Shown: positions 1 to 64,000 of the stretch, piece by piece
Layout of the letters: the number at the start of each line of letters is the position of its first letter
How positions within the stretch are numbered: the first letter of the stretch is position 1
Assembly: GCF_002113885.1 (NCBI RefSeq)
Contig: NW_018408079.1
Coordinates: 380,767-444,766 of the forward strand
Length of the DNA stretch: 64,000 nt
Source of the DNA: Mizuhopecten yessoensis
Taxonomy: Eukaryota
Reading direction: 5' to 3'
Program-made: the position numbers and the translations under genes
The notes under the pieces: generated by a model
The model's input: only the letters and a program-made list of their open reading frames with translations
Databases searched by the model: none
What the model was told of the DNA's origin: nothing

Positions 1-1259
1 CCACCACCTAGGGATGCTTCCAGTCAAATATGGTTGATATCCACCTCTTAGTTCCAGAGAAGAAGTTGCTTAATGCAATATTGCAAAATTGACCCCTTTT
101 TGCCCGCCTCTCAGCCCCCTGGGGGCTCAGCCCCACCATTTGTATAATTTTGAATCCCCACCACCTAGGGATGCTTCCAGTCAAATATGGTTGATATCCA
201 CCTCTTAGTTCCAGAGAAGAAGTTGCTTAATGCAATATTGCAAAATTGACCCCTTTTTGCCCGCCTCTCAGCCCCCTGGGGGCTCAGCCCCACCATTTGT
301 ATAATTTTGAATCCCCACCACCTAGGGATGCTTCCAGTCAAATATGGTTGATATCCACCTCTTAGTTCCAGAGAAGAAGTTGCTTAAAGCAATATTGCAA
401 AATTGACCCCTTTTTGCCCCGCCTCTCAGCCCCCTGGGGGATCAGCCCAACCATTTGTAAAATTTTGAATCCCCACCACCTAGAGATGCTTCCAGTCAAA
501 TATTGTCGATATCCATGGCATAGATCTACAGAAGAAGTCGTTTGTAGCAATATAGCCCCCTTTTGGCCCCGCCCCTCAGCCCCTGGGGGGTCAGCCCAAC
601 CATTTGTACAATTTTGAATCTCCACCACCTAGGGATGCTTTCAGTCAAATATGGTTGATATCCATCTCTCAGTTTCAGAGAAGAAGTCGCTGAAAGCAAA
701 AAATAGCCAAATTGTCCCCTTTTTGCCCCGCCCCTCAGCCCCCTGGATGGTCAGCCCCATCATTTGTACAATTTTGAATCCCCACCACCTAGGGATGCTT
801 TCAGTTAAATATGGTTGATATCCATCACTCAGTTCCAGAGAAGAAGTCGCTGAAAGCAGTAAATAGCCAAATTGTTCCCTTTTTGCCCCGCATCTCAGCC
901 TCCTGGAGGGTCAGCCCCATCATTTGTACAAGTTTGAATCCCCACCACCTAGGGATGCTTCCAGTCAAATATGGTTGATATCCACTTCTTAGTGCCAGAG
1001 AAGAAGTCGCTTAAAGCAATATAGCCAAATTGACCCCTTTTGGCCCCGCCCCTAAGCCCCCTGGGGGGTTAGCCCCACCATTTGTACAATTTTGAATCCA
1101 CACCACCTAGGGATGCTTCCAGTCAAATTTAGTTGAATTTCAATCAGTGGTTAAGAAGAAGTTGTTTAAAGAAATTGTTGACGTATAGACGGACGGACAG
1201 ACGACGGACGCAACGGTATGGCATAAGCTCACCTTGGTCCTTCGAACCAGGTGAGCTAA
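1..1259 (-). mobile_element. HINE-like (non-autonomous Helentron-type) element with ~158-bp satellite array (family A, ~7 units), truncated by window start
   Basis: Units start at 1, 158, 315, 473, 622, 782 and 942. They are followed by a GACG/GGAC microsatellite and the terminal hairpin AGCTCACCT...AGGTGAGCT. It is the reverse complement of the head of the 14054 element. Confidence 0.8.
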
Positions 1260-1276
1260 TAATAGGGATAACTGAA

Positions 1277-1572
1277 ATACAGCTAAACCTGTATAAAGAG
1301 ACAACCCTAGATCAGTCCAAAGAGTGGTCTCTTAACACAGGTGGTATCTTAATACAGGCTTAATTCACTACAATGGGGAACATTTAAAGAGATATCTTGT
1401 GGTCTCACAGCACAGGTTTAATTCACTGCAAAAGGGAACATTTAAAGAGATCTCTTAACACAGGTGGTCTCTTAATATAGGTTTAATTCACAACAATGGG
1501 GAACATTTAAAGAGATCTCTTAGCAGAGTTGGTCTCTTAATAAAGGTGATTGCAGGAGCAGAGCTGACTGTA
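1277..1572. mobile_element. Tc1/mariner-type MITE with internal short repeats
   Basis: TA-CAGCTAAACCTG ... CAGAGCTGACTG-TA imperfect TIRs; repeated GTGGTCTCTTAA..ACAGG modules. Confidence 0.5.
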
Positions 1573-1657
1573 TTACACCAAATGTAAATACATGTACACT
1601 ACATACAGTTATAATCACCACATAAACTGGTTATACAGACTTCTCCTGAACACCTAC

Positions 1658-3161
1658 TTAGTATCGTTGGAAGAACCTGGTGCATTAGTATAGTTGACGA
1701 TAGCATTAAATGACTGATTGGTCCACTGCCAGAACACAACTGCTGCTGGACTTCTGCAATGACAAAATCAAACAAGTATTTTTATAATGGTTTATTATTA
1801 GTCTTAAAGATCCCTGTACCACTACCAAAAACTGCAAAGTTCTAATAGTCTTCCAACCAAGCATGCTTCTGGCAAAATATCATTACCCTGGACCTTTCGG
1901 TCTTACAGAACAAGTCATTTAAAGATTTAAACATATATTGACCACTGTGACCTTGAATATGGAAGAAGGTCATTCATTTTAACAAAATTGATAGTCCTTC
2001 ATCCCAACATGTTAATGGCCAAATATCATCTGTGACCTTTGGACTTTTGCTTATTGAGAAGAAGTTGTTTAAAGGTTTTAAACATATTTGACCCATGTGA
2101 CCTTGGATATATGTCAAGGTCATTTATTTTAACAAACTTGGTAGCCCTTTATCCCAGCATGCTACTGGCTAAAATATCATCACCCTGTGCATTTCGGTTT
2201 TTCAGAAGATGTTGTTTAAAGTTTTTAACATATTTGACCCCTGTGACCTTGAAAATAGGTGAAAGTCATTTATTTGAACCAACTCTGTAGCCCTTCTTTC
2301 CAGTTTACCTCCGGCCAAATATCAACACCCTAGGCCTCTTGGTTATTAAGAAGAAGTTGTTTCAAGTAAAATATTGACACCGGACGACAGACAGGTGAGC
2401 TAAAATGTTCTGGGCCTTTAGGATTAATGTGAAAGAGTAAAAAGAGTACAAACATCAGAAAAAGTTTACATATACCTGTAAAATGTTACCATGCATCCAC
2501 ATAGAACCATGCCTCCCGGGACCTGGAAAGACATCCTCCCTATAACATTTTGCAGAACACCTGTGTCCGGGTGGAAAGCGGATAGTGTCGCCTGTTGGGC
2601 TCGTCTATAGTCTGGCACAGTCACTCCATGTGGTAGGCTGTGGTTTTTACTGAAATTATAACAACATCTTGCCTGCATTATGTCAAATATTTATTATGAT
2701 TTCACTTGAGAATGTATTCAATGGATTTTATACAACAACTTTTCTGAGTTAAATATAGACAATTGAATTAGTCTATATAGACTTTCATTCAGAGCTGTTC
2801 TAGATAAGTTTTCATTTCAATAACTTAGTGACTGTTAGGATCAATACAAATATGAGGCATTTTTATGTGTATTTGAACTTTATTCACTTTCATTTTCAAG
2901 TTTGCTTTGGTTGCCAAGTTAAGGCTACTAAGTAACTTTTACTGACAATGCAATCACTGAATTATACCTATAATATTACAATAATGAAATCACTGAATTA
3001 TACCTATAATATTCCACTATATCTTTATACTGATATAGGGTTTTTGTTGGGGTCAACGTCAGGCGAGTGTCAGTGATCCAAGCATAGTAGCGAAGTCTTC
3101 CTTGAAATTTGGACAGGTCCCATATAGGTTCATTCAAATTAACCTTTGATTCAGATGTCAT
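1658..3161 (-). CDS. SFXN2: Sideroflexin-2-like mitochondrial inner-membrane carrier; first three coding exons (gene continues beyond window start)
   Basis: Exons 3161-3004, 2649-2476 and 1753-1658 join in phase at GT-AG sites. Translation includes [31 protein letters not shown]...[25 protein letters not shown]...[31 protein letters not shown] and QWxNQSFNA are sideroflexin motifs; RMSFQxPGGM is the SFXN2-type variant. A probable 5'UTR exon ends at the AAG|GTAAG donor at 4968. Confidence 0.88.
1850..2405 (-). mobile_element. HINE-like element with degenerate ~145-bp family-B units
   Basis: Units are the reverse complement of the 9563-11451 array; ends with GGACGACAGACAGGTGAGCTAAAA. Confidence 0.7.
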
Positions 3162-3387
3162 CTTTGCCAGCATAACATGTAAAGAATAAAAACAATACAT
3201 ACAATGAGTAAAAGAAAGCAAATAATTATGGCAACTGACCAATCTAAATATTCCTTCAAATATCTGAACATCCATTTAGATATAATAGTGCATCTGGTAG
3301 TTAAGTTTAAATACAAATTTTATCTTTATTATTTCATTTAAAATCAGCACAATGTACAAAACCCGATCATAAAGTTGAAATGAATTA

Positions 3388-3920
3388 CAATGTATTACCT
3401 CCGTCACTACAGGTTTTATAAAATATCTAAATTATTTAATATTACATACACTTTCAACAAAACAATTCCACATAAATCATATCTCACAATGCATCATACA
3501 GGAAACACAATCAGGATATAACTTGCATTACAATGTATTACCTCCGTCACTACAGGTTTTATAAAATATTTAAATTATTTAATATTACATACACTTTAAA
3601 CAAAACTATTCCACATAAATCATATCTCACAATGCATCATACAGGAAACACAAGCAGGATAAAACATACATTACAATGTATTACCTCCGTCACTACAGGT
3701 TTTATAAAATATTTAAATTATTTAATATTACATACACTTTCAACAAAACTACTCCACATAAATCATATCTCACAATGCATCATACAGGAAACACAAGCAG
3801 GACATAACTTGCATAACAATGTATTACCTCTGTCACTACAGGTTTTATAAAATATTTAAATTATTTAATATTACATGCACAATGCATCATACAGGAAACA
3901 CAAGCAGGATAAAACTTACA
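3388..3920. repeat. AT-rich 143-bp tandem repeat (~3.6 copies)
   Basis: CAATGTATTACCTC(C/T)GTCACTACAGG recurs at 3388, 3531, 3674 and 3817. Confidence 0.9.
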
Positions 3921-4967
3921 TTCTGTTTGTGAAAAATTACCCCAGTGGTAGTCTTACCTAACCTTTACAACAGCCTAGCTGTTCCTTTATGAATTGGGAA
4001 AATATAGCATTATTTGTATTGAAATTGGTAATATATTCCTCAGTTTTTGGTCTTTTTGGGAGAATAAGGGACTTTTTAGCTAGGGGAAACTAAACAGAGT
4101 GTATTCGTCAGTAAAACTGAGCAAAATAAATCACTGTACCCTGAATTAGAAATGTTTGAAATCTGAGCATTTGCAAAAAAAACACCTATAAATAAAAACA
4201 AGAGATCCCAGAGGGATCATCTTCACTGGTGCCCACCATTGTACCATCTTCATTAGTTCTTTGTCATTTCGATCTTTTCTCTTCTTTTCTCTAATCTTAT
4301 TGATCGAGTCATGTTAACAGTACCTTGAGGTAATATTTGATCTAAACTTAATACTGATGTATCATGTGTATGTGTGCCCGCTGTTTAGGTCTCGCCTATT
4401 TCATATTATGAAAAAATAACACCCATTTTTACTCCAAGTGTTTAAAAGAAATTTATGTGTTTTTATTTCACTTTATTTTCCATCTGAGTAATAAAATTGT
4501 TACTGCAAATGGTTAACTGTTACCCAAATACAGGATTATTACCCATATCATATGCGCCGTTGTGCCCAACCTATTTAGCTTACTCTATAGTAGGCCTATT
4601 ATATATGTAGGCAAGAATTTGAAGATATAGTTTCATATTGGCAATCTGGTTCATAAAACGTAGTAATGTAATACACTCCATTGTTGATATATCAAATATC
4701 CCGGGGCTGACAACTTAGCATTACCTGTACATGTATATATTACCAGAGACGTATAATACTGTAGTGTAGAGGTCACCGTCACTCTGCAGCCGTCATCGTG
4801 CTACTACTTCTAGCAGACAGCACGTTTTGGTCATTACCTTTTTTCATTCCCTGTTATTTCTTATATTCAAACAGATGAGGAAAACTCTTTAGATGTGCTA
4901 ATTTCACATATGGAATTATAAATAATTAGCTGTTTTTGATTCAACTAAAATAAACAACGATTCTTAC

Positions 4968-5121
4968 CTTCTATGACGAGTTTCTTCTAACTCGAGCACC
5001 TGCAAAACTAATGGAGTTCTTCTACATTTGGAGACAAAATTATATGAACTTCCGCTTTCAAAATGAGGCACTGACGTCACGCGTAGTTACATAGCGAAGC
5101 CGTAGATCTCCATTCAAGAAA
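4968..5121. promoter_or_regulatory. Bidirectional promoter shared by SFXN2-like (-) and ARL3 (+)
   Basis: A minus-strand donor (4968) and the plus-strand ATG|GTAAGG (5122-5130) lie ~150 bp apart. Between them are ETS-type ACTTCCG (5048-5054), CRE TGACGTCA (5072-5079), an X-box-like GTTACATAGCGAA (5086-5098) and locally retained CpG. Confidence 0.7.
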
Positions 5122-8100
5122 ATGGTAAGGCATAATCGTAAAATTTAACCAGCTCATCAATTATTTTGATAGCATACATAAGTTCATAACGGAAACTGTA
5201 TGGAATGTGTTTAGTGGGTTCTGTTTTGTCCCCTTGATCACATTTATTTATTATTTCATTGGAATCAAAATTCATGTCCAGTCCGGCAATGCAATCGCCA
5301 ATGATTGAAAGACTGCCAAATTGTGACCAAATTATGTCGATAACAGCTACCATGTGTGTTTTTTCATATACTCACTCCTACCATTTACTGACCCCTTGTT
5401 AATTCATCAATGCTCGATACAGCGAATATCTGAGTATTACATCATTTTTGGTGATCATACTATCAACATTAATTATCGTCACGAACTTACAACGTTAATA
5501 TCGTTTGTGTTTTTCTTGCAATTTATTTCCCATTTCAGTCACAAAATTGTAACCGCATCAAGTAAACAGTATCTGTTACACAAATGCAGGATTATATCCA
5601 TATGAAGGGTTGTGTCCAACGTGGTAATCATCATATCATCTTTATGTATTCTTGAACTCTGAATATGGTAACAGGTTGTTTCGCCCTAAATCGTGTTCAC
5701 ACTAAGTGTTGTTTTGCCCTAAATCCTGTTCGCCCTAGGTTGTTTCACCCAAAACAAAAATCAATTTAAACGCTAGCTAATATATAATATTTAAATATAT
5801 CGGCTAAACGTATTGATAACTTTCTACATTAGTGTAGGTATATTTCATGTAGAAAAATATGAAAATTTGTGAGTGCAGAGTCAGCTTTTCACAGCTGCTG
5901 TTTGTCACACTCGCTCAAAAACAACACAACCACATTTATTTTTATAAAATTGATTTTAATGATATGGAAGACTTAATTTGTGACTTAAAACTACTAAAAT
6001 TGAATGAAATATTCCAACAATGTTTCACCCTAAAATTTTTGTTTTAGGGTGAAACAACCTAAGGCGAATGGGATTTCGGGCGAAACAACCCTGAACACTG
6101 AATATTATGGCAGATTTTAATTGTATACAGGATAACGATCACCTTAATTCAAGCTTCGTGCTAAAGGGAATTCACGTATTTCACTTTAGCTCAGGGGTAG
6201 AGCGCCTGACTAGGAAATCTGGGATCACAGGTATCCCTAGTGATTTCAAGCATGCGTTAATGCTGTAATAGTACTACTGTACATGTATTCCCAAAAATAT
6301 AAGAAGTTTGACTGAAACGCTGGTCTCTGGAGACCAACAACAAACTTTTTAAGATACAACCGAAACTTAAAACATCTATTCCCAGTCGGAAAGATCGTAG
6401 AGAGGAAGTTGTCCTCGCTCGGCTCCGCACTGGGCACACATATCCTACTCATTCGTACCTTTTAAAACGAGAAGATATACCTTCATGCCACGCATGTGAC
6501 ACTCCATTTACAGTGGAGCATTTTTTAATAGAATGTTCCGATTTTAAACACATTCGTGATAACTACTTCCGAGTCCCGGATATGAAAACACTTTTCAGTT
6601 CCGTGGATTCGAAGGCATTATTTAACTATTTGAAAGACATCGGTCTATTTTATAGACTCTGATGTCTTTTAACCAACCTTATCATTTTTGACGTTATATA
6701 CATATCGCATATTCCATATCATCTATTCGTTATCTCTTTTATTATTTTAACTACCTTTTATTATTTTTTATTATCTACACATACAATGCGAATACTTTTA
6801 AACTGAACCATTTTATCTGATTTTATCTTCGCTATTCACATGTTTGTTAAAAAAGTAAAATAGATAAATAAATCACCATGGCCCTAAATGACCACAGCCG
6901 TCGATGGGCCGTTAAACATAAACAAACAAACAAACAAACAAGTTTGACTTGGCAAGATTTACTTTAACACTTTTGACAAGCACTTTTCACAGTTGGCACA
7001 AGAATATCTGATACGCAAGAAATGGTAGAGCTCTCATGTTGATGGTTATAAAATTGAACACTGTTTCATATGTAAAACAAATATCGTTATTGGCATACCT
7101 GCCAACCCGGCCTCCCTATTTAGGAGGGAGAATCATGATTTCGGACCCATAAATTTCGCATTTTCAACAGACAAATTTACTAAACTGTTCCTATATTTTA
7201 AAATCTAACGAATCTATCTGAAAGAACAATTCAATAAATGTTTTTCAAAGGGTTATTTTTGACAAAAAAAATGACAACCTAAACTTGTCCACACTGTTGG
7301 AATTACTTCTTTGCCCCATATATATATGTACATGTACATACACACATGATATTTAGGTTTAAATTTTGAGCATGCATAATCTTCCCCATGGACATTTCAA
7401 ACAGTTGGCAAGTATGTATTGCATTCTAATAACAACTTCTCTACATAGGAAAAGGTTATAAGACATTGAATGTGAATGTTTATGTCAGCCTGAGTGATAT
7501 AGAGAAGCATAGTTTTAACTTGTGTATTTCATAAGTTTACATTTGCTTTACACATGTATCTGACAACAAAAAATTAAAGCTACCAGGGAATAATTTGGTT
7601 CACACAATGCACTTGACAGCAGCCTAGGACTACTTTTTCTTTTAAACCGCGTGAGTCTATACATGTTTCAGTATGTTTGCATTTCCGTACCTACAAATGT
7701 GATGTTTTGGACATTTTTTAATCTTTGTAAATTAAGGAAACATCTATCATTTTCTAACTTACTTTTAAACTCATATCCTTTTTCACCTTTTATCTCAAAC
7801 TTGATTTTTATATACAATCTAACCACTGGCAAATGAAAGTAAGGCAGTCCTATTTGTTGTGCCTCTTAATTAATGTATCATTATTTATGGGAGTCTCCCA
7901 ACTTAATGAGACGGACCTAATTCAATTTTAAACAGCTCTGCCGAAAAAAAGTCAACCAGCAGCCTCCGGCTCTTATGGTACATGTATATATAGTTATAGG
8001 AGTATATGTACTAGAACAAGTCATTCCGAGCTGATCCTTTAACTGGTATCGGAGCCTGAGGTGTAGGAAATTAAACACTGATTTTTATCAAAATGCTTTT

Positions 8101-11100
8101 TTTTGTGCAGGGTTTACTGAGTCTACTGAGGAAGCTGAAAAGTTCCAAATCAGAAGAGTTAAGAATCTTGCTTCTTGGATTAGACAATTCTGGCAAGACA
8201 ACACTACTTAAGCAGTTGGCAAACGAAGGGCAAGAACTCAAGAATGTTGCCCCAACACAGGTAAAGTGTGGAATCAAATCTCTCCATACAGGTATTCTTT
8301 CAAGAAGGAGTTTCTTCATGATCAGTTAGATATATATTTTTACTGAAAACAAAAGCAATTTGCCTGCTGAAGCTTTTTGGTAATCTTGTAAACAGAAGGG
8401 ATATAAAAACTTATCTGATGAGTTCTGCAATATAAAGCTTAAGAGTCATTTGCTTAAAAGCAGCCAAGGAGTGAGGTTGTCATTGTGCATTTTAGACACT
8501 GGGTAAGTGCAGGTTTTGATATAACGAGTCTTTGACTTTAAGACAGAGAAAGGGTGATATGGTCATTTTGCATTTCTGTTATGTTCAGTTTCATTAAAAA
8601 GGAAATGTTGTTGATGTTACTTATAATTTACAATGACCGAATCTATATGCACAAAAAAATAATGACTTCATGATACTACATTAGACATTGACAGCGATCT
8701 GTAATATACAATGTTGTTTATTACATCTGTAGACCTCACTGTAAACATTTGTGAAATTTTCAAGGTAATCTGTTTCTTCATCAAGACGCATGCATTTAAC
8801 AATTACATATTATAAAATACAACTACCAGGTTAGTATTGCTCTGTGACACCTTTTCTTAAGCACACCAACATACCCTGTCTCCTGCATACACACACGCAA
8901 GCACATATACACTACACACATGGAGGCACGTCCTTAAATGACCTTAGCTGTAAAAATGACGTTAAACAAAATTAAACCAAACCAAACTAAAATATCTTAC
9001 AGGATGATTGATTTGAAATTGTAACTTTTATTCCCACAGGGTTTCAATATTAAATCGGTTCAAGCAGCAGGTTTTCAGCTAAACGTATGGGATATAGGAG
9101 GACAAAGGAGAATTAGACCCTACTGGAGGAATTACTTCGACAATACAGATGTATTAGTAAGTCATACAATAAAAAGTCAATTGTATATAGATGGGCGGAT
9201 TGGTCGAGTGGTTAACACTTCGGCTTTCCCCGCAGACAGCAGGGGTTCGATCCTCGAAGTCGTCGTACGCATGGAATATCAGAGAAAGTGTTTTTCTCCT
9301 GCCCACACAACTCCAACTACCCAGGTGGAGTATAAAATGGTCTGGGGTGGATGTTGCGGTATCTGTGCTGTAGTATTCAAGTGAGGTGGCACTATAAAAG
9401 ATGCCTTTGGAAGCACGGTCCCATTACAAAACAGAACACAATACATCTCCAGCACACACACAGGCATACAGACATAGGGAGATATTAGCCAGGTGGCATA
9501 TGACTAGTAGTAAGCACCTGATAAGGCAGCTCCTGCAAATTCCTCAAAATTGAATTAATTAATGAAGGGCAAGTGAGCTTATGCCATGGTCCGGCATCAT
9601 CCTCCGTCTGTCCGGCGTCAACTTTTTAATTTAAACAACTTCTTCTCAGTAACCAAAAGGTCTAGGATAATGATATTTGGCCAGAAGCATACTGGAATCA
9701 AGGGCTACCAAGTTTGTTCAAATAAATGACCTTGACCCACTTTCAAGGTCACAGGGGTCAAACATATTAAAATCTTCAAACAACTTCTCAATAACCAAAA
9801 AACCCAGAGTACTGATATTGGGCCTGTAGCATGCTGGGATGAAGGGCTACCAAGTTTGTTCAAATGAATGACCTTGATCCACTTTCAAGGTCACTGGGGT
9901 CAGATGTCTTAAAATCTTTGAATGACTTCTTCTCAATAATCAAAAAGCCCAGGGTACTGATAAAGTGGCTGTAGCATGCTGGGAATGAGGGCTACCAAGT
10001 TTGTTCAAATGAATGACCTTGATTCACTTTCAAGGTCACTGGGGTCAGATGCTTAAACTCTTCAAACGACTTCTTCTCAATAACCAAAAGGCCCAGGGTA
10101 CTGATATTGGGCCTGTAGCATGCTGGGATGAAGGACTATCAACTTTGTTAAAATGAATGACCTTGACCAACTTTCAAGGTCACAGGGGTCAAATGTCGTA
10201 AAATCTTCAAACAACTTCTTCTCAATAACCAAAAGGCCCAGGGTACTGATATTGGGCCTGTAGCATGATGGGATGAAGGGCTACCAAGTTTGTCTAAATG
10301 AATGACTTTGACCAACTTTCAAAGTCAAAGGGGTCAAATGTCAAAAAATCGTCCAACGACTTCTTCTCAATAACCAAAAGGCTCAGGGTACTGATATTGG
10401 GCTTGTAGCATGCTGGGATGAAGGGCTACCAAGTTTGTTCAAATGAATGACCTTGACCAACTTTCAAGGTCACTGGGGTCAAATGTCTTAAAATCTTAAA
10501 ACGACTTCTTCTCAATAACCAAAAGGCCCATGTCCTGATATTGAGCCTGTAGCATGCTGGGATGAAGGGCTACCAAGTTTGTTCAAATGAATGACCTTGA
10601 CCCAGTTTCAAGGTCACTGGGGTCAGATGTTTTAAAATCTGACTTCTTCTCAATAACCAAAAGGCCCAGGGTACTGATATTGGGCCTATAGCATTCTGGG
10701 ATGAAGGATTATCAAGTTTGTAAAAATGAATGACCTTGACCCACTTTCAAGGTCACAGGGGTCAAATGTCTTAAATCTTCAAAAAAACTTCTTCTCAATA
10801 ACCAAAAGGCCCAGGTCCTGATATTGAGCCTGTAGCATGATGGGATGAAGGACTACCAAGTTTGTTAAAATGAATGACCTTGACCCACTTTCAAGGTCAC
10901 AGGGGTCAAATGTCTTAAATCTTCAAAAAAACTTCTTCTCAATAACCAAAAGGCCCAGGGAACTGATGTTGGGCCTGTAGCATGATGGGATGAAGGGCTA
11001 CCAAGTTTGTTCAAATGAATGACCTTGACCCAGTTTCAAGGTCACTGGGGTCAGATGTTTTAAAATCTTCAAACAACTTCTTCTCAATAACCAAAAGGCC

Positions 11101-14100
11101 CAGGGTTCTGATATTGGGCCTGTAACATGCTGGGATGAAGGACTACCAAGTTTGTTCAAATGAATGACCTTGACCAACTTTCAAGGTGACAGGTGTTAAA
11201 TGTCTTAAAATCTTCAAACAACTTCTTCTCAATAACCAAAAGGCCCAGGGTACTGATATTGGGCCTGTATTTCAACCTAATGTCTTTGTTTGACATTCAA
11301 GGTCACAGGCGTCATATGTTTAAATCTTTAATAGGTTCTTATGAACCAAACACTGATATTCTGCCTGTAGCTGTTACTTTTAGTCCACTTTTACGATTAC
11401 AAGTGTGAGATTAATACCAGGTGAGCGATGCAGGCACATTGGGCCTCTTGTATTGTTACACGTGACTGCCGACTGACCAGGTAATCAGCTGTATGGTTGT
11501 GTAAACCTGATATACCACCAAACTCGTTAAACCACCAAAATCACATAGGACAGCAGGTGGCTGTATAATGAGGTTTTACTGTATGTACTTAAGGTATATT
11601 GTTATATAGCTATATATATTTTATCAGATTATCTAAAGACCTCTGTCCTAATTCAGACAAAACACTAGATAATTCCAATGGTTTTTTTTGTACATATAGT
11701 CTCCTTTTAGTTTCATTTTGTGTTTATATTTAACTATATACAAATAGCACTACTTGGCCTGGAGGCTTATTGATCTGAGTTGTCATTACATTTGATATTA
11801 AATACTAGTCACATAATACTATACATGTAATTTGTGTTTGTGTTTGAATGTCTTTTTGAATAAACTCATTCACCCCTGAAATTTCATAATGAACTATTCC
11901 AACCTTTGAACTGGAAGAGTTCAAATGTGTCTTCAGGGGTGAATGAGTTATAAGTTGTATCTTAACACATGGCCTTTATAATATTTCTTTTGTAGATATA
12001 TGTAATAGACAGCAGTGACAGAAAACGACTGGATGAAAGTGGAACTGTGAGTATTTGAATCTAGAAAATTCAAAAGTATTTCTATTACCTTCAAATCTGA
12101 AACCCACCATATCAAATATCGACTTTATTTATTTTACAACAATTATGAAACAAGTTATTTCAACTTATATTAATCACTCTTGTTGGCCAGGATGTTAGCG
12201 CGTGGGGGTATTAGTGTGGGAGGAAACCGGAGTGCCCGGAGAAAACCCACATGGTCGGGCAGGTGACCCCAACCTTTTCACGTCCGAGCGGGGAATCGAA
12301 CCCCGACCGCCTTGGTGAAAGGCAAGTGCGCTATCCACTGCACCACCCGGCCACCCGAAACCCACCATCAGATGAGGGATTGTTCAAATCACCCTTTGAT
12401 TATGTCCATGGTCATGGATAGGGGTGTAATGATTCACTGATGCATCAATGTATTGGATCGCAAGGGCCGCGATACGATGCATCGATGTGGCAAGACTGTG
12501 TCGTGATACCTGCCATACTTTTCATTTTGTACTCTCCATTGTTGGAACTCTTCAAAGAAAAAATAGTTTTAGCACTCAACAAGCCAAAATGGTGGACCGA
12601 GAATGTGACAAGAAATATGTCAAGGCGTTTGCACATTTCAAGTCGTCTATTTCGCAATGGTTCACTTTCAATAAGTTTCATATCTTCTAAATCCAAAGAA
12701 AATGTATTTGAGACGGACAATGAACGTTGAAGAAAACTGGAATATGCGGAAAACGTGCACACGTATATGACTCATCAATACTTCGATCTTTAGGTGCCAG
12801 TTCGAAGTAAAACTCACGTTACACGTCCATAACATTAAACAGGAATGCCTTAAACCAAATCAGTCAGGGGAATAAACCCGAAATGTTTTAGTTTTTCGTA
12901 AAATACCAATTACGACCACTATTGATAAATGTTGCCGATGCTCTTCGTCCGTTTTCATTTGTTGAAAATGATGTTTTTAGGGTATTAATTAACACTCAAG
13001 ATCCTTAATATTCACTTATATTCGTATCGCAACCCAAGTATCATGATGCGTATCGTATCGTAGCATCACTCACGATATACACCCCTAGTCATGGATATAT
13101 ACAGGCCTTTTTTTATGACTGAATATGGGTCCATTCATCTCTCAAATTTTGGCATTATTTTCCTCCATTTCAGCTTTATTTTCCCCTATTTCAATTAAAA
13201 ATTCCCCCACTTGTATCGAAAATACTACTACATGAATATCTGTCTTTGGTCCATTTTGTTTTTATTTTCTGTCAGTTCGGCGACTGAGTGATTTATTTCA
13301 TTTTCTCTGTATTCATGTTATGACTGTCGATATTTAAGAAACTTTTTACAGCTGGCCCTGTTTACGGTATACAATATCATAACAGCCACACAAGCCTTTT
13401 ATTATGTCAACTGAGACAAAGTCTCAAGTGACCTATTGCGATTGCTTTTCGTCCGTCCGTAACCAATTTACATTTTCAACTTTTTCTCCAAAACCCCTGA
13501 ACCAATTTCAATGAAATATGCAGAAACTTTCCAAGGCCAAAGGTCAACTATAATTGTGAATTATATGGTCCCCAGCCCCATGGCACATCCATAAATGACC
13601 TTAGCTGTTAATAGGACGTTAAACAAAATTAAACCAAACCTCAGTAATGAGGGTGAATTTATCATTACAGCGAACATTTGTAAACAACATAATATATACA
13701 TAGTAATTACATGTGAAGGATGAAATTAACACTGGGCAAAACAATTGATTTCATGGTCAAAGGGTAAAAGTTTGACTGGGCAAAAGTGTCCCCGTATATA
13801 TATATACAGTTTATATATATGATGAAGAGAAGAATTGAAAGTCATGTTCTATGTTCCAGGAACTGGAGGAGTTGCTTGAAGAAGAGAAACTGAGAGGTGT
13901 TCCTGTGTTGATATTTGCAAATAAACAAGATTTGTCTAATAGTTGTAATGCTGATGAAATCAGTAGAAACTTATGTCTTACAACAATAAGGGACAGGACA
14001 TGGCATATCCAACCTTGTTCTGCCAAGACTGAAGAAGGTGTAAAGGTAAGTTGTTTTTAGCTCACCTGGTCCGAAGGACCAAGGTGAGCTTATGCCATAC

Positions 14101-17100
14101 CGTAGCGTCGGTCGTCCGTCCGTACGTCAACAATTCCTTTAAACGACTTCTTTTTCCTAACCACTGATTGGAATTTAACTAAATTTGACTGGAAGCATCC
14201 CTAGGTGTTGGGAATTTAAAATTGTACAATTGGTTGGGCTGACCCCCAAGGGGACTGAGGGGCGAGGCCAAAAGGGGGCAATTTTGCTATATTGCTTTAA
14301 TCGACTTCTTCTCATGAACCAAGTGAAGGATATCAACCATATTTGACTGGAAGCATCCCTAGGTGGTGGGGATTCAAAATTGTACAAATGGTTGGGATGA
14401 CCCCGCAGGGGGCTGAGGGGCGGGGCCAAATAGGGGCAATTTGGCTATATTGCTACAAACGACTTCTTCTGTAGAACTATGCACTGGATATCAATCATAT
14501 TTGATCAAAAGCATTCATTGGAGGCAGGGATTCAAAATTGTACAGATGGTGGGGCTGACCCCCCAGGGGGCTGAGGGGCGGGGCCAAATATGGGCAATTT
14601 GGCTATATTGCTACAAACGACTTCTTCTGTAGAACTATGCACTGGATATCAACCATATTTAATTGGAAGCATCCCTAGGTGGTGGGGATTCAAAATTGTA
14701 CAAATGGTGGGGCTGACCCCCCAGGGGGCTGAGGGGCGGAGCCATAAAAAAGGGTTATTTGGCTATATTGCTTTAAGCATTTTATTCTGTAGAACTATGC
14801 ACTGGATATCAACCATACTTGATTGGAAGCATCCCTAGGTAGTGGGGATTCAAAATTGTACAAATGGTGGGGCTCACCCCCCAGGGGGCCGAGGGGCGGG
14901 GCCATAAAAAAGGGTTATTTGGCTATATTACTTTAAGCGTTTTATTCTGTAGAACTATGCACTGGATATCAACCATACTTGAATGGAAGCATCCCTAGGT
15001 AGTGGGGATTCAAAATTGTACAAATGGTGGGGCTGACCCACCCGGGGGCTGAGGGGCGGGGCCAAATATGGGCAATTTGGCTATATTGCTATAAACGAAA
15101 CCAACTTTCCTGTTACTCTCTGGATATCAATCATATTTGATCAAGAGCATTCATGGGAGGCAGTGATTCAAAATTGTACAAATGGTGGGTCTGACCCACC
15201 CGGGGGCTGAGGGGCGGGGCCAAAAAGGGTTATTTGGCTTTGTAGCTTTAAGCGACTTCTTCTCTGGAACTTAGTGATAGATATCAACCATATATGACTG
15301 GAAGCATCCCTAGATGGTGGGGATTCAAACTTGTACAAATGGTGGGGCTGAGGGCGGGGCCAAAATGGGGCTATATTGCTATAAACGACTTCTTCTGTAG
15401 AACTATGCCATGGATATCGATCATATTTGGTTGGAAGCATCCATGGGAGGCAGGGATTCAAAATTGTACAAATGGTGGGGCTGATCCCCTGGGTTAAGGG
15501 GTGGGGCCAAAAAAAAGTGTATTACTTGGAAATGGTTGAGATCCCCACCATATAACCATATATACAATTGCTGAGTATAAAGAGAAGAATGCACATTTGC
15601 TTCTAGGATGGCTCTAGGATCTGGCCCCACCCTTGGAAACATAGTCCCTGGGTCATAAAACGGTTGAGATCCCCACCCCAAAACTATATAAACAAATGCT
15701 GGGCATAAAGAGATGAATGCAGTCATGATATTAGAATAGACCCTGGGGTCTGACCGAACTCCTAGGGACCTAGTTTCTTAGTCACAACTTGGAAACAGTT
15801 GAGATTCCCACCCTATAACCATACATACAATTGCTGAGTATAAAGAGAAGAATGCACATTTTCTTCTAGGATGCCCTAGGATCTGGCCCCACCCTTGGAG
15901 ACATAGTCCCTGGGTCATAACTTCAAAACGGTTGAGATCCCCACCCCAAAACTATATATACAAATGCTGGGCATAACGATACGAATGCAGTCATGATATT
16001 AGAATAGACCCTGGGGTCTGACCGAACCCCTAGGGACCTAGTTTCTTAGTCACAGCTTGGAAACAGTTGAGATCCCCACCCTATAACCATATATACAATT
16101 GCTGATGTAAAGAGATGAATGCACATATGCTTCCAGGATGGCCTTGGCATCTGCCCCACCCTGGGAGACTTAACCCCTGGATCATATCTTTGAAATGGTT
16201 GAAATTCCCACCCCAAAACTATATATACAAATGCTGGGCAAAAAGAGACAAATGCAGTCATGATATTAGAATTGATCCTGGGGTCTGGCCACAACCCTAG
16301 GGACCTAGTTTCTAAGTCACAGCTTGGAAACAGTTGAAATCCCCACCCCATAACCATACATAAAATTGCGTGGCATGAAAAATCTAATACAGATATGCTA
16401 CAAGGATTGGCCTTGGGGTCTGACATATTCCCTTGGATCTCATTATAATTGGAGAATCTTTTGCCATGATTGATTGCTTAGATATCCAGGTGAGCGATAC
16501 AGGCCCTCTGGGCCTCTTGTATATATATCACTTCTTCCTCCTTCAATTATGTTCTTCAATCCATCTGAAAATTCTATATGCCCCCTTTTAATAAGTAGTT
16601 ATCCAATTGTACTGTGACATTCCAGTGATTTTTGTAGAATTTTTTCAGGCAAATTCTGAGCATGCATTTAAAAAAAAAATGGACGAGTCCCATTTTTAGC
16701 TCACCTGCCCGAAGTGATAGTGAGCTTATGTCATGGCGCAGCGTCTGACAACCATCCATCTGTCAAATTTTACTTTACACGACTTCTTCTGAAGAATGGT
16801 CAGGCCTTGAGTCATGATATTTAGGTGATAGCTTTGTTGGTTAGAGCCCAACAAAGTTTGAGGGAAAATGACCTTGACCTGCTTTCAAGATCACAGCAGT
16901 CAAAAGTGTCAAATACTTAAAATGGCAAGAACTGATAGGTATAGAATCCTAATATGTTACTAGTAGCTTCATTGGTAAAAGCCCAACAAATTTTGAGAAC
17001 AAAAATGACCTTGACCCACTTTCAAGGTCACAGGGGTCAAATATGTCAAACTTGTCAAACAACTTCTTCTGAATAATCGAAATGCATAGAATCAAATTAT

Positions 17101-18914
17101 TTGGCTGGTTGCTTCTTAGGATTGAGCCCAACAATGTTTGCTACTGAAAATTACCTCAACCTATTTTCAAGGTCACAGGGGCCAAATATGTCAAACACTT
17201 CAAATTACTTCTTCTGAATAATCTAAAGGCATATAATTATAATATTTGGCTTGTAACTGTCACAGATAGAGCCTGACAAAGTTGGTTATTGAAAATTACC
17301 TCAACCTACTTTCAAGGTCACAGGGGTCAAATATAGCAAATACTGCAAACAGCTTCTTTCGAAGAAGTGAAAGGCATTGAGTCATGATATTTAACAAGCA
17401 GCTTCCTTGGATGGAGCCCAACAAAGTTTGTGAATGGAAATGACCTTTACCTACTTTATCCTATTGCTTTATCTTAATCTAATTTGATATAGAGTATTCT
17501 TGGCCCCAACATGATTCAATGTTGTAGAAACCATGCCTCCATCCCAATCGGGACAGGAGAATGGGACCCAATAAGGTAAGGGTATTACTGAGATACGTAC
17601 AGAGCTAAGATTTGGAAATATTTGTAGTACAGTATTATATTTATTTATTATTTTCTATGACTGCTTAAATATCCAGGTGAGTGATGCAGGCCTTCTTGGC
17701 CTCTTGTAAAGGTATATAGTGGCCATGGGTTCTCAAATATATTTGTGAATCCCACATAAGAAGCACAAGCCCAGGGCTAATATTCATGAAACCGTTCTCA
17801 TGTTCAAGCATGGATTCTGTGCTCAAACCAACTTTCCTGTTACTCTCTTAAATCATGTCAAACCATCAAAAAGTCAAATGTAGACATTGAAAACAGTATT
17901 TGGCTTTTAAGTCTCTTCAATATTTTTTTCCAAATCATTGACAAAATAAGATTTGCTTATCAATTTATAACCAGAACAAGAATTTGGCTTGAGCACAAAT
18001 CCATACTTTAGCATTAGAATGGTTTAATGAATGCAGGCCCAGGACTGCAATATCTGAGTTTCAAAAATCTCAGTCTGATTTTTTGCTCTTGCATAATGTA
18101 TAGTAATTCATGATCAGGGACCCTGCTTTCTTCACACTTTCTGAATATGTTGTTATAACTTTGGAAATCTGTTTTTGTATGAAAGTGGCTTCAACAACAC
18201 TGGAAAATATTAACATATGACTAAGATGAATAGAATCTATCACTTCAGTGGTAAGTGAACAGAGAAATCGGAGAGATGTTTTGAAGTTTAGCACAGAGCG
18301 TTAACAAGTGTTGAGCCTAAAAGTCTTATACCAAGGGTTGAGATTTCTATGTTAGCATTACACGGGAATGATTTTTTGACTCCCACACTTTCTTATCACA
18401 AGAAAATGTTGTATTGGTGAACCCAAAACACCAGGCCATCATCAATGACAGATGAAAAGTGTGAAAAAATTGATTAAGAAACCCTAGCTACTTTAGTTTG
18501 GTATGCTGCATGAAGTGTTGACGTGATGGTGACATTTTAAAAATAGTTGAGCAGGTGAGCTGTATTTCCCAAGGTGGGTAAACACAGTTTTTTCTCCACT
18601 ATAAGACTATAAGACTCTTTCATGCTAAGGGGTGGAGGATAGGGAAATTTCGTCCAAGGAGTTTTCAAATTTGGTAAAACCCAAGGCTTACCCTTTGGTT
18701 GAGATTTTTCTGTCTTTCCCCCAAGATGAAGAAAGATTATAATATCAATCTTTTCCATAGAAAAACACGAGTGCACCTGTGAATTGTGCGAGAAAGTAAG
18801 CTACCCCAACCTAAATGTTCATGCATTCAATTAACAAAACATTTTCGTTACCTTTTACAGGAAGGTATTGCATGGATATCAAGTGCTATCAAGAATAAAA
18901 ACCAGAAGAAGTAG
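5122..18914 (+). CDS. ARL3: ADP-ribosylation factor-like GTPase 3, 186 aa, 6 coding exons
   Basis: Exons 5122-5124 (ATG only), 8111-8260, 9040-9156, 11996-12046, 13860-14045, 18861-18914; all introns phase 0, GT-AG. Motifs: [34 protein letters not shown]. The exon layout matches vertebrate ARL3. Confidence 0.95.
5667..6097. mobile_element. MITE with subterminal repeats and 8-bp TSD (possibly Merlin-like)
   Basis: GGTTGTTTCGCCC ... GGGCGAAACAACC inverted ends; CTGAATAT flanks both sides (5659-5666, 6098-6105). Confidence 0.6.
6314..6939 (+). mobile_element. 5'-truncated I/Nimb-clade LINE (ORF2 C-terminus, 3'UTR, (CAAA)n tail) with 10-bp TSD
   Basis: Frame 6315-6662 is uninterrupted: [11 protein letters not shown]...[15 protein letters not shown]...[17 protein letters not shown] (CCHC knuckle)...[24 protein letters not shown] at 6304-6313 and 6940-6949. 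Confidence 0.9.
7094..7416. mobile_element. Non-autonomous DNA transposon (13-bp TIR)
   Basis: CATACCTGCCAAC ... GTTGGCAAGTATG inverted termini; TATTG near both flanks. Confidence 0.55.
9193..9540 (+). mobile_element. tRNA-derived SINE
   Basis: A box TGGTCGAGTGG and B box GGTTCGATCC, followed by a core with GTGAGGTGGCACTATAAA; no complete cloverleaf. Confidence 0.7.
9563..11451 (+). mobile_element. HINE-like element with ~12 units of a ~145-bp satellite (family B)
   Basis: Head GTGAGCTTATGCC plus CCGTC microsatellite; ACTTCTTCTCAATAACC recurs at a 145-bp period (10068, 10213, 10358, 10503); 3' CAGGTGAGCGATGCAGGC...GGGCCTCTTGT hairpin terminus. Confidence 0.85.
11861..11952. mobile_element. 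~90-bp hairpin MITE (TTAA-type ends); inverted copy at 20494-20584, related element at 19703-19793
   Basis: ACTCATTCACCCCTGAA ... TTCAGGGGTGAATGAGT TIRs. Confidence 0.7.
12111..12356 (-). mobile_element. tRNA-derived SINE with V-domain-like core and 12-bp TSD
   Basis: Minus-strand A/B boxes (GGTGGTGCAGTGG, GGTTCGATTCC) and core GGGTTTTCTCCGGGCACTCCGGTTTCCTCCCAC. TSD GAAACCCACCAT at 12099-12110 and 12357-12368. Confidence 0.85.
12419..13087 (+). mobile_element. Internally deleted hAT transposon with 8-bp TSD and transposase remnants
   Basis: TAGGGGTGTA...TACACCCCTA TIRs; TSD GTCATGGA (12411-12418, 13088-13095); subterminal CGATAC/GTATCG repeats. The remnant [23 protein letters not shown] resembles the Hermes-type DNA-binding motif. 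Confidence 0.88.
13402..13580 (+). mobile_element. Truncated HINE-like head (family related to the 24690-25564 element), followed by a SINE 3' tail (13586-13640)
   Basis: CTGAGACAAAGTCTCAAGTGACCTATTGCGAT..CGTCCGTCCGT is the reverse complement of 25490-25560. Confidence 0.7.
14054..16520 (+). mobile_element. Full-length HINE-like element with two satellite arrays (158-bp family A, then ~134-bp alternating dimer)
   Basis: 5' TTTTTAGCTCACCTGGTCCGAAGGACCAAGGTGAGCT hairpin plus GTCC microsatellite; family A ~14140-15510; dimer period 267-268 (15781, 16049, 16316); 3' CAGGTGAGCGATACAGGCCCTCTGGGCCTCTTGT. Confidence 0.88.
16693..17707 (+). mobile_element. Full-length older HINE-like element with degenerate family-B-like units
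   Basis: TTTTTAGCTCACCTGCCCGAAG head; repeated TTTCAAGGTCACAGGGG; tail CAGGTGAGTGATGCAGGCCTTCTTGGCCTCTTGT. Confidence 0.8.
17775..18039. mobile_element. PIF/Harbinger-like MITE (CAG flanks); partial relative at ~30094-30290
   Basis: Long imperfect TIRs GGCTAATATTCATGAAACCGTTCT ... AGAATGGTTTAATGAATGCAGGCC. Confidence 0.65.
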
Positions 18915-21424
18915 TTTTAACAGGGAACAGTAATCACACACAAGACATGTTGGATGACCTTGGCGTCAGGGAAATCTTTATACTATATCCTCTTGGACAG
19001 GCATGTATCTGTTCAAGTACGCAACATTCTACAAGGTTGGGACCAACGGCTTTTAGATCTTATGATATGGTAATCTTGCTGTTACCACATCTTGCTATTG
19101 GGTTTATGAATAACTCAAAGTGAAGCAAGAGCAGCTGACCTTCAAAAGACATTGAATGGTTACAACATATATGTCGCAGAAAGCCACAAGAGGATAACAA
19201 CACAGCTTATTAGACGGTGCATCCATATCAAATCTTTCTGTTAGCAGTGTATTTGACTTTTTATTGTGGAGTTGGATTATTTGTTATATTTTCATTCCAA
19301 AAAATATAAAAAAAAAATCCTGCTGTTTTTTGGTGGTTTTTTTTCTCAATTGCTACTGTACATGTTTTCATAAGACAATGAAAGGTTCCTTTATTGTTTT
19401 GTAAAAAAACAATTTGTAGTATTGAAATGTAAATCAAAATTAGCTAATAAGATTTAGTTGTTATGCAATATCTACGTTGATTTTTTTTATATTTGAAATA
19501 AATAATTTTTTGAAATAAAGTACATAAAAGTATAAAGAACATGTACATAATGATCTGAAGAAACCATGGTAATTGATGGTTATGTTTCACAATATAGATC
19601 ACCACACTGTGGATAGTTTATTTCATGAGACTGTTGTGAGTTGGGTAAGCCTGCAATTTCTACTGTTACTGTTAACTTGATGTTCATTATAATTCTAGTT
19701 ATTTAACCCTTTCACCCCTATGTAACTTTGATAAACTCTACCATGCATTGATCTGGATTTGTCCATTATGGTCAACAATGGTGAAAGGGTTAATAATTTA
19801 CCAGCAACAGATACTTATCATCACAGAATTTACCAGAATGTTGTAACGTTTTCCGTCCACATCAGCATAAATCACTCTAATATCAATGTATCATGGAAAT
19901 ATATCAATCAGTCATGGAGAAATGTCACCACGATTTATCTGGTGTGATGCTAGCCAGAAACGTAGGTATAATCTCCTTCATTTTAATAAAACAAAAATGA
20001 TTACTTTGTGTCCTGACATTGTCACATGGAAATTAATGTTAATCATAATATTAAGTTTTCGTAGTTTCTGTGGTTGAAGATCGTTATTAACGGTACTTGG
20101 TATAATGATAAAAATAGATCCCTGAAGGATCCCTGTTGCACTGCCAAAAGTTGTCATTATAAATCGGAAACTTTTTTACTGGCATGACAATCATTTTAAT
20201 AAATCATTTCTAAAAAAAATCTTGTTTATGAAAATATAATAATAAAAATGTATTTTCAATAAATGAGGTGTTCTGAGAGTAAAATTGAAATCGCTCCAGA
20301 CCAGATTTTGAAACCTTGACCTCTGATGACAATACCGTTGCTTTTACCAACAACGCTTCTTGATCAGTGATTTTAGTTCCGGGGTACTGGTCCCCGGGTA
20401 CAGTTATATCTGAAACAAAATTAAAGGGAAGTTATAACTCATGTATGAATAATTAGGGGGAATAATATTTTGCCTGCAGCAGGACAGGGATCCTTAACTC
20501 TTTCACCCCTGAAGACACATTTGAACTCCTCCAATTCAAAGGTTGGAATAGTTCATTTTGAAATTTCAGGGGTGAATGAGCTAATATTTGATGGTATTCT
20601 GTGATCCTCTCGTGTTTGGATTTCAGTTTTTGTCTTTTTGTTATTCCTTTGACTTCATCCAGTGGTATCACAAATTAAAAACAACTATCATTGCAAATGT
20701 TTGCAATTTTGAATGTTTTGAAACTGTTATGTCTGTCATCACAATTCAAAATAGCTAGATAAGCGATCTTTATTTAACTTACACTTAAACAATATTCTGT
20801 GAAGTTTAAACTGGAGCACAAACAATGTACCTCCACAATTTTTTTGTATTTCGTATTTTTTCCCATTAATTTAATCACAAAACTTACATAATAACACATA
20901 TGCATTAAATATAACAGAGAAATTACAATATATGGAAGTGTTGCTTTTCATGATTGCATATTTAACAATTGCTAAATCATAGATATATATGTATATATAT
21001 AAATTAACACGTTAAAATAATCATGAAATCACTATTGCTCTGTAAAGAAAATGTTTAGACTTGATCCTTTTTTGTATCCAACTCTATTTATTTTGTTGAT
21101 TTGTCCTAGTTAACTATCTGTACATGTGTGTGTGTGTGACTGACTACAGCTATACATGTTACTACTCATTTATTTCAATCATTGTGTTATAACTTCCTTG
21201 TCCGTTCTTCTCATCTTCAGTGTGTTAAGTCTGTTTTACCATACATTTTATCTGTGTACAGTAATACCCAGGCATACTTGTACTACATTATTTTACATAA
21301 GAATCACTTTAAAAGCATTAGTCATTTTCCAAAAACGAAATTGTTCTGGACAACTATTTTTACAAAAAGATAGGTTAATGATATTGAAACACAATACATT
21401 GAAAGAAAGACCTATTCTCAGTTT

Positions 21425-21750
21425 GTGGGTCAATGTAATTAATTGTAAATTACATTGAAGACTATGCTCCTTTCTGAGTCAGTGTAATTAATTAAAAATG
21501 ACACTGAAGAAAATGCACCTTTCTTGGTCAGTGTAATTAATTAAAAATGACACTGAAGAAAATGCACCTTTCTTGGTCAGTGTAATTAATTGTAAATTAC
21601 ACTGAAGAGAATGCTCATTTCTTGGTCAGTGTAATTAATTGTAAATTACACTGAAGAGAATACTTCTTTTTGGGTCAGTGTAATTAATTGTAAATTACAC
21701 AGAAGACGATGCTCTTCGCTCTTTTCTGGGTCAGTGTAATTGATTTTACT
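21425..21750. repeat. 49-bp minisatellite of self-complementary units (~6-7 copies)
   Basis: CAGTGTAATT-AATTGTA-AATTACACTG; 49-bp period (21481, 21530, ...). Confidence 0.85.
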
Positions 21751-23094
21751 GAGGTAATATTACTTTTCTTTCTTGGTCAGTGTTACTCGTTATTATCAAT
21801 GCTACTTGAGAGGTATGAGGGAAGCAGTGTTATTGATCATGTTGTGGTAAAATGTCCGTCCAATTGTTTACGCTAATAACAACATATCCTTGAACTAGTG
21901 TCTTTTCTTAGTTGTAATTATTCTCAATTTTCATGTTATTTAAATGTTTATAATGATATGCAGAAACCACTATGTGCTAGACTTGTAAGCCCTTTCCATC
22001 CCTTTGTCTTCACAATTAGGAATTTTGAAGGCCAATAGAAATTTTACAGAGGAAAATGCGAAGGATATTAAAAAGTGCATCTTACAGTTTGGAAGAGAGT
22101 TCAATGTAAAAGTAATCGTGATTGTCTCTTTCCTCTTTTTGTTGTGAATCTATTTTATTTGTCAACTTAATATCTGTGTCTAAACATACATTGTATATCA
22201 ACATATGAATGAATATGACTTTGGTTAGTGATTTCAATTTTGTAGAGTCAGAAATATGAGGTGAATTCCAGTTTCTACCACAAGATCATTGCAGTTTATT
22301 CAATAAAAAGCTTTTCACATCTTCAATAAACGTTCTGTGTTCGACAATTAAAAGTTCAGGGTTTGACAAATTTTACATAGAAACATTAAGGTACACAATA
22401 GATTTCATCATGTATTTGGAAATTTTCAACCGCAAAAAAAAGAAACATCCAGCAAATCTGTCATTGTCAGAACAAAACATGTATTGATAATTTTTAAGGA
22501 AAGTTAATACACAAATTCTCATCTAATGGGTTTTGCAGCAGATGGAGTATTTGGTCAGTTTAATATGCATGATTAGGACGGACTTGTCATTATACAAAAT
22601 ATTGAATTGTTTTGATATATTGATATCTTAATGTGAGATTCCTTTATGTGTAACATTTTATGTAACAAAGAAAATAAAAAATCTTTTCGAGAAGACAACC
22701 TTTACATTTGTTTGTTTTGTATTTAGGTAGCTTCCACTTAGGGAAGAGGATGTAGAGTAATCAGCATGGGTGTCTGCAGCGAGGCCATATCAAGTTCTAC
22801 ACAAGAATAGATTTCAGAGGCCAACGATAAAGTTAAAAGGGTCAAAGGTCATGGTCAAAAACCACACTATACCACTTTTGAATTAAAAAAGGTTATGTAC
22901 GTGGGAAAGCAGGGTGAGGAACATATCTATGTGAGCCTTTGCAAACTTCGTCTATCTTATAATTTATAGTCTTGGATTGTTAATCCCTTGATCAGGAACT
23001 ATTGGTTGTTTTCTGGTTTGGACATGTACAGTATGCTCTCTTGACAACTGTGTAGAATGTGTATGTGGCAGGTTTGTGGCCTTATAAGGAACAA

Positions 23095-23800
23095 AATGCA
23101 AATTTTATATGTAGGTTCCTCTTGGTCCTTAGCTGTGCAGGGCAACTTTTGAGACTGATCGGATAAACAACATGGCCCACAGGCAGCCGTCTTTGATTTT
23201 GATAGTGGAAGTTTGTTATCGCTATTTCTCAAGAAGTATCAGAGGGATCTTTCTCAAATTTTATATGTAGGTTCCTCTTAGTCCTTAGCTGTGCAGGGCA
23301 AGTTTTGAGACTGATCGGATAAATAACATGGCCGACAGGCAGCCGTCTTTGATTTTGATAGTGGAAGTTTGTTATCGCTCTTTCTCAAGAAGTATCAGAG
23401 GGATCTTTCTCAAATTTTCTATGTAGGTTCCTCTTAGTCCTTAGCTGTGCAGGGCAAGTTTTGAGACTGATCGGAGAAACAACATGGCCGACAGGCAGCC
23501 GTCTTGGATTTTGATTGTGAAAGTTTGTTATCGCTATTTCGCAAGAAGTACCAGAGGGATTTTTCTCAAATTTTATATGTAGGTTCCTCTTGGTCCTTAG
23601 CTGTGCTGGGCAACTTTTGAGACTGATCGGAGAAACAACATGGCCGACAGGCAGCCGTCTTGGATTTTGATTGTGAAAGTTTGTTATCGTTATTTCTCAA
23701 GAAGTATCAGAGGGATCTTTCTCAAATTTTCTATGTAGGTTCCTCTTAGTCCTTAGCTGTGCAGGGCAACTTTTGAAATTGATCGGATAAACAACATATC
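23095..23800. repeat. 156-bp satellite array (~4.5 copies)
   Basis: ATGTAGGTTCCTCTT at 23109, 23265, 23421, 23577 and 23733. Confidence 0.9.
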
Positions 23801-23993
23801 CGTTGATTTAGATATTAGACATCAAGTCAAAGTGAATGAAGTAAATAATAGATATCATAGATAGTAATGTATATACATAAAGAGAAATAGATTTTAACAT
23901 GAAAGCATTGATGGTAGTATTACACAATATTCAGAGAGAAGAATGATTACTGGGTAATGTATAATAATTAAATATGTAAACATCTACTCAAGC

Positions 23994-24630
23994 TTAATTA
24001 TCCTTAATTAGCTGGAATTGATCAATTATGTCTTGATCTGATATTACAATTTCACCAAGTTTGATATGGCTAAGGGGAGGTAAATCCATATCAGAATTGT
24101 TAATATTAACAGTATCATCAACAGAGTTGGAAATAGAAGTAAATACATTATTAATAGCTTCTGCTTTATCCAACGGATGAATCAAAATATCATTACCAAC
24201 TTAAAGAGGATGAGAAGTTTCTTTTTTATTGGAAAGACCACTTATGGACTTAGCAATACGCCACCACTTACTAGGTGGTATGGTCTTATCTACAAGAGAG
24301 TTTTGAAGTTTCCTAAGATATGTATCTTTAGCTTTTCTAATAAGGTCATTTACACTATTTCTCAAAATTCTAAATTTCTGCTAGTCATTTTCTTTATTAG
24401 TATGTTTTGCTATTTTATGTAATCTATTCTTTTTCCTTAATCGGGTTCTTATTTCATTAGTCATCCATGGTTTATCATTTGGCTTTATTCTTATTACTTT
24501 ACATGGAATATACTTTTCAGTAAGCAAGTTTATTTGATATATAAGTATACTATTTATCTCATTTACATTATCATTATGTCCAATTAATGTATTCCAATCA
24601 ATTGCTAGAAGACATCTATTTATTTCCTCC
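23994..24630 (-). mobile_element. Degenerate CR1/L2-type LINE ORF2 fragment
   Basis: Minus-strand YIPCKVIRIKPNDKPWMTNEIR and DKAEAINNVFTSIS motifs, typical of the region between endonuclease and RT. Confidence 0.7.
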
Positions 24631-24689
24631 TAAACGCCAAAGAGGAAAACGGAAAAGTATTTGAAACTAGCACCTCTGATTCTAAACAA

Positions 24690-25564
24690 GGAAAATGAAG
24701 AATTTTTATTTTAGCACAGACTCCATTGGGCCCCACCCTACAGCCCTTGGGGGTACGGATGGCTCAAAATTTACAAAGTATCAAACTGTCAACTTAGGGT
24801 TATAATTCCAATCAAGTTATCAACATGTAATATTCAAAGTATCATTTGCCATTATAAACCATAACAAATTTTGCCCCCCNNNNNNNNNNNNNNNNNNNNN
24901 NNNNNNNNNNNNNNNNNNNNNNNNNNNNNNTTGGTCCAAAATGTGATTTCCCTATATAAACTATAGTAAAGTTTACCCCCTCCCCAGGGGGAAACGTGAG
25001 ACCCCAGGGTCATGAAATTCACAATTTTGGTAAAGCACCTTAAGACCCTTCCATCTATGAAGAGTATTTGATTCTACCATATCTGGGTCTTGAGAAGAAG
25101 ATTTTTGAAATTTCAGTCAATTCGACCCTTTTTGGCCCCACCCATCAGCCCCGGGGGGTCAGTCAGGGCTGATATGTGCATACTATCAAACTGCTACCCA
25201 ATACTGATAATGCTAACCTTAATTGAATTACTTCCAATGGCAATTAAACAAATGTTGGTCCAAAATGTGATGAAGAGTATTTGATTCTACCATATCTGGA
25301 TCTTGAGAAGATTTTTGAAATTTTAGTAAATTTTACCCTTTTTGGCCACGCCCCTCAGGCCCCTGGGGGCTGGGGACCATATAATTCACAATTTTAGTTG
25401 ACCTTTGGCCATGGAAGGTTTCTGCAAAATTTCATTGAAATTGGTTTAGGGGTTTTGGAGAAGAAGTCGAAAATGTAAATTGTTTACGGACGCACGACGG
25501 ACGACGACGGACAAAAGGCGATCGCAATAGGTCACTTGAGACTTTGTCTCAGGTGACCTAAAAA
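24690..25564 (-). mobile_element. HINE-like element with satellite units, interrupted by an assembly gap
   Basis: GGACGACGACGGAC microsatellite and terminal hairpin AGGTCACTTGAGACTTTGTCTCAGGTGACCTAAAAA. Confidence 0.7.
24880..24930. other. Assembly gap
   Basis: Run of N. Confidence 1.
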
Positions 25565-26584
25565 TTGGAGAACAATTGTTTGAGTTATAGTGTAAACAAG
25601 CAAAAGTTAACGGCAAAAATGAAGTGCAGTGTTGCTATGTCAAGAAGTGTGATACGCCAAAACGCGGAAAGTTGAAACTTGACTGAAAAATCTGTAATAT
25701 ACATGTATGTTGAACATTATTGCTTCTAGCATTACCATACCAAATGGGAAAGGAATCGATGTGCCTTTATCTATGTGTAATTTTCGCTTTCTTATTGAAA
25801 ATAAAGTCATTTCTTTCTCATTGATAAAAAATTAAACAGTAGATTTTGAATGAACAGATGACGCACCTTGGCTTACATGCTCACTTGCCTTTCGTTATCA
25901 CTATTACCACGGAATTATCTAAGTCCGTGCTATTACTCAAGAACTACATATACTTGACAAGATCTTCATTTGAAAGGACAATGTTGAAGCCAGTTAATTT
26001 GAAGTATTAATCCAAAGTTACCACTATATGCATTTACTGTGGACAAGCTTATAAGACTTTCAATGCAATAGATAACAGATCAAACTTACACAAAACTGAT
26101 TAAGAAATAGGCAAAATGAATCAACAAAAAGCTTCTTTTACATAGTAAATATTAATATGAAATTTGAGAACGATCTGTCAGATATACTAATTGAGAAATA
26201 GCAATAACAAACTTTTAACAGTCAAAATCCCAGATGGCTGCCTGGCAGTCATCTTGTGTGTCCAGATAGTCAAAACCTGTTCAGCAATCCTTGACAAGAA
26301 GTCTATTGAATTCAAATTTATGAGGGATACCATACATTATGCCATGCCATAAGCTCAGCAGGGCCTTCAGGCCAGGTAAGGTATTATATAATACCAGATA
26401 AGCTTTCCAAGTACAAAGGAGCTGTTCCCATATACAAACGACAAGTAAAAAAACAAAGACACCTGGATGAATTTATTAAAATATTGATAGTTGTTGTTAA
26501 TGAATATACATCAAGCACTTCATTGAATATACAATGATTTCTTGGACGTCCAAACCATATGAAAACATTAACGTGTACTTTGAA

Positions 26585-28756
26585 TTACTCTAATCCATCT
26601 TTCTTACGCATTTCTTTGCCATTTAATATAGCCTGTTTGAAAAGCCTGCAATAGAGTGCAATGGCTTGTAATGAGTCATCGTTTCCTGGAACAGGGTAAC
26701 AGATAAGCCTAGGATCAGTGTTGGTGTCCACTATTCCTACGGTAGGAATCAGCATCTTTGCGGTCTCGACAACGGCAGTATGTTGCTCAAACACGCTGTT
26801 TAAAGTACTGAGAAAAATGCAGGTGTCCGGGAGCCGTGTGACGGAGCCAAACTGCTGTGTAGCATTGGTGAAGATTCCTCCCCGCCAGTACCTACAGTGA
26901 CTGTACTCTCCGGCTTCCTCTGCTGTTTTCTCAACAAGGGGTATACTTTGCACATTTCTGCTGATAAACAAAATAACACCTCCCCTGTAGGCTATATGTG
27001 CTAGAAAATTTAATGCCAATTGCATGTGTTCGACTGTCTGTCCAAGATCCAGAATATCCACTCCTATCCTATTACCGTAAATATATGGCGACATGTACTC
27101 ATTACGAACTCCAGTTTTGTGGCCTAAATGAGCACAAGTTTCGAAGAGGTCCTCAACTTTGACCAAGTCTTTCACTTGAAAATAATCATCGTGCGTTAAT
27201 GCATTTTGCAGTTTTCTTTCTGAAAAAAGCAAGAAGTATATACATATACATACCTTTAATTTAAACTTTTAAAAGTAAAACTTCAGCAAAAATTAGAAGT
27301 GTTCATGAACTTATAATTATCATCTGGGAGGCACTTTTTCAGAGGCTCCATCACTAATCTACATGTACATGTATTAAAACAGATTGAAAACAAGGAAGGG
27401 TAGGTCTTCTCCACTATCAGTTTTGACGAAATTGATGGCAGTATGCGAAGTTGGCGGTACAACGGGTGGCGATGCATCAAGATTATACTGTATATAAATA
27501 TACATGCAGGTTACATTGGCATTCAAACATAAGTGATACAAACATTCAGATTTGAAGATTTCTCATTTACCAGCACTTACAAATCCACATGTGTAAGAGG
27601 TGAATTGGTTTATACATTTATAAATGTATAAGTGGTTGGGCAATTGGTTTAAACTCATATATCCATTTATTCTACAAAAATTGATAGTTAGCACACATTA
27701 CAAGGTGATAGTATTAAATAACATTTGGAAAGTTATGATTGTTTTATGTTGCCCACGGCTTTAGAATTAATACAATCTAACCATCAAATAGCATGTTCAC
27801 ATCCTTTCAGGAAAGCTGAATTGATGGGACCCCCAACATAGAGAATAGATTTTTTTATTTCATTGTTATTAATGACATGAAAAATAAACAATTTGACCAT
27901 AAAAGGCCCCTGAATCTATTACTAAAGAGCTAGCTAGGGGTAATTGAATATGAATATGAACCGGAAATCTATGAACATTTTTGTGGATGTTTTTCCTTTC
28001 AATATATAAGATTCATCAGTTTTGAAATATGTTAATATGAAAGTTTTACTTTATAAACAAACAATGTACAGCAACATATTAAACTTGCGGCAACGTTTCA
28101 AGACTGACTAACCCCTTTGTCAAGCTATGGCGTGCAACAGGTTTAATATGTACATTGTCTATAAATTAAAACTTTAATATATTTATTCTTTTCTTTGTTT
28201 TCCATTCCAATCATTCACTCTCGGTCCTTGTGTTATTTGTGTATTAAACTTACCGTGGTTATCTAGATATAGTGTTTCATTCTGCCGGTTTTCCTCGACA
28301 GTTTTGTACTGTATGCTCCTGGTCTGGCAAGTGATTGGAGAGTTACTTGAAAATTCAATCACCCTCCTTCTGACAAGTGTGTGCACTGGACAGCTAGCAG
28401 CATGGATGCCTAGTATTGAAAGAAAATGTTGAAAGTTGCGACAGTACAATGTAGGATACATATAGCAAATCTGGCTATATAACGATACCTGAACAAGGCT
28501 GACAACAGCACCAGCAAATCTGGCTATATAGCTAGATTTGCCGGTGCTCCAGTACCTAAACAAGTTTAATTAGAGTATTATTGTCATCTTATGATCTAAG
28601 CTATAGCGGTGTTTGTTCACACTTCAAACTGAATATATTTGACATTATCAGTCTATTGGTCTTCTGTCCGAAAGAAAAACTTAAAAACGTACTTGATAAT
28701 TTGCGGAAAAGTCCATTTTTAGCAAAAGTCACGACTTTGCCTCTGACCGCAGCCAT
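26585..28756 (-). CDS. MRPS2: Mitochondrial ribosomal protein S2 (uS2m), 284 aa, 3 exons
   Basis: Exons 28756-28693, 28409-28254, 27219-26585 with phase-1 joins. Basic N-terminal presequence MAAVRGKVVTFAKNGLFRKLSS; uS2 motifs AHLGH, YWRGGIFTN, IPTVGIVDTN, YPVPGNDDS. Confidence 0.95.
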
Positions 28757-29494
28757 GTTGTTTGCACACCGGATGTACAATTTTCAAGGGGCGCATTCGT
28801 TTCGCTCCAACAACTGAAGTTGGGCGGCGAAATATTAAAGAATATTGTTTCGTACTTAGACTTTGACGTTTCGGTATTTTTTGTGAAGCTTGAGAATCTT
28901 GAAATACAAAATCAGCAATACACAGAACAGAGAAAGCAAACAAAGAGTACCGAAACGTCTATATCCCTTGTTAGCTATATTGTACCTCAGACACTGACGG
29001 ATCAAAAGATTTTTGAATGATCACTTAATTCAAATTTACAGCAGATCCAGGTCAAGTGAATCTCCCGTTTGAGAGTAGAACGAAAAAAAATATTTTGGAG
29101 ATATCCAACAAATTGCATGGTTTCCTCAATAGGGATAATGTTAGGCTAATCAGAGACCACAGAACACGGAATGTAATATACGTCTCCGTGCTCAGACGTA
29201 CGCAAAATATTGGTGTGTTTTACCCTAATATCATGCATTTTGTCATTTCACATTGAGTTTTTACGAAGCCAATTGAAACATTATTGAAATTTGTTGAATA
29301 TGGTTCTCGTATTATTTTCAAACACTTCTGTCGGCGAGTCGTTTTAAGTTATATAAATTCAGATGAAATGATGTTTTGGGTGCCATATAACGTTACTGTT
29401 TAACTGACTTACCAAATTTTAATTCCGAGAATACTTGTTATGTACCTTGCAAATCATCCCATAGAGTAATAAAATAAAATTGAAAAATGGATCG

Positions 29495-29785
29495 GAAGAG
29501 CGTCGGTTTGGATTTCGGAAGGTCCCGGGTTCAGTACATGTGTATTTTGATAGAAAGAAAATAGTGTTAACAACTCTTCATAGCCTCCTCGTCAACATGT
29601 CCAAGAGAGTCGGTCTGGAGTTCGGAAGGTCCCGGGTTCGAACCCCGGTCTGACCGTGCATTTTACCGCTCCAATAACAGTATATTCGAACGCTTGATAC
29701 GCCTTAAGCACCCAGCGCATGTGTATTTTGATAGAAAGAAAATAGTGTAAACAACTCTTCATAGCCTCCTCGTCAACATGTCCAA
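29495..29785 (+). repeat. Local duplication with tRNA-SINE heads
   Basis: A ~68-bp block is repeated at 29536-29603 and 29718-29785, interleaved with GGAAGGTCCCGGGTTC B-box heads. The same SINE head occurs inverted at ~43290-43356. Confidence 0.7.
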
Positions 29786-31504
29786 TGGTGACATTTTAAA
29801 CCTGAAGTTTGACCGGAACTCTATCTCATTGACCTTTTTAAAAAGAGGCCTATTTCACAACGTCGAGATACGCAATTTGTGAATCTTTGCAAATACGTAC
29901 ACGCCAATCTATGATGATATTTGTTTGATGTTGAGACATGGAGCTCTTATCCTGGAGTCAGAGGGCATGCCGTGATGACTGAAATATAATTTCTTTGAAT
30001 GATTTGGGGTTCGAATATGAACAGTCTGGGTTTAACATTTGTCTGCTCCAACATTTTCCAGCATAGTTACTGTAGGGTTTGCTGCCACGATTTGGCCCGT
30101 ATTCATGAAACCGTTATCATGTCCACACTCAGAATCTGCGCTCAAGCACGATTTCTTGTTCTGGTGATTATCTGTTGGTTAATATCGTTTTTAATGTTTA
30201 CAATTGAAGTTTTGACCGTATAACATGAATTAAACGAGTTACAAGAAAGTTAGTTTGCACACAAAATCTATATTTGAACACGAAAACGGTTTTTGCACAG
30301 ATTGATTCTCGTCCTAGAATCTCATCTCTAAATTCTAACAGAGGCTGACGACGAGATCTGGAATAAAATTACATGCCGAGAGTGGCGCTCAGACGTGTCT
30401 TTAGACATTGGCGATGTCTTCGTTGTGGGAATATCGATGCATTGCCTTCACAATTGCTTACGTATTCGGCTCCAGGAAAGATAACTGTGACCGCCACTAT
30501 GCACTTGTCTGTAACTCTCTCAAATGGTGTCCATAGAGACTAAGAGGTTTCTCCGATTTCCCAGGTTGATTGTGATATGCTATACACCCTTTCACAGCTT
30601 CAACCGCCTCATATCTCCTGGATATGTAGATCGTTCTGTGTTTCTTTTGTGTCGGATTGTAGCTCGCGGAGATGGACTTGTCATCTTTTTTTCTAGATGA
30701 CAGACATTCGGAGCGGTTCGAAATGTCCCTAGAAGGCTGGAGCGAACTGTTGCCAATTCCTTCCAAAGTCTCGTCAGGATGTAATCGGGGCCAGCGGCTA
30801 TGTTATGTGACTAGGCAGGATCTAATTCCTGGGGTGGTGACTTGTATATCTCGCGCAGTATTTCTGGTGTTCCTTGTTTTTATACATACTACACAATTCG
30901 TCGGCGTATTAATTATACAGGACGAGAACGAATGATATAGAAGACACTTAAGAATTCAGTTTATATAAAAAGCGAGAAAGACCTTGACTGATAATGCAGA
31001 AACTAAGCGGTGCTGATGTACGGTCGTTTGTAAATAAAATCAAAACCTGACAGCAGTCGAAAAGTGACGATCATCTTTTTCCTTTTCTAATCAAATTTAT
31101 CCAAATGTGCGTACAATGAAGGACTTTGTAGTAAGGAGACATTCCTTTATACTTGAATGATATTTTGAGATAATCCGTTTTGTGTTTTATTTGTGCAAGG
31201 CTAACTATGCATACGATATGTAAATCTTCTTTAACAAGTATCTATATTTCGTAATTTAATATATATATATATACAGGCATTCCGTTTAACGCAAGGAAAG
31301 ACAGTTTCAATGACATTGCAAACATTTTGAATTGGATATCACAGATTGATATTTATATATTACTAAATTCCAAAATCCAATGAGCTTGTTGGAAACCTCC
31401 TGTTTTCTCATAGCAGTTCTTCAGTTTTAATATTAGCCTTCACGTTCTTTGTTCCATTTTTTCCAAAATTCATTGACATTGCTTCTCCTTGTATTTACCT
31501 TAAT

Positions 31505-31928
31505 TGGTTTTGTTTGGTATTCATATTGTTTAACGTCCTATCAATAGCAAAGGTCATTTAAGGACGTGCCTCCATGTGTGTTGTTAAGCGTGCATGTGTG
31601 TATACATAAAGTCGGTATATCCTGTCTTCGGCGCACAAATATGTGTGCCGAAGACAGTGTATGTTGGGGTACTTGTCTCGTTGCGATAGCCCGGGTCTGA
31701 TGCCGACTTTATAGTGCTATCTTACTGAAGTATCATGCCGAAGACACCCACATGCCGAAGGCACCCAGCAAAGCATTCCGCCCGGTCGCATGTTGCCATA
31801 ACCCAAATGCAGAACGTTAAGCAGGGAATAATAACAACCATTCTAAGGACTTTGGTATGTCAAGGCCTGGGGGACAGAATCCTATGCCTTCCTCACCTGG
31901 ACGAACGTTTAACATTAAAGCCAAAAGT
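31505..31928 (-). mobile_element. tRNA-derived SINE with LINE-like 3' tail
   Basis: Minus-strand degenerate A/B boxes; CAGTAAGATAGCACTATAAAG core; tail GTCCTTAAATGACC...GGACGTTAAAC followed by an AAC-rich end. Confidence 0.75.
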
Positions 31929-32479
31929 GAGGTGTTGCCAAGAAAGGCGCTAGGAAATAAAATATAGTTAGAAGTAGAAAGAATTAGAAAGATACCAAAC
32001 ATTGCAATGGGCGCAACAGATTTATTTTGGTCGCTTTTGTGTCCCATAATAGGGGATACAAAGCAAATCACCTGCAGGGGGTTCCCACACTAGCCGCCTC
32101 TTACGATACATGCAGTGGGTAAGGTCACGATAAACTTACCTATTTAAGTCAAGTAAAGCAGCGGTGCGCCTTATGTTGTATCAAAGGACGAACCTGAGCA
32201 ACAGCAATGTATCAGGATGCAAAAAAAAAAAAAAAATAAAAAAAACACCCACTAGTCTGCTATACACCAATAACGCAAAAGGAACATAGTATACGCCATA
32301 CGACGCAACGTGATATGACATACATAAATGTACATCGATTGACGCAGAAGTAATGCGTCTAAAATGTATATGTTTCGGATATACTTTAGATATCCTGTTC
32401 TGCAGGAGTTTTGTTTTTAATCGATCTGTATGGTTAACCCTGATGTTCAAAATATGCAATTAAGAACCATAATTTATAT

Positions 32480-32519
<40 letters not shown>

Positions 32520-32857
32520 TGTCGACGCATAAAATAACATATGTATAAAGTTTGGTGACGGTAAATGTGACGTCATAGAGTTCCGTACTTGTACATTAAA
32601 CGTCGAAGGAGGTTAAGTTATGTGTCTTCGATAAAATTACATCATGTTATGGCGTCCGACCTCAAATGGTAATGTGAATGATGTCGAAACGCACAACAAA
32701 GATGTGTCTTCGGAAAAAAATGACATAATGCTTAGGCCTATGTCTAATGCCAGAACATGTCTGACGCCACCTACACTGTTATACATATTGTTTAAAAAAT
32801 ATAGTTTGTATGGTATGATCCTTTTTTATGACAGATTTGATATATCAGTATAGCTGT

Positions 32858-35800
32858 TTACTTTGCCGAGAATGGCATGTCAGAATTCTCCGAACTCTTG
32901 GCCGAAATCCTTTCCAGACACATCGGTCGTTTGTTTTGTGACACGTCCCGTATCAGATTGATGAAAACGCTATATTCATCCGCGTAGTTGTACACGTTAG
33001 CGGACAGTCGGACAAACAGACTGTCAAGGACACAGAACAGCTGTACTTGAATATCGTGTTCATAGAAAAGGTCGTCCATCAATCGGTACGCCTCGGCCTG
33101 TAACAGAAAAAAACATAATCGCAATTAGTTGTCCATCAGGTTAGCAACCCAACATCATTACGGCAGAGACGTATAATATGGTATACGTCTCTGACTACGG
33201 TAAGTCGTCCACAACACAACACTACTGATATAAAACAGATCGTCCCACCTACAACACATTATCACTGATACAAAACAGATCGTCTCACCTACAACACATT
33301 ATCACTGACACAAAACAGATCGTCCCACCTACAACACATTATCACTGATACAAAACAGATCGTCCCTCCTACAACACATTATCACCGATACAAAACAGGT
33401 CGCCTCGCCTACAACACATTATTACTGATACAAAACAGATCGTCTTGCCTACATCATTTTATTACTGATAAAAAGTCAAAACAGATCGTCCAACCTACAA
33501 CACATTATCACCGATACAAAACAGGTCGCCTCGCCTACAACACATTATCACTGATACAAAACAGATCGTCCCCCCTACAACACATTATCACCGATACAAA
33601 ACAGGTCGCCTCGCCTACAACACATTATCACTGACACAAAACAGATCGTCCCACCTACAACACATTATCACTGACACAAAACAGATCGTGCCACCTACAA
33701 CACATTATCACTGACACAAAACAGATCGTCTTGCCTACATCATTTTATTACTGATAAAAAGTCAAAACAGATCGTCCAACCTACAACACATTATCACCGA
33801 TACAAAACAGGTCGCCTCGCCTACAACACATTATTACTGATACAAAACAGATCGTCTTGCCTACATCATTTTATTACTGATAGAAAGTCAAAACAGATCG
33901 TCCAACCTACAACACATTATCACTAATACAGAACAAATCGTCACACCTACAACACATTATCACTGATACAGAACAAATCGTCACACCTACAACACATTAT
34001 CACCGATAAAAACGGGTCGTCTTGCCTACAACACATTATCACTGATACAAAACAGATCGCCTCGCCTACAATACATTATCACTAATACAAAACAGATCGC
34101 CTCGCCTACAACACATTATCACCGATACAAAGCAGGTCGCCTCGCCTACAACACATTATTACTGATACAAAACAGATCATCTTGCCTACATCATTTTATT
34201 ACTGATAAAAAGTCAAAACAGATCGTCCCACCTACAACACATTATCACCGATACAAAACGGGTCATCTTGCCTACAACACATTATCACCGATACAAAACG
34301 GGTCGTCTTGCCTACAACACATTACCACTAATACAAAACAGGACGCCTCGCCTACAACACATTATCACTAATACAAACAGATCGCCCCGCCTACAACACA
34401 TTATTACTGATACAAAACAGGTCGTCTTGCCAACAACACATTATCACTAATACAAACCAGATCGCCTCGCCTACAACACATTACCACTAATACAAAACAG
34501 AGCGCCTCGCCTACAACACATTATCACTAATACAAAACAGTGCGCCTCGCCTACAACACATTACCACTAATACAAAACAGAGCGCCTCGCCTACAGCACA
34601 TTACCACTAATACAAACCAGATCGCCCCACCTACAACACATTATCACTAATACAAAACAGGTCGCTCCGCCTACAACACATTATCACTGATACAAAACAG
34701 ATCGCCTCGCCTACAACACATTATCACTGATACAAAACAGATCACCCCACCAACAACACAGTATCACTAATACAAAACAGGTCGCCTTGCTTACAACACA
34801 TTATCACTGATACAAAACAGGTTGCACTGCCTACAACACAAAATTACAAATGAGGTCGTCTGACCAAAATGCTTTACTGGGGTACTTTTCAAATAACACA
34901 GGTTTTTGAAGTTCCTACAGTAAATTGAATTACATGTGTATGCAACAAATTAAAGTGAGTTTTTTTTTGCGGTGGACGTGTACACGCTTTATCCTGATGC
35001 AGGCGCTATGATCCGATGATATTGCATTAAGCTTTATTCACCTGTGCATACAACTACAGTTCCCAAACATGTACGTACTGTCGTGATGTCATAGCCGTCC
35101 ATTTTCGGCAGCCTGACCATTCTCAAACATGGGGCTTCCATGTCCCGGGGGATGGGAAGTTTATCCGTACCCCATTCCGTCACCATCCGCTCAGTCAGGA
35201 TGTCCAGGAGAGAGGAATTGTGCCCAGTTATTGCAGTCTGGGGAAATATATAACAGAATCATGATATATATGGTCAAACACATATAGAATGTAGGCGAGA
35301 CTGTAATATATACATATTTCCAAACACATACGAAACTTGTACATACAAGTACATTGTGTGTATGAAACATTGGGAAAGGACTAGGGGCGTTAAAGGTCAT
35401 TTCGGCTTCACCGGGGATTATGAATTAAATGTTACATTCGTAATCTGGAATAATTGAAGTATGCAAAATGAAATTAATTCGACAACTGGTCTAGGAGATA
35501 TAGCATCACAAAGAGAGAATTAAACCTGCATTTGTGTGAATATCGTCTGTTATGCGCTATTTGGTTGGAAAATATGCCATTTTGAAGGAAATTAACTGAT
35601 CACTCTTCAATATTTGAAAGCCTCCGCATACAACAAAAAAACATAACGTTTGACATGCTTAAACATTTTTATACCAGTGTTCATTCGCTGAAAGAAATTT
35701 TTATTTGTCACATGCGGAGGCTTTCATTTCTGCATACTCACTGTCCGAAAACATCATATATTGGCTATTTCTGCATAGCAACGCAACTTCGTTGCTATTG

Positions 35801-38800
35801 TAGAGCATCAACAGAGTGTACGCATGTGCATTGGAAAACAATCTGCACCAAGAAAGATAGCCCCAATTAACCAAAATGATGTTTCTAACAGAAAATGGTA
35901 AATTAATTCAAGTTAAATTTTTTACTTTTTATGAGGCCAAAAATAACCCATAATGCCTTATGATGCATAGATTTATTTTCAAATATTTCTAAACACATAC
36001 GAAAATATATCATTTACATGATACATACATGTACGTACGAAAATTATGACAGTAAATTTGGATATAAACGGAACATATGATATATACAAGAATAGGACGC
36101 CATTTTTTCAATTTCACGCTGGTATAAACGCAAATCGGTTACATACATATTCCGACATAGATACCGGTAGCGGGCTTTATGGTAAATATGAATGTAATCG
36201 AATTACGTTCATACCAGCATAAACATTGAAAAAATGCCGTCCAATCATTATTCCCTTGTCTCTTCGATATTGAAGTGTTATGTCGTCATTGCAAATGAGA
36301 TTCCTGTAACAGCCTAGCGTCATCAAAATGTTTGCCTCTGACGGTTGTCTCATATTATTCAAGGCGGCTGATCAAATTGCGTGCATAGGCCTATGAACCC
36401 ATTGTCCTATATAGTAATGATTATTCCGTCTTTGCATGTTGCAGAGTTATCTTCTCTTGAGAGCAGGTATTGATTGTTACGTTATTTGTTTTTGAGAGTA
36501 ACGTCATCAATTTTTGGGAAAACGACGGAATTTTCTCACACAAACCAATGACGTAACAATCAATACCTGCTCTCAAGAGAAGATAACTGTGCAATACGCA
36601 AAGACGGAATAGAGGAACTTGCAGTGGAAGTGTAAATATATACATGTAAATTGTAGGTCAAATGACGTTACATTTTATGTTCAACAAATACACAGCAAAA
36701 TGATATTATAAAGAATAGCTGTTCTCTATCTCATTCAAATTTGACCAATCTTGAAATTCCAAAGAAAACGTCTGTCCATAAACAAGAATTAATAAGTTGA
36801 TTTTTTATATTAAACATACCATTCCTCCAAGGTCATCGTAAAATTGAAGAGCGTCGGGTACAGTTACGTAAGCACAATCGTCACGTGTTCCCTGCATGAA
36901 GAATTCCATCGTGAACTCTTTCAAGTAATACCATGAGGTGACTAGGGGGCGGACCCAGGCGTGATGTTCCTTCCTCACGTAGAGGAGAGCACATCCTCTC
37001 GGTGTATACGCCCACTTGTGTAGATTACCTGTATATTTACAATATCAACATTTAAACGATATCCAGGTACCACACTAACAATACCAATTGCAGGTGATTT
37101 TGAAGTTTATTGTTTGAGCAGTATTTTTTTTTTTACAGAATATGTCGTGTACACTACTTCTCATTCTACCACGTCGGCTATGTACCGCCACTTCATTTCA
37201 TTTCATTTTGTTAATGAATCATGTATGATTAAAAAATAGACGCGCGCGAGCATGTTCTATTGTTTAAAGGTTCCCTCGTATTGTAAACTGGCCTTGAACG
37301 TGTTTGCTTTGTCGTGTGAGGGTACACGTGTGCATGTACTAATCGTTTCCACAAATATCTCTAAAATGACACAAATGAACCACTGGCTACAATGGTCAAT
37401 CAATATAATGTCAGCTGCGTGCGGCATGTTGTTGAATTGGAAACGAGTCATTACGTGACAAATACTAGAACAGCATTTTTTAAATCATTTAACATCTAGA
37501 TAACAATACCTTGGTAGACATAAACACACATCACATCATGACGTGGTGGAATCTACAATCGACATATGTTTGTTCGTTACGTTGGAAATGCTCTCTTTGT
37601 ATTATTTGTCCTAACATTTTCTCAAACTCGAAATATATTATTTAGAAAATAAAAATTAATATATAAAATATTATTAATGCTGATTATTTCTTTAAAATAG
37701 CCCGTTATCAGAAATGCCGTAACCGCTCATGCTTTCACATGAAAAAAGACCAATAGTGAAATATGGTTATATGGACCTAAAACGAGCAGACATATATACA
37801 GAATAGAAAGAAAAGTATAATTTTAAACTATTAAACATTTGACGTTATTCTACAACGTCATGCACTTTATCTGTAGCTCTCGGAGCACTGTGAGCAAGAA
37901 CTAAGCTACTAACCGTTCCTACACACTGAATAACACACTCTTTTCCAAACCAACCTGTATAAAAGTCTGGATCCAGGTCCTTCATATCAATGGGCACCTG
38001 TCCTGGCGCATGCGCACCGTCTATCATAGACATGACATTATGCTCTCGACACACCTGAATGATTTTCTTGATGGGCATGACCACGGCAGTGGAACTTGTG
38101 ATGTGATCTGTGACGGAAATGACATATACGACTTATTCTATATATAGCAACAGTGACCTTGAATTTTGAATATTTAACCTGAAATAAGCCAAAAGCACAA
38201 CACTTTTGACAAGAAAGCCTTGTAGTAAGTTTGCATTTGATTAAGTCAATACAACTCAAGTAAAAGTGTTGACATTTAGTTTTTCTATTTATAGTAACAA
38301 CGACTTTGACCTTGGAACTTTTGATCTGAAAAGCAACATCCAGCATGCATCTTCGGCGAAAATGTAATGCACTATTTTCACTTCATTAACACAAGGGAAC
38401 TTGAGCTATTTGGTGAAAACGAATTCAGACATACAAGCTCGTTATATTATCACATCCACTATTTTGCGCGGGAGTTAAGGAACTTGACCTTGCCTATGAC
38501 CGCCAGGCGCACGTTAGGGTTAGAGGAGAGGAACTGTCGATACTGGTCCACTACGTCATCTTCGTTCTCTATTGGGTATTTAACGCCCATCATGTGGTAC
38601 TTCGCTCCTGAAAATAATGTCATATTCTTCCTTGTAATGTTATGTCAGATCAAAGGCAAAAATGCATTCTTGTGTTTACATTCAAATAGGTAAAATTTCA
38701 CAACAATTAAAATATATTAAGATAAATCATAAAATTTGGGAATGGTAAAGTATCGAGACATTTATTGATAATTCTATCTCTTCAAAACGATTACTTTTAA

Positions 38801-39966
38801 AAGATAAAAATTGATTTCGTTCAAAAAAAACCACAAAGATAAAATACCGTTAATTGATGTTTTCACGTGTTCGCACGTGAACTGAATCGCTGGATACGTG
38901 TTGTCTGTTGCTAGGATACCGTCACCCTCTTTAAGGTTCAGAGACTTCAAAATTGTATTTATCCCTTGGAACAGAAATACGTGAACAATTTTAAAGAATG
39001 GTCGCTGATGACTTTTACAGTAATAGTCTAATGAAATAGCCTATCCCACACACATTCCCTCATTACTATATATATAAGACTTTCCTACATCCTAATACAT
39101 GTACATATTGTACACACACTATATATATAAGACTTTCCTACATCCTAATACATGTACATAATGTACACACACTATATGGGTGACACTTTTCACTATTACA
39201 TTGCTTTAAATGAAGTCATAAATTGAAATAAATATCATACCCAACAACGAAATACACAATGTCAAAGGCAAATACATGTGTCTGGTTGTGTCCACAGTCA
39301 CATTGACGTCTGACCTGTAGTAAACGATAGCCACACATATTTTCAGTGACCTCTGACCTGAGGTAAATTAGTAGCTGGTATCAGTGACCTCTGACATGTA
39401 GTATATTAGAAGTAACATATTTCAGTGACCTCTGACCTTTAGTAACTAAGTATCCCACACAGATTTCACAGTGATTTCTCACCTGTCGTTGCGTTCTGTA
39501 CGAGTACAACATCCTCGGGGTTAGCATTGACAAACATGGCGATAGCGTCCCTTCCGGCCTTCCATTTGCCGAGGTTGTTCCGGCGGAACCAGTCATCTGG
39601 ATGATCGTCCATCTTATCGATGTAGCTAGGAACATGAATGTATAACAATAGCAGATTACAACATGCACTTAATTGATGGTGCAGAGGCTATTATTGAAAT
39701 CACGGAGTTAGAAGTCCGTGGTTAAAAACTTGAAACTATTACGTGTAACGTTCAAAACATCGGTATTTGTATATCTGATGAACACTGATATTATTATGAC
39801 GATGAAAATTTAAATATGAGATTTACCTTTTCTGGACGTCTTTTATTCGCCTCGGTACCATTCCGAACGAACCATGATTAAGAAACATGGACCCTTTCCT
39901 CATGCAGAATTCCTTTTCTCTCAACTCTAGTCCGAATGGAGGCATTGTCATCTCTTCGGAACCCAT
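32858..39966 (-). CDS. PLP-dependent aminotransferase class V C-S lyase (Egt2 hercynylcysteine sulfoxide lyase / L-cysteine desulfhydrase / isopenicillin N epimerase-like), 424 aa, 8 exons
   Basis: Exons 39966-39827, 39625-39483, 38964-38848, 38607-38494, 38107-37955, 37028-36820, 35237-35079, 33097-32858 total 1275 nt in one open frame. Motifs: FLNHGSFG, VQNATTGINT, LAVIDHITS, IDGAHAPGQ, GNLHKW (PLP lysine), QGTRD, RLSANVYN. Confidence 0.9.
33215..34840. repeat. 40-bp minisatellite (~40 copies) in the last intron of the lyase gene
   Basis: CCTACAACACATTATCACTGATACAAAACAGATCG unit, with a recurrent 45-bp variant. Confidence 0.95.
36422..36611. mobile_element. TA-flanked MITE with long TIRs (Tc1/mariner-like)
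   Basis: TATTCCGTCTTTGC..GCAGAGTTATCTTCTCTTG ... CAAGAGAAGATAACT..GCAAAGACGGAATA. Confidence 0.85.
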
Positions 39967-42177
39967 TGTGGGCTAACCTTTAACACAAAACAGTACGGCT
40001 ACGTTTACTATATTGTAGTATATAACTAATCCTTCCTGTCCTCGGATCTGTCCTTTCCCAGTAACCGACAGAGCCGTACGTAATCTGGGCTGCGGGGATA
40101 ACAGGGAGTGATAGTTTACTGTCTCCGATAGCTGGTGGTGGTACATAGTACTCTGATCTTAAGTCACGACATCCCTGTAACACTAGGCAAGCCAACCAGT
40201 GTTAGGTAATTAACGTCGTACGTTATGGGTCAAGGGTTTGTCGCCTGGTGCCAACATTATATATATTGTTATTACGTAAACCATTAGATGGCATCGCTTT
40301 TGGACTAAGTGTGCAGGGTTGAGAACGGATCCCTTACATTTCGATTGGCTTAACAGTTGATTTGTCAGAAAAAGGACCTAGCCTGAACTACACCTATTGC
40401 TAGAATGACAGCCTAATGCACTTCCAAGTCTTCTTTGAGAACTGTACGAATAGTTCTTTCAATTACTCAATATATAGGTAAGATAACTCGATTTTATGTC
40501 CTTTATTCTCATTCTTTTGATGCAATGGTTCTGTACACCCAATATCAATTTAATCGATGATGTACTGTGGGGAGAGAAATGCGAACATTTTTAAAACAAA
40601 GGGGCGTAATTACATGATAATGGGAGGTAACACCAATTTATAAATTTTACCGACACATTTTCAATGCATGTACCAAATAAAGTATGATTCAAATCGGTGG
40701 AGTGCTTTGGTAGGAGTAGTCAAACAATGTTTTTAACTAAGGAACATAACTTCCTTAAATACGGATATAACTTAAACTTTTATGTTTAATCACATCCTCT
40801 CAATGTAAGTGTTATGTGTACCGAGTATCAAGCACAATGGGAAAGATGTGTGTCACATCCTAAAAGTAGGTCACTGTGACCTCTATTTGAACTCTGACCT
40901 TGGCCTCAAGTACTAGAATAATGGTTTCCGCAGCATATCTCAGTCACTCTTCACGGGAAGGCAGTGTATCGCACCCTTTAAATGGGTCATTATATCCCCT
41001 ATATCACCTTTGATATTTCTGAGTCTGAAGCATATATCGGCTTTTGTGATAAGGAATTACATCATGGTCAGGCGGTGTATTTTGTGATGAAATGAGGTTA
41101 ATGAAGTCAACGCGAAACCGTTACACCAAACATTGTTTATCGAGGAACAGATATGAGGGGTGTAGGGGTATCCGTATAAAGTCAACGCTTCGAGATAAAT
41201 CAACGGTTTAACTGCAGTTGATCTTTCAGATAAGTCAAATTAACGTGTTGTTTACTTGTTAATTTAATTTGAGATAATTTGTGTTTTCGCAAACCCAGGC
41301 TTATTTTCGTATTTCGATAGCTTTGCTAATATTGCTTGTAACGCGGCCTCGTTTTGAATATCAGTTCCATGTGCTTGCTGGTGGTGCCCAGGGGATGGTT
41401 GGCATCATTTACTACAAAATGTATACAACATAACCTTTTTTTCACAACATAATCTTAGTTAATTATGATAGTTTATTAATAAGATTGGTAATTTACGTTC
41501 GTTGATCAGGGACGTTTGTCCATAAATCTTTGTACTCGCAAAGATTGATTAGATATGTCGGAAAATTTCGAAATACGGAAGATGCTATATAATTATCATT
41601 GAGCATCAAACCAGACCGGCCATAAATTAAAAGGTCATACGATGAATCAAACCTCCACTGGGTTTTTATCGTATTTAACCTTAAATTTCAAACAGTTTAA
41701 ATTGGATTTAATAGTTTACGTTCTTGAGTAAAATCACCTACTGTAGCAAAGGATCGGGTCCCTGTGTTCCAGAGAACCTGGTTTAAGCCTCAGCTGTTTG
41801 ATGCGGGTTTATGATGTAATTTCTTTTGTTTTATTTATCCTTATGTTTAGAGGCTATTTTATACTCTATTTCATTTTACAGGACATAATCTTGGTACCCC
41901 ACTCTGTTGTAGTTGATAATGCAATGTGCTGTGCTTTAAAAATCATATAAAAAAATGTTTTCCATAAATATTTTAATTTCAACAATCTAACTTAAATTTA
42001 AACAAATTTTGTGACAAAAATGTGGAACAAATGATGCATCATCACACAATATGCAGGCTGTCTGTATCACTCGAACATCTTCATCATTATTAAATAGAGA
42101 CAATGCTGATAAACGTTTGTATAAACAACTTAACACTTTTTAAGTATTTTATCGACAGTAGTTTAAGTAGCCACAGT

Positions 42178-45100
42178 TTATATTGTGGGAATCCAGGTGT
42201 CGCTCTCGTGGTGTTCGACCTGTCGCTGGTACCATTGTAAGCCGCCATATTGGTTCTGGGCATCACTGGTTGGTGTGAGCCGTATTTCTCCGCCGGCTGT
42301 GAAGTCGGACGCCTTAAGCTCTATGTTTGGCGGGACGGCGTCAACTGCCAAAGAATCAACGTGTTTCAGCCAAGTGTTGAGTCTACTGTATGGCGATCTG
42401 GCCATGGCGCTGGTCTGTAGGGTGGACAGGTCGCTTGTGTAATTCATCGGGTACTGCTCTTCTGAAAATAAAAATAATTACATTCAATCGTTTTATATTG
42501 TTTTGAAAAGAAATTTAACAATCACACCTAAATTAACCTTTGAATCGTATAATGATTTTATAAGGACGAACGAAGAAACTCATAAACACATTCAATTAAC
42601 TTTGCGTTTAAAGTTTAAGTTTAAACATATTTATTGCCAAAATTAGACAAGGGATTAGGCACAAGTTATAACAATTTATCAACACCTTCTCCCAATATAC
42701 ATTTTAAATGACATTACAATAATGACAATAAATATATACAATTGTTGTTACAATTTGAACTCAAAATCTCTTGCTGGATTTAATAAAGTCTTGCACAGAT
42801 CTAAAGAAAAATTGAGTTAAGGTCCACGGAAAATTGTGAATTTGCGTTTGTAATTTGTATTTGACATTTAGTTTAAAGAACCTGATGTTCTGTTTCGACT
42901 GTTGCCTACCATTTATTGTGTTCCGTGCATCATCTCCGGAACCAGAGAGAGAACCGGAATTTGCTGTGTCGTTGTCGCTTAGTCCAGAATCCTGATTTCC
43001 GCCTCCGCTCCCCCTCCTTATATTTCTGATTCGTCTGCTCCTGTTTTTGTTTCGTTTGTTACGGAACCATGAATGTATCAACCTGGTGTCAATGCCTGTG
43101 AGCATGCTCAGTTTCTGCCGGATATGACGTGACGGTCGTTGGTTGGTCTGATATGCCTGCTCCAATACCTTCCGTTGATGAGGATCTAGGTTTAAAGAGA
43201 GCCGTTTACCCGTATTGCTGTCATAGCTTGATGTAACGTTTCCTTCATCAGAAGCTGTCAAAAATAATAGAGAAGACTCATAATGAATACTTTTGTAACA
43301 GGAGATGGAAAAATGCACGCCCAGACCGAGGTTCGAACCCGGGACCTTCCGAACTCTATTAAACAAAATATGTTAGATAATGATGTTAAACGAATATCGA
43401 TAGACAGAGAAATTAAAATATCTTAGGATAAAATATGTCATCGTGACTTACTGTAATGAAAGTTTTAATTTTTAGTTCAACTGGTTGAAACATACAATGC
43501 ACGCCCAAGTTGTCCTATCTCACTAATTGACCTCCTTCTGACACACACACAACAATACCTAGAGGTGCATTCCTCGTTTTTCGTGTTTTATTTCGCGGTG
43601 TCATTTCATATGAGGGAAACATAATACTATATCAAAGCACATAGTTTTTCCCATTTACCTTGCAGTTTTTGGAGATCTCGTTCACATAGAAGCTTGTCAT
43701 CTTCCCGGATGTAAAATTTATCGCCAGTTTGCAATGCAACGTGGCACAGTGCGCATGCAAAACATCTTTCGTGGTAAATATTGTTGCCTGCTATTCGGAC
43801 GGACTCCTCGGGAGCTATTACGCCTGAACATCCGGAACACGTCCCGCCAAACCGCCTGGTGATGAGGAAGTAAGACATTGGTAAGATACAATACTAACAC
43901 ATGGTAAAAGGTAAATAAATACACAAACTAAATACAACCTTTTACATAAAAGAGTTATACATGTGATACACAATTTCGTGTGGCTTTCTCAAAAAATAAC
44001 CGTACATTTGTTTTTTTCTATAACGTCCTCGCAACAGCCAGGGTCATATGAGGACGGGTGTCTATAGGGAGACACCAACGAAAAACCAAAGTAGGGAAGC
44101 GGAAAAATAAAAGATAAACCGTTCATTTTACAGTCAACTATATTATCTAAATTTATGAAGCTAATTCACAAACCGGTTAAGTGATCCAAACTTATTCATA
44201 AAAACAACGTAGCGCGCTGTGACACTAATCCATCGGAGCTACTGAAAAACGACACGCCACTGAAGGTATTGTGCTGTTGTTGATTTTTACACCTGTGAAA
44301 TGTGATCATGAAAGCTCACCTGTAGAAGTCAGTTTGACAGTATATGTCAGTTCCGTCGGAAAAACAAACTTCTGACACTTCCACGCCACATGACGTACAC
44401 CGAACGCATGCGCTGTGCATTAGTTTGTCCTGCACGCGCACCACGAGTCTGTCGTATATTCCACTTCCGCATCTACAACAGTTTGGGGGACTGGCTGGTG
44501 GAGAAATAGAAACAGGTTCATTACTCAATTACTGCTATAGAAAGTGTTGTGTTTTGAGTGAAACGTCTGTGAGTTTTTTACGATTGAGCAACAAGACCTG
44601 TCATATACTAGACCAAACGAAATGTCATACAGAAAGACAATACAGAATTTGCACATTAAAATTAAAAAGGTCATACAAAAATCATACAAGTCATACAGAA
44701 AGTTCATACATAAGTCATTATTTTTTGTATTTGATCATATAAAGGTCGACTAAGTTGATGCCACCGAAAAGAAAAAAAGAGTACATGAACGTAGGAGAGA
44801 AACGGAAATATCCCAAGTATTGTACATCAACAGAAGACAGTCCTGATTCAGTAAGGGGGGCACCACATTAGTCGCCTCTTATGACGTGCGATAAAATACA
44901 GCAAAAAAATCATACAAAGGTCCTACATGATTTCATGTAGAAATGTCATACATACATCAACCTTAAGCATATTTAAAACCTTACACATTTTAAAACTGAT
45001 TTATAGTATATGTAATAAAAGAAACTATCAATTCTTTATGCATTTATTCAAATATTTAAAGTATAATGTATAAGTGAACATCTGTTGAAACTAAAATCCA

Positions 45101-45437
45101 AACATATATGGTAACAGAGACGTATATACTACTACGGCTTTATATGTCTGATGGTAATGGGCGATACATATAAATTTAATATGAAATTCTTGCAGAATTC
45201 ATAGGATAGAAAGGAATAATAGCTATAACAATACATAACAAGAAGGGTTGGCTTTCATCACTCACCTCCATTCCAGCTGCTGCCCAACGTGGAAAATTGT
45301 TCCACGGATTGGGGGACGGACATATGCTCGTTGGACACGGGGACAGGTGTCAGCTGATGCTCCCCGGGGGTGGGGACCGATGTGGACGACAGGCGTTCCA
45401 ATATAACAGGTGAGGTAACGCTACCCATCGCGTTCAT
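42178..45437 (-). CDS. Divergent LIM-homeobox transcription factor (Lhx3/4-like), 390 aa, 5 exons
   Basis: Exons 45437-45266, 44494-44320 (LIM1), 43855-43659 (LIM2), 43254-42910 (homeodomain), 42461-42178, all in phase. All eight Zn ligands are present in both LIM domains. Homeodomain: KRLSLNLDPHQRKVLEQAYQTNQRPSRHIRQKLSMLTGIDTRLIHSWFRNKRNK. Exon 1 is supported only by ORF, donor and phase. Confidence 0.88.
42612..42815. repeat. Dispersed ~200-bp repeat, second direct copy at ~47367-47570
   Basis: Near-identical TAAGTTTAAACATATTTATTGCCAAAATTAGACAAGGGATTAGGCACAAG...GCACAGATCTAAA. Confidence 0.85.
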
Positions 45438-48400
45438 ATGTTACGTGTCCAACAAAATATATCTCACTAATGAAAGTGAAACTGTGTAACGCGTCCCTGA
45501 CACAGGAATGAACTCGACATAAACTTCCGTGTAGAATATGTTACTACGGGTTTAGTACGTAAACAATCCTGCAAGTTCAGGAGTAAAACTTGTCATCCGC
45601 TGTTTACAAGTTCCGAGTGAGTTGTGAAGATCCCCCCGTGTGACCTGGCTATTTATCGTGACCTTACAAGTCAAACATTCCAGGTACAGTCGTATAAATT
45701 AGATATATACGGGTATGCATAGTTAATCAACGCCTATTATATTATGATCCCGACAGTGATAGGGTAGATTAGCGAGGTCATTGTTCGGGTGAACGGGTGA
45801 ATTTACCCACGGGTAGATCCGCGACGCCCAGATTGCAGGTAGCATGTCTGGGACAGGGGTCGGGATTCACCTGCAGACAGGTAAATAGGAACATACGACG
45901 AACGTCTGGAGTCGGCTTAAACAGGTGATCACCCCCCTCAAGTCTCGAGGCGATGTCTGGGGTCAATATTATAGAACGTACAGGTAATCCGACTGACCAG
46001 ACGGATAAATATCGTCCAGGATAACGGTAGTTTTCAAAGAATCTCGCCTTTGTTTACTTATATTGTTGACAAACTTTCTTAGGATATTGATAATGGCATT
46101 ACCTTTTATACCTGTTTACCACAGGTATAACAGAAATTCGGTCAGATGGCCAGACGGTTCAATACGAGAGATAAGGCCCAGACAGTGAGAGAGGATGGGA
46201 GTATAACACGCCAGTACACGTGCCCCGAAATGTGTACAGCACAATTCCGTGGTGTTTTATTATCTATATGTAACGTCACACTACAACAATTGATACAATT
46301 CTGACGGTTTTCAGTGATAATTAAAAATCCAGATCTTGTATCTGGAATAGGTCTTGATTCTTGACTAAGACTATCCCCTGTAGTACCTTCTCAGGAAAAG
46401 TTTCGATTCTAAGGAACTTGTTTTTAAAAAACATAACGCTAAACGCGCAGTGAGATTTCGTCCGTTTTTCAGCCATGATTAGTACACAAATTGGTACACC
46501 ATAGTACAGGCCACGAAACTTGTTTTTATTTCTGCTAGTTGATGTGTCGATTGCAACAAAATATGTTGTTGTAATATATAATTCACTGAACTAAAATTGT
46601 ATATATTTATATATTTATTTTATCCGTTGCAAGGACCAGAAATCAACACTTAAATATGCTTATAATTAACCCTTTCAAAATCCTCAAAAAACTCGTCGTG
46701 TTTTTTATTTTGTTTTCTGACATGTTTACTTTGAAGTCATTGCATACTCTTAAAATGTTGCTGTAAACAAAACTATTTGGTGGAATAGCTGATTAATATC
46801 TCTATTATTGTTAGACCATCAGAGGAACTTTCGAACCATTTTCTGACCGTGTACCAATTGGAGCGTATACAAATTGTGGTAGTGTGACGTTACCTATATT
46901 GAATCTCCACGCAGAGTTACGGTCCTTGCTCTCCCTGGGTAGAGATTGATATTTATGAGCAACATCTCAAATTACAATCTGAGATAAAGCCGAACATATG
47001 TTTCAGATGAATTAAAACTCACATATCAAACTACGGACTTGTATAATCTAATGCTATGATCAAACTATATTGAAGACAATAGGATATTGAATAGTTCCAT
47101 CACTTTATGTATCAAATGCACGAAACGCTTGTATTTCACTCAAAATGGCTTAATCGTGTAAAACAACGGTAAATGACACGGTGTCGACATACACCTGAGC
47201 ATGACTATATATGGTCATTCTTAAATTAAAATTCAGGTAAGACAAAAATGTGTCTTAAAATTTTGAAATGTAATGTTTCATTTAAAACATACAGACATAC
47301 AAATATTAAAACATACACTGAAAGTCTTTGCCAATACAAACCAGAATGGAACATCCAATCACTAGGTTAAGTTTAAACATATTTATTGCCAAAATTAGAC
47401 AAGGGATTAGGCACAAGTTATAACTACTTATCAACGCCTTCTCCCAATATACATTTGAAATGACATTTCAATAATGACAATAAATATATACAATTGTTAT
47501 GACAATTTGAACTCAAAATCTCTTGCTGGATTTAATAAAGTTTTGCACAGATCTAAAAATGTTTGAGTTACTAGGTTCGTCCTTCGGTTTCATAAACGAA
47601 CAACTCTTGTCTGACTGTGTAGAACACGATAAACGAATAAATCCATGCATTTAAACATGTGTTATACAAAAAGACCAGTTCATTACAAAATCACTTTGCT
47701 GATATTGGAAAAGTAGAATGAGATAAATATATGTGTCGTTTAAAACTAGCTTAGGTTTCGAAACATACACATGTATTTAATTAAACAAAAAAGATCGCAT
47801 AGCTGCGTAAATTTCGATCCGCTTACTTCCCATTGCCGTTGATGCAGGCGAAACTGAGGATTAATTTCATTTAAAAAAAAAAATCATATATCAAGGGGAA
47901 ATTGTTCTAGAACATCATTACATGAATCGAAAATGTATATAGCCAACTCGTACATATTTTACACCTTTGTCTATATACGTTTATAGCGTAGCCGAATCGA
48001 CGGCGATTTTATATTCACCTTCCTGTTCGCGCCACTGGTAAATTTTCTGATAAAGGTGACATATACATACCGTACTGGTCATCAAAACGTCACACATTTA
48101 TTTGTCGTACTATATGACCCATTTTACAATTCATGCATACCAACAGGAAGATAATGGTTAGAATTTAAAAGTAAAGGTTGTTCAGTGGGTTTGAATATGA
48201 GTTTTATTATTCAATGTATTAAAAAAATATACTGTGATATTTTTTCATGTCTTGGTCAATAATTGTACAAATTGTATTTTTTTTTTTTAATTTTTGACAT
48301 TTATCATCGAATTCTAAATATACATCCTTCTATTCACAGTGTGTTGCAATTCAAGATATTTTTGGACGTAATTTGTTTTTAATATTTTATGTTTTTAACA

Positions 48401-49948
48401 TTATTTACGTTTCTAAACCATACGGTGTAATTACAAACTTAAGTTGAATCCAACTGACAGTTCAATTTAAAGGTAAGATAACTATGAAGATAAAAACATG
48501 GCTAATAGGATACTTTATACAGTAAAATGGAGATTTCAACGAAATATGAGCTAGTACAAAAGTACTCGGCGGTATTTGCCGCTTTCCTAATCTTCAAAAA
48601 ATATTTAAATAGATACAGCCTTTTATCATATTTTTGGTAATTATTAATAAACAGTGTCACCAATGAATACTCCAGATTGTTTTCAATTTACGATTATTCA
48701 ACTTCCTCCATATCCTCCAATGGAGGTACACCCTCATCACGTGACATGCATATCTAAAACGCGGTCGCATCCAGAGAAGAAACTATTTCGGAAACGAAGA
48801 ATTTTCTTCATGACATCAAAACTACGAAAACAAGGCAAAGTTTGGGGCCACTTTCCCATAACCAGAACTAAACGGATCAACCGCTTCAACAAGTTCACAT
48901 GAAAGAAAACGACTGGAAAATATCTGGACCGAGGCTAAATTCGACACGTGCATATCGAGGGTCCAGTTGTGCCTGGCGAAGATTTACTTCGGTTACATGA
49001 AACGAACAAAACTAGTTTCCAGAGCTATTGTCCGATAAAACATAAAAAAAATCTTAAAGGATGATTATCGCTAGTTTTCGGTTTTTTATCAGGTTCAGTA
49101 CGCTTTGCCGATTGCGCTATATACACCTATAAATTATAGCTGTATTGAGCTATATTTTCTCAGATTTCAAATTTCATTAAATTAAGGTAGCTCCACACTT
49201 TCGCAATTAACCAGCAAAATTCGTTGAAACTTTCATTTAATGGTTATGCAACTATGTAGAGTTAATTTTATGAAAATCTAAACATTCCGATAGTTTGGGG
49301 ACTTTTTTGGAAAAAATACCAAAATGTTCGGAACAATAACAACAATAAAAAAAATGAAAAGAAGCATTTCTAATTAACCCTGCAAATATTTTATTTATCG
49401 CAAAATATGTAACACATGTTACACAAAGTGTATTTTTATTGAATTTGTACGGATAAAAGTGATTATCTACAGGCTAAAAGCAAACAGGACACAAAGATCT
49501 ATACATATAGAGTGGGAAATTGAACAATACATACACAATGGCTTTATAATCAATTTATTTTACATTTTACAATCACTTTGATCCGGGTAAGAGTTATCGT
49601 CCTTGAAAAAAAAAACTTTTTGCAGAGGGATGACATTTACACAATGACAGTTGTCTCTGTTAACATATAACAAAAATGATGGAAATAAATCAACAATATG
49701 ATATCAAAATTATCAATTTATTGTTTACCAAATTACCCTCAGTCATGTACACTTTGGACATCATTCCACAGTCCGCTAACTCACGGTATATGTGACATGG
49801 TATGCCGTTCTCATGTGCACTCACACATGCATTTCATAGGTATCTTGATATTTTACAAAACATTATTTTCACAGAGTAAGTAGACTACATTTGTAAACAC
49901 GATTTAATCGACAGAGCGAAACTCCCTCCAGGGGAGGATCCAGGATTT

Positions 49949-50913
49949 NNNNNNNNNNNNNNNNNNNNNNNNNNNNNNNNNNNNNNNNNNNNNNNNNNNN
50001 NNNNNNNNNNNNNNNNNNNNNNNNNNNNNNNNNNNNNNNNNNNNNNNNNNNNNNNNNNNNNNNNNNNNNNNNNNNNNNNNNNNNNNNNNNNNNNNNNNNN
50101 NNNNNNNNNNNNNNNNNNNNNNNNNNNNNNNNNNNNNNNNNNNNNNNNNNNNNNNNNNNNNNNNNNNNNNNNNNNNNNNNNNNNNNNNNNNNNNNNNNNN
50201 NNNNNNNNNNNNNNNNNNNNNNNNNNNNNNNNNNNNNNNNNNNNNNNNNNNNNNNNNNNNNNNNNNNNNNNNNNNNNNNNNNNNNNNNNNNNNNNNNNNN
50301 NNNNNNNNNNNNNNNNNNNNNNNNNNNNNNNNNNNNNNNNNNNNNNNNNNNNNNNNNNNNNNNNNNNNNNNNNNNNNNNNNNNNNNNNNNNNNNNNNNNN
50401 NNNNNNNNNNNNNNNNNNNNNNNNNNNNNNNNNNNNNNNNNNNNNNNNNNNNNNNNNNNNNNNNNNNNNNNNNNNNNNNNNNNNNNNNNNNNNNNNNNNN
50501 NNNNNNNNNNNNNNNNNNNNNNNNNNNNNNNNNNNNNNNNNNNNNNNNNNNNNNNNNNNNNNNNNNNNNNNNNNNNNNNNNNNNNNNNNNNNNNNNNNNN
50601 NNNNNNNNNNNNNNNNNNNNNNNNNNNNNNNNNNNNNNNNNNNNNNNNNNNNNNNNNNNNNNNNNNNNNNNNNNNNNNNNNNNNNNNNNNNNNNNNNNNN
50701 NNNNNNNNNNNNNNNNNNNNNNNNNNNNNNNNNNNNNNNNNNNNNNNNNNNNNNNNNNNNNNNNNNNNNNNNNNNNNNNNNNNNNNNNNNNNNNNNNNNN
50801 NNNNNNNNNNNNNNNNNNNNNNNNNNNNNNNNNNNNNNNNNNNNNNNNNNNNNNNNNNNNNNNNNNNNNNNNNNNNNNNNNNNNNNNNNNNNNNNNNNNN
50901 NNNNNNNNNNNNN
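49949..50913. other. Assembly gap
   Basis: Run of N. Confidence 1.
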
Positions 50914-51479
50914 GTACAGCATATCATCTCATTCTGGTACGTACAACTTATTACTACGTACACAATAGTATGCTGTGTGAAGATACTTTCTTGTACGTAC
51001 ACGACGGTAAGCTATAAGTACCACAATGAGATATTATGTTGTACATACATGTACAAGCACGGAATTAAGTCCGTGATACAAGATAGTTAAACAGTTCCAA
51101 CAATATATACAATACCAAAATAATTGAATGGATATGTTTAGTCGATTATACATAATATTGTCAGCCGAAAGATATGATTAATATCGCCCGGGCGGTTAGG
51201 AAGGTTACAATAAAAAGTATTAATTTTCAGATCATCTATAACGAGCGGTCAATAATATAAGTATGCAACTTATGCTAGTATATTTTCGCCGAGCGTTGCA
51301 AGTTGCAACTTGGGGTTTTGCGGAGGTGGTAAAATAAAAAAAAAACACTTTAGGGTCAAGATACAAAGTAGACGAGCGTAGCGATGCGAACAAATATTTT
51401 TTTAATAAAGAAAATATAGTAAAAATATCAGATAACGTGTGTTGACACATCATCGGCACGCACGTGTACTATTGTTTAC

Positions 51480-51704
51480 CAGGGGCCTGTTCGTTTATGT
51501 AGAACAACCGGTTTGACCGTTTATAAATGTAACAATTTCGGGTATAAATCCTGGCGGACCTGCAAATGTGTATGCAGGCATTGCACGGCTTTCTCAAGGC
51601 TCGCCTGAAAGCAGCATCAGATTACTAGGTCCGACCTTATTTAATAAACGAACAACAGTCTGAGTGGTCCGATCGGTTTGACCGTTTAAACGAAAACGGC
51701 CCTG
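51480..51704. mobile_element. Harbinger-like MITE
   Basis: CAGGGGCCTGTTCGTTTA ... TAAACGAAAACGGCCCTG inverted ends. Confidence 0.6.
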
Positions 51705-53469
51705 GTGTTACTATAATTTGCACTACGATATTGAATGCCCGATACGCAATACGGAAATGACGACACGGTGTCGATCAAGATAATGGAGTCCGAGCTGTAC
51801 TTTTTCCGGAAGTACGGCACGAAAATGGACGCTGATGACGATGTGTGGAGCAACCTTAAAGCAAAGTCGCATACAACAATAAGGTTTATGGTAATGCTGA
51901 CTACAAAATGCATACAGTTAGATGTTTATTTTCATTTTTCATAAGTGTAAAATTTCCGATTTTTTTACATCACTATTTTTTAAAAAGAATACTTATATTT
52001 AATATCTTTTGTTATCAACCTAATGATACAATCTTCTTTTAAAAGCGACTTTGTTTCGTTTTCCTTAAAAAAGAAAATCACTTGAAAATAGCTCAAAAGA
52101 CCTATTTCAGATAGGTCAATAGAGCTATTCTAGGTCTTTACAGCTATATAGCTCAATCGGCAGAGTGTACTGGACCTGTTTATATAACAAACAAAGTCGA
52201 TGGAAAAATTATTAAGAATTGAATTCGGTACGCGAAAGAAACACACCGAGTCACTACTTTATTGTTATTTATATATGACAGAAAACTCCGAAACTAAGCA
52301 TTTTGAGCTCTGCCTATTATGTTGCCCCAACATTCGAACTTGATACGCGAAAAATTCCTTGTCAAATCAGAAATATAACACCTGCTATCTATATGGAAAA
52401 ATGTCACACAATATTTACTCCCGATAACCTTGACAGACACGTGCACGTATCTTACAGTGTAATACACGGTGACGTGTTTATTACACTTTAACGCGGCACT
52501 AGACATACATAGGATGGTATGCGCTATTCGTTATGTGTTGGGACGATCCTCTGAAAGAACAATATCGTGTTTACATATGATGACCGAGGTTGGGTCAACG
52601 TGTGGTATATTATTTACTTGTACTCTACTGCAGCCTTGCGCTCTATGTAAGCATGTTCAGTCGTTACTGAATGGCGAATACGTGATGTGGCAAATTTTAC
52701 GGGAGCACTCCAATACCAGTCAGTGACGCGACATTGTTTACGGAACACGTCGGACGTGTTCGTTGATGAAGAAAAATAAGAAAGGAGTCGTTCCAGGTAA
52801 GGCTTACCATGTGTAGCCAGCCGGACAGTGTTGGCTAGTGTGTATGTAAACGATGTTATCACTTATCATGTAACACGTTGTCGTTTCCAGTGTCATGTAT
52901 ATATTAGTGTGCATTTAAATACTATAACATATGCATGCTGTACGATCAGCTGACGTAGATTTACCTGTTCAGGGACGGGAGAGTACCAGTGTACACGGAT
53001 GTTCACAGTCTGGGTTTAGCTGAGAACTCCAGGAAAGGTCAGTCCGCCATGTAAATATATAGGTTACTCGGTATCGAACCGATCACATCATGGTACCGCC
53101 ACGCACCAACAGTCGAGTGTGTATACTTTTTATAAGAGCACAGCCTACTGTCACACTATTGCAATCTAAATTCTTATAATATTGTATTTTCATTTTGTTT
53201 CCCAAAGTTATTTCCTCTCTGAAATTTATCAATTTGCCTTTCAATAATGGATTTGGTTTAAACTTTGTTTTATTCAAATTTTGTTTGACAATACATCGAA
53301 GTACATGTTTTATAAAACAGAAAAGGAAAAAACAAAAACAAGTGTCATGACACTTATGTAAATTTTTTACCTGGATTTAAATGAACAGAAACCGTTCTTT
53401 CATTATATGTTCACGGCATGTTCTGGTATTACACATTATACAACCCATACTATGTTTATGATTTCACTT

Positions 53470-53833
53470 CCCTAGTACCCCCTAGTGCCCCCTAGTACCC
53501 CCTAGTNNNNNNNNNNNNNNNNNNNNNNNNNNNNNNNNNNNNNNNNNNNNNNNNNNNNNNNNNNNNNNNNNNNNNNNNNNNNNNNNNNNNNNNNNNNNNN
53601 NNNNNGTACCCCTAGTACCCCTAGTACCCATAGTAGCCCCTAGTACCTCCTAGTACCCCTAGTACCCCCTAGTACCCCCTAGTATCCCTAGTACCCCTAG
53701 TACCCCCTAGTACCTCCTAGTACCTCCTAGTACCCCCTAGTACCCCCTAGTACCTCCTTGTACCCCTAGTACCCCCTAGTACCCCCTAGTACCCCTAGTA
53801 CCTCCTAGTACCCCTAGTACCCCCTAGTACCCC
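53470..53833. repeat. (CCCCTAGTA/CCCCCTAGTA)n simple repeat containing a gap at 53507-53605
   Basis: Directly visible 9-10-bp tandem units. Confidence 0.95.
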
Positions 53834-54557
53834 GTCACTTGATTTTGCTCTGATTTTTTTCATCAATGCCGTCGACATATTTAGAATTGCTCGGTTATTA
53901 TATTGCTTTGATATATCATTTTTGAAAAGAATAGTATACCATGATAACATATGGAGATGAAATAAAGAAAATATAATCAATTACTTGTTAAACCATTGCT
54001 GAAACCGATTAAATTATACATACTCAGCAATATTATTCTTCACTCGAACAGATTCTAGTACGCCCGCCCCTACAAGTCTCTGTTTTGTTTTTGGTTTTGT
54101 TTTGCTCTACAAAATTCACTTTCTCTATGTATACTGACTCTGATATTGGGTATAGGTAATATGAGTGACAACATATATATATATATAGGCATTACTAGAT
54201 GCAACTATAGATATATATACTTGGCCTTTCCCTGTATATAGGGAATAGAGAGGAACTATTTACCGCACGGGATGTGATGGGCACTTGAAACTGTGTAGAC
54301 AAATTATTATTGTTACATATAACGGAAAGGGCTTTTAATAACTTGTGCACAATCCCGCTGCTATTTTAAGGCAACAAAATACGTTGGATTAAAAAATCGA
54401 ACTGATTAAGCCACCAGGACACCGGAAGTGTACGAGCCAAAATGTGCTACAGTTATATCCAAAACGGTAGTAAGGGGAGGTTACCGTATGTAGAGGAAAA
54501 AACCGACAGGGCAGTGGGACATAAATCCTTAAGTAAACAAATGCATGCACTTGTGAA

Positions 54558-54571
54558 GTTGCCATGGAAAC
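54558..54571. promoter_or_regulatory. Consensus RFX X-box upstream of the MCT gene
   Basis: GTTGCCATGGAAAC matches the GTTNCCATGGNAAC consensus. Confidence 0.45.
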
Positions 54572-55397
54572 CTGTTCCGTAAGCATTGCCGAGTGGATAG
54601 GAGGGAAACATCTAGCGGGGCCTGACGCTACAACTAAGTAACATGGACGTTTGTATAACCGCGAAAATATTATCCGCAAATGTTAAATGTCATCCAGTAT
54701 ATCATGGGGTTTCGTAGATTTTTTGGAAAGTTAATACATGTATGTTCAACTAGTAGTATTAATCTATTTTCATTCTACTTTATGAAACATTGCTCTACAA
54801 AAACGTACGTATGGCATGAAGACCCGTATACTAGACAGTGGACTATATACACAATTCTTTTTATGTGGGTCAGTATTTCAACCTTCTAAACACTGAACAC
54901 GATAAAGAAAAATTACATCCTTTTAATATTTTACAACTTATATCTAAGCTTCAGATTTCGAAACACTGTAAGTCAAATCTTAAGTGAGCATGACCACAAA
55001 ATCCGAGCACTTGTTATTTCTCGGTACGAGTTGTAAGGGGCGTGCTACAGCACTTCGTATGTATAACGACCAGAATAAAGTACTACTAATTACAGTAGAG
55101 GGCAGTCGGCGGTGAATTAAATGATGCGGTTAACATGCCCCATTATAATCACTTTAAGTTTGGCTCTAGCTCAACGAGTAAGTCTGATCAGATGGTGGTG
55201 AAGGAGGAGGAAGCTGCATTGGTGTGACCCCTCGTGTTCTCTCAGTTAAATAAGAAGGACTTGCGTCAATCATCAACGTAGCACACTCGTCCTAAACTTA
55301 AAACCATGTAGGCTAATGTCACTCAATTATTATTTTTTTATTCGTTATTAGATATTAATGCCTTCGGTGATGTTTTTGCAGTATATAGTTGTATACA

Positions 55398-58300
55398 ATG
55401 GAAGATGGTGGACACGACAGGGATTCCCAAGGGGAGGATTCGGACCAGTATTCCTCTGTGACGAAGTCCGGAGGGATAGAGGAGGAAGGGAGCGCCGATC
55501 ACCTAACACAGCTTCTGGAGATCCATGAGGGAGGTCGTCCGCCGTCCCCTGGGAGTGTCGGGGAGGAGGAGAAGCAGGAATATGTGGTCCCAGACAGAGG
55601 ATGGGGATGGTGGTGTGTATTAGGTTGTGCGCTAGCACATTTTGTTACGAGTAAGTAAAACTTCCAAGCGGTTTGACTTTTTATTATTTCTTTTTGTGTA
55701 GATCTCCATTTTTATCCTGCGAATATCGGCTATTTGCTCCAATCGGGAACCGTCAACGGCATTTTCCTTAAACGAGAAATAATATAACCTATGGCACTTT
55801 ACCATAAACCAGAAGAATATATTTGATTTCTCGTTTACGGAAAGTGCCAACGGTTCCCGATGGCGCTTCGTTGTAGCAAAAGCGAAGCGCCGCCCTCGCG
55901 TAGAGTAGCAAAACAAGCCAATTCGAAACTTGGCCGAAAGTACACGACCTTGGGTATATACAAAAGTAATAATAAAATTCCACGACTTTTGTTCTGTACC
56001 AGTTAAAACAGTTTCATGATCCTGGATCCATACCAGTTTATACCAGTAATGATAGTTTCACGACCTTTGATCTATACCAGTTATAATAGTTTCACGACCT
56101 TGGATCTATACCAGTTATAATAGTTTCACGACCTTGGATGTTTACTAATTATGATAGTTTTACGACCTTTGGTCATAGATATGTACATGTTTTAATGGTT
56201 TCACTACATTAAAATTGTACCGGATCGGCCCCACTGTCTGTTTGGAATTCAATTCGATAAGCAAAGTTAGTATACTTTTTATAAATACAAAGGCTAACCG
56301 AATGGTCTACATCTGACTGGTCAATTCATCAGCTTAACGTAAATCGTGTGTCCGAGTGAAGTGGCATACTTACGCTAAGTTTGCACTGTAAAGTAGCCCC
56401 ATTAAGCCAAGTGGACACCAAAGAACCTTTAAATGTTTATTGTGATGATTTTAAGCATGTGACAGAGTGGAAGTAAGTTTAAACAGGATTGTTCCGAAAC
56501 GTAATCTTTTCCCGGTTGGATAGGATAATGCCATACTGATCTATTTTTGTTGTTGCGAAAACACTTCACTAGATACTAAAGACAACGCTTTCGTCTGTTT
56601 CAGGCGGAATGGAGAGGTCGGGCGGGGTCATTCTCCTTGAACTCCAAGAAAGATTTGAGTCGGGAGCCGCGGCTACTGCTTGGGTTATCTCCCTTAGTGC
56701 GACCTGTCGTCTTTTATTTGGTATTGAATAAATGTTTTGGTGTGAATACTGATACGTGCATTTTATGTCTATTTGAATATTTATTAACCGCTGTGTGTGC
56801 CTTAGAAGTCTTATAAAGTCAATGCTTGATAAAACCTCCAAGTGTAATGCAAAATTTGAGTCCCGGGAAGTTCAACTGAGAAGACCAAGTATTCCAAATC
56901 AATCGTCCGCCAAAAATAACTGATTACATTACGTTGATTTGATTTATTTTTCAACCCGGAAATGACGTAAAATGTGTGTGTTACAGGCCCAGTAGCCAGT
57001 ATCCTTAGTAACAAATACAGCTGTCGGACCGTGGTCATCGTTGGGGGTCTGCTGGTTTCTATTGGAGTGTTCGTGAGCGGATTTGGACCAAACATCACCT
57101 TTCTGTATTTCAGCTATGGACTGTTTTGTGGTAGGTAAATATACTGCATTCGCACAAAAATTGACGTATCTGTAATTGCAATGACGTCACTGTATACATA
57201 TATTAGTTTCAATGTGTTTGTTATAACGGTGCCGTCATTGTATTCTTACCAGAAATTATTGACAGGTTTGTGATACTTTTGACGTCATTGTATTCACAAA
57301 AGGGATATATGTAAAATTATTGAAAGGTTTGTGATGCTTTTGACTTCATTGTATTCACAAAAGGTATATATGTAATTACTGACGTTGTTATAACATACAT
57401 GAAATAAATCATATTAGGTAGTATTAGCAGGTCTCAATACTCATTTACACAAAGCTGCACTTACTTGTTTGTATCAACGACATCAAGCGTATTCATGTCT
57501 TGTGTTCTCTACATACACATAATTCATGTGTAGTATCAACGACATCACGTGTACATGTATTCATATGGTATGTCAATGACATCACGTGTATTCGTGTGTT
57601 ATATCAGCGACACCAAGTGTATGTATGTGTAGTATCAAAGACATTACGTATGTCAAAGACATAAAGTGTGTTCATATGAAGTATTGTAGACATCACGTGT
57701 ATTCATGTGTTTTATCAAAGACATTAAGTGTATTCATGTGCTTTATCAATGACATCAAGTGTATTCTTGTGTTTTATCAAAGACATAAAGTGTGTTCATG
57801 TGCTTTATCAATGACATCGAGTGTATTCATGTGTTTTATCAAAGACATAAAGTGTGTTCATGTGCTTTATCAATGACATCAAGTGCATTCATGTGTTTTA
57901 TCAAAGACATAAAGTGAGTTCATGTGAAGTATTATAGACATCACATGTATTCATGCCAGGTAACTAATCAGAACAAACCCATCGACACATATGGGACATA
58001 CATCACATGTGTCATTGCATACTTTTTTGGTAGGTTTGGGGAAGTCCTTAGCATACACCCCCGGGCTGGTGATCGTCGGTCAGTATTTTAAGAAGAAACG
58101 TGGCTTAGCCGTGGGCCTGGCTACAGCCGGCGGCGGGGTCGGAACTCTCCTGATACCTCCAGCAATCAACCGTCTGTTCAAGGAACTGCGATTTACTGGC
58201 GCCATGATGATTTTGTCAGGATTGGCTCTTCAGCTGTGTATAGCTGGCTGTCTGTACATGCCACTTGAAAAATACCGCGCATTATGTCTGCGCAGGACTG

Positions 58301-60604
58301 CAGACCCGTGAGTACAGCTAACGTGTATTTCTGTTAAAATAAAGGACAACATATCCATGGTTAGTTGTGACGTGTATCTCTGTTATAATAAAGGACAAGA
58401 GATTCGAGTGATCCATGGTTAGTTGTAAGTGTATTTCTGTTACAATAAAGGACGAGAGATCTGTCGTTAGTTGTATCATATGCAATCCTCAAAGTTCCTT
58501 GTTGACCTCACTTACGTTCTCAGCACTCCTTAAATGTAAAAACAAAATGAATGCACGCGGTAAGCTATTTGATTGGTTTCAGGTAAAAAAAAACCACACT
58601 GACCTGTCGCTGGGCTGATACATGTCCTTTAATTGAATATTACAACAGAGCGGCCTCTAACTTCAAAGTCGACGAATGCTACCATTACGCTACCGTGCGA
58701 TTCTTTGGTGGACATCAAAGGATCAAGCTAGTCTGATTGTATTATCCACACGGTAGCCGTACAAAGCATTTGATTTATTTTATCATGACATATTACAGGG
58801 GATCAGAGAACGCCAGACAGGTACCATGTAATTCATTGTTCTGATTTCATTTGTTGCATATGATACTTTATAAAATGTCGAAAATATCAAGTAAGTAATT
58901 TTATTTCGGTAATTTTGTGTTTTAGGAATGCAACCAAGCGACTGAGTCTTCAGAATGACAAAGATACAACGGTACTTCACTCAAACCCCAAAACCAAATT
59001 TTCTCTGTTGGGGATTCTAAAATGTACTCTATGTTCACATGAAAATGCTGTTAAAAGTCCACAACAGGAAACAAAGAAAAAACTTATCGACTGTAGCCTA
59101 CTGAATAATCCGTTATTCACCTCGTTGTGTATCGCCATCTTGTTTTTAGCACTTGCTTTCAGTTCGGTACTTGTTTTCATTCCATCCCTGGCCGATTTCA
59201 TCGGTCTAACACGCCTACAGGGGGCGTTCATTCTGTCCATAGCTGGTATTTTTGACACGATTGGTCGCCTAGTGTCCGGAGTCGTCCTAGATGTAGAACG
59301 AGTGAAGAAATTCCGGATGTTGGTGTATAATAGTGCAGTGTTCCTGTTGTCCACCCTGACATTCGTTCTCGCTTACGTTACCACGTTTGTACAATTAGCG
59401 ATTATTGCGGCTCTGTATGGACTTCTTATTGGCACCTACACTTCTCAGAAGACAGTGATACTTGCGGATATTTTAGGATCCGGTGCATTGTCCAGCTCGT
59501 TCGGAATTCTGATATGTTTCCAGGGAGTCGGAACTCTTCTTGGTCCACCAATTACAGGTAAGTTACATGAAGGAGAGGAGGAGGATGGCGCCAGCGTAGT
59601 CACGTGATTAAACTTAAACAAAAATTCATAGATATCAACACACCTTTTTGTAGCACGCTATCAGCACGTGCACGACACCGCAGTGTTACCTCTGTTTGTA
59701 GGATGTCATAATTTGTCCTTAATTGTTTCGTCGGTTATTAGTAACTTAAATGAGTTCTGTATTACCTCGTTCCAAGAAGACTTCTTATGGTTCATACAAA
59801 CCATTTTCAAGAACATATATTTACGTTTATAGTTTAAAAAAACATTTTGGTATTAATAGATGTTTAAACGAAGAAATATCTTCCCGTTCATATGTCCTAT
59901 CACGAAGACACCATGACGTTGATAGATCCTTTTCTACCAAGATATCTTGGCATTCATAGATGCTCGTCATGAATAAATCCTGTCGTTCATATATGTCAGT
60001 TACAAGAACACGTCTTTACAGTCATAGCTTTATAAAAGACGTTAAGTGTTGATGGTTGTTTTTTGCGAACATATCTTGGTGCTCAATGATTCAAGTTTCA
60101 AGATGAAATCATGATGTTTATGCATGCCTGTTTTATTGGCGTACTGTTTTCACGAAGATTTCTTGGCGTTTCATAGAAGCTTTTCACGAAAACCTCTTGG
60201 TGTTCATGGATAGTAGATACCAGTTTGATAAAGGCATTTTAGTGATAATACATACTTTTCGATATCTTGGTGTTCAAAACGAAAGTTTTAAAAGCCATCA
60301 TAGGGTTTATTGAAGGTTTCACGAAGAAATCTTCAAAATCCAGTTTCAAGAAGACAGTTTGGAGTCTTTTAACGAAAGTACCTCGCCATGATTCATAACT
60401 TAATGAAAAAACATTTTCAAGTCATCTTTTTATTCATTTGTAGGCTTTCTGAAGGACAATTTGGACTCCTTTGCAGTAGGATTCTATGTAGCTGCTGCCA
60501 TAAACTTTCTCGGTGCTTTGATTTTGCTTACTGGCAATATTTATCAATACACCAAAACTAGCAAACGTACGAAAACAGACAATTTGGAAATGGATGACGC
60601 TTAG
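55398..60604 (+). CDS. Monocarboxylate transporter (SLC16/MFS), 526 aa, 6 coding exons
   Basis: Exons 55398-55650, 56604-56720, 56987-57130, 58034-58307, 58926-59557, 60444-60604 in phase. MCT signature PDRGWGW, YFKKKRGLAVGLATAGGGVG, GRLVSG, LLGPPITGFLKD. The acceptor at 55381 implies an upstream 5'UTR exon. Confidence 0.92.
56020..56170. repeat. ~34-bp minisatellite
   Basis: ATAGTTTCACGACCTTGGATCTATACCAGTTATA repeats. Confidence 0.8.
57470..57955. repeat. 31-bp minisatellite in an MCT intron
   Basis: TATCAA(A/T)GACAT..AGTG..TTCATGTG at a 31-bp period (57775, 57806, 57837, 57868, 57899). Confidence 0.85.
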
Positions 60605-62292
60605 TCATTTTTGTTTTGTTTTGTTTTGTCAGGGGAATGACTACATGGCTAAACCGGTGCATTCGGTGTATTTATCGTACACCTGTTGTATAGTCGAGTT
60701 GATTAGTTCCATTATATATCCAAGGAATTAACGTATTACCGGACGTGAACGTTTGAAATTTTGAGATTTTCATATTGAGATTACTACTTAACGATAAACT
60801 TTAAATAATACTGAAATTATTTCTAACCTTATCTGACTTAATTTCAAATAAAACTTGATAGGCAGAGGTCTTTATTGACAAGAAATATAGTTCTAGTATT
60901 TTATTTCGAGTAATGAGATAAATGTCGCTTAATGATCGTCTCAGCAAATGTCGGAAATTCTACATTTGTTGGACGCCATACCACTTTATAATAATTACAT
61001 TGGCGATAGCTGGCTGTTGGCTGTTCCGTTTATTGAAGATCTATCTTAGATTTGAAGAATACATACGAAATTTATGTATTGAATGATTGCAAAATTTCAT
61101 ATAAATATGGATACAAACATTGAACTATAGGACGTTCATATTTACACTCGTTTATTTCCAACAGAATTGCCGACAAAATGCATACCGTGCTATCATGCTT
61201 AATTTGATTTGTCTGTAATCCTGTACATAATTCTACGAATGCAACTGCAACATCACAGACCTAAGTATTTGATTACCAAGGGATGAAGACAATTGTAGAC
61301 ACACGTTCAAGTTGAACACGTCAAATGAAAAAGAACAGAGAGGATAATAGTTACAGTAATGACACCGGTAATAATATCAACTTGTCTGTACAAGTATACC
61401 ATGATGAAAAACGTTAAAATGATATTGAGATATCACAAATATGAATAAATGAACAAGTTACGCATATGAACAAAACGTTCATGCTGGCAATACAACCCAT
61501 GATATCGATTTTAGAATTCCGAATGCTGCATCCGATACTACATTGTCAGTACGTGAATGAGATTCAATGAATTAAACAACATCAACACGATTCCAAACGT
61601 CCACGATTGGTCAGGCCGAGCGTGACACTGTCATGTAAGTTGCTTGTATCGACATTTTTTTTTTTATCTCGCGTTACAGTGCACGTGACCGAACGTTATA
61701 CGTTGCGCATAACTTCCCGCACTATAGCCTGCATACGTGATTTACTAGTTAACGGCTTCGAGGCTTCACACAGAAATACAGGTGTTTTTCCTGGAAGAAC
61801 ATCTCTAGGACTTCCGAATGTACAATGTATCTGACTAAACAATCAAACTGATTAAACGAAGTTTGATTCACCAATCCTACTTTGAAAGCATTATTACTGT
61901 ATAACAAAGCAAACTGACTAATCACAGATTAATACAGCAATATCAATCGTATAAGAAACACTATATACTGAAAAATCATAGATAAGTGAAAATTTAGATT
62001 AGTACACAAATAAGGATAGCTGTCATTCAACAAGACACTAAAACTATTCCTTTTTATTATGTTTTCTTTTATAAAGACATGGGTATACGTGAAAAGAAAG
62101 TACATTTCCCGCTAACAAAAATGTCGAGAAAAGAAAAGTTCACAATATGTAAACGTCAGGTCTATTGTGGTGTTATCCATTGTTGCTGTTAACCATGCAC
62201 TCTGATTTGTCGGTTTAGCGTGAAAGTAACAAATAGGTGTTTTGAGTGCCACATAGGGGAAATTTCAATACTACTTTTACCGTAATATAATC

Positions 62293-62945
62293 ATACATAT
62301 AGCACACGACCAAATACTGGTACTGATTGAACATTCGTACTGATTAAACATAGTTTCTGACGAAACACATACATCACACGACCAAATACTGGTACTGATT
62401 GAACATTCGTACTGATTAAACATAGTTTCAGACAAAACACATATAGCACACGACCAAATACTGGTACTGATTGAACATTCGTAATGATTAAACATAGATT
62501 CTGACAAAACACATATATCACACGACCAAATACTGGGACTGATTGAACATTCGTACTGATTAAACATAGTTTCTAACAAAACACATATAGCACACGACCA
62601 AATACTCGTACTGATTGAACATTCGGACTGATTAAACATAGTTTCTGACAAAACACATGTAGCACACGACCAAATACTCGTACTGATTGAACATTCGTAC
62701 TGATTAAACACAGTTTCTGACAAAACACATATTCCGTCTTTGCGTATTGCAGAGTTATCTTCTCTTGGGAACAGGGATTGATTGTTTCGTCACTTGTTTT
62801 TGAGAGGAACGTCATCCAATTTTGAGAAAAAAAACGTAATTTCCCCGCACAAAACAATGACGTAACAATAAATCCCTGCTCCCAAGAGAAGATAACTCTG
62901 CAATACGCAAAGACGGAATATCACACGACCAAATACTCTTACTGA
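62293..62945. repeat. 72-bp minisatellite (~6 copies) interrupted by a MITE at 62730-62920 (same family as 36422-36611)
   Basis: CACACGACCAAATACT.GTACTGATTGAACATTCG repeats; the unit resumes (TCACACGACCAAATACTC) directly after the MITE. Confidence 0.9.
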
Positions 62946-63684
62946 TACGGATGAAACACTAAACAGGCTAAACTATCATATAGACTCAACACTTTAAATA
63001 AATAATCATACTAATTAACCAATTATATTGGCTTACAGGTCGACTGTCTATAAATCTGTAGCACACTGAATAGTTATACAGATTTAATCATGTAGACTAA
63101 ATACTACAGAGATAATGAATAAACACTCACAATGACTTGTCAATTTTAATGACTTAACAATCAAACCAATCTAAAAAGGCTAACACAGGTATTAAATACC
63201 TTCACACATATTTAAAGATAAACGCACCTACTTGAGCCTTCATACAATCTAGACAGTCTTAAGAGTGACTTAACAGTCATACTAAGTAAATAGATACTAA
63301 TATCTCATTAATGACTTCATATGATGCTGCAACTAAACCCTGGCTTACATTTTATCCAGGAAAAATCTAAATAATTCAAGCAATCAAATGCATTATTATT
63401 GTTCATTTCCATCGATCTAATCTGTGATTGGTTCATTACAGAATAGCTTAACCAGGAAGTAAACAACATTGGTGGACCCTTTGTGGTAGGTATCCTTTAG
63501 ATGAATGGCTAATAAAGGCTTTGGTAGGTCATTGATCCGAATCGTTGGAAATCATGTATTTGTATCTTTAACATAAAATCAGGTAATATTTCACCAACAC
63601 GACACAGCATTGATATCACAGCTTGAGTGAATCTCGATCAAAGAGTGGACCTTTTTGCTGTTTCAACGTTCCAAGTTTCTAAAG

Positions 63685-64000
63685 ATGTCCAGTTTTGATA
63701 ACGGCACCAACGTTACGGAAACCAAATATGTGTTACCTGTTGGCGTTTATATATCGGATACAATTTTCTTTTCATATGGAATACTTTTCCCGGTATTGGC
63801 GGTTTTCGGATACTTTGGAAACATATTGACAGCCATAGTGTTATGGAAAAAAGAAAAGGCGTCAGTAAATGACATTCTTCTCCGTGTCCTGGTACTCTCC
63901 GATATTACATTGGTAACAGGAGGTCTCCTTGGTTTAACTCTTCCTGTGTTGTTATCGACAGTTTTAGTCAATGGTTATCTAGTAAATGCTTTAGAACTTA
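63685..64000 (+). CDS. Class A (rhodopsin-like) GPCR, FMRFamide/peptide-receptor-like; N-terminus to TM2, runs off window end
   Basis: Open frame MSSFDNGTNVTETKYVLPVGVYISDTIFFSYGILFPVLAVFGYFGNILTAIVLWKKEKASVNDILLRVLVLSDITLVTGG... It has two N-glycosylation sequons, a TM1 GN motif and a TM2 LxxSD motif. Confidence 0.85.
   Translation, partial: MSSFDNGTNVTETKYVLPVGVYISDTIFFSYGILFPVLAVFGYFGNILTAIVLWKKEKASVNDILLRVLVLSDITLVTGGLLGLTLPVLLSTVLVNGYLVNALEL

What the first reader, a model, noticed from the sequence alone, without database searches (positions are those of the whole stretch)
32858..39966. Intact, intron-rich Egt2/LCD-type PLP C-S lyase in an animal: candidate for the unassigned lyase step of thiohistidine (ovothiol) biosynthesis
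Seen: a complete 8-exon, 424-aa class-V PLP enzyme with LNHGSFG, NATT, DHITS, DGAH, NLHKW, GTRD and RxSxxxYN motifs. Known: this motif set typifies fungal Egt2 (cleaves hercynylcysteine sulfoxide in ergothioneine synthesis), plant LCD and bacterial CefD rather than NFS1/selenocysteine lyase. Marine invertebrates including bivalves make ovothiols through OvoA, and to my knowledge the animal enzyme that cleaves the histidyl-cysteine sulfoxide (the bacterial OvoB role) has not been firmly assigned. Inference: this gene family could supply that step, or H2S or seleno-analogue chemistry. The spliceosomal introns show it is a host gene, not a bacterial contaminant.
Basis: partly seen in the sequence, partly recalled or inferred. 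Interest (0 to 1): 0.75.

Follow-up and report, generated by a model that had tools for sequence, protein, structure and literature searches.

The report
Scallop Egt2/LCD-like PLP lyase gene
This is a real, expressed scallop gene for a vitamin-B6 enzyme of the family that includes the fungal ergothioneine C-S lyase; it is a reasonable but unproven candidate for the missing lyase step of ovothiol synthesis in animals, and it is one of at least eight related genes in this genome.

Summary
A minus-strand gene (32858-39966) has 8 coding exons and encodes 424 aa. It is identical to a RefSeq protein of Mizuhopecten yessoensis named "probable L-cysteine desulfhydrase, chloroplastic". RNA contigs and reads confirm six of its seven splice junctions, including a GC-AG intron; intron 7 lay outside the stretch examined.

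The protein is a class-V PLP enzyme. Its nearest solved structures are fungal Egt2 and LolT. Its nearest sequences are animal proteins, followed by bacterial "isopenicillin-N epimerase-like" proteins. It sits in a strongly supported, vertically inherited metazoan clade that runs from cnidarians to amphioxus. No named member was seen in vertebrates, arthropods, nematodes, sponges, placozoans or Hydra.

All PLP and catalytic residues shared with Egt2 are kept. Three Egt2 residues (two histidine-binding, plus C156) and one PLP contact differ.

The genome holds OvoA but no good OvoB homolog, and the literature I could search says animal OvoB is unidentified. So the ovothiol idea is legitimate and apparently new.

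The support is only circumstantial:
- the family is no closer to Egt2 than its bacterial homologs are;
- scallops carry at least 8 paralogs;
- bacterial ovoA genes sit next to class I/II lyases, never this family.

I put the ovothiol role at about 0.3 for the clade and about 0.2 for this gene.

The parts
39827..39966 (-). coding exon 1 (ATG at 39966-39964; LNHGSFG motif)
   Evidence: junction 39827|39625 seen in RNA contigs and reads; transcript reaches at least 39979
39483..39625 (-). coding exon 2 (DWFRR, NATT motif)
   Evidence: junctions confirmed by RNA
38848..38964 (-). coding exon 3 (Tyr118, equivalent of Egt2 Y134)
   Evidence: junctions confirmed by RNA
38494..38607 (-). coding exon 4; its donor is GC (GC-AG intron 4, 38108-38493)
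   Evidence: TAG|GCAAGG; joint 38107|38494 with ends CT..GC on the + strand in the X7 contig and in raw reads of X21 and X24
37955..38107 (-). coding exon 5 (DHITS, DGAH motifs)
   Evidence: PF00266 E 1.4e-7 on this exon alone; PDB hits; RNA junctions
36820..37028 (-). coding exon 6 (NLHKW with the PLP lysine K227; GTRD)
   Evidence: RNA junctions
35079..35237 (-). coding exon 7
   Evidence: joint 35237|36820 in RNA
32858..33097 (-). coding exon 8 (RLSANVYN with R375, the substrate-carboxylate arginine) plus the stop codon at 32858-32860
   Evidence: identity to P0152; the intron 7 junction lay outside the stretch given to read laying, so RNA did not test it
35742..35842 (-). alternative 101-nt cassette exon inside intron 6; it shifts the frame and stops translation after 307 aa
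   Evidence: joints 35237|35742 and 35842|36820 in contigs of run X1 only; splice sites TGCAG| and |GTGAGT and the effect on the frame
33224..34840 (.). 40-bp minisatellite, about 40 copies, filling most of intron 7
   Evidence: 83% matches, score 1943

Best explanation
This is an intact, transcribed, probably cytosolic gene for a pyridoxal-phosphate enzyme of fold type I, class V. It belongs to the subfamily that holds fungal Egt2, LolT, plant LCD-like proteins and bacterial CefD-like 'isopenicillin-N epimerases'. It lies in an ancient, vertically inherited metazoan clade, and it is one of three scallop-specific co-orthologs within that clade.

Most likely mechanism (inferred): PLP is bound as a Schiff base on K227, stacked on Y118 and held by D201, H204, N224, H226, T93 and T270 of the partner subunit. 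A cysteine-derived substrate binds through R375, which takes the alpha-carboxylate. The C-alpha proton is removed and the sulfur substituent leaves by beta-elimination. The products are pyruvate, ammonia and a thiol or sulfenic acid.

The best single candidate substrate is the 5-histidyl-cysteine sulfoxide made by OvoA. That would make this clade the functional stand-in for bacterial OvoB, recruited from a different PLP fold class.

My probabilities: real functional gene 0.98; beta-eliminating C-S lyase chemistry about 0.65; ovothiol step carried out by this clade about 0.3; by this particular paralog about 0.2.
For: Gene and expression.

Family: PF00266 scores 95 bits. The AlphaFold model has pLDDT 93. 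The top Foldseek hits are LolT and Egt2 at TM 0.82-0.86 and E 1e-35, nine orders of magnitude ahead of the desulfurases. PDB phmmer gives Egt2 E 3e-38. The nearest Atlas clusters are LCD-like and isopenicillin-N epimerase.

Catalytic set, by alignment to the NcEgt2 residues listed in PMC10805701: K247, Y134, D221, A106/T107, N244, H246, T307, R438, F48 and R75 are all matched. The Arg equivalent to Egt2 R75 is kept in 53 of 61 metazoan sequences but only 3 of 12 bacterial ones.

No desulfurase-type cysteine: no Cys is conserved in the loop before R375.

Pathway context: OvoA is present in this genome. There is no good OvoB homolog. The literature says metazoan OvoB is unidentified, and no later assignment turned up.

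Distribution: the metazoan clade is supported at 100/99 and roughly follows the species tree. Named members come from molluscs, annelids, a priapulid, rotifers, all five echinoderm classes, hemichordates, amphioxus, a tunicate, anthozoans and a scyphozoan. None come from vertebrates, arthropods or nematodes. This overlaps the OvoA distribution reported in PMC4768315.

Precedent: other members of the subfamily cleave cysteine sulfoxides. Egt2 does, and so does the Lentinula C-S lyase (PMC11677154).
Against: No biochemical or genetic data exist for any animal member.

The clade is equidistant from Egt2 with bacterial and early-fungal homologs, at 131-149 bits, so function cannot be transferred by orthology.

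[quoted passage not shown] C156 is M139. The PLP contact Q224 is His, as in the whole LCD/CefD-like group.

The scallop has at least 8 family genes, and oysters, mussels and urchins also have several. That pattern fits a detoxification or diet-related family better than a single biosynthetic step.

In bacteria, 0 of 15 ovoA loci and 0 of 80 CefD-like loci link the two genes, while 6 of 15 ovoA loci carry the class I/II OvoB type.

Sponges, placozoans and Callorhinchus are reported to have OvoA, but no named family member from them was seen.

In Capitella larvae the homolog marks protonephridia, which is not an obvious ovothiol site.

From my own knowledge, beta-lyases are often promiscuous, so animals may not need a dedicated enzyme.
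Confidence: 0.5

Rival explanations
1. A broad-specificity cysteine S-conjugate (or sulfoxide) beta-lyase. It would process dietary or xenobiotic sulfur compounds in excretory, digestive or gill tissue, with no dedicated role in ovothiol synthesis.
For: There are lineage-specific expansions: at least 8 genes in the scallop in three subtypes, tandem arrays in oysters, and 5 genes in Diadema. The residues lining the distal substrate pocket vary between members. The Capitella homolog is a protonephridia marker alongside S-formylglutathione hydrolase. A fungal relative cleaves flavour-precursor cysteine sulfoxides.
Against: No substrate is known. The clade is old and well conserved from cnidarians to chordates, which suggests at least one conserved endogenous substrate.
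Confidence: 0.2
2. An L-cysteine or L-cystine desulfhydrase, as its database name says. It would make H2S or persulfide plus pyruvate and ammonia, for sulfide signalling or sulfur mobilisation.
For: NCBI names it by similarity to plant LCD. Atlas structural neighbours include 'L-cysteine desulfhydrase-like' at TM 0.89. C-DES cystine lyase is the next solved relative. The DGAH motif is shared with the LCD/CefD-like group rather than with Egt2's DGAQ.
Against: The name is automatic and not tested in animals. From my own knowledge, animals already make H2S through CBS, CSE and 3-MST. The metazoan-specific conservation of the Egt2 R75-equivalent arginine suggests a substrate larger than cysteine.
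Confidence: 0.18
3. The lyase of an ergothioneine-type (2-thiohistidine or betaine) route in molluscs. An EgtD-like methyltransferase would make hercynine, OvoA would couple it to cysteine, and this enzyme would cleave the sulfoxide as Egt2 does.
For: The genome holds a large expansion of Methyltransf_33 / EgtD-like exons: at least 30 hits above the Pfam cut-off, spread over 9 contigs. From my own knowledge, OvoA accepts methylated histidines in vitro; PMC8433421 mentions this.
Against: No EgtB or Egt1-type synthase lies next to the EgtD-like genes. The substrate of those methyltransferases is unknown. The accepted view is that animals take ergothioneine from their diet. Nothing links the two gene families.
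Confidence: 0.05
4. An enzyme with non-lyase chemistry on the same scaffold: an amino-acid epimerase like CefD, or a C-C bond-forming enzyme like LolT or UstD.
For: LolT ties with Egt2 as the best structural hit. Bacterial homologs are labelled isopenicillin-N epimerase.
Against: Those labels are automatic. Beta-lactam and loline pathways are not known in animals. The Egt2 catalytic Tyr, Arg and Lys set is kept.
Confidence: 0.07

Closest known systems
Neurospora crassa Egt2 (hercynylcysteine sulfoxide lyase; PDB 5UTS, 5V12, 5V1X)
   Same: It is the best solved sequence match (E 3e-38, 135 bits) and a joint-best structural match (TM 0.84-0.86, 26-27% identity). K247, Y134, D221, A106/T107, N244, H246, T307, R438, R75 and F48 are all matched.
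   Different: It is not an ortholog; bacterial and early-fungal homologs are equally close to Egt2. Q224 is His here, H276 is Trp, F304 is Met and C156 is Met. The scallop protein is shorter (424 aa against about 470-500). No Egt1-type partner was found in this genome.
LolT, the PLP-dependent Mannich cyclase of loline biosynthesis (PDB 8DL5, 9AZA)
   Same: It is the top Foldseek hit (E 1e-35, TM 0.82-0.89) and scores 127-129 bits by sequence.
   Different: Its chemistry (C-C bond formation) and its pathway are fungal and specialised. Nothing suggests a loline-like pathway in a scallop.
Bacterial CefD-like 'isopenicillin-N epimerase' proteins and plant LCD-like proteins
   Same: They are 33-38% identical over the full length and share the motifs NHGS(F/Y)G, DHITS, DGAH, N.HKW, GTRD and R.S...YN. 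Atlas neighbours reach TM 0.84-0.89.
   Different: They lie outside the metazoan clade (100/99 support). Bacteria mostly lack the Egt2 R75-equivalent Arg (3 of 12) and have Trp where Egt2 has F304. I could not place reference CefD, LCD or Egt2 sequences in the tree because I had no sequence reference for them.
Erwinia tasmaniensis OvoB (ovothiol sulfoxide beta-lyase; PDB 5Z0Q)
   Same: It catalyses the reaction proposed for this gene: PLP-dependent beta-elimination of the cysteinyl part of 5-histidylcysteine sulfoxide.
   Different: It belongs to the class I/II aminotransferase family, not class V (PMC8433421). The OvoB-type neighbour of bacterial ovoA scores 134.9 bits on PF00155, whereas the scallop protein scores 95 bits on PF00266 and only 22.6 on PF00155. 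At most this is a functional analogue, not a family member.
Cysteine desulfurases (NFS1/IscS, SufS) and selenocysteine lyase
   Same: They share the same Pfam family and fold.
   Different: They are much more distant: 40-52 bits, TM 0.72-0.76 at 17-20% identity. NCBIfam scores are far below the cut-offs (sufS 80.7 against 475). There is no conserved persulfide cysteine.

Membership tests
Pfam PF00266, class-V aminotransferase (fold type I PLP enzymes) | HMM score above the gathering threshold | tested here: met
   95.3 bits against a cut-off of 21.5, E 4.8e-27; exon 5 alone gives 31.3 bits
Pfam PF00266, class-V aminotransferase (fold type I PLP enzymes) | Schiff-base lysine and the aspartate that pairs with the pyridine nitrogen | tested here: met
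   K227 (NLHKW) and D201 (DGAH) are invariant in 48 aligned sequences and align with Egt2 K247 and D221
Pfam PF00266, class-V aminotransferase (fold type I PLP enzymes) | Three-dimensional fold | tested here: met
   AlphaFold model with pLDDT 93.2 and pTM 0.92; TM 0.72-0.86 to many class-V structures
Egt2/LolT/LCD/CefD-like subfamily of class V | Closer to Egt2 and LolT than to desulfurases, C-DES, SCLY or NFS1 | tested here: met
   phmmer gives 135 and 128 bits against 81 (C-DES), about 52 (SufS) and about 40 (NFS1); Foldseek gives E 1e-35 against 1e-26
Egt2/LolT/LCD/CefD-like subfamily of class V | Motif set NHGS(F/Y)G, NAT, DHI(T/S)S, DGAH, N.HKW, GT.D, R.S...YN | tested here: met
   All are present in P0152 and conserved in animal and bacterial members
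Egt2 proper (hercynylcysteine sulfoxide lyase of ergothioneine synthesis) | Orthology to fungal Egt2 | tested here: not met
   Scallop, sea-urchin, Allomyces and cyanobacterial homologs all score 131-149 bits to NcEgt2. The metazoan clade is separate from the early-fungal sequences in the tree. Dikarya Egt2 itself could not be placed in the tree.
Egt2 proper (hercynylcysteine sulfoxide lyase of ergothioneine synthesis) | Residues that bind the histidine or betaine part of the substrate (F48, H276, F304) and the exit cysteine C156 | tested here: not met
   F48 is kept as F34, but H276 is W255, F304 is M267 and C156 is M139
Egt2 proper (hercynylcysteine sulfoxide lyase of ergothioneine synthesis) | An Egt1-type partner (EgtD fused to an EgtB-like sulfoxide synthase) in the same genome | tested here: inconclusive
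   There are many EgtD-like Methyltransf_33 exons. The only strong sulfoxide-synthase locus is OvoA, and no EgtB-like hit lies beside the EgtD-like genes.
Egt2 proper (hercynylcysteine sulfoxide lyase of ergothioneine synthesis) | C-S lyase activity on a thiohistidine-cysteine sulfoxide | not testable with these tools
   This needs a recombinant enzyme assay
EgtE (NCBIfam TIGR04343) | HMM score above the curated cut-off | tested here: not met
   46 bits against a cut-off of 400
OvoB (bacterial ovothiol beta-lyase) | Class I/II aminotransferase fold family with homology to EtOvoB | tested here: not met
   PF00155 gives only 22.6 bits against PF00266 at 95.3. The OvoB-type neighbours of bacterial ovoA are PF00155 proteins at 134.9 bits and find only one weak match in the scallop genome, elsewhere.
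OvoB (bacterial ovothiol beta-lyase) | Genomic or phyletic linkage with OvoA | tested here: inconclusive
   OvoA is present in the same genome but on another contig. The phyletic overlap across animal phyla is broad but imperfect. There is no linkage in 15 bacterial ovoA loci or 80 bacterial CefD-like loci.
Cysteine desulfurase (NifS/IscS/SufS) | Score above the NCBIfam cut-offs, and a conserved persulfide-forming cysteine loop | tested here: not met
   The best score is sufS at 80.7 bits against 475. The only Cys in the loop before R375 (C329) is not conserved: 12 of 61 metazoan sequences, and a gap in bacteria.

The most novel reading that the evidence does not exclude
The metazoan clade to which this gene belongs is the long-sought sulfoxide lyase of animal ovothiol biosynthesis. 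It would be a class-V enzyme recruited in place of the bacterial class I/II OvoB. That would explain why homology searches with OvoB have found nothing in animals outside hydrozoans, and why the clade tends to be missing from lineages reported to have lost OvoA (bony vertebrates, insects, nematodes).
Probability: 0.3. Interest if true: 0.8.

Novelty: new member of a known kind. Interest (0 to 1): 0.55.

Why it matters
Ovothiols are major redox buffers and signalling molecules in the eggs, gills and haemocytes of marine invertebrates. Only one animal enzyme of the pathway, OvoA, is known. Papers from 2021 state that the lyase gene has not been found in metazoans other than hydrozoans.

This work names a concrete, conserved and expressed gene family that has the right chemistry in its nearest characterised relative, Egt2. 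That turns an open question into a direct experiment: one recombinant enzyme assay and one knock-down.

If the idea holds, it would complete the animal pathway, give a case of non-homologous replacement of a pathway step, and allow ovothiol production to be engineered from animal genes. If it fails, the family is still an uncharacterised, animal-wide group of PLP lyases, with marked expansions in bivalves and echinoderms.

Tried and rejected
**Exon-by-exon scans.** Pfam and NCBIfam scans of single exons gave only weak hits. They showed the class but not the subfamily.

**The joined model.** Exons were searched by reference. The join was made only inside local scripts that read window.fa. The whole protein was then handled as P0152, a database protein returned that is identical to the join.

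**Reference phylogeny.** I had no sequence reference for those proteins and did not type them. I used PDB scoring, Foldseek and the Atlas instead.

**Egt2 structure paper.** The paper (PMC5959753) is not held. I took the residue roles from PMC10805701.

**Bacterial gene neighbourhood.**
- In 80 CefD-like loci there was no ovoA within 10 kb. The neighbours are generic: ABC transporter, NYN domain, STAND ATPase, SDR.
- In 15 ovoA loci there was no CefD/Egt2-like gene. One weak hit turned out to be a PLP decarboxylase.
- One genome search failed and was repeated with a smaller sample.

**Other checks.**
- Peroxisomal tag: the C-terminus is ...FSAK, which is not a PTS1.
- Desulfurase mechanism: rejected, because there is no conserved cysteine loop.
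- Contamination or recent gene transfer: rejected, on the introns, the RNA splicing and a clade that follows the species tree.

**Literature.** Searches for an animal OvoB assignment, and for any study of this family in bivalves, found nothing.


Full report
**1. What is in the sequence**

The gene lies on the minus strand between 32858 and 39966. Stop-free frames hold eight coding pieces. Choosing splice sites that keep the frame gives these exons: 39966-39827, 39625-39483, 38964-38848, 38607-38494, 38107-37955, 37028-36820, 35237-35079 and 33097-32861, followed by the stop codon at 32860-32858.

Six introns are GT-AG with polypyrimidine tracts. Intron 4 has a GC donor in the usual strong context (TAG|GCAAGG). 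The gene contains no N run.

I did not send a joined translation to any search tool. The join was made only inside local scripts. An exon-6 search of the representative library gave a related scallop protein, P0001. The first half of P0001 then retrieved P0152, an NCBI protein of Mizuhopecten yessoensis named "probable L-cysteine desulfhydrase, chloroplastic". P0152 is identical to my model at 424 of 424 positions, and I used it as the reference for the whole protein from then on.

So the gene is already annotated in RefSeq. Its orthologs in Ylistrum (84% identity) and Pecten maximus (82%) are annotated too; the Pecten one is called "hercynylcysteine sulfoxide lyase-like".

**2. Expression and gene model**

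Runs from at least 8 studies hold 22-28% of the locus's sampled words, which is what exons plus UTRs would give. I laid four runs on 35000-40100. A 1789-nt RNA contig joins exons 1-7 at exactly the six predicted junctions. Raw reads from two 2026 RNA-seq runs support several of these, including the GC-AG junction 38107|38494. The intron 7 junction lay outside the stretch I gave and rests on sequence and on the identity to P0152.

The transcript begins upstream of 39979, and 198 nt of the contig's 5' end were not placed, so a non-coding first exon is likely.

One run also shows a 101-nt cassette exon at 35742-35842. It shifts the frame and truncates the protein after 307 aa, removing the substrate arginine. 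This is probably an unproductive isoform.

**3. Family**

Pfam PF00266 scores 95.3 bits. No NCBIfam equivalog reaches its cut-off: sufS scores 80.7 against 475 and EgtE scores 46 against 400.

Among solved structures, phmmer ranks:
- Neurospora Egt2 first, at 135 bits;
- the LolT entries at 127-129 bits;
- C-DES at 81 bits;
- SufS at about 52 bits;
- NFS1 at about 40 bits.

An AlphaFold model built from 48 sequences has pLDDT 93.2. Foldseek puts LolT and Egt2 first (TM 0.82-0.86, 26-27% identity, E 1e-35). Desulfurases and C-DES follow nine orders of magnitude behind. Atlas neighbours are "L-cysteine desulfhydrase-like" (plants), "isopenicillin-N epimerase" (bacteria) and a Mucoromycota cluster.

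**4. It is not specifically an Egt2**

The sea-urchin homolog (131 bits), an Allomyces homolog (136) and a cyanobacterial "isopenicillin-N epimerase" (149) are as close to NcEgt2 as the scallop protein is. Full-length identities tell the same story: 36-41% to animals of other phyla and 33-38% to bacterial homologs, against about 27% to Egt2.

Egt2 is thus a divergent member of a broad subfamily. Its function cannot be transferred by orthology.

**5. Phylogeny and distribution**

A careful maximum-likelihood tree of 49 sequences, in agreement with an 82-row quick tree, shows the following.
- All animal sequences of this type fall on one side of a branch supported at 100/99.
- Cnidarians are basal, and echinoderms, hemichordates, gastropods and bivalves each group together. 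This means vertical inheritance from an early metazoan.
- Bacteria, oomycetes, early fungi and a ciliate lie on the other side.
- The window's gene and its orthologs (100/100) are sister to the "A" copy (98/90) and then the "B" copy (99/95) of a tandem pair on another contig. That makes a scallop-specific triplet.

Named members come from bivalves, gastropods, the annelid Owenia (and Capitella, via a preprint), Priapulus, bdelloid rotifers, all five echinoderm classes, three hemichordates, amphioxus, Styela, two anthozoans and a scyphozoan.

None of the three top-120 lists, nor the 20 named representatives, held a vertebrate, arthropod, nematode, sponge, placozoan or Hydra protein. This is "not seen", not "absent".

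OvoA is reported in sponges, placozoans, anthozoans, annelids, molluscs, a brachiopod, echinoderms, hemichordates, amphioxus, Ciona and Callorhinchus. It is reported lost in nematodes, insects and bony vertebrates (PMC4768315). The overlap is broad and includes the two big losses. However, it rests on few independent events, and there are possible mismatches in sponges, placozoans and cartilaginous fish.

**6. Paralogs**

The scallop genome holds at least eight family genes.
- This gene.
- The tandem A and B pair on C2897. NCBI models the pair as one 800-aa protein, P0382. A fused model, P0001, also represents the pair.
- Four genes in a cluster on C4067, with DY(I/T)(C/S)C in place of DHITS.
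- A divergent 11-exon gene on C5589, which groups outside the metazoan clade.

The B copy has changed PLP-site residues (H31N, F34R, H204N, T270C), and the A copy lacks the R61 arginine. The window's gene keeps the full canonical set. Oysters, mussels and urchins also have several copies.

**7. Active site**

I used the NcEgt2 residue roles given in PMC10805701, the HMMER alignments and an 82-sequence alignment.

| Role in NcEgt2 | NcEgt2 residue | Scallop residue |
|---|---|---|
| Schiff-base lysine | K247 | K227 |
| Stacks on PLP | Y134 | Y118 |
| Pairs with pyridine N | D221 | D201 |
| Phosphate contacts | A106/T107 | A92/T93 |
| Phosphate contacts | N244, H246 | N224, H226 |
| Phosphate, from partner subunit | T307 | T270 |
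| Binds substrate carboxylate | R438 | R375 |
| Histidine-part binding | F48 | F34 |
| Substrate helix alpha-3 | R75 | R61 |
| PLP contact | Q224 | H204 (differs; His in 60 of 61 metazoan and 12 of 12 bacterial sequences) |
| Histidine-part binding | H276 | W255 (differs) |
| Histidine-part binding | F304 | M267 (differs) |
| Exit cysteine | C156 | M139 (differs) |

The arginine equivalent to R75 is kept in 53 of 61 metazoan sequences but in only 3 of 12 bacterial ones. That is a small hint that the animal clade, like Egt2, handles a substrate with an extra carboxylate. No cysteine is conserved in the loop where desulfurases carry their persulfide cysteine.

The most economical reading is a beta-eliminating C-S lyase acting on a cysteine conjugate or sulfoxide. 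The S-substituent differs from that of Egt2.

**8. Pathway context**

The genome has a multi-exon OvoA sulfoxide-synthase locus on C3559, with eight exon hits summing to about 380 bits. The OvoA methyltransferase domain hits lie on another contig, C5478.

A bacterial OvoB-type protein, taken from beside ovoA, finds only one weak match in the scallop (28% identity over 140 aa). This agrees with published statements that no OvoB-like gene exists in metazoans other than hydrozoans (PMC8433421, PMC8623360). Later papers and a 2026 review that I could search give no animal assignment. No paper links this family to ovothiol. The hypothesis is therefore open and, as far as I can see, new.

**9. An independent test that gave no support**

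In bacteria I looked for gene-neighbourhood linkage.
- Around 80 bacterial CefD-like genes there is no ovoA within 10 kb, and the neighbours are uninformative.
- Of 301 Pseudomonadota genomes, 14 have a true OvoA.
- In those 14 loci plus one cyanobacterial locus, 6 carry a class I/II aminotransferase next to ovoA. This is the known OvoB type, and it serves as a positive control. None carries a CefD/Egt2-like gene.

This does not contradict an animal-specific recruitment, but it removes one possible line of support.

**10. Other hints**

In Capitella larvae, "hercynylcysteine sulfoxide lyase" is a marker of protonephridia, together with S-formylglutathione hydrolase. Together with the lineage-specific expansions, this fits a conjugate-processing or detoxifying lyase at least as well as a biosynthetic one.

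The genome also holds a striking expansion of EgtD-like Methyltransf_33 exons, with no EgtB beside them. This leaves a small chance of a hercynine or ergothioneine-type route that uses OvoA and this lyase.

**11. Verdict**

The family assignment is right at subfamily level but not at the level of Egt2 orthology.

The proposed ovothiol role is plausible for these reasons:
- the nearest characterised relative has the right chemistry;
- OvoA is present and OvoB is missing;
- the clade is ancient, and its range overlaps that of OvoA.

It is nevertheless unproven, and several facts cut against it: many paralogs, altered substrate-pocket residues, no bacterial linkage and possible phyletic mismatches. 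I give about 0.3 that the clade supplies the ovothiol lyase and about 0.2 that this paralog does.

The gene itself is already annotated. What is new is the functional proposal, and a simple enzyme assay can test it.

Noticed in passing
window 33224-34840: A 40-bp minisatellite of about 40 copies (83% matches) fills most of intron 7 of the gene.
   Followed up: partly
window 36368-36709: A stretch inside intron 6 is covered thousands of times more deeply than the exons in RNA contigs and reads, with many variant letters and loose ends. It looks like a transcribed high-copy repeat, with the reads coming from other loci.
   Followed up: no
window 35742-35842: An alternative 101-nt cassette exon, seen in one run only, shifts the frame and truncates the protein after 307 aa.
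   Followed up: yes
window 26585-27232 (-): A 215-aa single-exon ORF that looks to me like a mitochondrial ribosomal protein S2. This is by eye only and was not tested.
   Followed up: no
G000:C2897:385000-395300 (loci L023, L028): Two tandem paralogs of the gene lie here. NCBI models them as one 800-aa two-domain protein (P0382), and a fused 806-aa model (P0001) also represents the pair in the representative library. The second copy has changed PLP-site residues (LNNAARG, DGAN, GCRD). Whether it is a real fusion or read-through annotation is open.
   Followed up: partly
G000:C4067:781000-855000 (loci L024-L026, L029-L031): A cluster of four more divergent paralogs has DY(I/T)(C/S)C in place of the DHITS motif. 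Their ortholog in Ylistrum is P0226.
   Followed up: partly
G000:C5589:305900-316800 (loci L027, L032): A distant 11-exon family member (INHGAFG, DHIPS, SNAHKW, GLHD). In the tree its closest match (P0360, used as a stand-in) falls outside the metazoan clade, next to early fungi.
   Followed up: partly
G000:C3643:1.00-1.23 Mb, C210:0.69-0.86 Mb, C4519, C42, C186, C5166: A large expansion of EgtD-like Methyltransf_33 (PF10017 / TIGR03438) exons, with at least 30 hits above the Pfam cut-off. No EgtB-like domain lies beside them. I found no literature on such genes in animals.
   Followed up: partly
G000:C3559:209445-217058 and G000:C5478:266151-268152: The OvoA sulfoxide-synthase part and the OvoA C-terminal methyltransferase part hit different contigs. 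This is either a split gene or an assembly break.
   Followed up: no
G000:C5566:442026-442478: A 495-aa open frame without stops is weakly similar (28%) to the bacterial OvoB-type class I/II aminotransferase.
   Followed up: no

What the first reader, a model, noticed from the sequence alone, without database searches (positions are those of the whole stretch)
42178..45437. Divergent LIM-homeobox paralog with a rewired recognition helix (R50, S47, N54, no R5)
Seen: helix 3 reads IHSWFRNKRNK instead of the LIM-HD [11 protein letters not shown], and the N-terminal arm reads KRLSL instead of KRPRT. W48, F49, N51, R53 and all LIM zinc ligands are kept. Known: residues 5, 47, 50 and 54 set homeodomain DNA specificity, and canonical LIM-HD proteins are Q50. 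RPSRHIR..LS..TGID.R and TGDKFY..ED.KL.C point to an Lhx3/4 origin. Inference: a fast-evolving, lineage-specific LIM-HD that binds a new motif, or one that competes for Ldb/Islet cofactors like an LMO protein.
Basis: partly seen in the sequence, partly recalled or inferred. Interest (0 to 1): 0.72.

Follow-up and report, generated by a model that had tools for sequence, protein, structure and literature searches.

The report
Scallop LIM-homeobox paralog with rewired helix
This is a real, intact, conserved scallop gene for a LIM-homeodomain transcription factor: an extra, highly diverged relative of Lhx3/4 that belongs to a so far undescribed mollusc-restricted gene family, and in scallops its DNA-reading helix has changed at the positions that set target specificity.

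Summary
On the minus strand at 42178-45437 lies a clean five-exon gene in the Yesso scallop genome. It encodes LIM1, LIM2, a homeodomain and a conserved C-terminal tail, 390 aa in all. It is identical to the RefSeq model named 'LIM/homeobox protein Lhx3-like'. Helix 3 reads IHSWFRNKRNK (S47, R50, N54) and the N-terminal arm reads KRLSL (S5).

A separate canonical Lhx3/4 sits on contig C942, so this gene is an extra paralog. Intact orthologs with the same five exons exist in Ylistrum balloti and Pecten maximus. An intronless mRNA contig from a public sequencing run encodes a fourth ortholog. All four keep S47 and R50, and dN/dS is 0.10-0.14, so the gene is constrained now.

More distant kin share a family-specific C-terminal motif (W..D..PPN[IV][ED]L). 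They are found in the ark clam Tegillarca (canonical R5/V47/Q50/A54), in Haliotis (two tandem copies, Q50) and in Littorina (H50, no N51). The family is therefore at least gastropod plus bivalve, and the R50 rewiring is scallop-specific.

Sequence similarity favours an Lhx3/4 origin. The tree only places the family within the Lhx1/5+Lhx3/4 supergroup. A new DNA motif and Ldb binding remain inferences; the Ldb docking test gave weak support. I found no paper describing this family.

The parts
45266..45437 (-). Exon 1: start codon and a poorly conserved N-terminal region (57 codons plus 1 base).
   Evidence: ORF and GT donor read. Substring of P0168. No Pfam family. dN/dS 0.23-0.64 among scallops.
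44320..44494 (-). Exon 2: LIM domain 1. All zinc ligands are kept; the usually conserved Trp before the His ligand is Met.
   Evidence: Pfam LIM 8.2e-10. Translation. Nearest own-genome paralog is C942 Lhx3/4, 42% identity, 9.5e-12. dN/dS 0.03-0.14.
43659..43855 (-). Exon 3: LIM domain 2.
   Evidence: Pfam LIM 2.9e-15. Translation. Nearest paralog is C942 Lhx3/4, 52% identity, 8.4e-16. dN/dS 0.06-0.10.
42910..43254 (-). Exon 4: linker, the whole homeodomain, a basic tail and a Ser/Gly/Asp-rich stretch.
   Evidence: Pfam Homeodomain 3.2e-12. Translation. 73-78% identical in other scallops.
43031..43210 (-). Homeodomain, positions 1-60. It has S5, S47, R50 (codon 43061-43063) and N54, and keeps R3, L16, Y20, W48, F49, N51 and R53.
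   Evidence: Direct reading. AlphaFold2 gives three helices at pLDDT 82-94. dN/dS 0.07-0.17. Residues 42-53 (TRLIHSWFRNKR) are identical in all four scallops.
42178..42461 (-). Exon 5: conserved C-terminal region and stop codon. No Pfam family, and single copy in the genome.
   Evidence: This is the most constrained exon, dN/dS 0.04-0.09.
42277..42378 (-). Family-specific C-terminal motif: NTWLKHVDSLAVDAVPPNIELKASDFTAGGEIRL.
   Evidence: Aligned with Tegillarca, Littorina and Haliotis relatives. A profile of the motif finds only family members; it does not find the canonical Lhx3/4 locus or other LIM-HD proteins. It is low-confidence, probably disordered, in the AlphaFold2 model.

Best explanation
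The gene encodes a functional, nuclear LIM-homeodomain transcription factor. It is the scallop member of a mollusc-restricted paralog family that most likely arose by duplication of Lhx3/4 and then diverged strongly.

The family is marked by its own conserved C-terminal motif. On the lineage leading to scallops (Pectinidae) the DNA-contacting residues changed: R5 to S/A/T, V47 to S, Q50 to R, A54 to N/S. The new state was then frozen by purifying selection.

The most likely mechanism has three parts:
1. The two LIM domains still recruit the Ldb/Chip cofactor.
2. The homeodomain still binds DNA through N51, R53, W48, F49 and R3.
3. The preference for the bases 3' of the TAAT core has shifted, so the protein regulates a target set different from that of canonical Lhx3/4.

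Shown here: the gene structure, a separate canonical Lhx3/4, intact orthologs in three further scallop-type sequences, purifying selection, one spliced mRNA contig from an unidentified source, and the wider family with its motif.

Inferred: DNA binding with new specificity, Ldb binding, and the Lhx3/4 origin rather than an Lhx1/5 origin.
For: Gene model:
- Five exons with consensus splice sites, identical to the 390-aa protein P0168.

A separate canonical Lhx3/4:
- LIM1, LIM2, homeodomain and C-terminal exons lie in order on contig C942.

Orthologs:
- Intact orthologs with the same five exons exist in Ylistrum balloti and Pecten maximus, with the aminotransferase neighbour conserved in both and the transporter neighbour also in Ylistrum.
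- An intronless 1684-nt contig from run SRR19746226 carries the whole ORF, which means spliced mRNA.

Selection:
- dN/dS is 0.10-0.14 overall at dS 0.8-1.2. The homeodomain is at 0.07-0.17 and the C-terminal exon at 0.04-0.09.
- S47 and R50 are fixed in all four scallops.

Wider family:
- The Tegillarca relative keeps R5, V47, Q50 and A54 and shares the C-terminal motif. The rewiring therefore came after the split between ark clams and scallops.
- Haliotis and Littorina relatives share the motif.

Lhx3/4 affinity:
- Best solved-structure matches are Lhx3/Lhx4 LIM domains at 116 bits, against LMO4 at 72 and Isl1 at 67. The best homeodomain match is Lhx4.
- The best own-genome paralog is C942 for all three domains.
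- At columns that distinguish Lhx3/4 from Lhx1/5, Tegillarca scores 9:0 and Littorina 8:0 for the Lhx3/4 state.
- In the tree, the family plus Lhx3/4 plus Lhx1/5 separate from Isl, Lmx, Lhx2/9 and Lhx6/8 with support 97/87.

Fold:
- AlphaFold2 folds both LIM domains and a three-helix homeodomain with confidence.

Ldb docking:
- The scallop protein's LIM1-LIM2 with the scallop Ldb LID scored ipSAE 0.47, against 0.01 for the best of three controls. The tool's verdict is weak support. That mark was reached by 51 of 78 solved complexes and 2 of 108 mismatched pairs, but scores of 0.60 or under were reached by only 5 of those 78. The runs agree in at least 88% of contacts and the partner pLDDT is at least 61.

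Published experiments:
- A Q50R change in Gsx2 leaves high-affinity TAATTA binding (11 nM against 3 nM) but abolishes binding to TAATGG. That paper cites a selection study (Chu et al. 2012) in which R50 homeodomains preferred TAAN(A/T)C (PMC11876842).
- Positions 47, 50 and 54 jointly set 3' base recognition (PMC3460184).
Against: - There are no binding data for this protein. With R5 lost as well as 47, 50 and 54 changed, affinity could be low.
- In the Littorina relative even N51 is lost (WFHLHRK). This hints that in this family the homeodomain can be dispensable while the LIM domains and C-terminal motif persist.
- The family clade itself has weak support (76/36). AU tests do not separate an Lhx3/4 origin from an Lhx1/5 origin.
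- The Ldb result is only weak support. It may also reflect the model's memory of solved LIM-LID complexes.
- I could not obtain expression evidence for M. yessoensis itself.
- The source species of the mRNA contig is not identified; calling it a scallop rests on sequence similarity.
Confidence: 0.6

Rival explanations
1. LMO-like competitor. The protein works mainly through its LIM domains, and perhaps the C-terminal motif, by titrating Ldb or Islet-type partners away from canonical LIM-HD complexes. The rewired homeodomain would give little or no sequence-specific DNA binding.
For: - The LIM domains and the C-terminal exon are the most constrained parts, dN/dS 0.03-0.14 and 0.04-0.09.
- Across the family the homeodomain is the least stable part. 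Littorina has lost N51, and scallops have lost R5, V47 and Q50.
- Weak support for Ldb-LID docking: 0.47 against 0.01 for the best control.
Against: - Within scallops the homeodomain is strongly constrained, dN/dS 0.07-0.17, and residues 42-53 are invariant. A dispensable domain should decay.
- N51, R53, W48, F49, R3 and a long basic tail are all kept.
- A Q50R homeodomain still binds TAATTA at 11 nM (PMC11876842).
Confidence: 0.22
2. It is the scallop's only, merely aberrant, Lhx3/4 ortholog.
For: RefSeq names it 'Lhx3-like'. Lhx3/4 is its nearest relative.
Against: - A canonical Lhx3/4 gene lies on contig C942 of the same genome, with LIM1, LIM2, a near-invariant homeodomain and the post-homeodomain RW..YF box.
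- The gene in the window lacks that box and carries a different C-terminal motif.
Confidence: 0.01
3. It is a decaying or unexpressed duplicate: a pseudogene in the making, or an annotation artefact.
For: - Very long stem branch of 1.89 substitutions per site.
- Only 870 library proteins reach E 0.001 with the homeodomain exon, and one cluster below 1e-30.
- No M. yessoensis transcript could be retrieved.
Against: - The frames are open and the splice sites intact in three scallop genomes.
- dN/dS is 0.10-0.14 at near-saturated dS.
- There is a full-length spliced mRNA contig encoding an ortholog.
- The aminotransferase neighbour is conserved in both other scallop genomes.
Confidence: 0.03

Closest known systems
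Canonical Lhx3/4 (Lim3) LIM-homeodomain family
   Same: - The same LIM1-LIM2-homeodomain architecture.
- The best sequence match for all three domains.
- The homeodomain lies in a single exon, as in the scallop's own Lhx3/4.
- Y20, the 'TG(L/I)D' turn and the S35 state are shared.
   Different: - Only 32% identity over the homeodomain exon.
- R5, V47, Q50, R52 and A54 are replaced.
- There is no RW..YF box after the homeodomain.
- It is a separate locus, and membership of the Lhx3/4 clade is not shown by the tree.
LMO (LIM-only) proteins
   Same: Two tandem LIM domains of the nuclear, Ldb-binding type. LMO4 and LMO2 are the next-best structural matches.
   Different: This gene keeps a constrained homeodomain and a basic tail. 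LMO proteins have none.
Asymmetrically diverged homeobox duplicates with changed residue 50/54: bicoid (from Hox3/zen, Q50K and M54R), eutherian ETCHbox genes (from CRX), spiralian SPILE/TALE expansions
   Same: A conserved parent gene is retained alongside a fast-diverged daughter whose specificity positions 47, 50 and 54 changed and were then fixed. Titles and abstracts are listed (PMC6177261, PMC8208926). Novel lophotrochozoan homeobox clades are described in PMC5322547.
   Different: - This case is in the LIM class. In that study the only lineage-specific LIM clade came from neodermatan flatworms, and the oyster has just the eight canonical genes.
- R50, not K50, is used here.
- The N-terminal arm also lost R5.
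Engineered or pathogenic Q50R homeodomains (Gsx2 Q252R; HOXD13 Q50R)
   Same: The same Q-to-R change at position 50. In Gsx2 it keeps TAATTA binding but loses TAATGG binding (PMC11876842).
   Different: Those are single deleterious mutations in otherwise canonical homeodomains. Here R50 is the conserved wild-type state and sits together with S47, N/S54 and no R5.

Membership tests
LIM-homeodomain (LIM-HD) class | Two tandem N-terminal LIM zinc-finger domains, each with all eight metal ligands | tested here: met
   Pfam LIM 8.2e-10 and 2.9e-15. Ligands read and aligned.
LIM-homeodomain (LIM-HD) class | A homeodomain C-terminal to the LIM domains, with a three-helix fold | tested here: met
   Pfam Homeodomain 3.2e-12. 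The AlphaFold2 model has helices at residues 206-218, 224-234 and 238-263 at pLDDT 82-94.
LIM-homeodomain (LIM-HD) class | LIM domains bind the LIM-interaction domain of Ldb/Chip | tested here: inconclusive
   Docking with the scallop Ldb LID (L044:9381-9500) scored 0.47, against 0.01 for the best of three controls. The verdict is 'weak support'. The mark was reached by 51 of 78 solved complexes and 2 of 108 mismatched pairs, but rarely at 0.60 or under. Runs agree in at least 88% of contacts and the partner pLDDT is at least 61.
Lhx3/4 family | Falls inside the Lhx3/4 clade in a LIM-HD phylogeny | tested here: inconclusive
   It groups with Lhx3/4 plus Lhx1/5 against the other four families (97/87). 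Holding it with Lhx3/4 (AU p 0.31) or with Lhx1/5 (p 0.26) is not rejected in either case.
Lhx3/4 family | Lhx3/4 is the nearest family by sequence | tested here: met
   own genome; solved structures; protein library; diagnostic columns.
Lhx3/4 family | Near-invariant homeodomain (KRPRTTI..., [15 protein letters not shown]) followed by the Lhx3/4-specific box (RW..YF) | tested here: not met
   The window reads KRLSLNL...LIHSWFRNKRNKNRSRRIRNIRRG with no such box. The C942 gene has both features.
Lhx3/4 family | It is the genome's one-to-one ortholog of Lhx3/4 | tested here: not met
   The canonical Lhx3/4 lies on contig C942.
LMO (LIM-only) | No DNA-binding domain | tested here: not met
   A constrained homeodomain is present.
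Molluscan divergent Lhx3/4-like family (proposed here) | LIM-LIM-homeodomain plus the C-terminal motif W..D..PPN[IV][ED]L | tested here: met
   The motif is shared by four scallops, Tegillarca, Littorina and, more loosely, Haliotis. It is absent from the canonical Lhx3/4 locus and from the other LIM-HD proteins. In the tree the eight rows form one group, with support 76/36, and do so in 96% of bootstrap trees relative to Lhx3/4 and Lhx1/5.

The most novel reading that the evidence does not exclude
Molluscs possess a previously unrecognised seventh LIM-homeodomain family. It derives from Lhx3/4 and is defined by a conserved C-terminal W..D..PPN[IV][ED]L motif. Its DNA-recognition surface has been rebuilt independently in different lineages: R50/S47/no R5 in scallops, H50 with loss of N51 in Littorina, and still canonical in ark clams and abalone. 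The scallop protein would then read a DNA motif that no other animal LIM-HD reads. The C-terminal motif could be a new partner-binding or LIM-binding peptide.
Probability: 0.4. Interest if true: 0.65.

Novelty: new variant of a known kind. Interest (0 to 1): 0.48.

Why it matters
LIM-homeodomain proteins form six ancient and very conservative families that specify neuron and organ identities across animals. Lineage-specific additions are rare.

This case offers a retained canonical parent next to a daughter whose specificity residues were replaced and then frozen for the whole history of scallops. Close relatives still carry the ancestral residues. Together these make a natural series for testing how a homeodomain changes its target set, comparable to the bicoid case.

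It also adds a candidate new homeobox family, with its own C-terminal motif, to the molluscan developmental toolkit. None of this is shown experimentally. In databases the gene is simply labelled 'Lhx3-like'.

Tried and rejected
- **Word-index search with the homeodomain exon alone** found nothing. The length window of 63-200 aa excludes full-length kin, so this blank is not evidence.
- **Single-domain trees** of LIM1 and LIM2 were too short to resolve anything beyond the scallop clade. The LIM2 tree gave the family 83/87.
- **AU tests** could not decide between an Lhx3/4 and an Lhx1/5 sister relationship.
- **Exact look-ups** of the M. yessoensis protein and of the Littorina protein returned nothing. 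I have no transcript evidence for this species and no Littorina locus.
- **Synteny with Tegillarca** within 10 kb was not found.
- **The neighbour of the Haliotis gene** might have been the canonical Lhx3/4, which would have shown a tandem origin. It is instead a second copy of the divergent family.
- **The C-terminal region** did not fold or dock confidently in the full-length AlphaFold2 model (pLDDT 33-50). The idea that it binds the protein's own LIM domains was not pursued, because the single complex job went to Ldb.
- **tRNA and Rfam scans** of the gene region were empty.
- **Literature searches** found no description of this family. The library covers only open-access papers, and the scallop genome paper itself was not examined.
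- **Joined spliced model.** Exons were searched one by one by reference. Full-length searches used the database record P0168, which equals the exon translations. For the tree only, aligned domain blocks from separate exons of the scallop paralogs were placed side by side inside a script.
- No contig that I take for human was met.
Full report
**What is there**

Genome size (987,588,634 bases) and scaffold count (82,659) reported for the window's assembly match the table entry for Mizuhopecten yessoensis GCF_002113885.1 in PMC7566022. The window is contig C4752:380767-444766.

On the minus strand between 45437 (ATG) and 42178 (stop) I read five exons with consensus GT/AG borders and consistent phases:

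| Exon | Coordinates | Content |
|---|---|---|
| 1 | 45437-45266 | N-terminal region |
| 2 | 44494-44320 | LIM1 |
| 3 | 43855-43659 | LIM2 |
| 4 | 43254-42910 | homeodomain |
| 5 | 42461-42178 | C-terminal region and stop |

Searched exon by exon by reference, Pfam gives LIM (8.2e-10), LIM (2.9e-15) and Homeodomain (3.2e-12). Exons 1 and 5 match nothing. Each exon translation is a substring of the 390-aa database protein P0168, which its source names 'LIM/homeobox protein Lhx3-like [Mizuhopecten yessoensis]'. The gene model is therefore right and already annotated, though not characterised.

**The observation**

The homeodomain reads GKRLSLNLDPHQRKVLEQAYQTNQRPSRHIRQKLSMLTGIDTRLIHSWFRNKRNKNRS. 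Numbered from W48/F49, this gives S5, S47, R50, N54 and K52. R3, L16, Y20, W48, F49, N51 and R53 are kept. Both LIM domains keep all eight zinc ligands.

**A canonical Lhx3/4 exists elsewhere**

Searching the whole genome with each exon finds the best paralog on contig C942 for all three domains:

| Domain | Identity to C942 | E-value |
|---|---|---|
| LIM1 | 42% | 9.5e-12 |
| LIM2 | 52% | 8.4e-16 |
| Homeodomain exon | 32% | 1.5e-7 |

The C942 gene encodes [72 protein letters not shown]. This is a textbook Lhx3/4 homeodomain with the family's post-homeodomain box.

By sequence signature (my own knowledge of the families), the remaining LIM-HD exons in the genome are:
- Lhx1/5 on C5420, with the homeodomain split by an intron at position 46/47
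- Islet on C4226
- Lhx6/8 on C2202
- two Lmx genes on C5343
- Lhx2/9 on C76704
- an unassigned LIM2 exon on C5521

These are listed. This matches the eight canonical genes listed for the oyster (PMC5322547), plus the gene in the window as an extra. Its exons 4 and 5 are single-copy.

**Relatives in other scallops**

A full HMMER scan of 1.84 billion representative proteins with exon 4 found only 870 hits at E 0.001 or better, and one below 1e-30. That one is P0001, 'Lhx3-like' of the scallop Ylistrum balloti.

A search with P0001 added the Pecten maximus protein P0169 and P0170. P0170 is encoded by an intronless 1684-nt contig of sequencing run SRR19746226. That contig carries the whole 386-codon ORF with the exon blocks abutting, so it is a spliced mRNA. 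Its species is not identified; I call it a scallop only from similarity.

The two genomic loci have the same five exons. The PLP-dependent aminotransferase neighbour is conserved in both, and the MFS transporter neighbour also in Ylistrum. All four proteins read TRLIHSWFRNKR[N/S]K. Position 5 is S, A or T.

**Selection**

I computed Nei-Gojobori dN/dS exon by exon on in-frame codons and summed the counts.

| Region | dN/dS |
|---|---|
| Whole gene (all six species pairs, dS 0.78-1.23) | 0.10-0.14 |
| LIM1 | 0.03-0.14 |
| LIM2 | 0.06-0.10 |
| Homeodomain (60 codons) | 0.07-0.17 |
| C-terminal exon | 0.04-0.09 |
| N-terminal exon | 0.23-0.64 |

dS is close to saturation, so the ratios are rough. 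Even so, the gene is clearly under purifying selection in living scallops. The 'fast evolution' belongs to the stem: 1.89 substitutions per site on the branch leading to scallops, against about 0 for the scallop's canonical Lhx3/4.

**A wider family**

Single-homeodomain hits of the big scan included P0092 of the ark clam Tegillarca granosa and two unnamed fragments, P0064 and P0097.

*Tegillarca.* Its protein has GKRLRTNISVQQ...RVVRVWFQNKRAKAKK, that is R5, V47, Q50 and A54. Downstream of its 'partial' gene model there is a further exon encoding ...QWIQFLDTLSPDCIPPNIELTADDIKNGEV...NWLPAL. This matches the scallop tail ...TWLKHVDSLAVDAVPPNIELKASDFTAGGEI...TWIPTI.

*Gastropods.* A profile search added 'Lhx3/4-like' proteins of Haliotis rufescens and H. 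rubra (homeodomain ...VIQVWFQNKRAK; tail FWDAHFPPSFDLTEDEI). It also added one from Littorina saxatilis (homeodomain ...RVRVWFHLHRKEK, so H50 and no N51; tail WRPDFVPPNVDLSPCDIKNGEV).

*The motif.* A profile of the motif scores all of these at 1e-9 to 1e-23. It finds nothing in the scallop Lhx3/4 locus or in any other retrieved LIM-HD protein.

*Haliotis.* H. rufescens carries two tail-to-tail copies of the divergent gene.

The family is therefore at least as old as the split between gastropods and bivalves. The rewired recognition surface of the window's gene arose after scallops separated from ark clams. I could not check whether these gastropods also keep a canonical Lhx3/4, nor whether oysters truly lack the family. 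Only the 2015 oyster list says so.

**Origin**

Several lines favour Lhx3/4:
- Among solved structures, the LIM1-LIM2 pair matches Lhx3 and Lhx4 best (116 bits), well above LMO4 (72), Isl1 (67) and LMO2 (47). The best homeodomain match is Lhx4.
- After the family itself, the best single-homeodomain library hits are sequences their sources call 'LIM homeobox protein 3/4'.
- At the 17 columns that are fixed but different between Lhx3/4 and Lhx1/5, the Lhx3/4:Lhx1/5 scores are Tegillarca 9:0, Littorina 8:0, Haliotis 7:3 and scallops 6-7:3-5.

The maximum-likelihood tree of aligned LIM1+LIM2+homeodomain blocks (181 columns, LG+C20) is less decisive:
- It puts the family, Lhx3/4 and Lhx1/5 together against Isl, Lmx, Lhx2/9 and Lhx6/8 (97/87).
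- It recovers the eight family members as one group, weakly (76/36; 96% of bootstrap trees relative to the Lhx3/4 and Lhx1/5 rows).
- AU tests reject neither family+Lhx3/4 (p 0.31) nor family+Lhx1/5 (p 0.26).

An Lhx3/4 origin is the best-supported reading but is not proven.

**How it probably works**

AlphaFold2, run with a 15-sequence alignment, folds both LIM domains (pLDDT 76-95) and a three-helix homeodomain (82-94). The N-terminus, linker and C-terminal region are below 50, consistent with disorder or short linear motifs.

The scallop Ldb gene has a perfectly conserved LIM-interaction domain, DVMVVGEPTLMGGEFGDEDERLITRLENSQF, at L044:9381-9500. Docking it to LIM1-LIM2 of this protein scored 0.47, against 0.01 for the best of three controls. 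The tool grades this 'weak support':
- The mark was reached by 51 of 78 solved complexes and 2 of 108 mismatched pairs.
- Scores of 0.60 or under were reached by only 5 of those 78.
- The runs agree in at least 88% of contacts, and the partner pLDDT is at least 61.
- A pass may come from the model's memory of solved LIM-LID complexes.

For the homeodomain, published work shows that positions 47, 50 and 54 jointly set recognition of the bases 3' of the core (PMC3460184). It also shows that Q50R in Gsx2 keeps TAATTA binding (11 nM against 3 nM) but loses TAATGG. That paper cites a bacterial selection study (Chu et al. 2012) in which R50 homeodomains preferred TAAN(A/T)C (PMC11876842).

Three observations bear on this gene: N51, R53, W48, F49 and R3 are retained; there is a long basic tail; and selection on the homeodomain is tight. 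Together they favour a DNA-binding factor with shifted specificity over an LMO-like decoy. The decoy reading is not excluded. Across the family the homeodomain is the most changeable part (Littorina even lacks N51), whereas the LIM domains and the C-terminal motif persist.

**Known or new**

The gene is annotated as 'Lhx3-like' in three scallops. My literature searches found no description of this paralog family, its C-terminal motif or an R50 LIM-HD. The oyster survey reports a lineage-specific LIM clade only in flatworms.

I therefore rate it a new variant of a known kind. It is interesting to homeobox evolution specialists and directly testable, but not surprising in principle, since asymmetric divergence of homeobox duplicates is well known.

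**Limits**

Exons were searched separately by reference. Full-length work used database records.
- Domain blocks were set side by side only inside the tree script.
- Sampling of other molluscs was limited to what the word-index and representative libraries returned.
- dS is near saturation.
- All functional statements are inferences.

Noticed in passing
L047:10001-14052 and L047:20165-24052 (Haliotis rufescens JALGQA010000008.1): Two tail-to-tail copies of the divergent Lhx3/4-like gene lie about 6 kb apart. They are 67-75% identical in the LIM and homeodomain exons, and both have Q50.
   Followed up: partly
P0175 (Littorina saxatilis 'Lhx3-like isoform X2'): The homeodomain reads RVRVWFHLHRKEK. 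It has H50 and has lost the almost universal N51, while the LIM domains and the C-terminal VPPNVDL motif are kept. This suggests a homeodomain that no longer binds DNA in the usual way.
   Followed up: no
window 44397-44411 (LIM1, minus strand): The Trp that precedes the His zinc ligand in the other LIM-HD sequences aligned here ('WHxxC') is Met in all four scallop orthologs (LMHSAC). It is Trp in the Tegillarca, Haliotis and Littorina relatives.
   Followed up: no
G000:C80185:1077-1250 and G000:C76704:126296-126469: The Lhx2/9 LIM1 exon occurs twice with nearly identical flanks. One copy is on a 2.4-kb scaffold, probably an unmerged haplotype or an assembly duplicate.
   Followed up: no
window 32858-39966 and 58915-59607: The flanking genes are a PLP-dependent aminotransferase class V / C-S lyase-like gene and an MFS transporter. 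The aminotransferase neighbour is found next to the ortholog in Ylistrum balloti and Pecten maximus, and the transporter in Ylistrum. Neither is found within 10 kb in Tegillarca.
   Followed up: partly
window 43300-43360 (intron 3): A stretch with a tRNA-like box B (GGTTCGAACCCGGGACC) looks like a SINE remnant. ARAGORN and Rfam call nothing there.
   Followed up: partly
window about 49900-50950: A run of N (assembly gap or masked stretch). I left it as it is.
   Followed up: no
proteins P0011, P0033, P0088, P0105 (one search hits): Among the best 150 library hits, 26 of 376 'WFxN' motifs carry R at position 50. The four read in full are proteins with several homeodomains that end in NWFRN(M/L)RQ. 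R50 is therefore rare but not unique in nature.
   Followed up: partly
L039 (JGI metagenome 3300005037) and L040 (SRR8643648): P0097 is a genomic homeodomain exon of unknown host (RSRSNISYQQ...TVQIWFQNKRSKDRRRR...DSGLVSD). It resembles the scallop exon 4, including the DSGL.SD stretch, but has Q50. It is probably another bivalve member of the family.
   Followed up: partly
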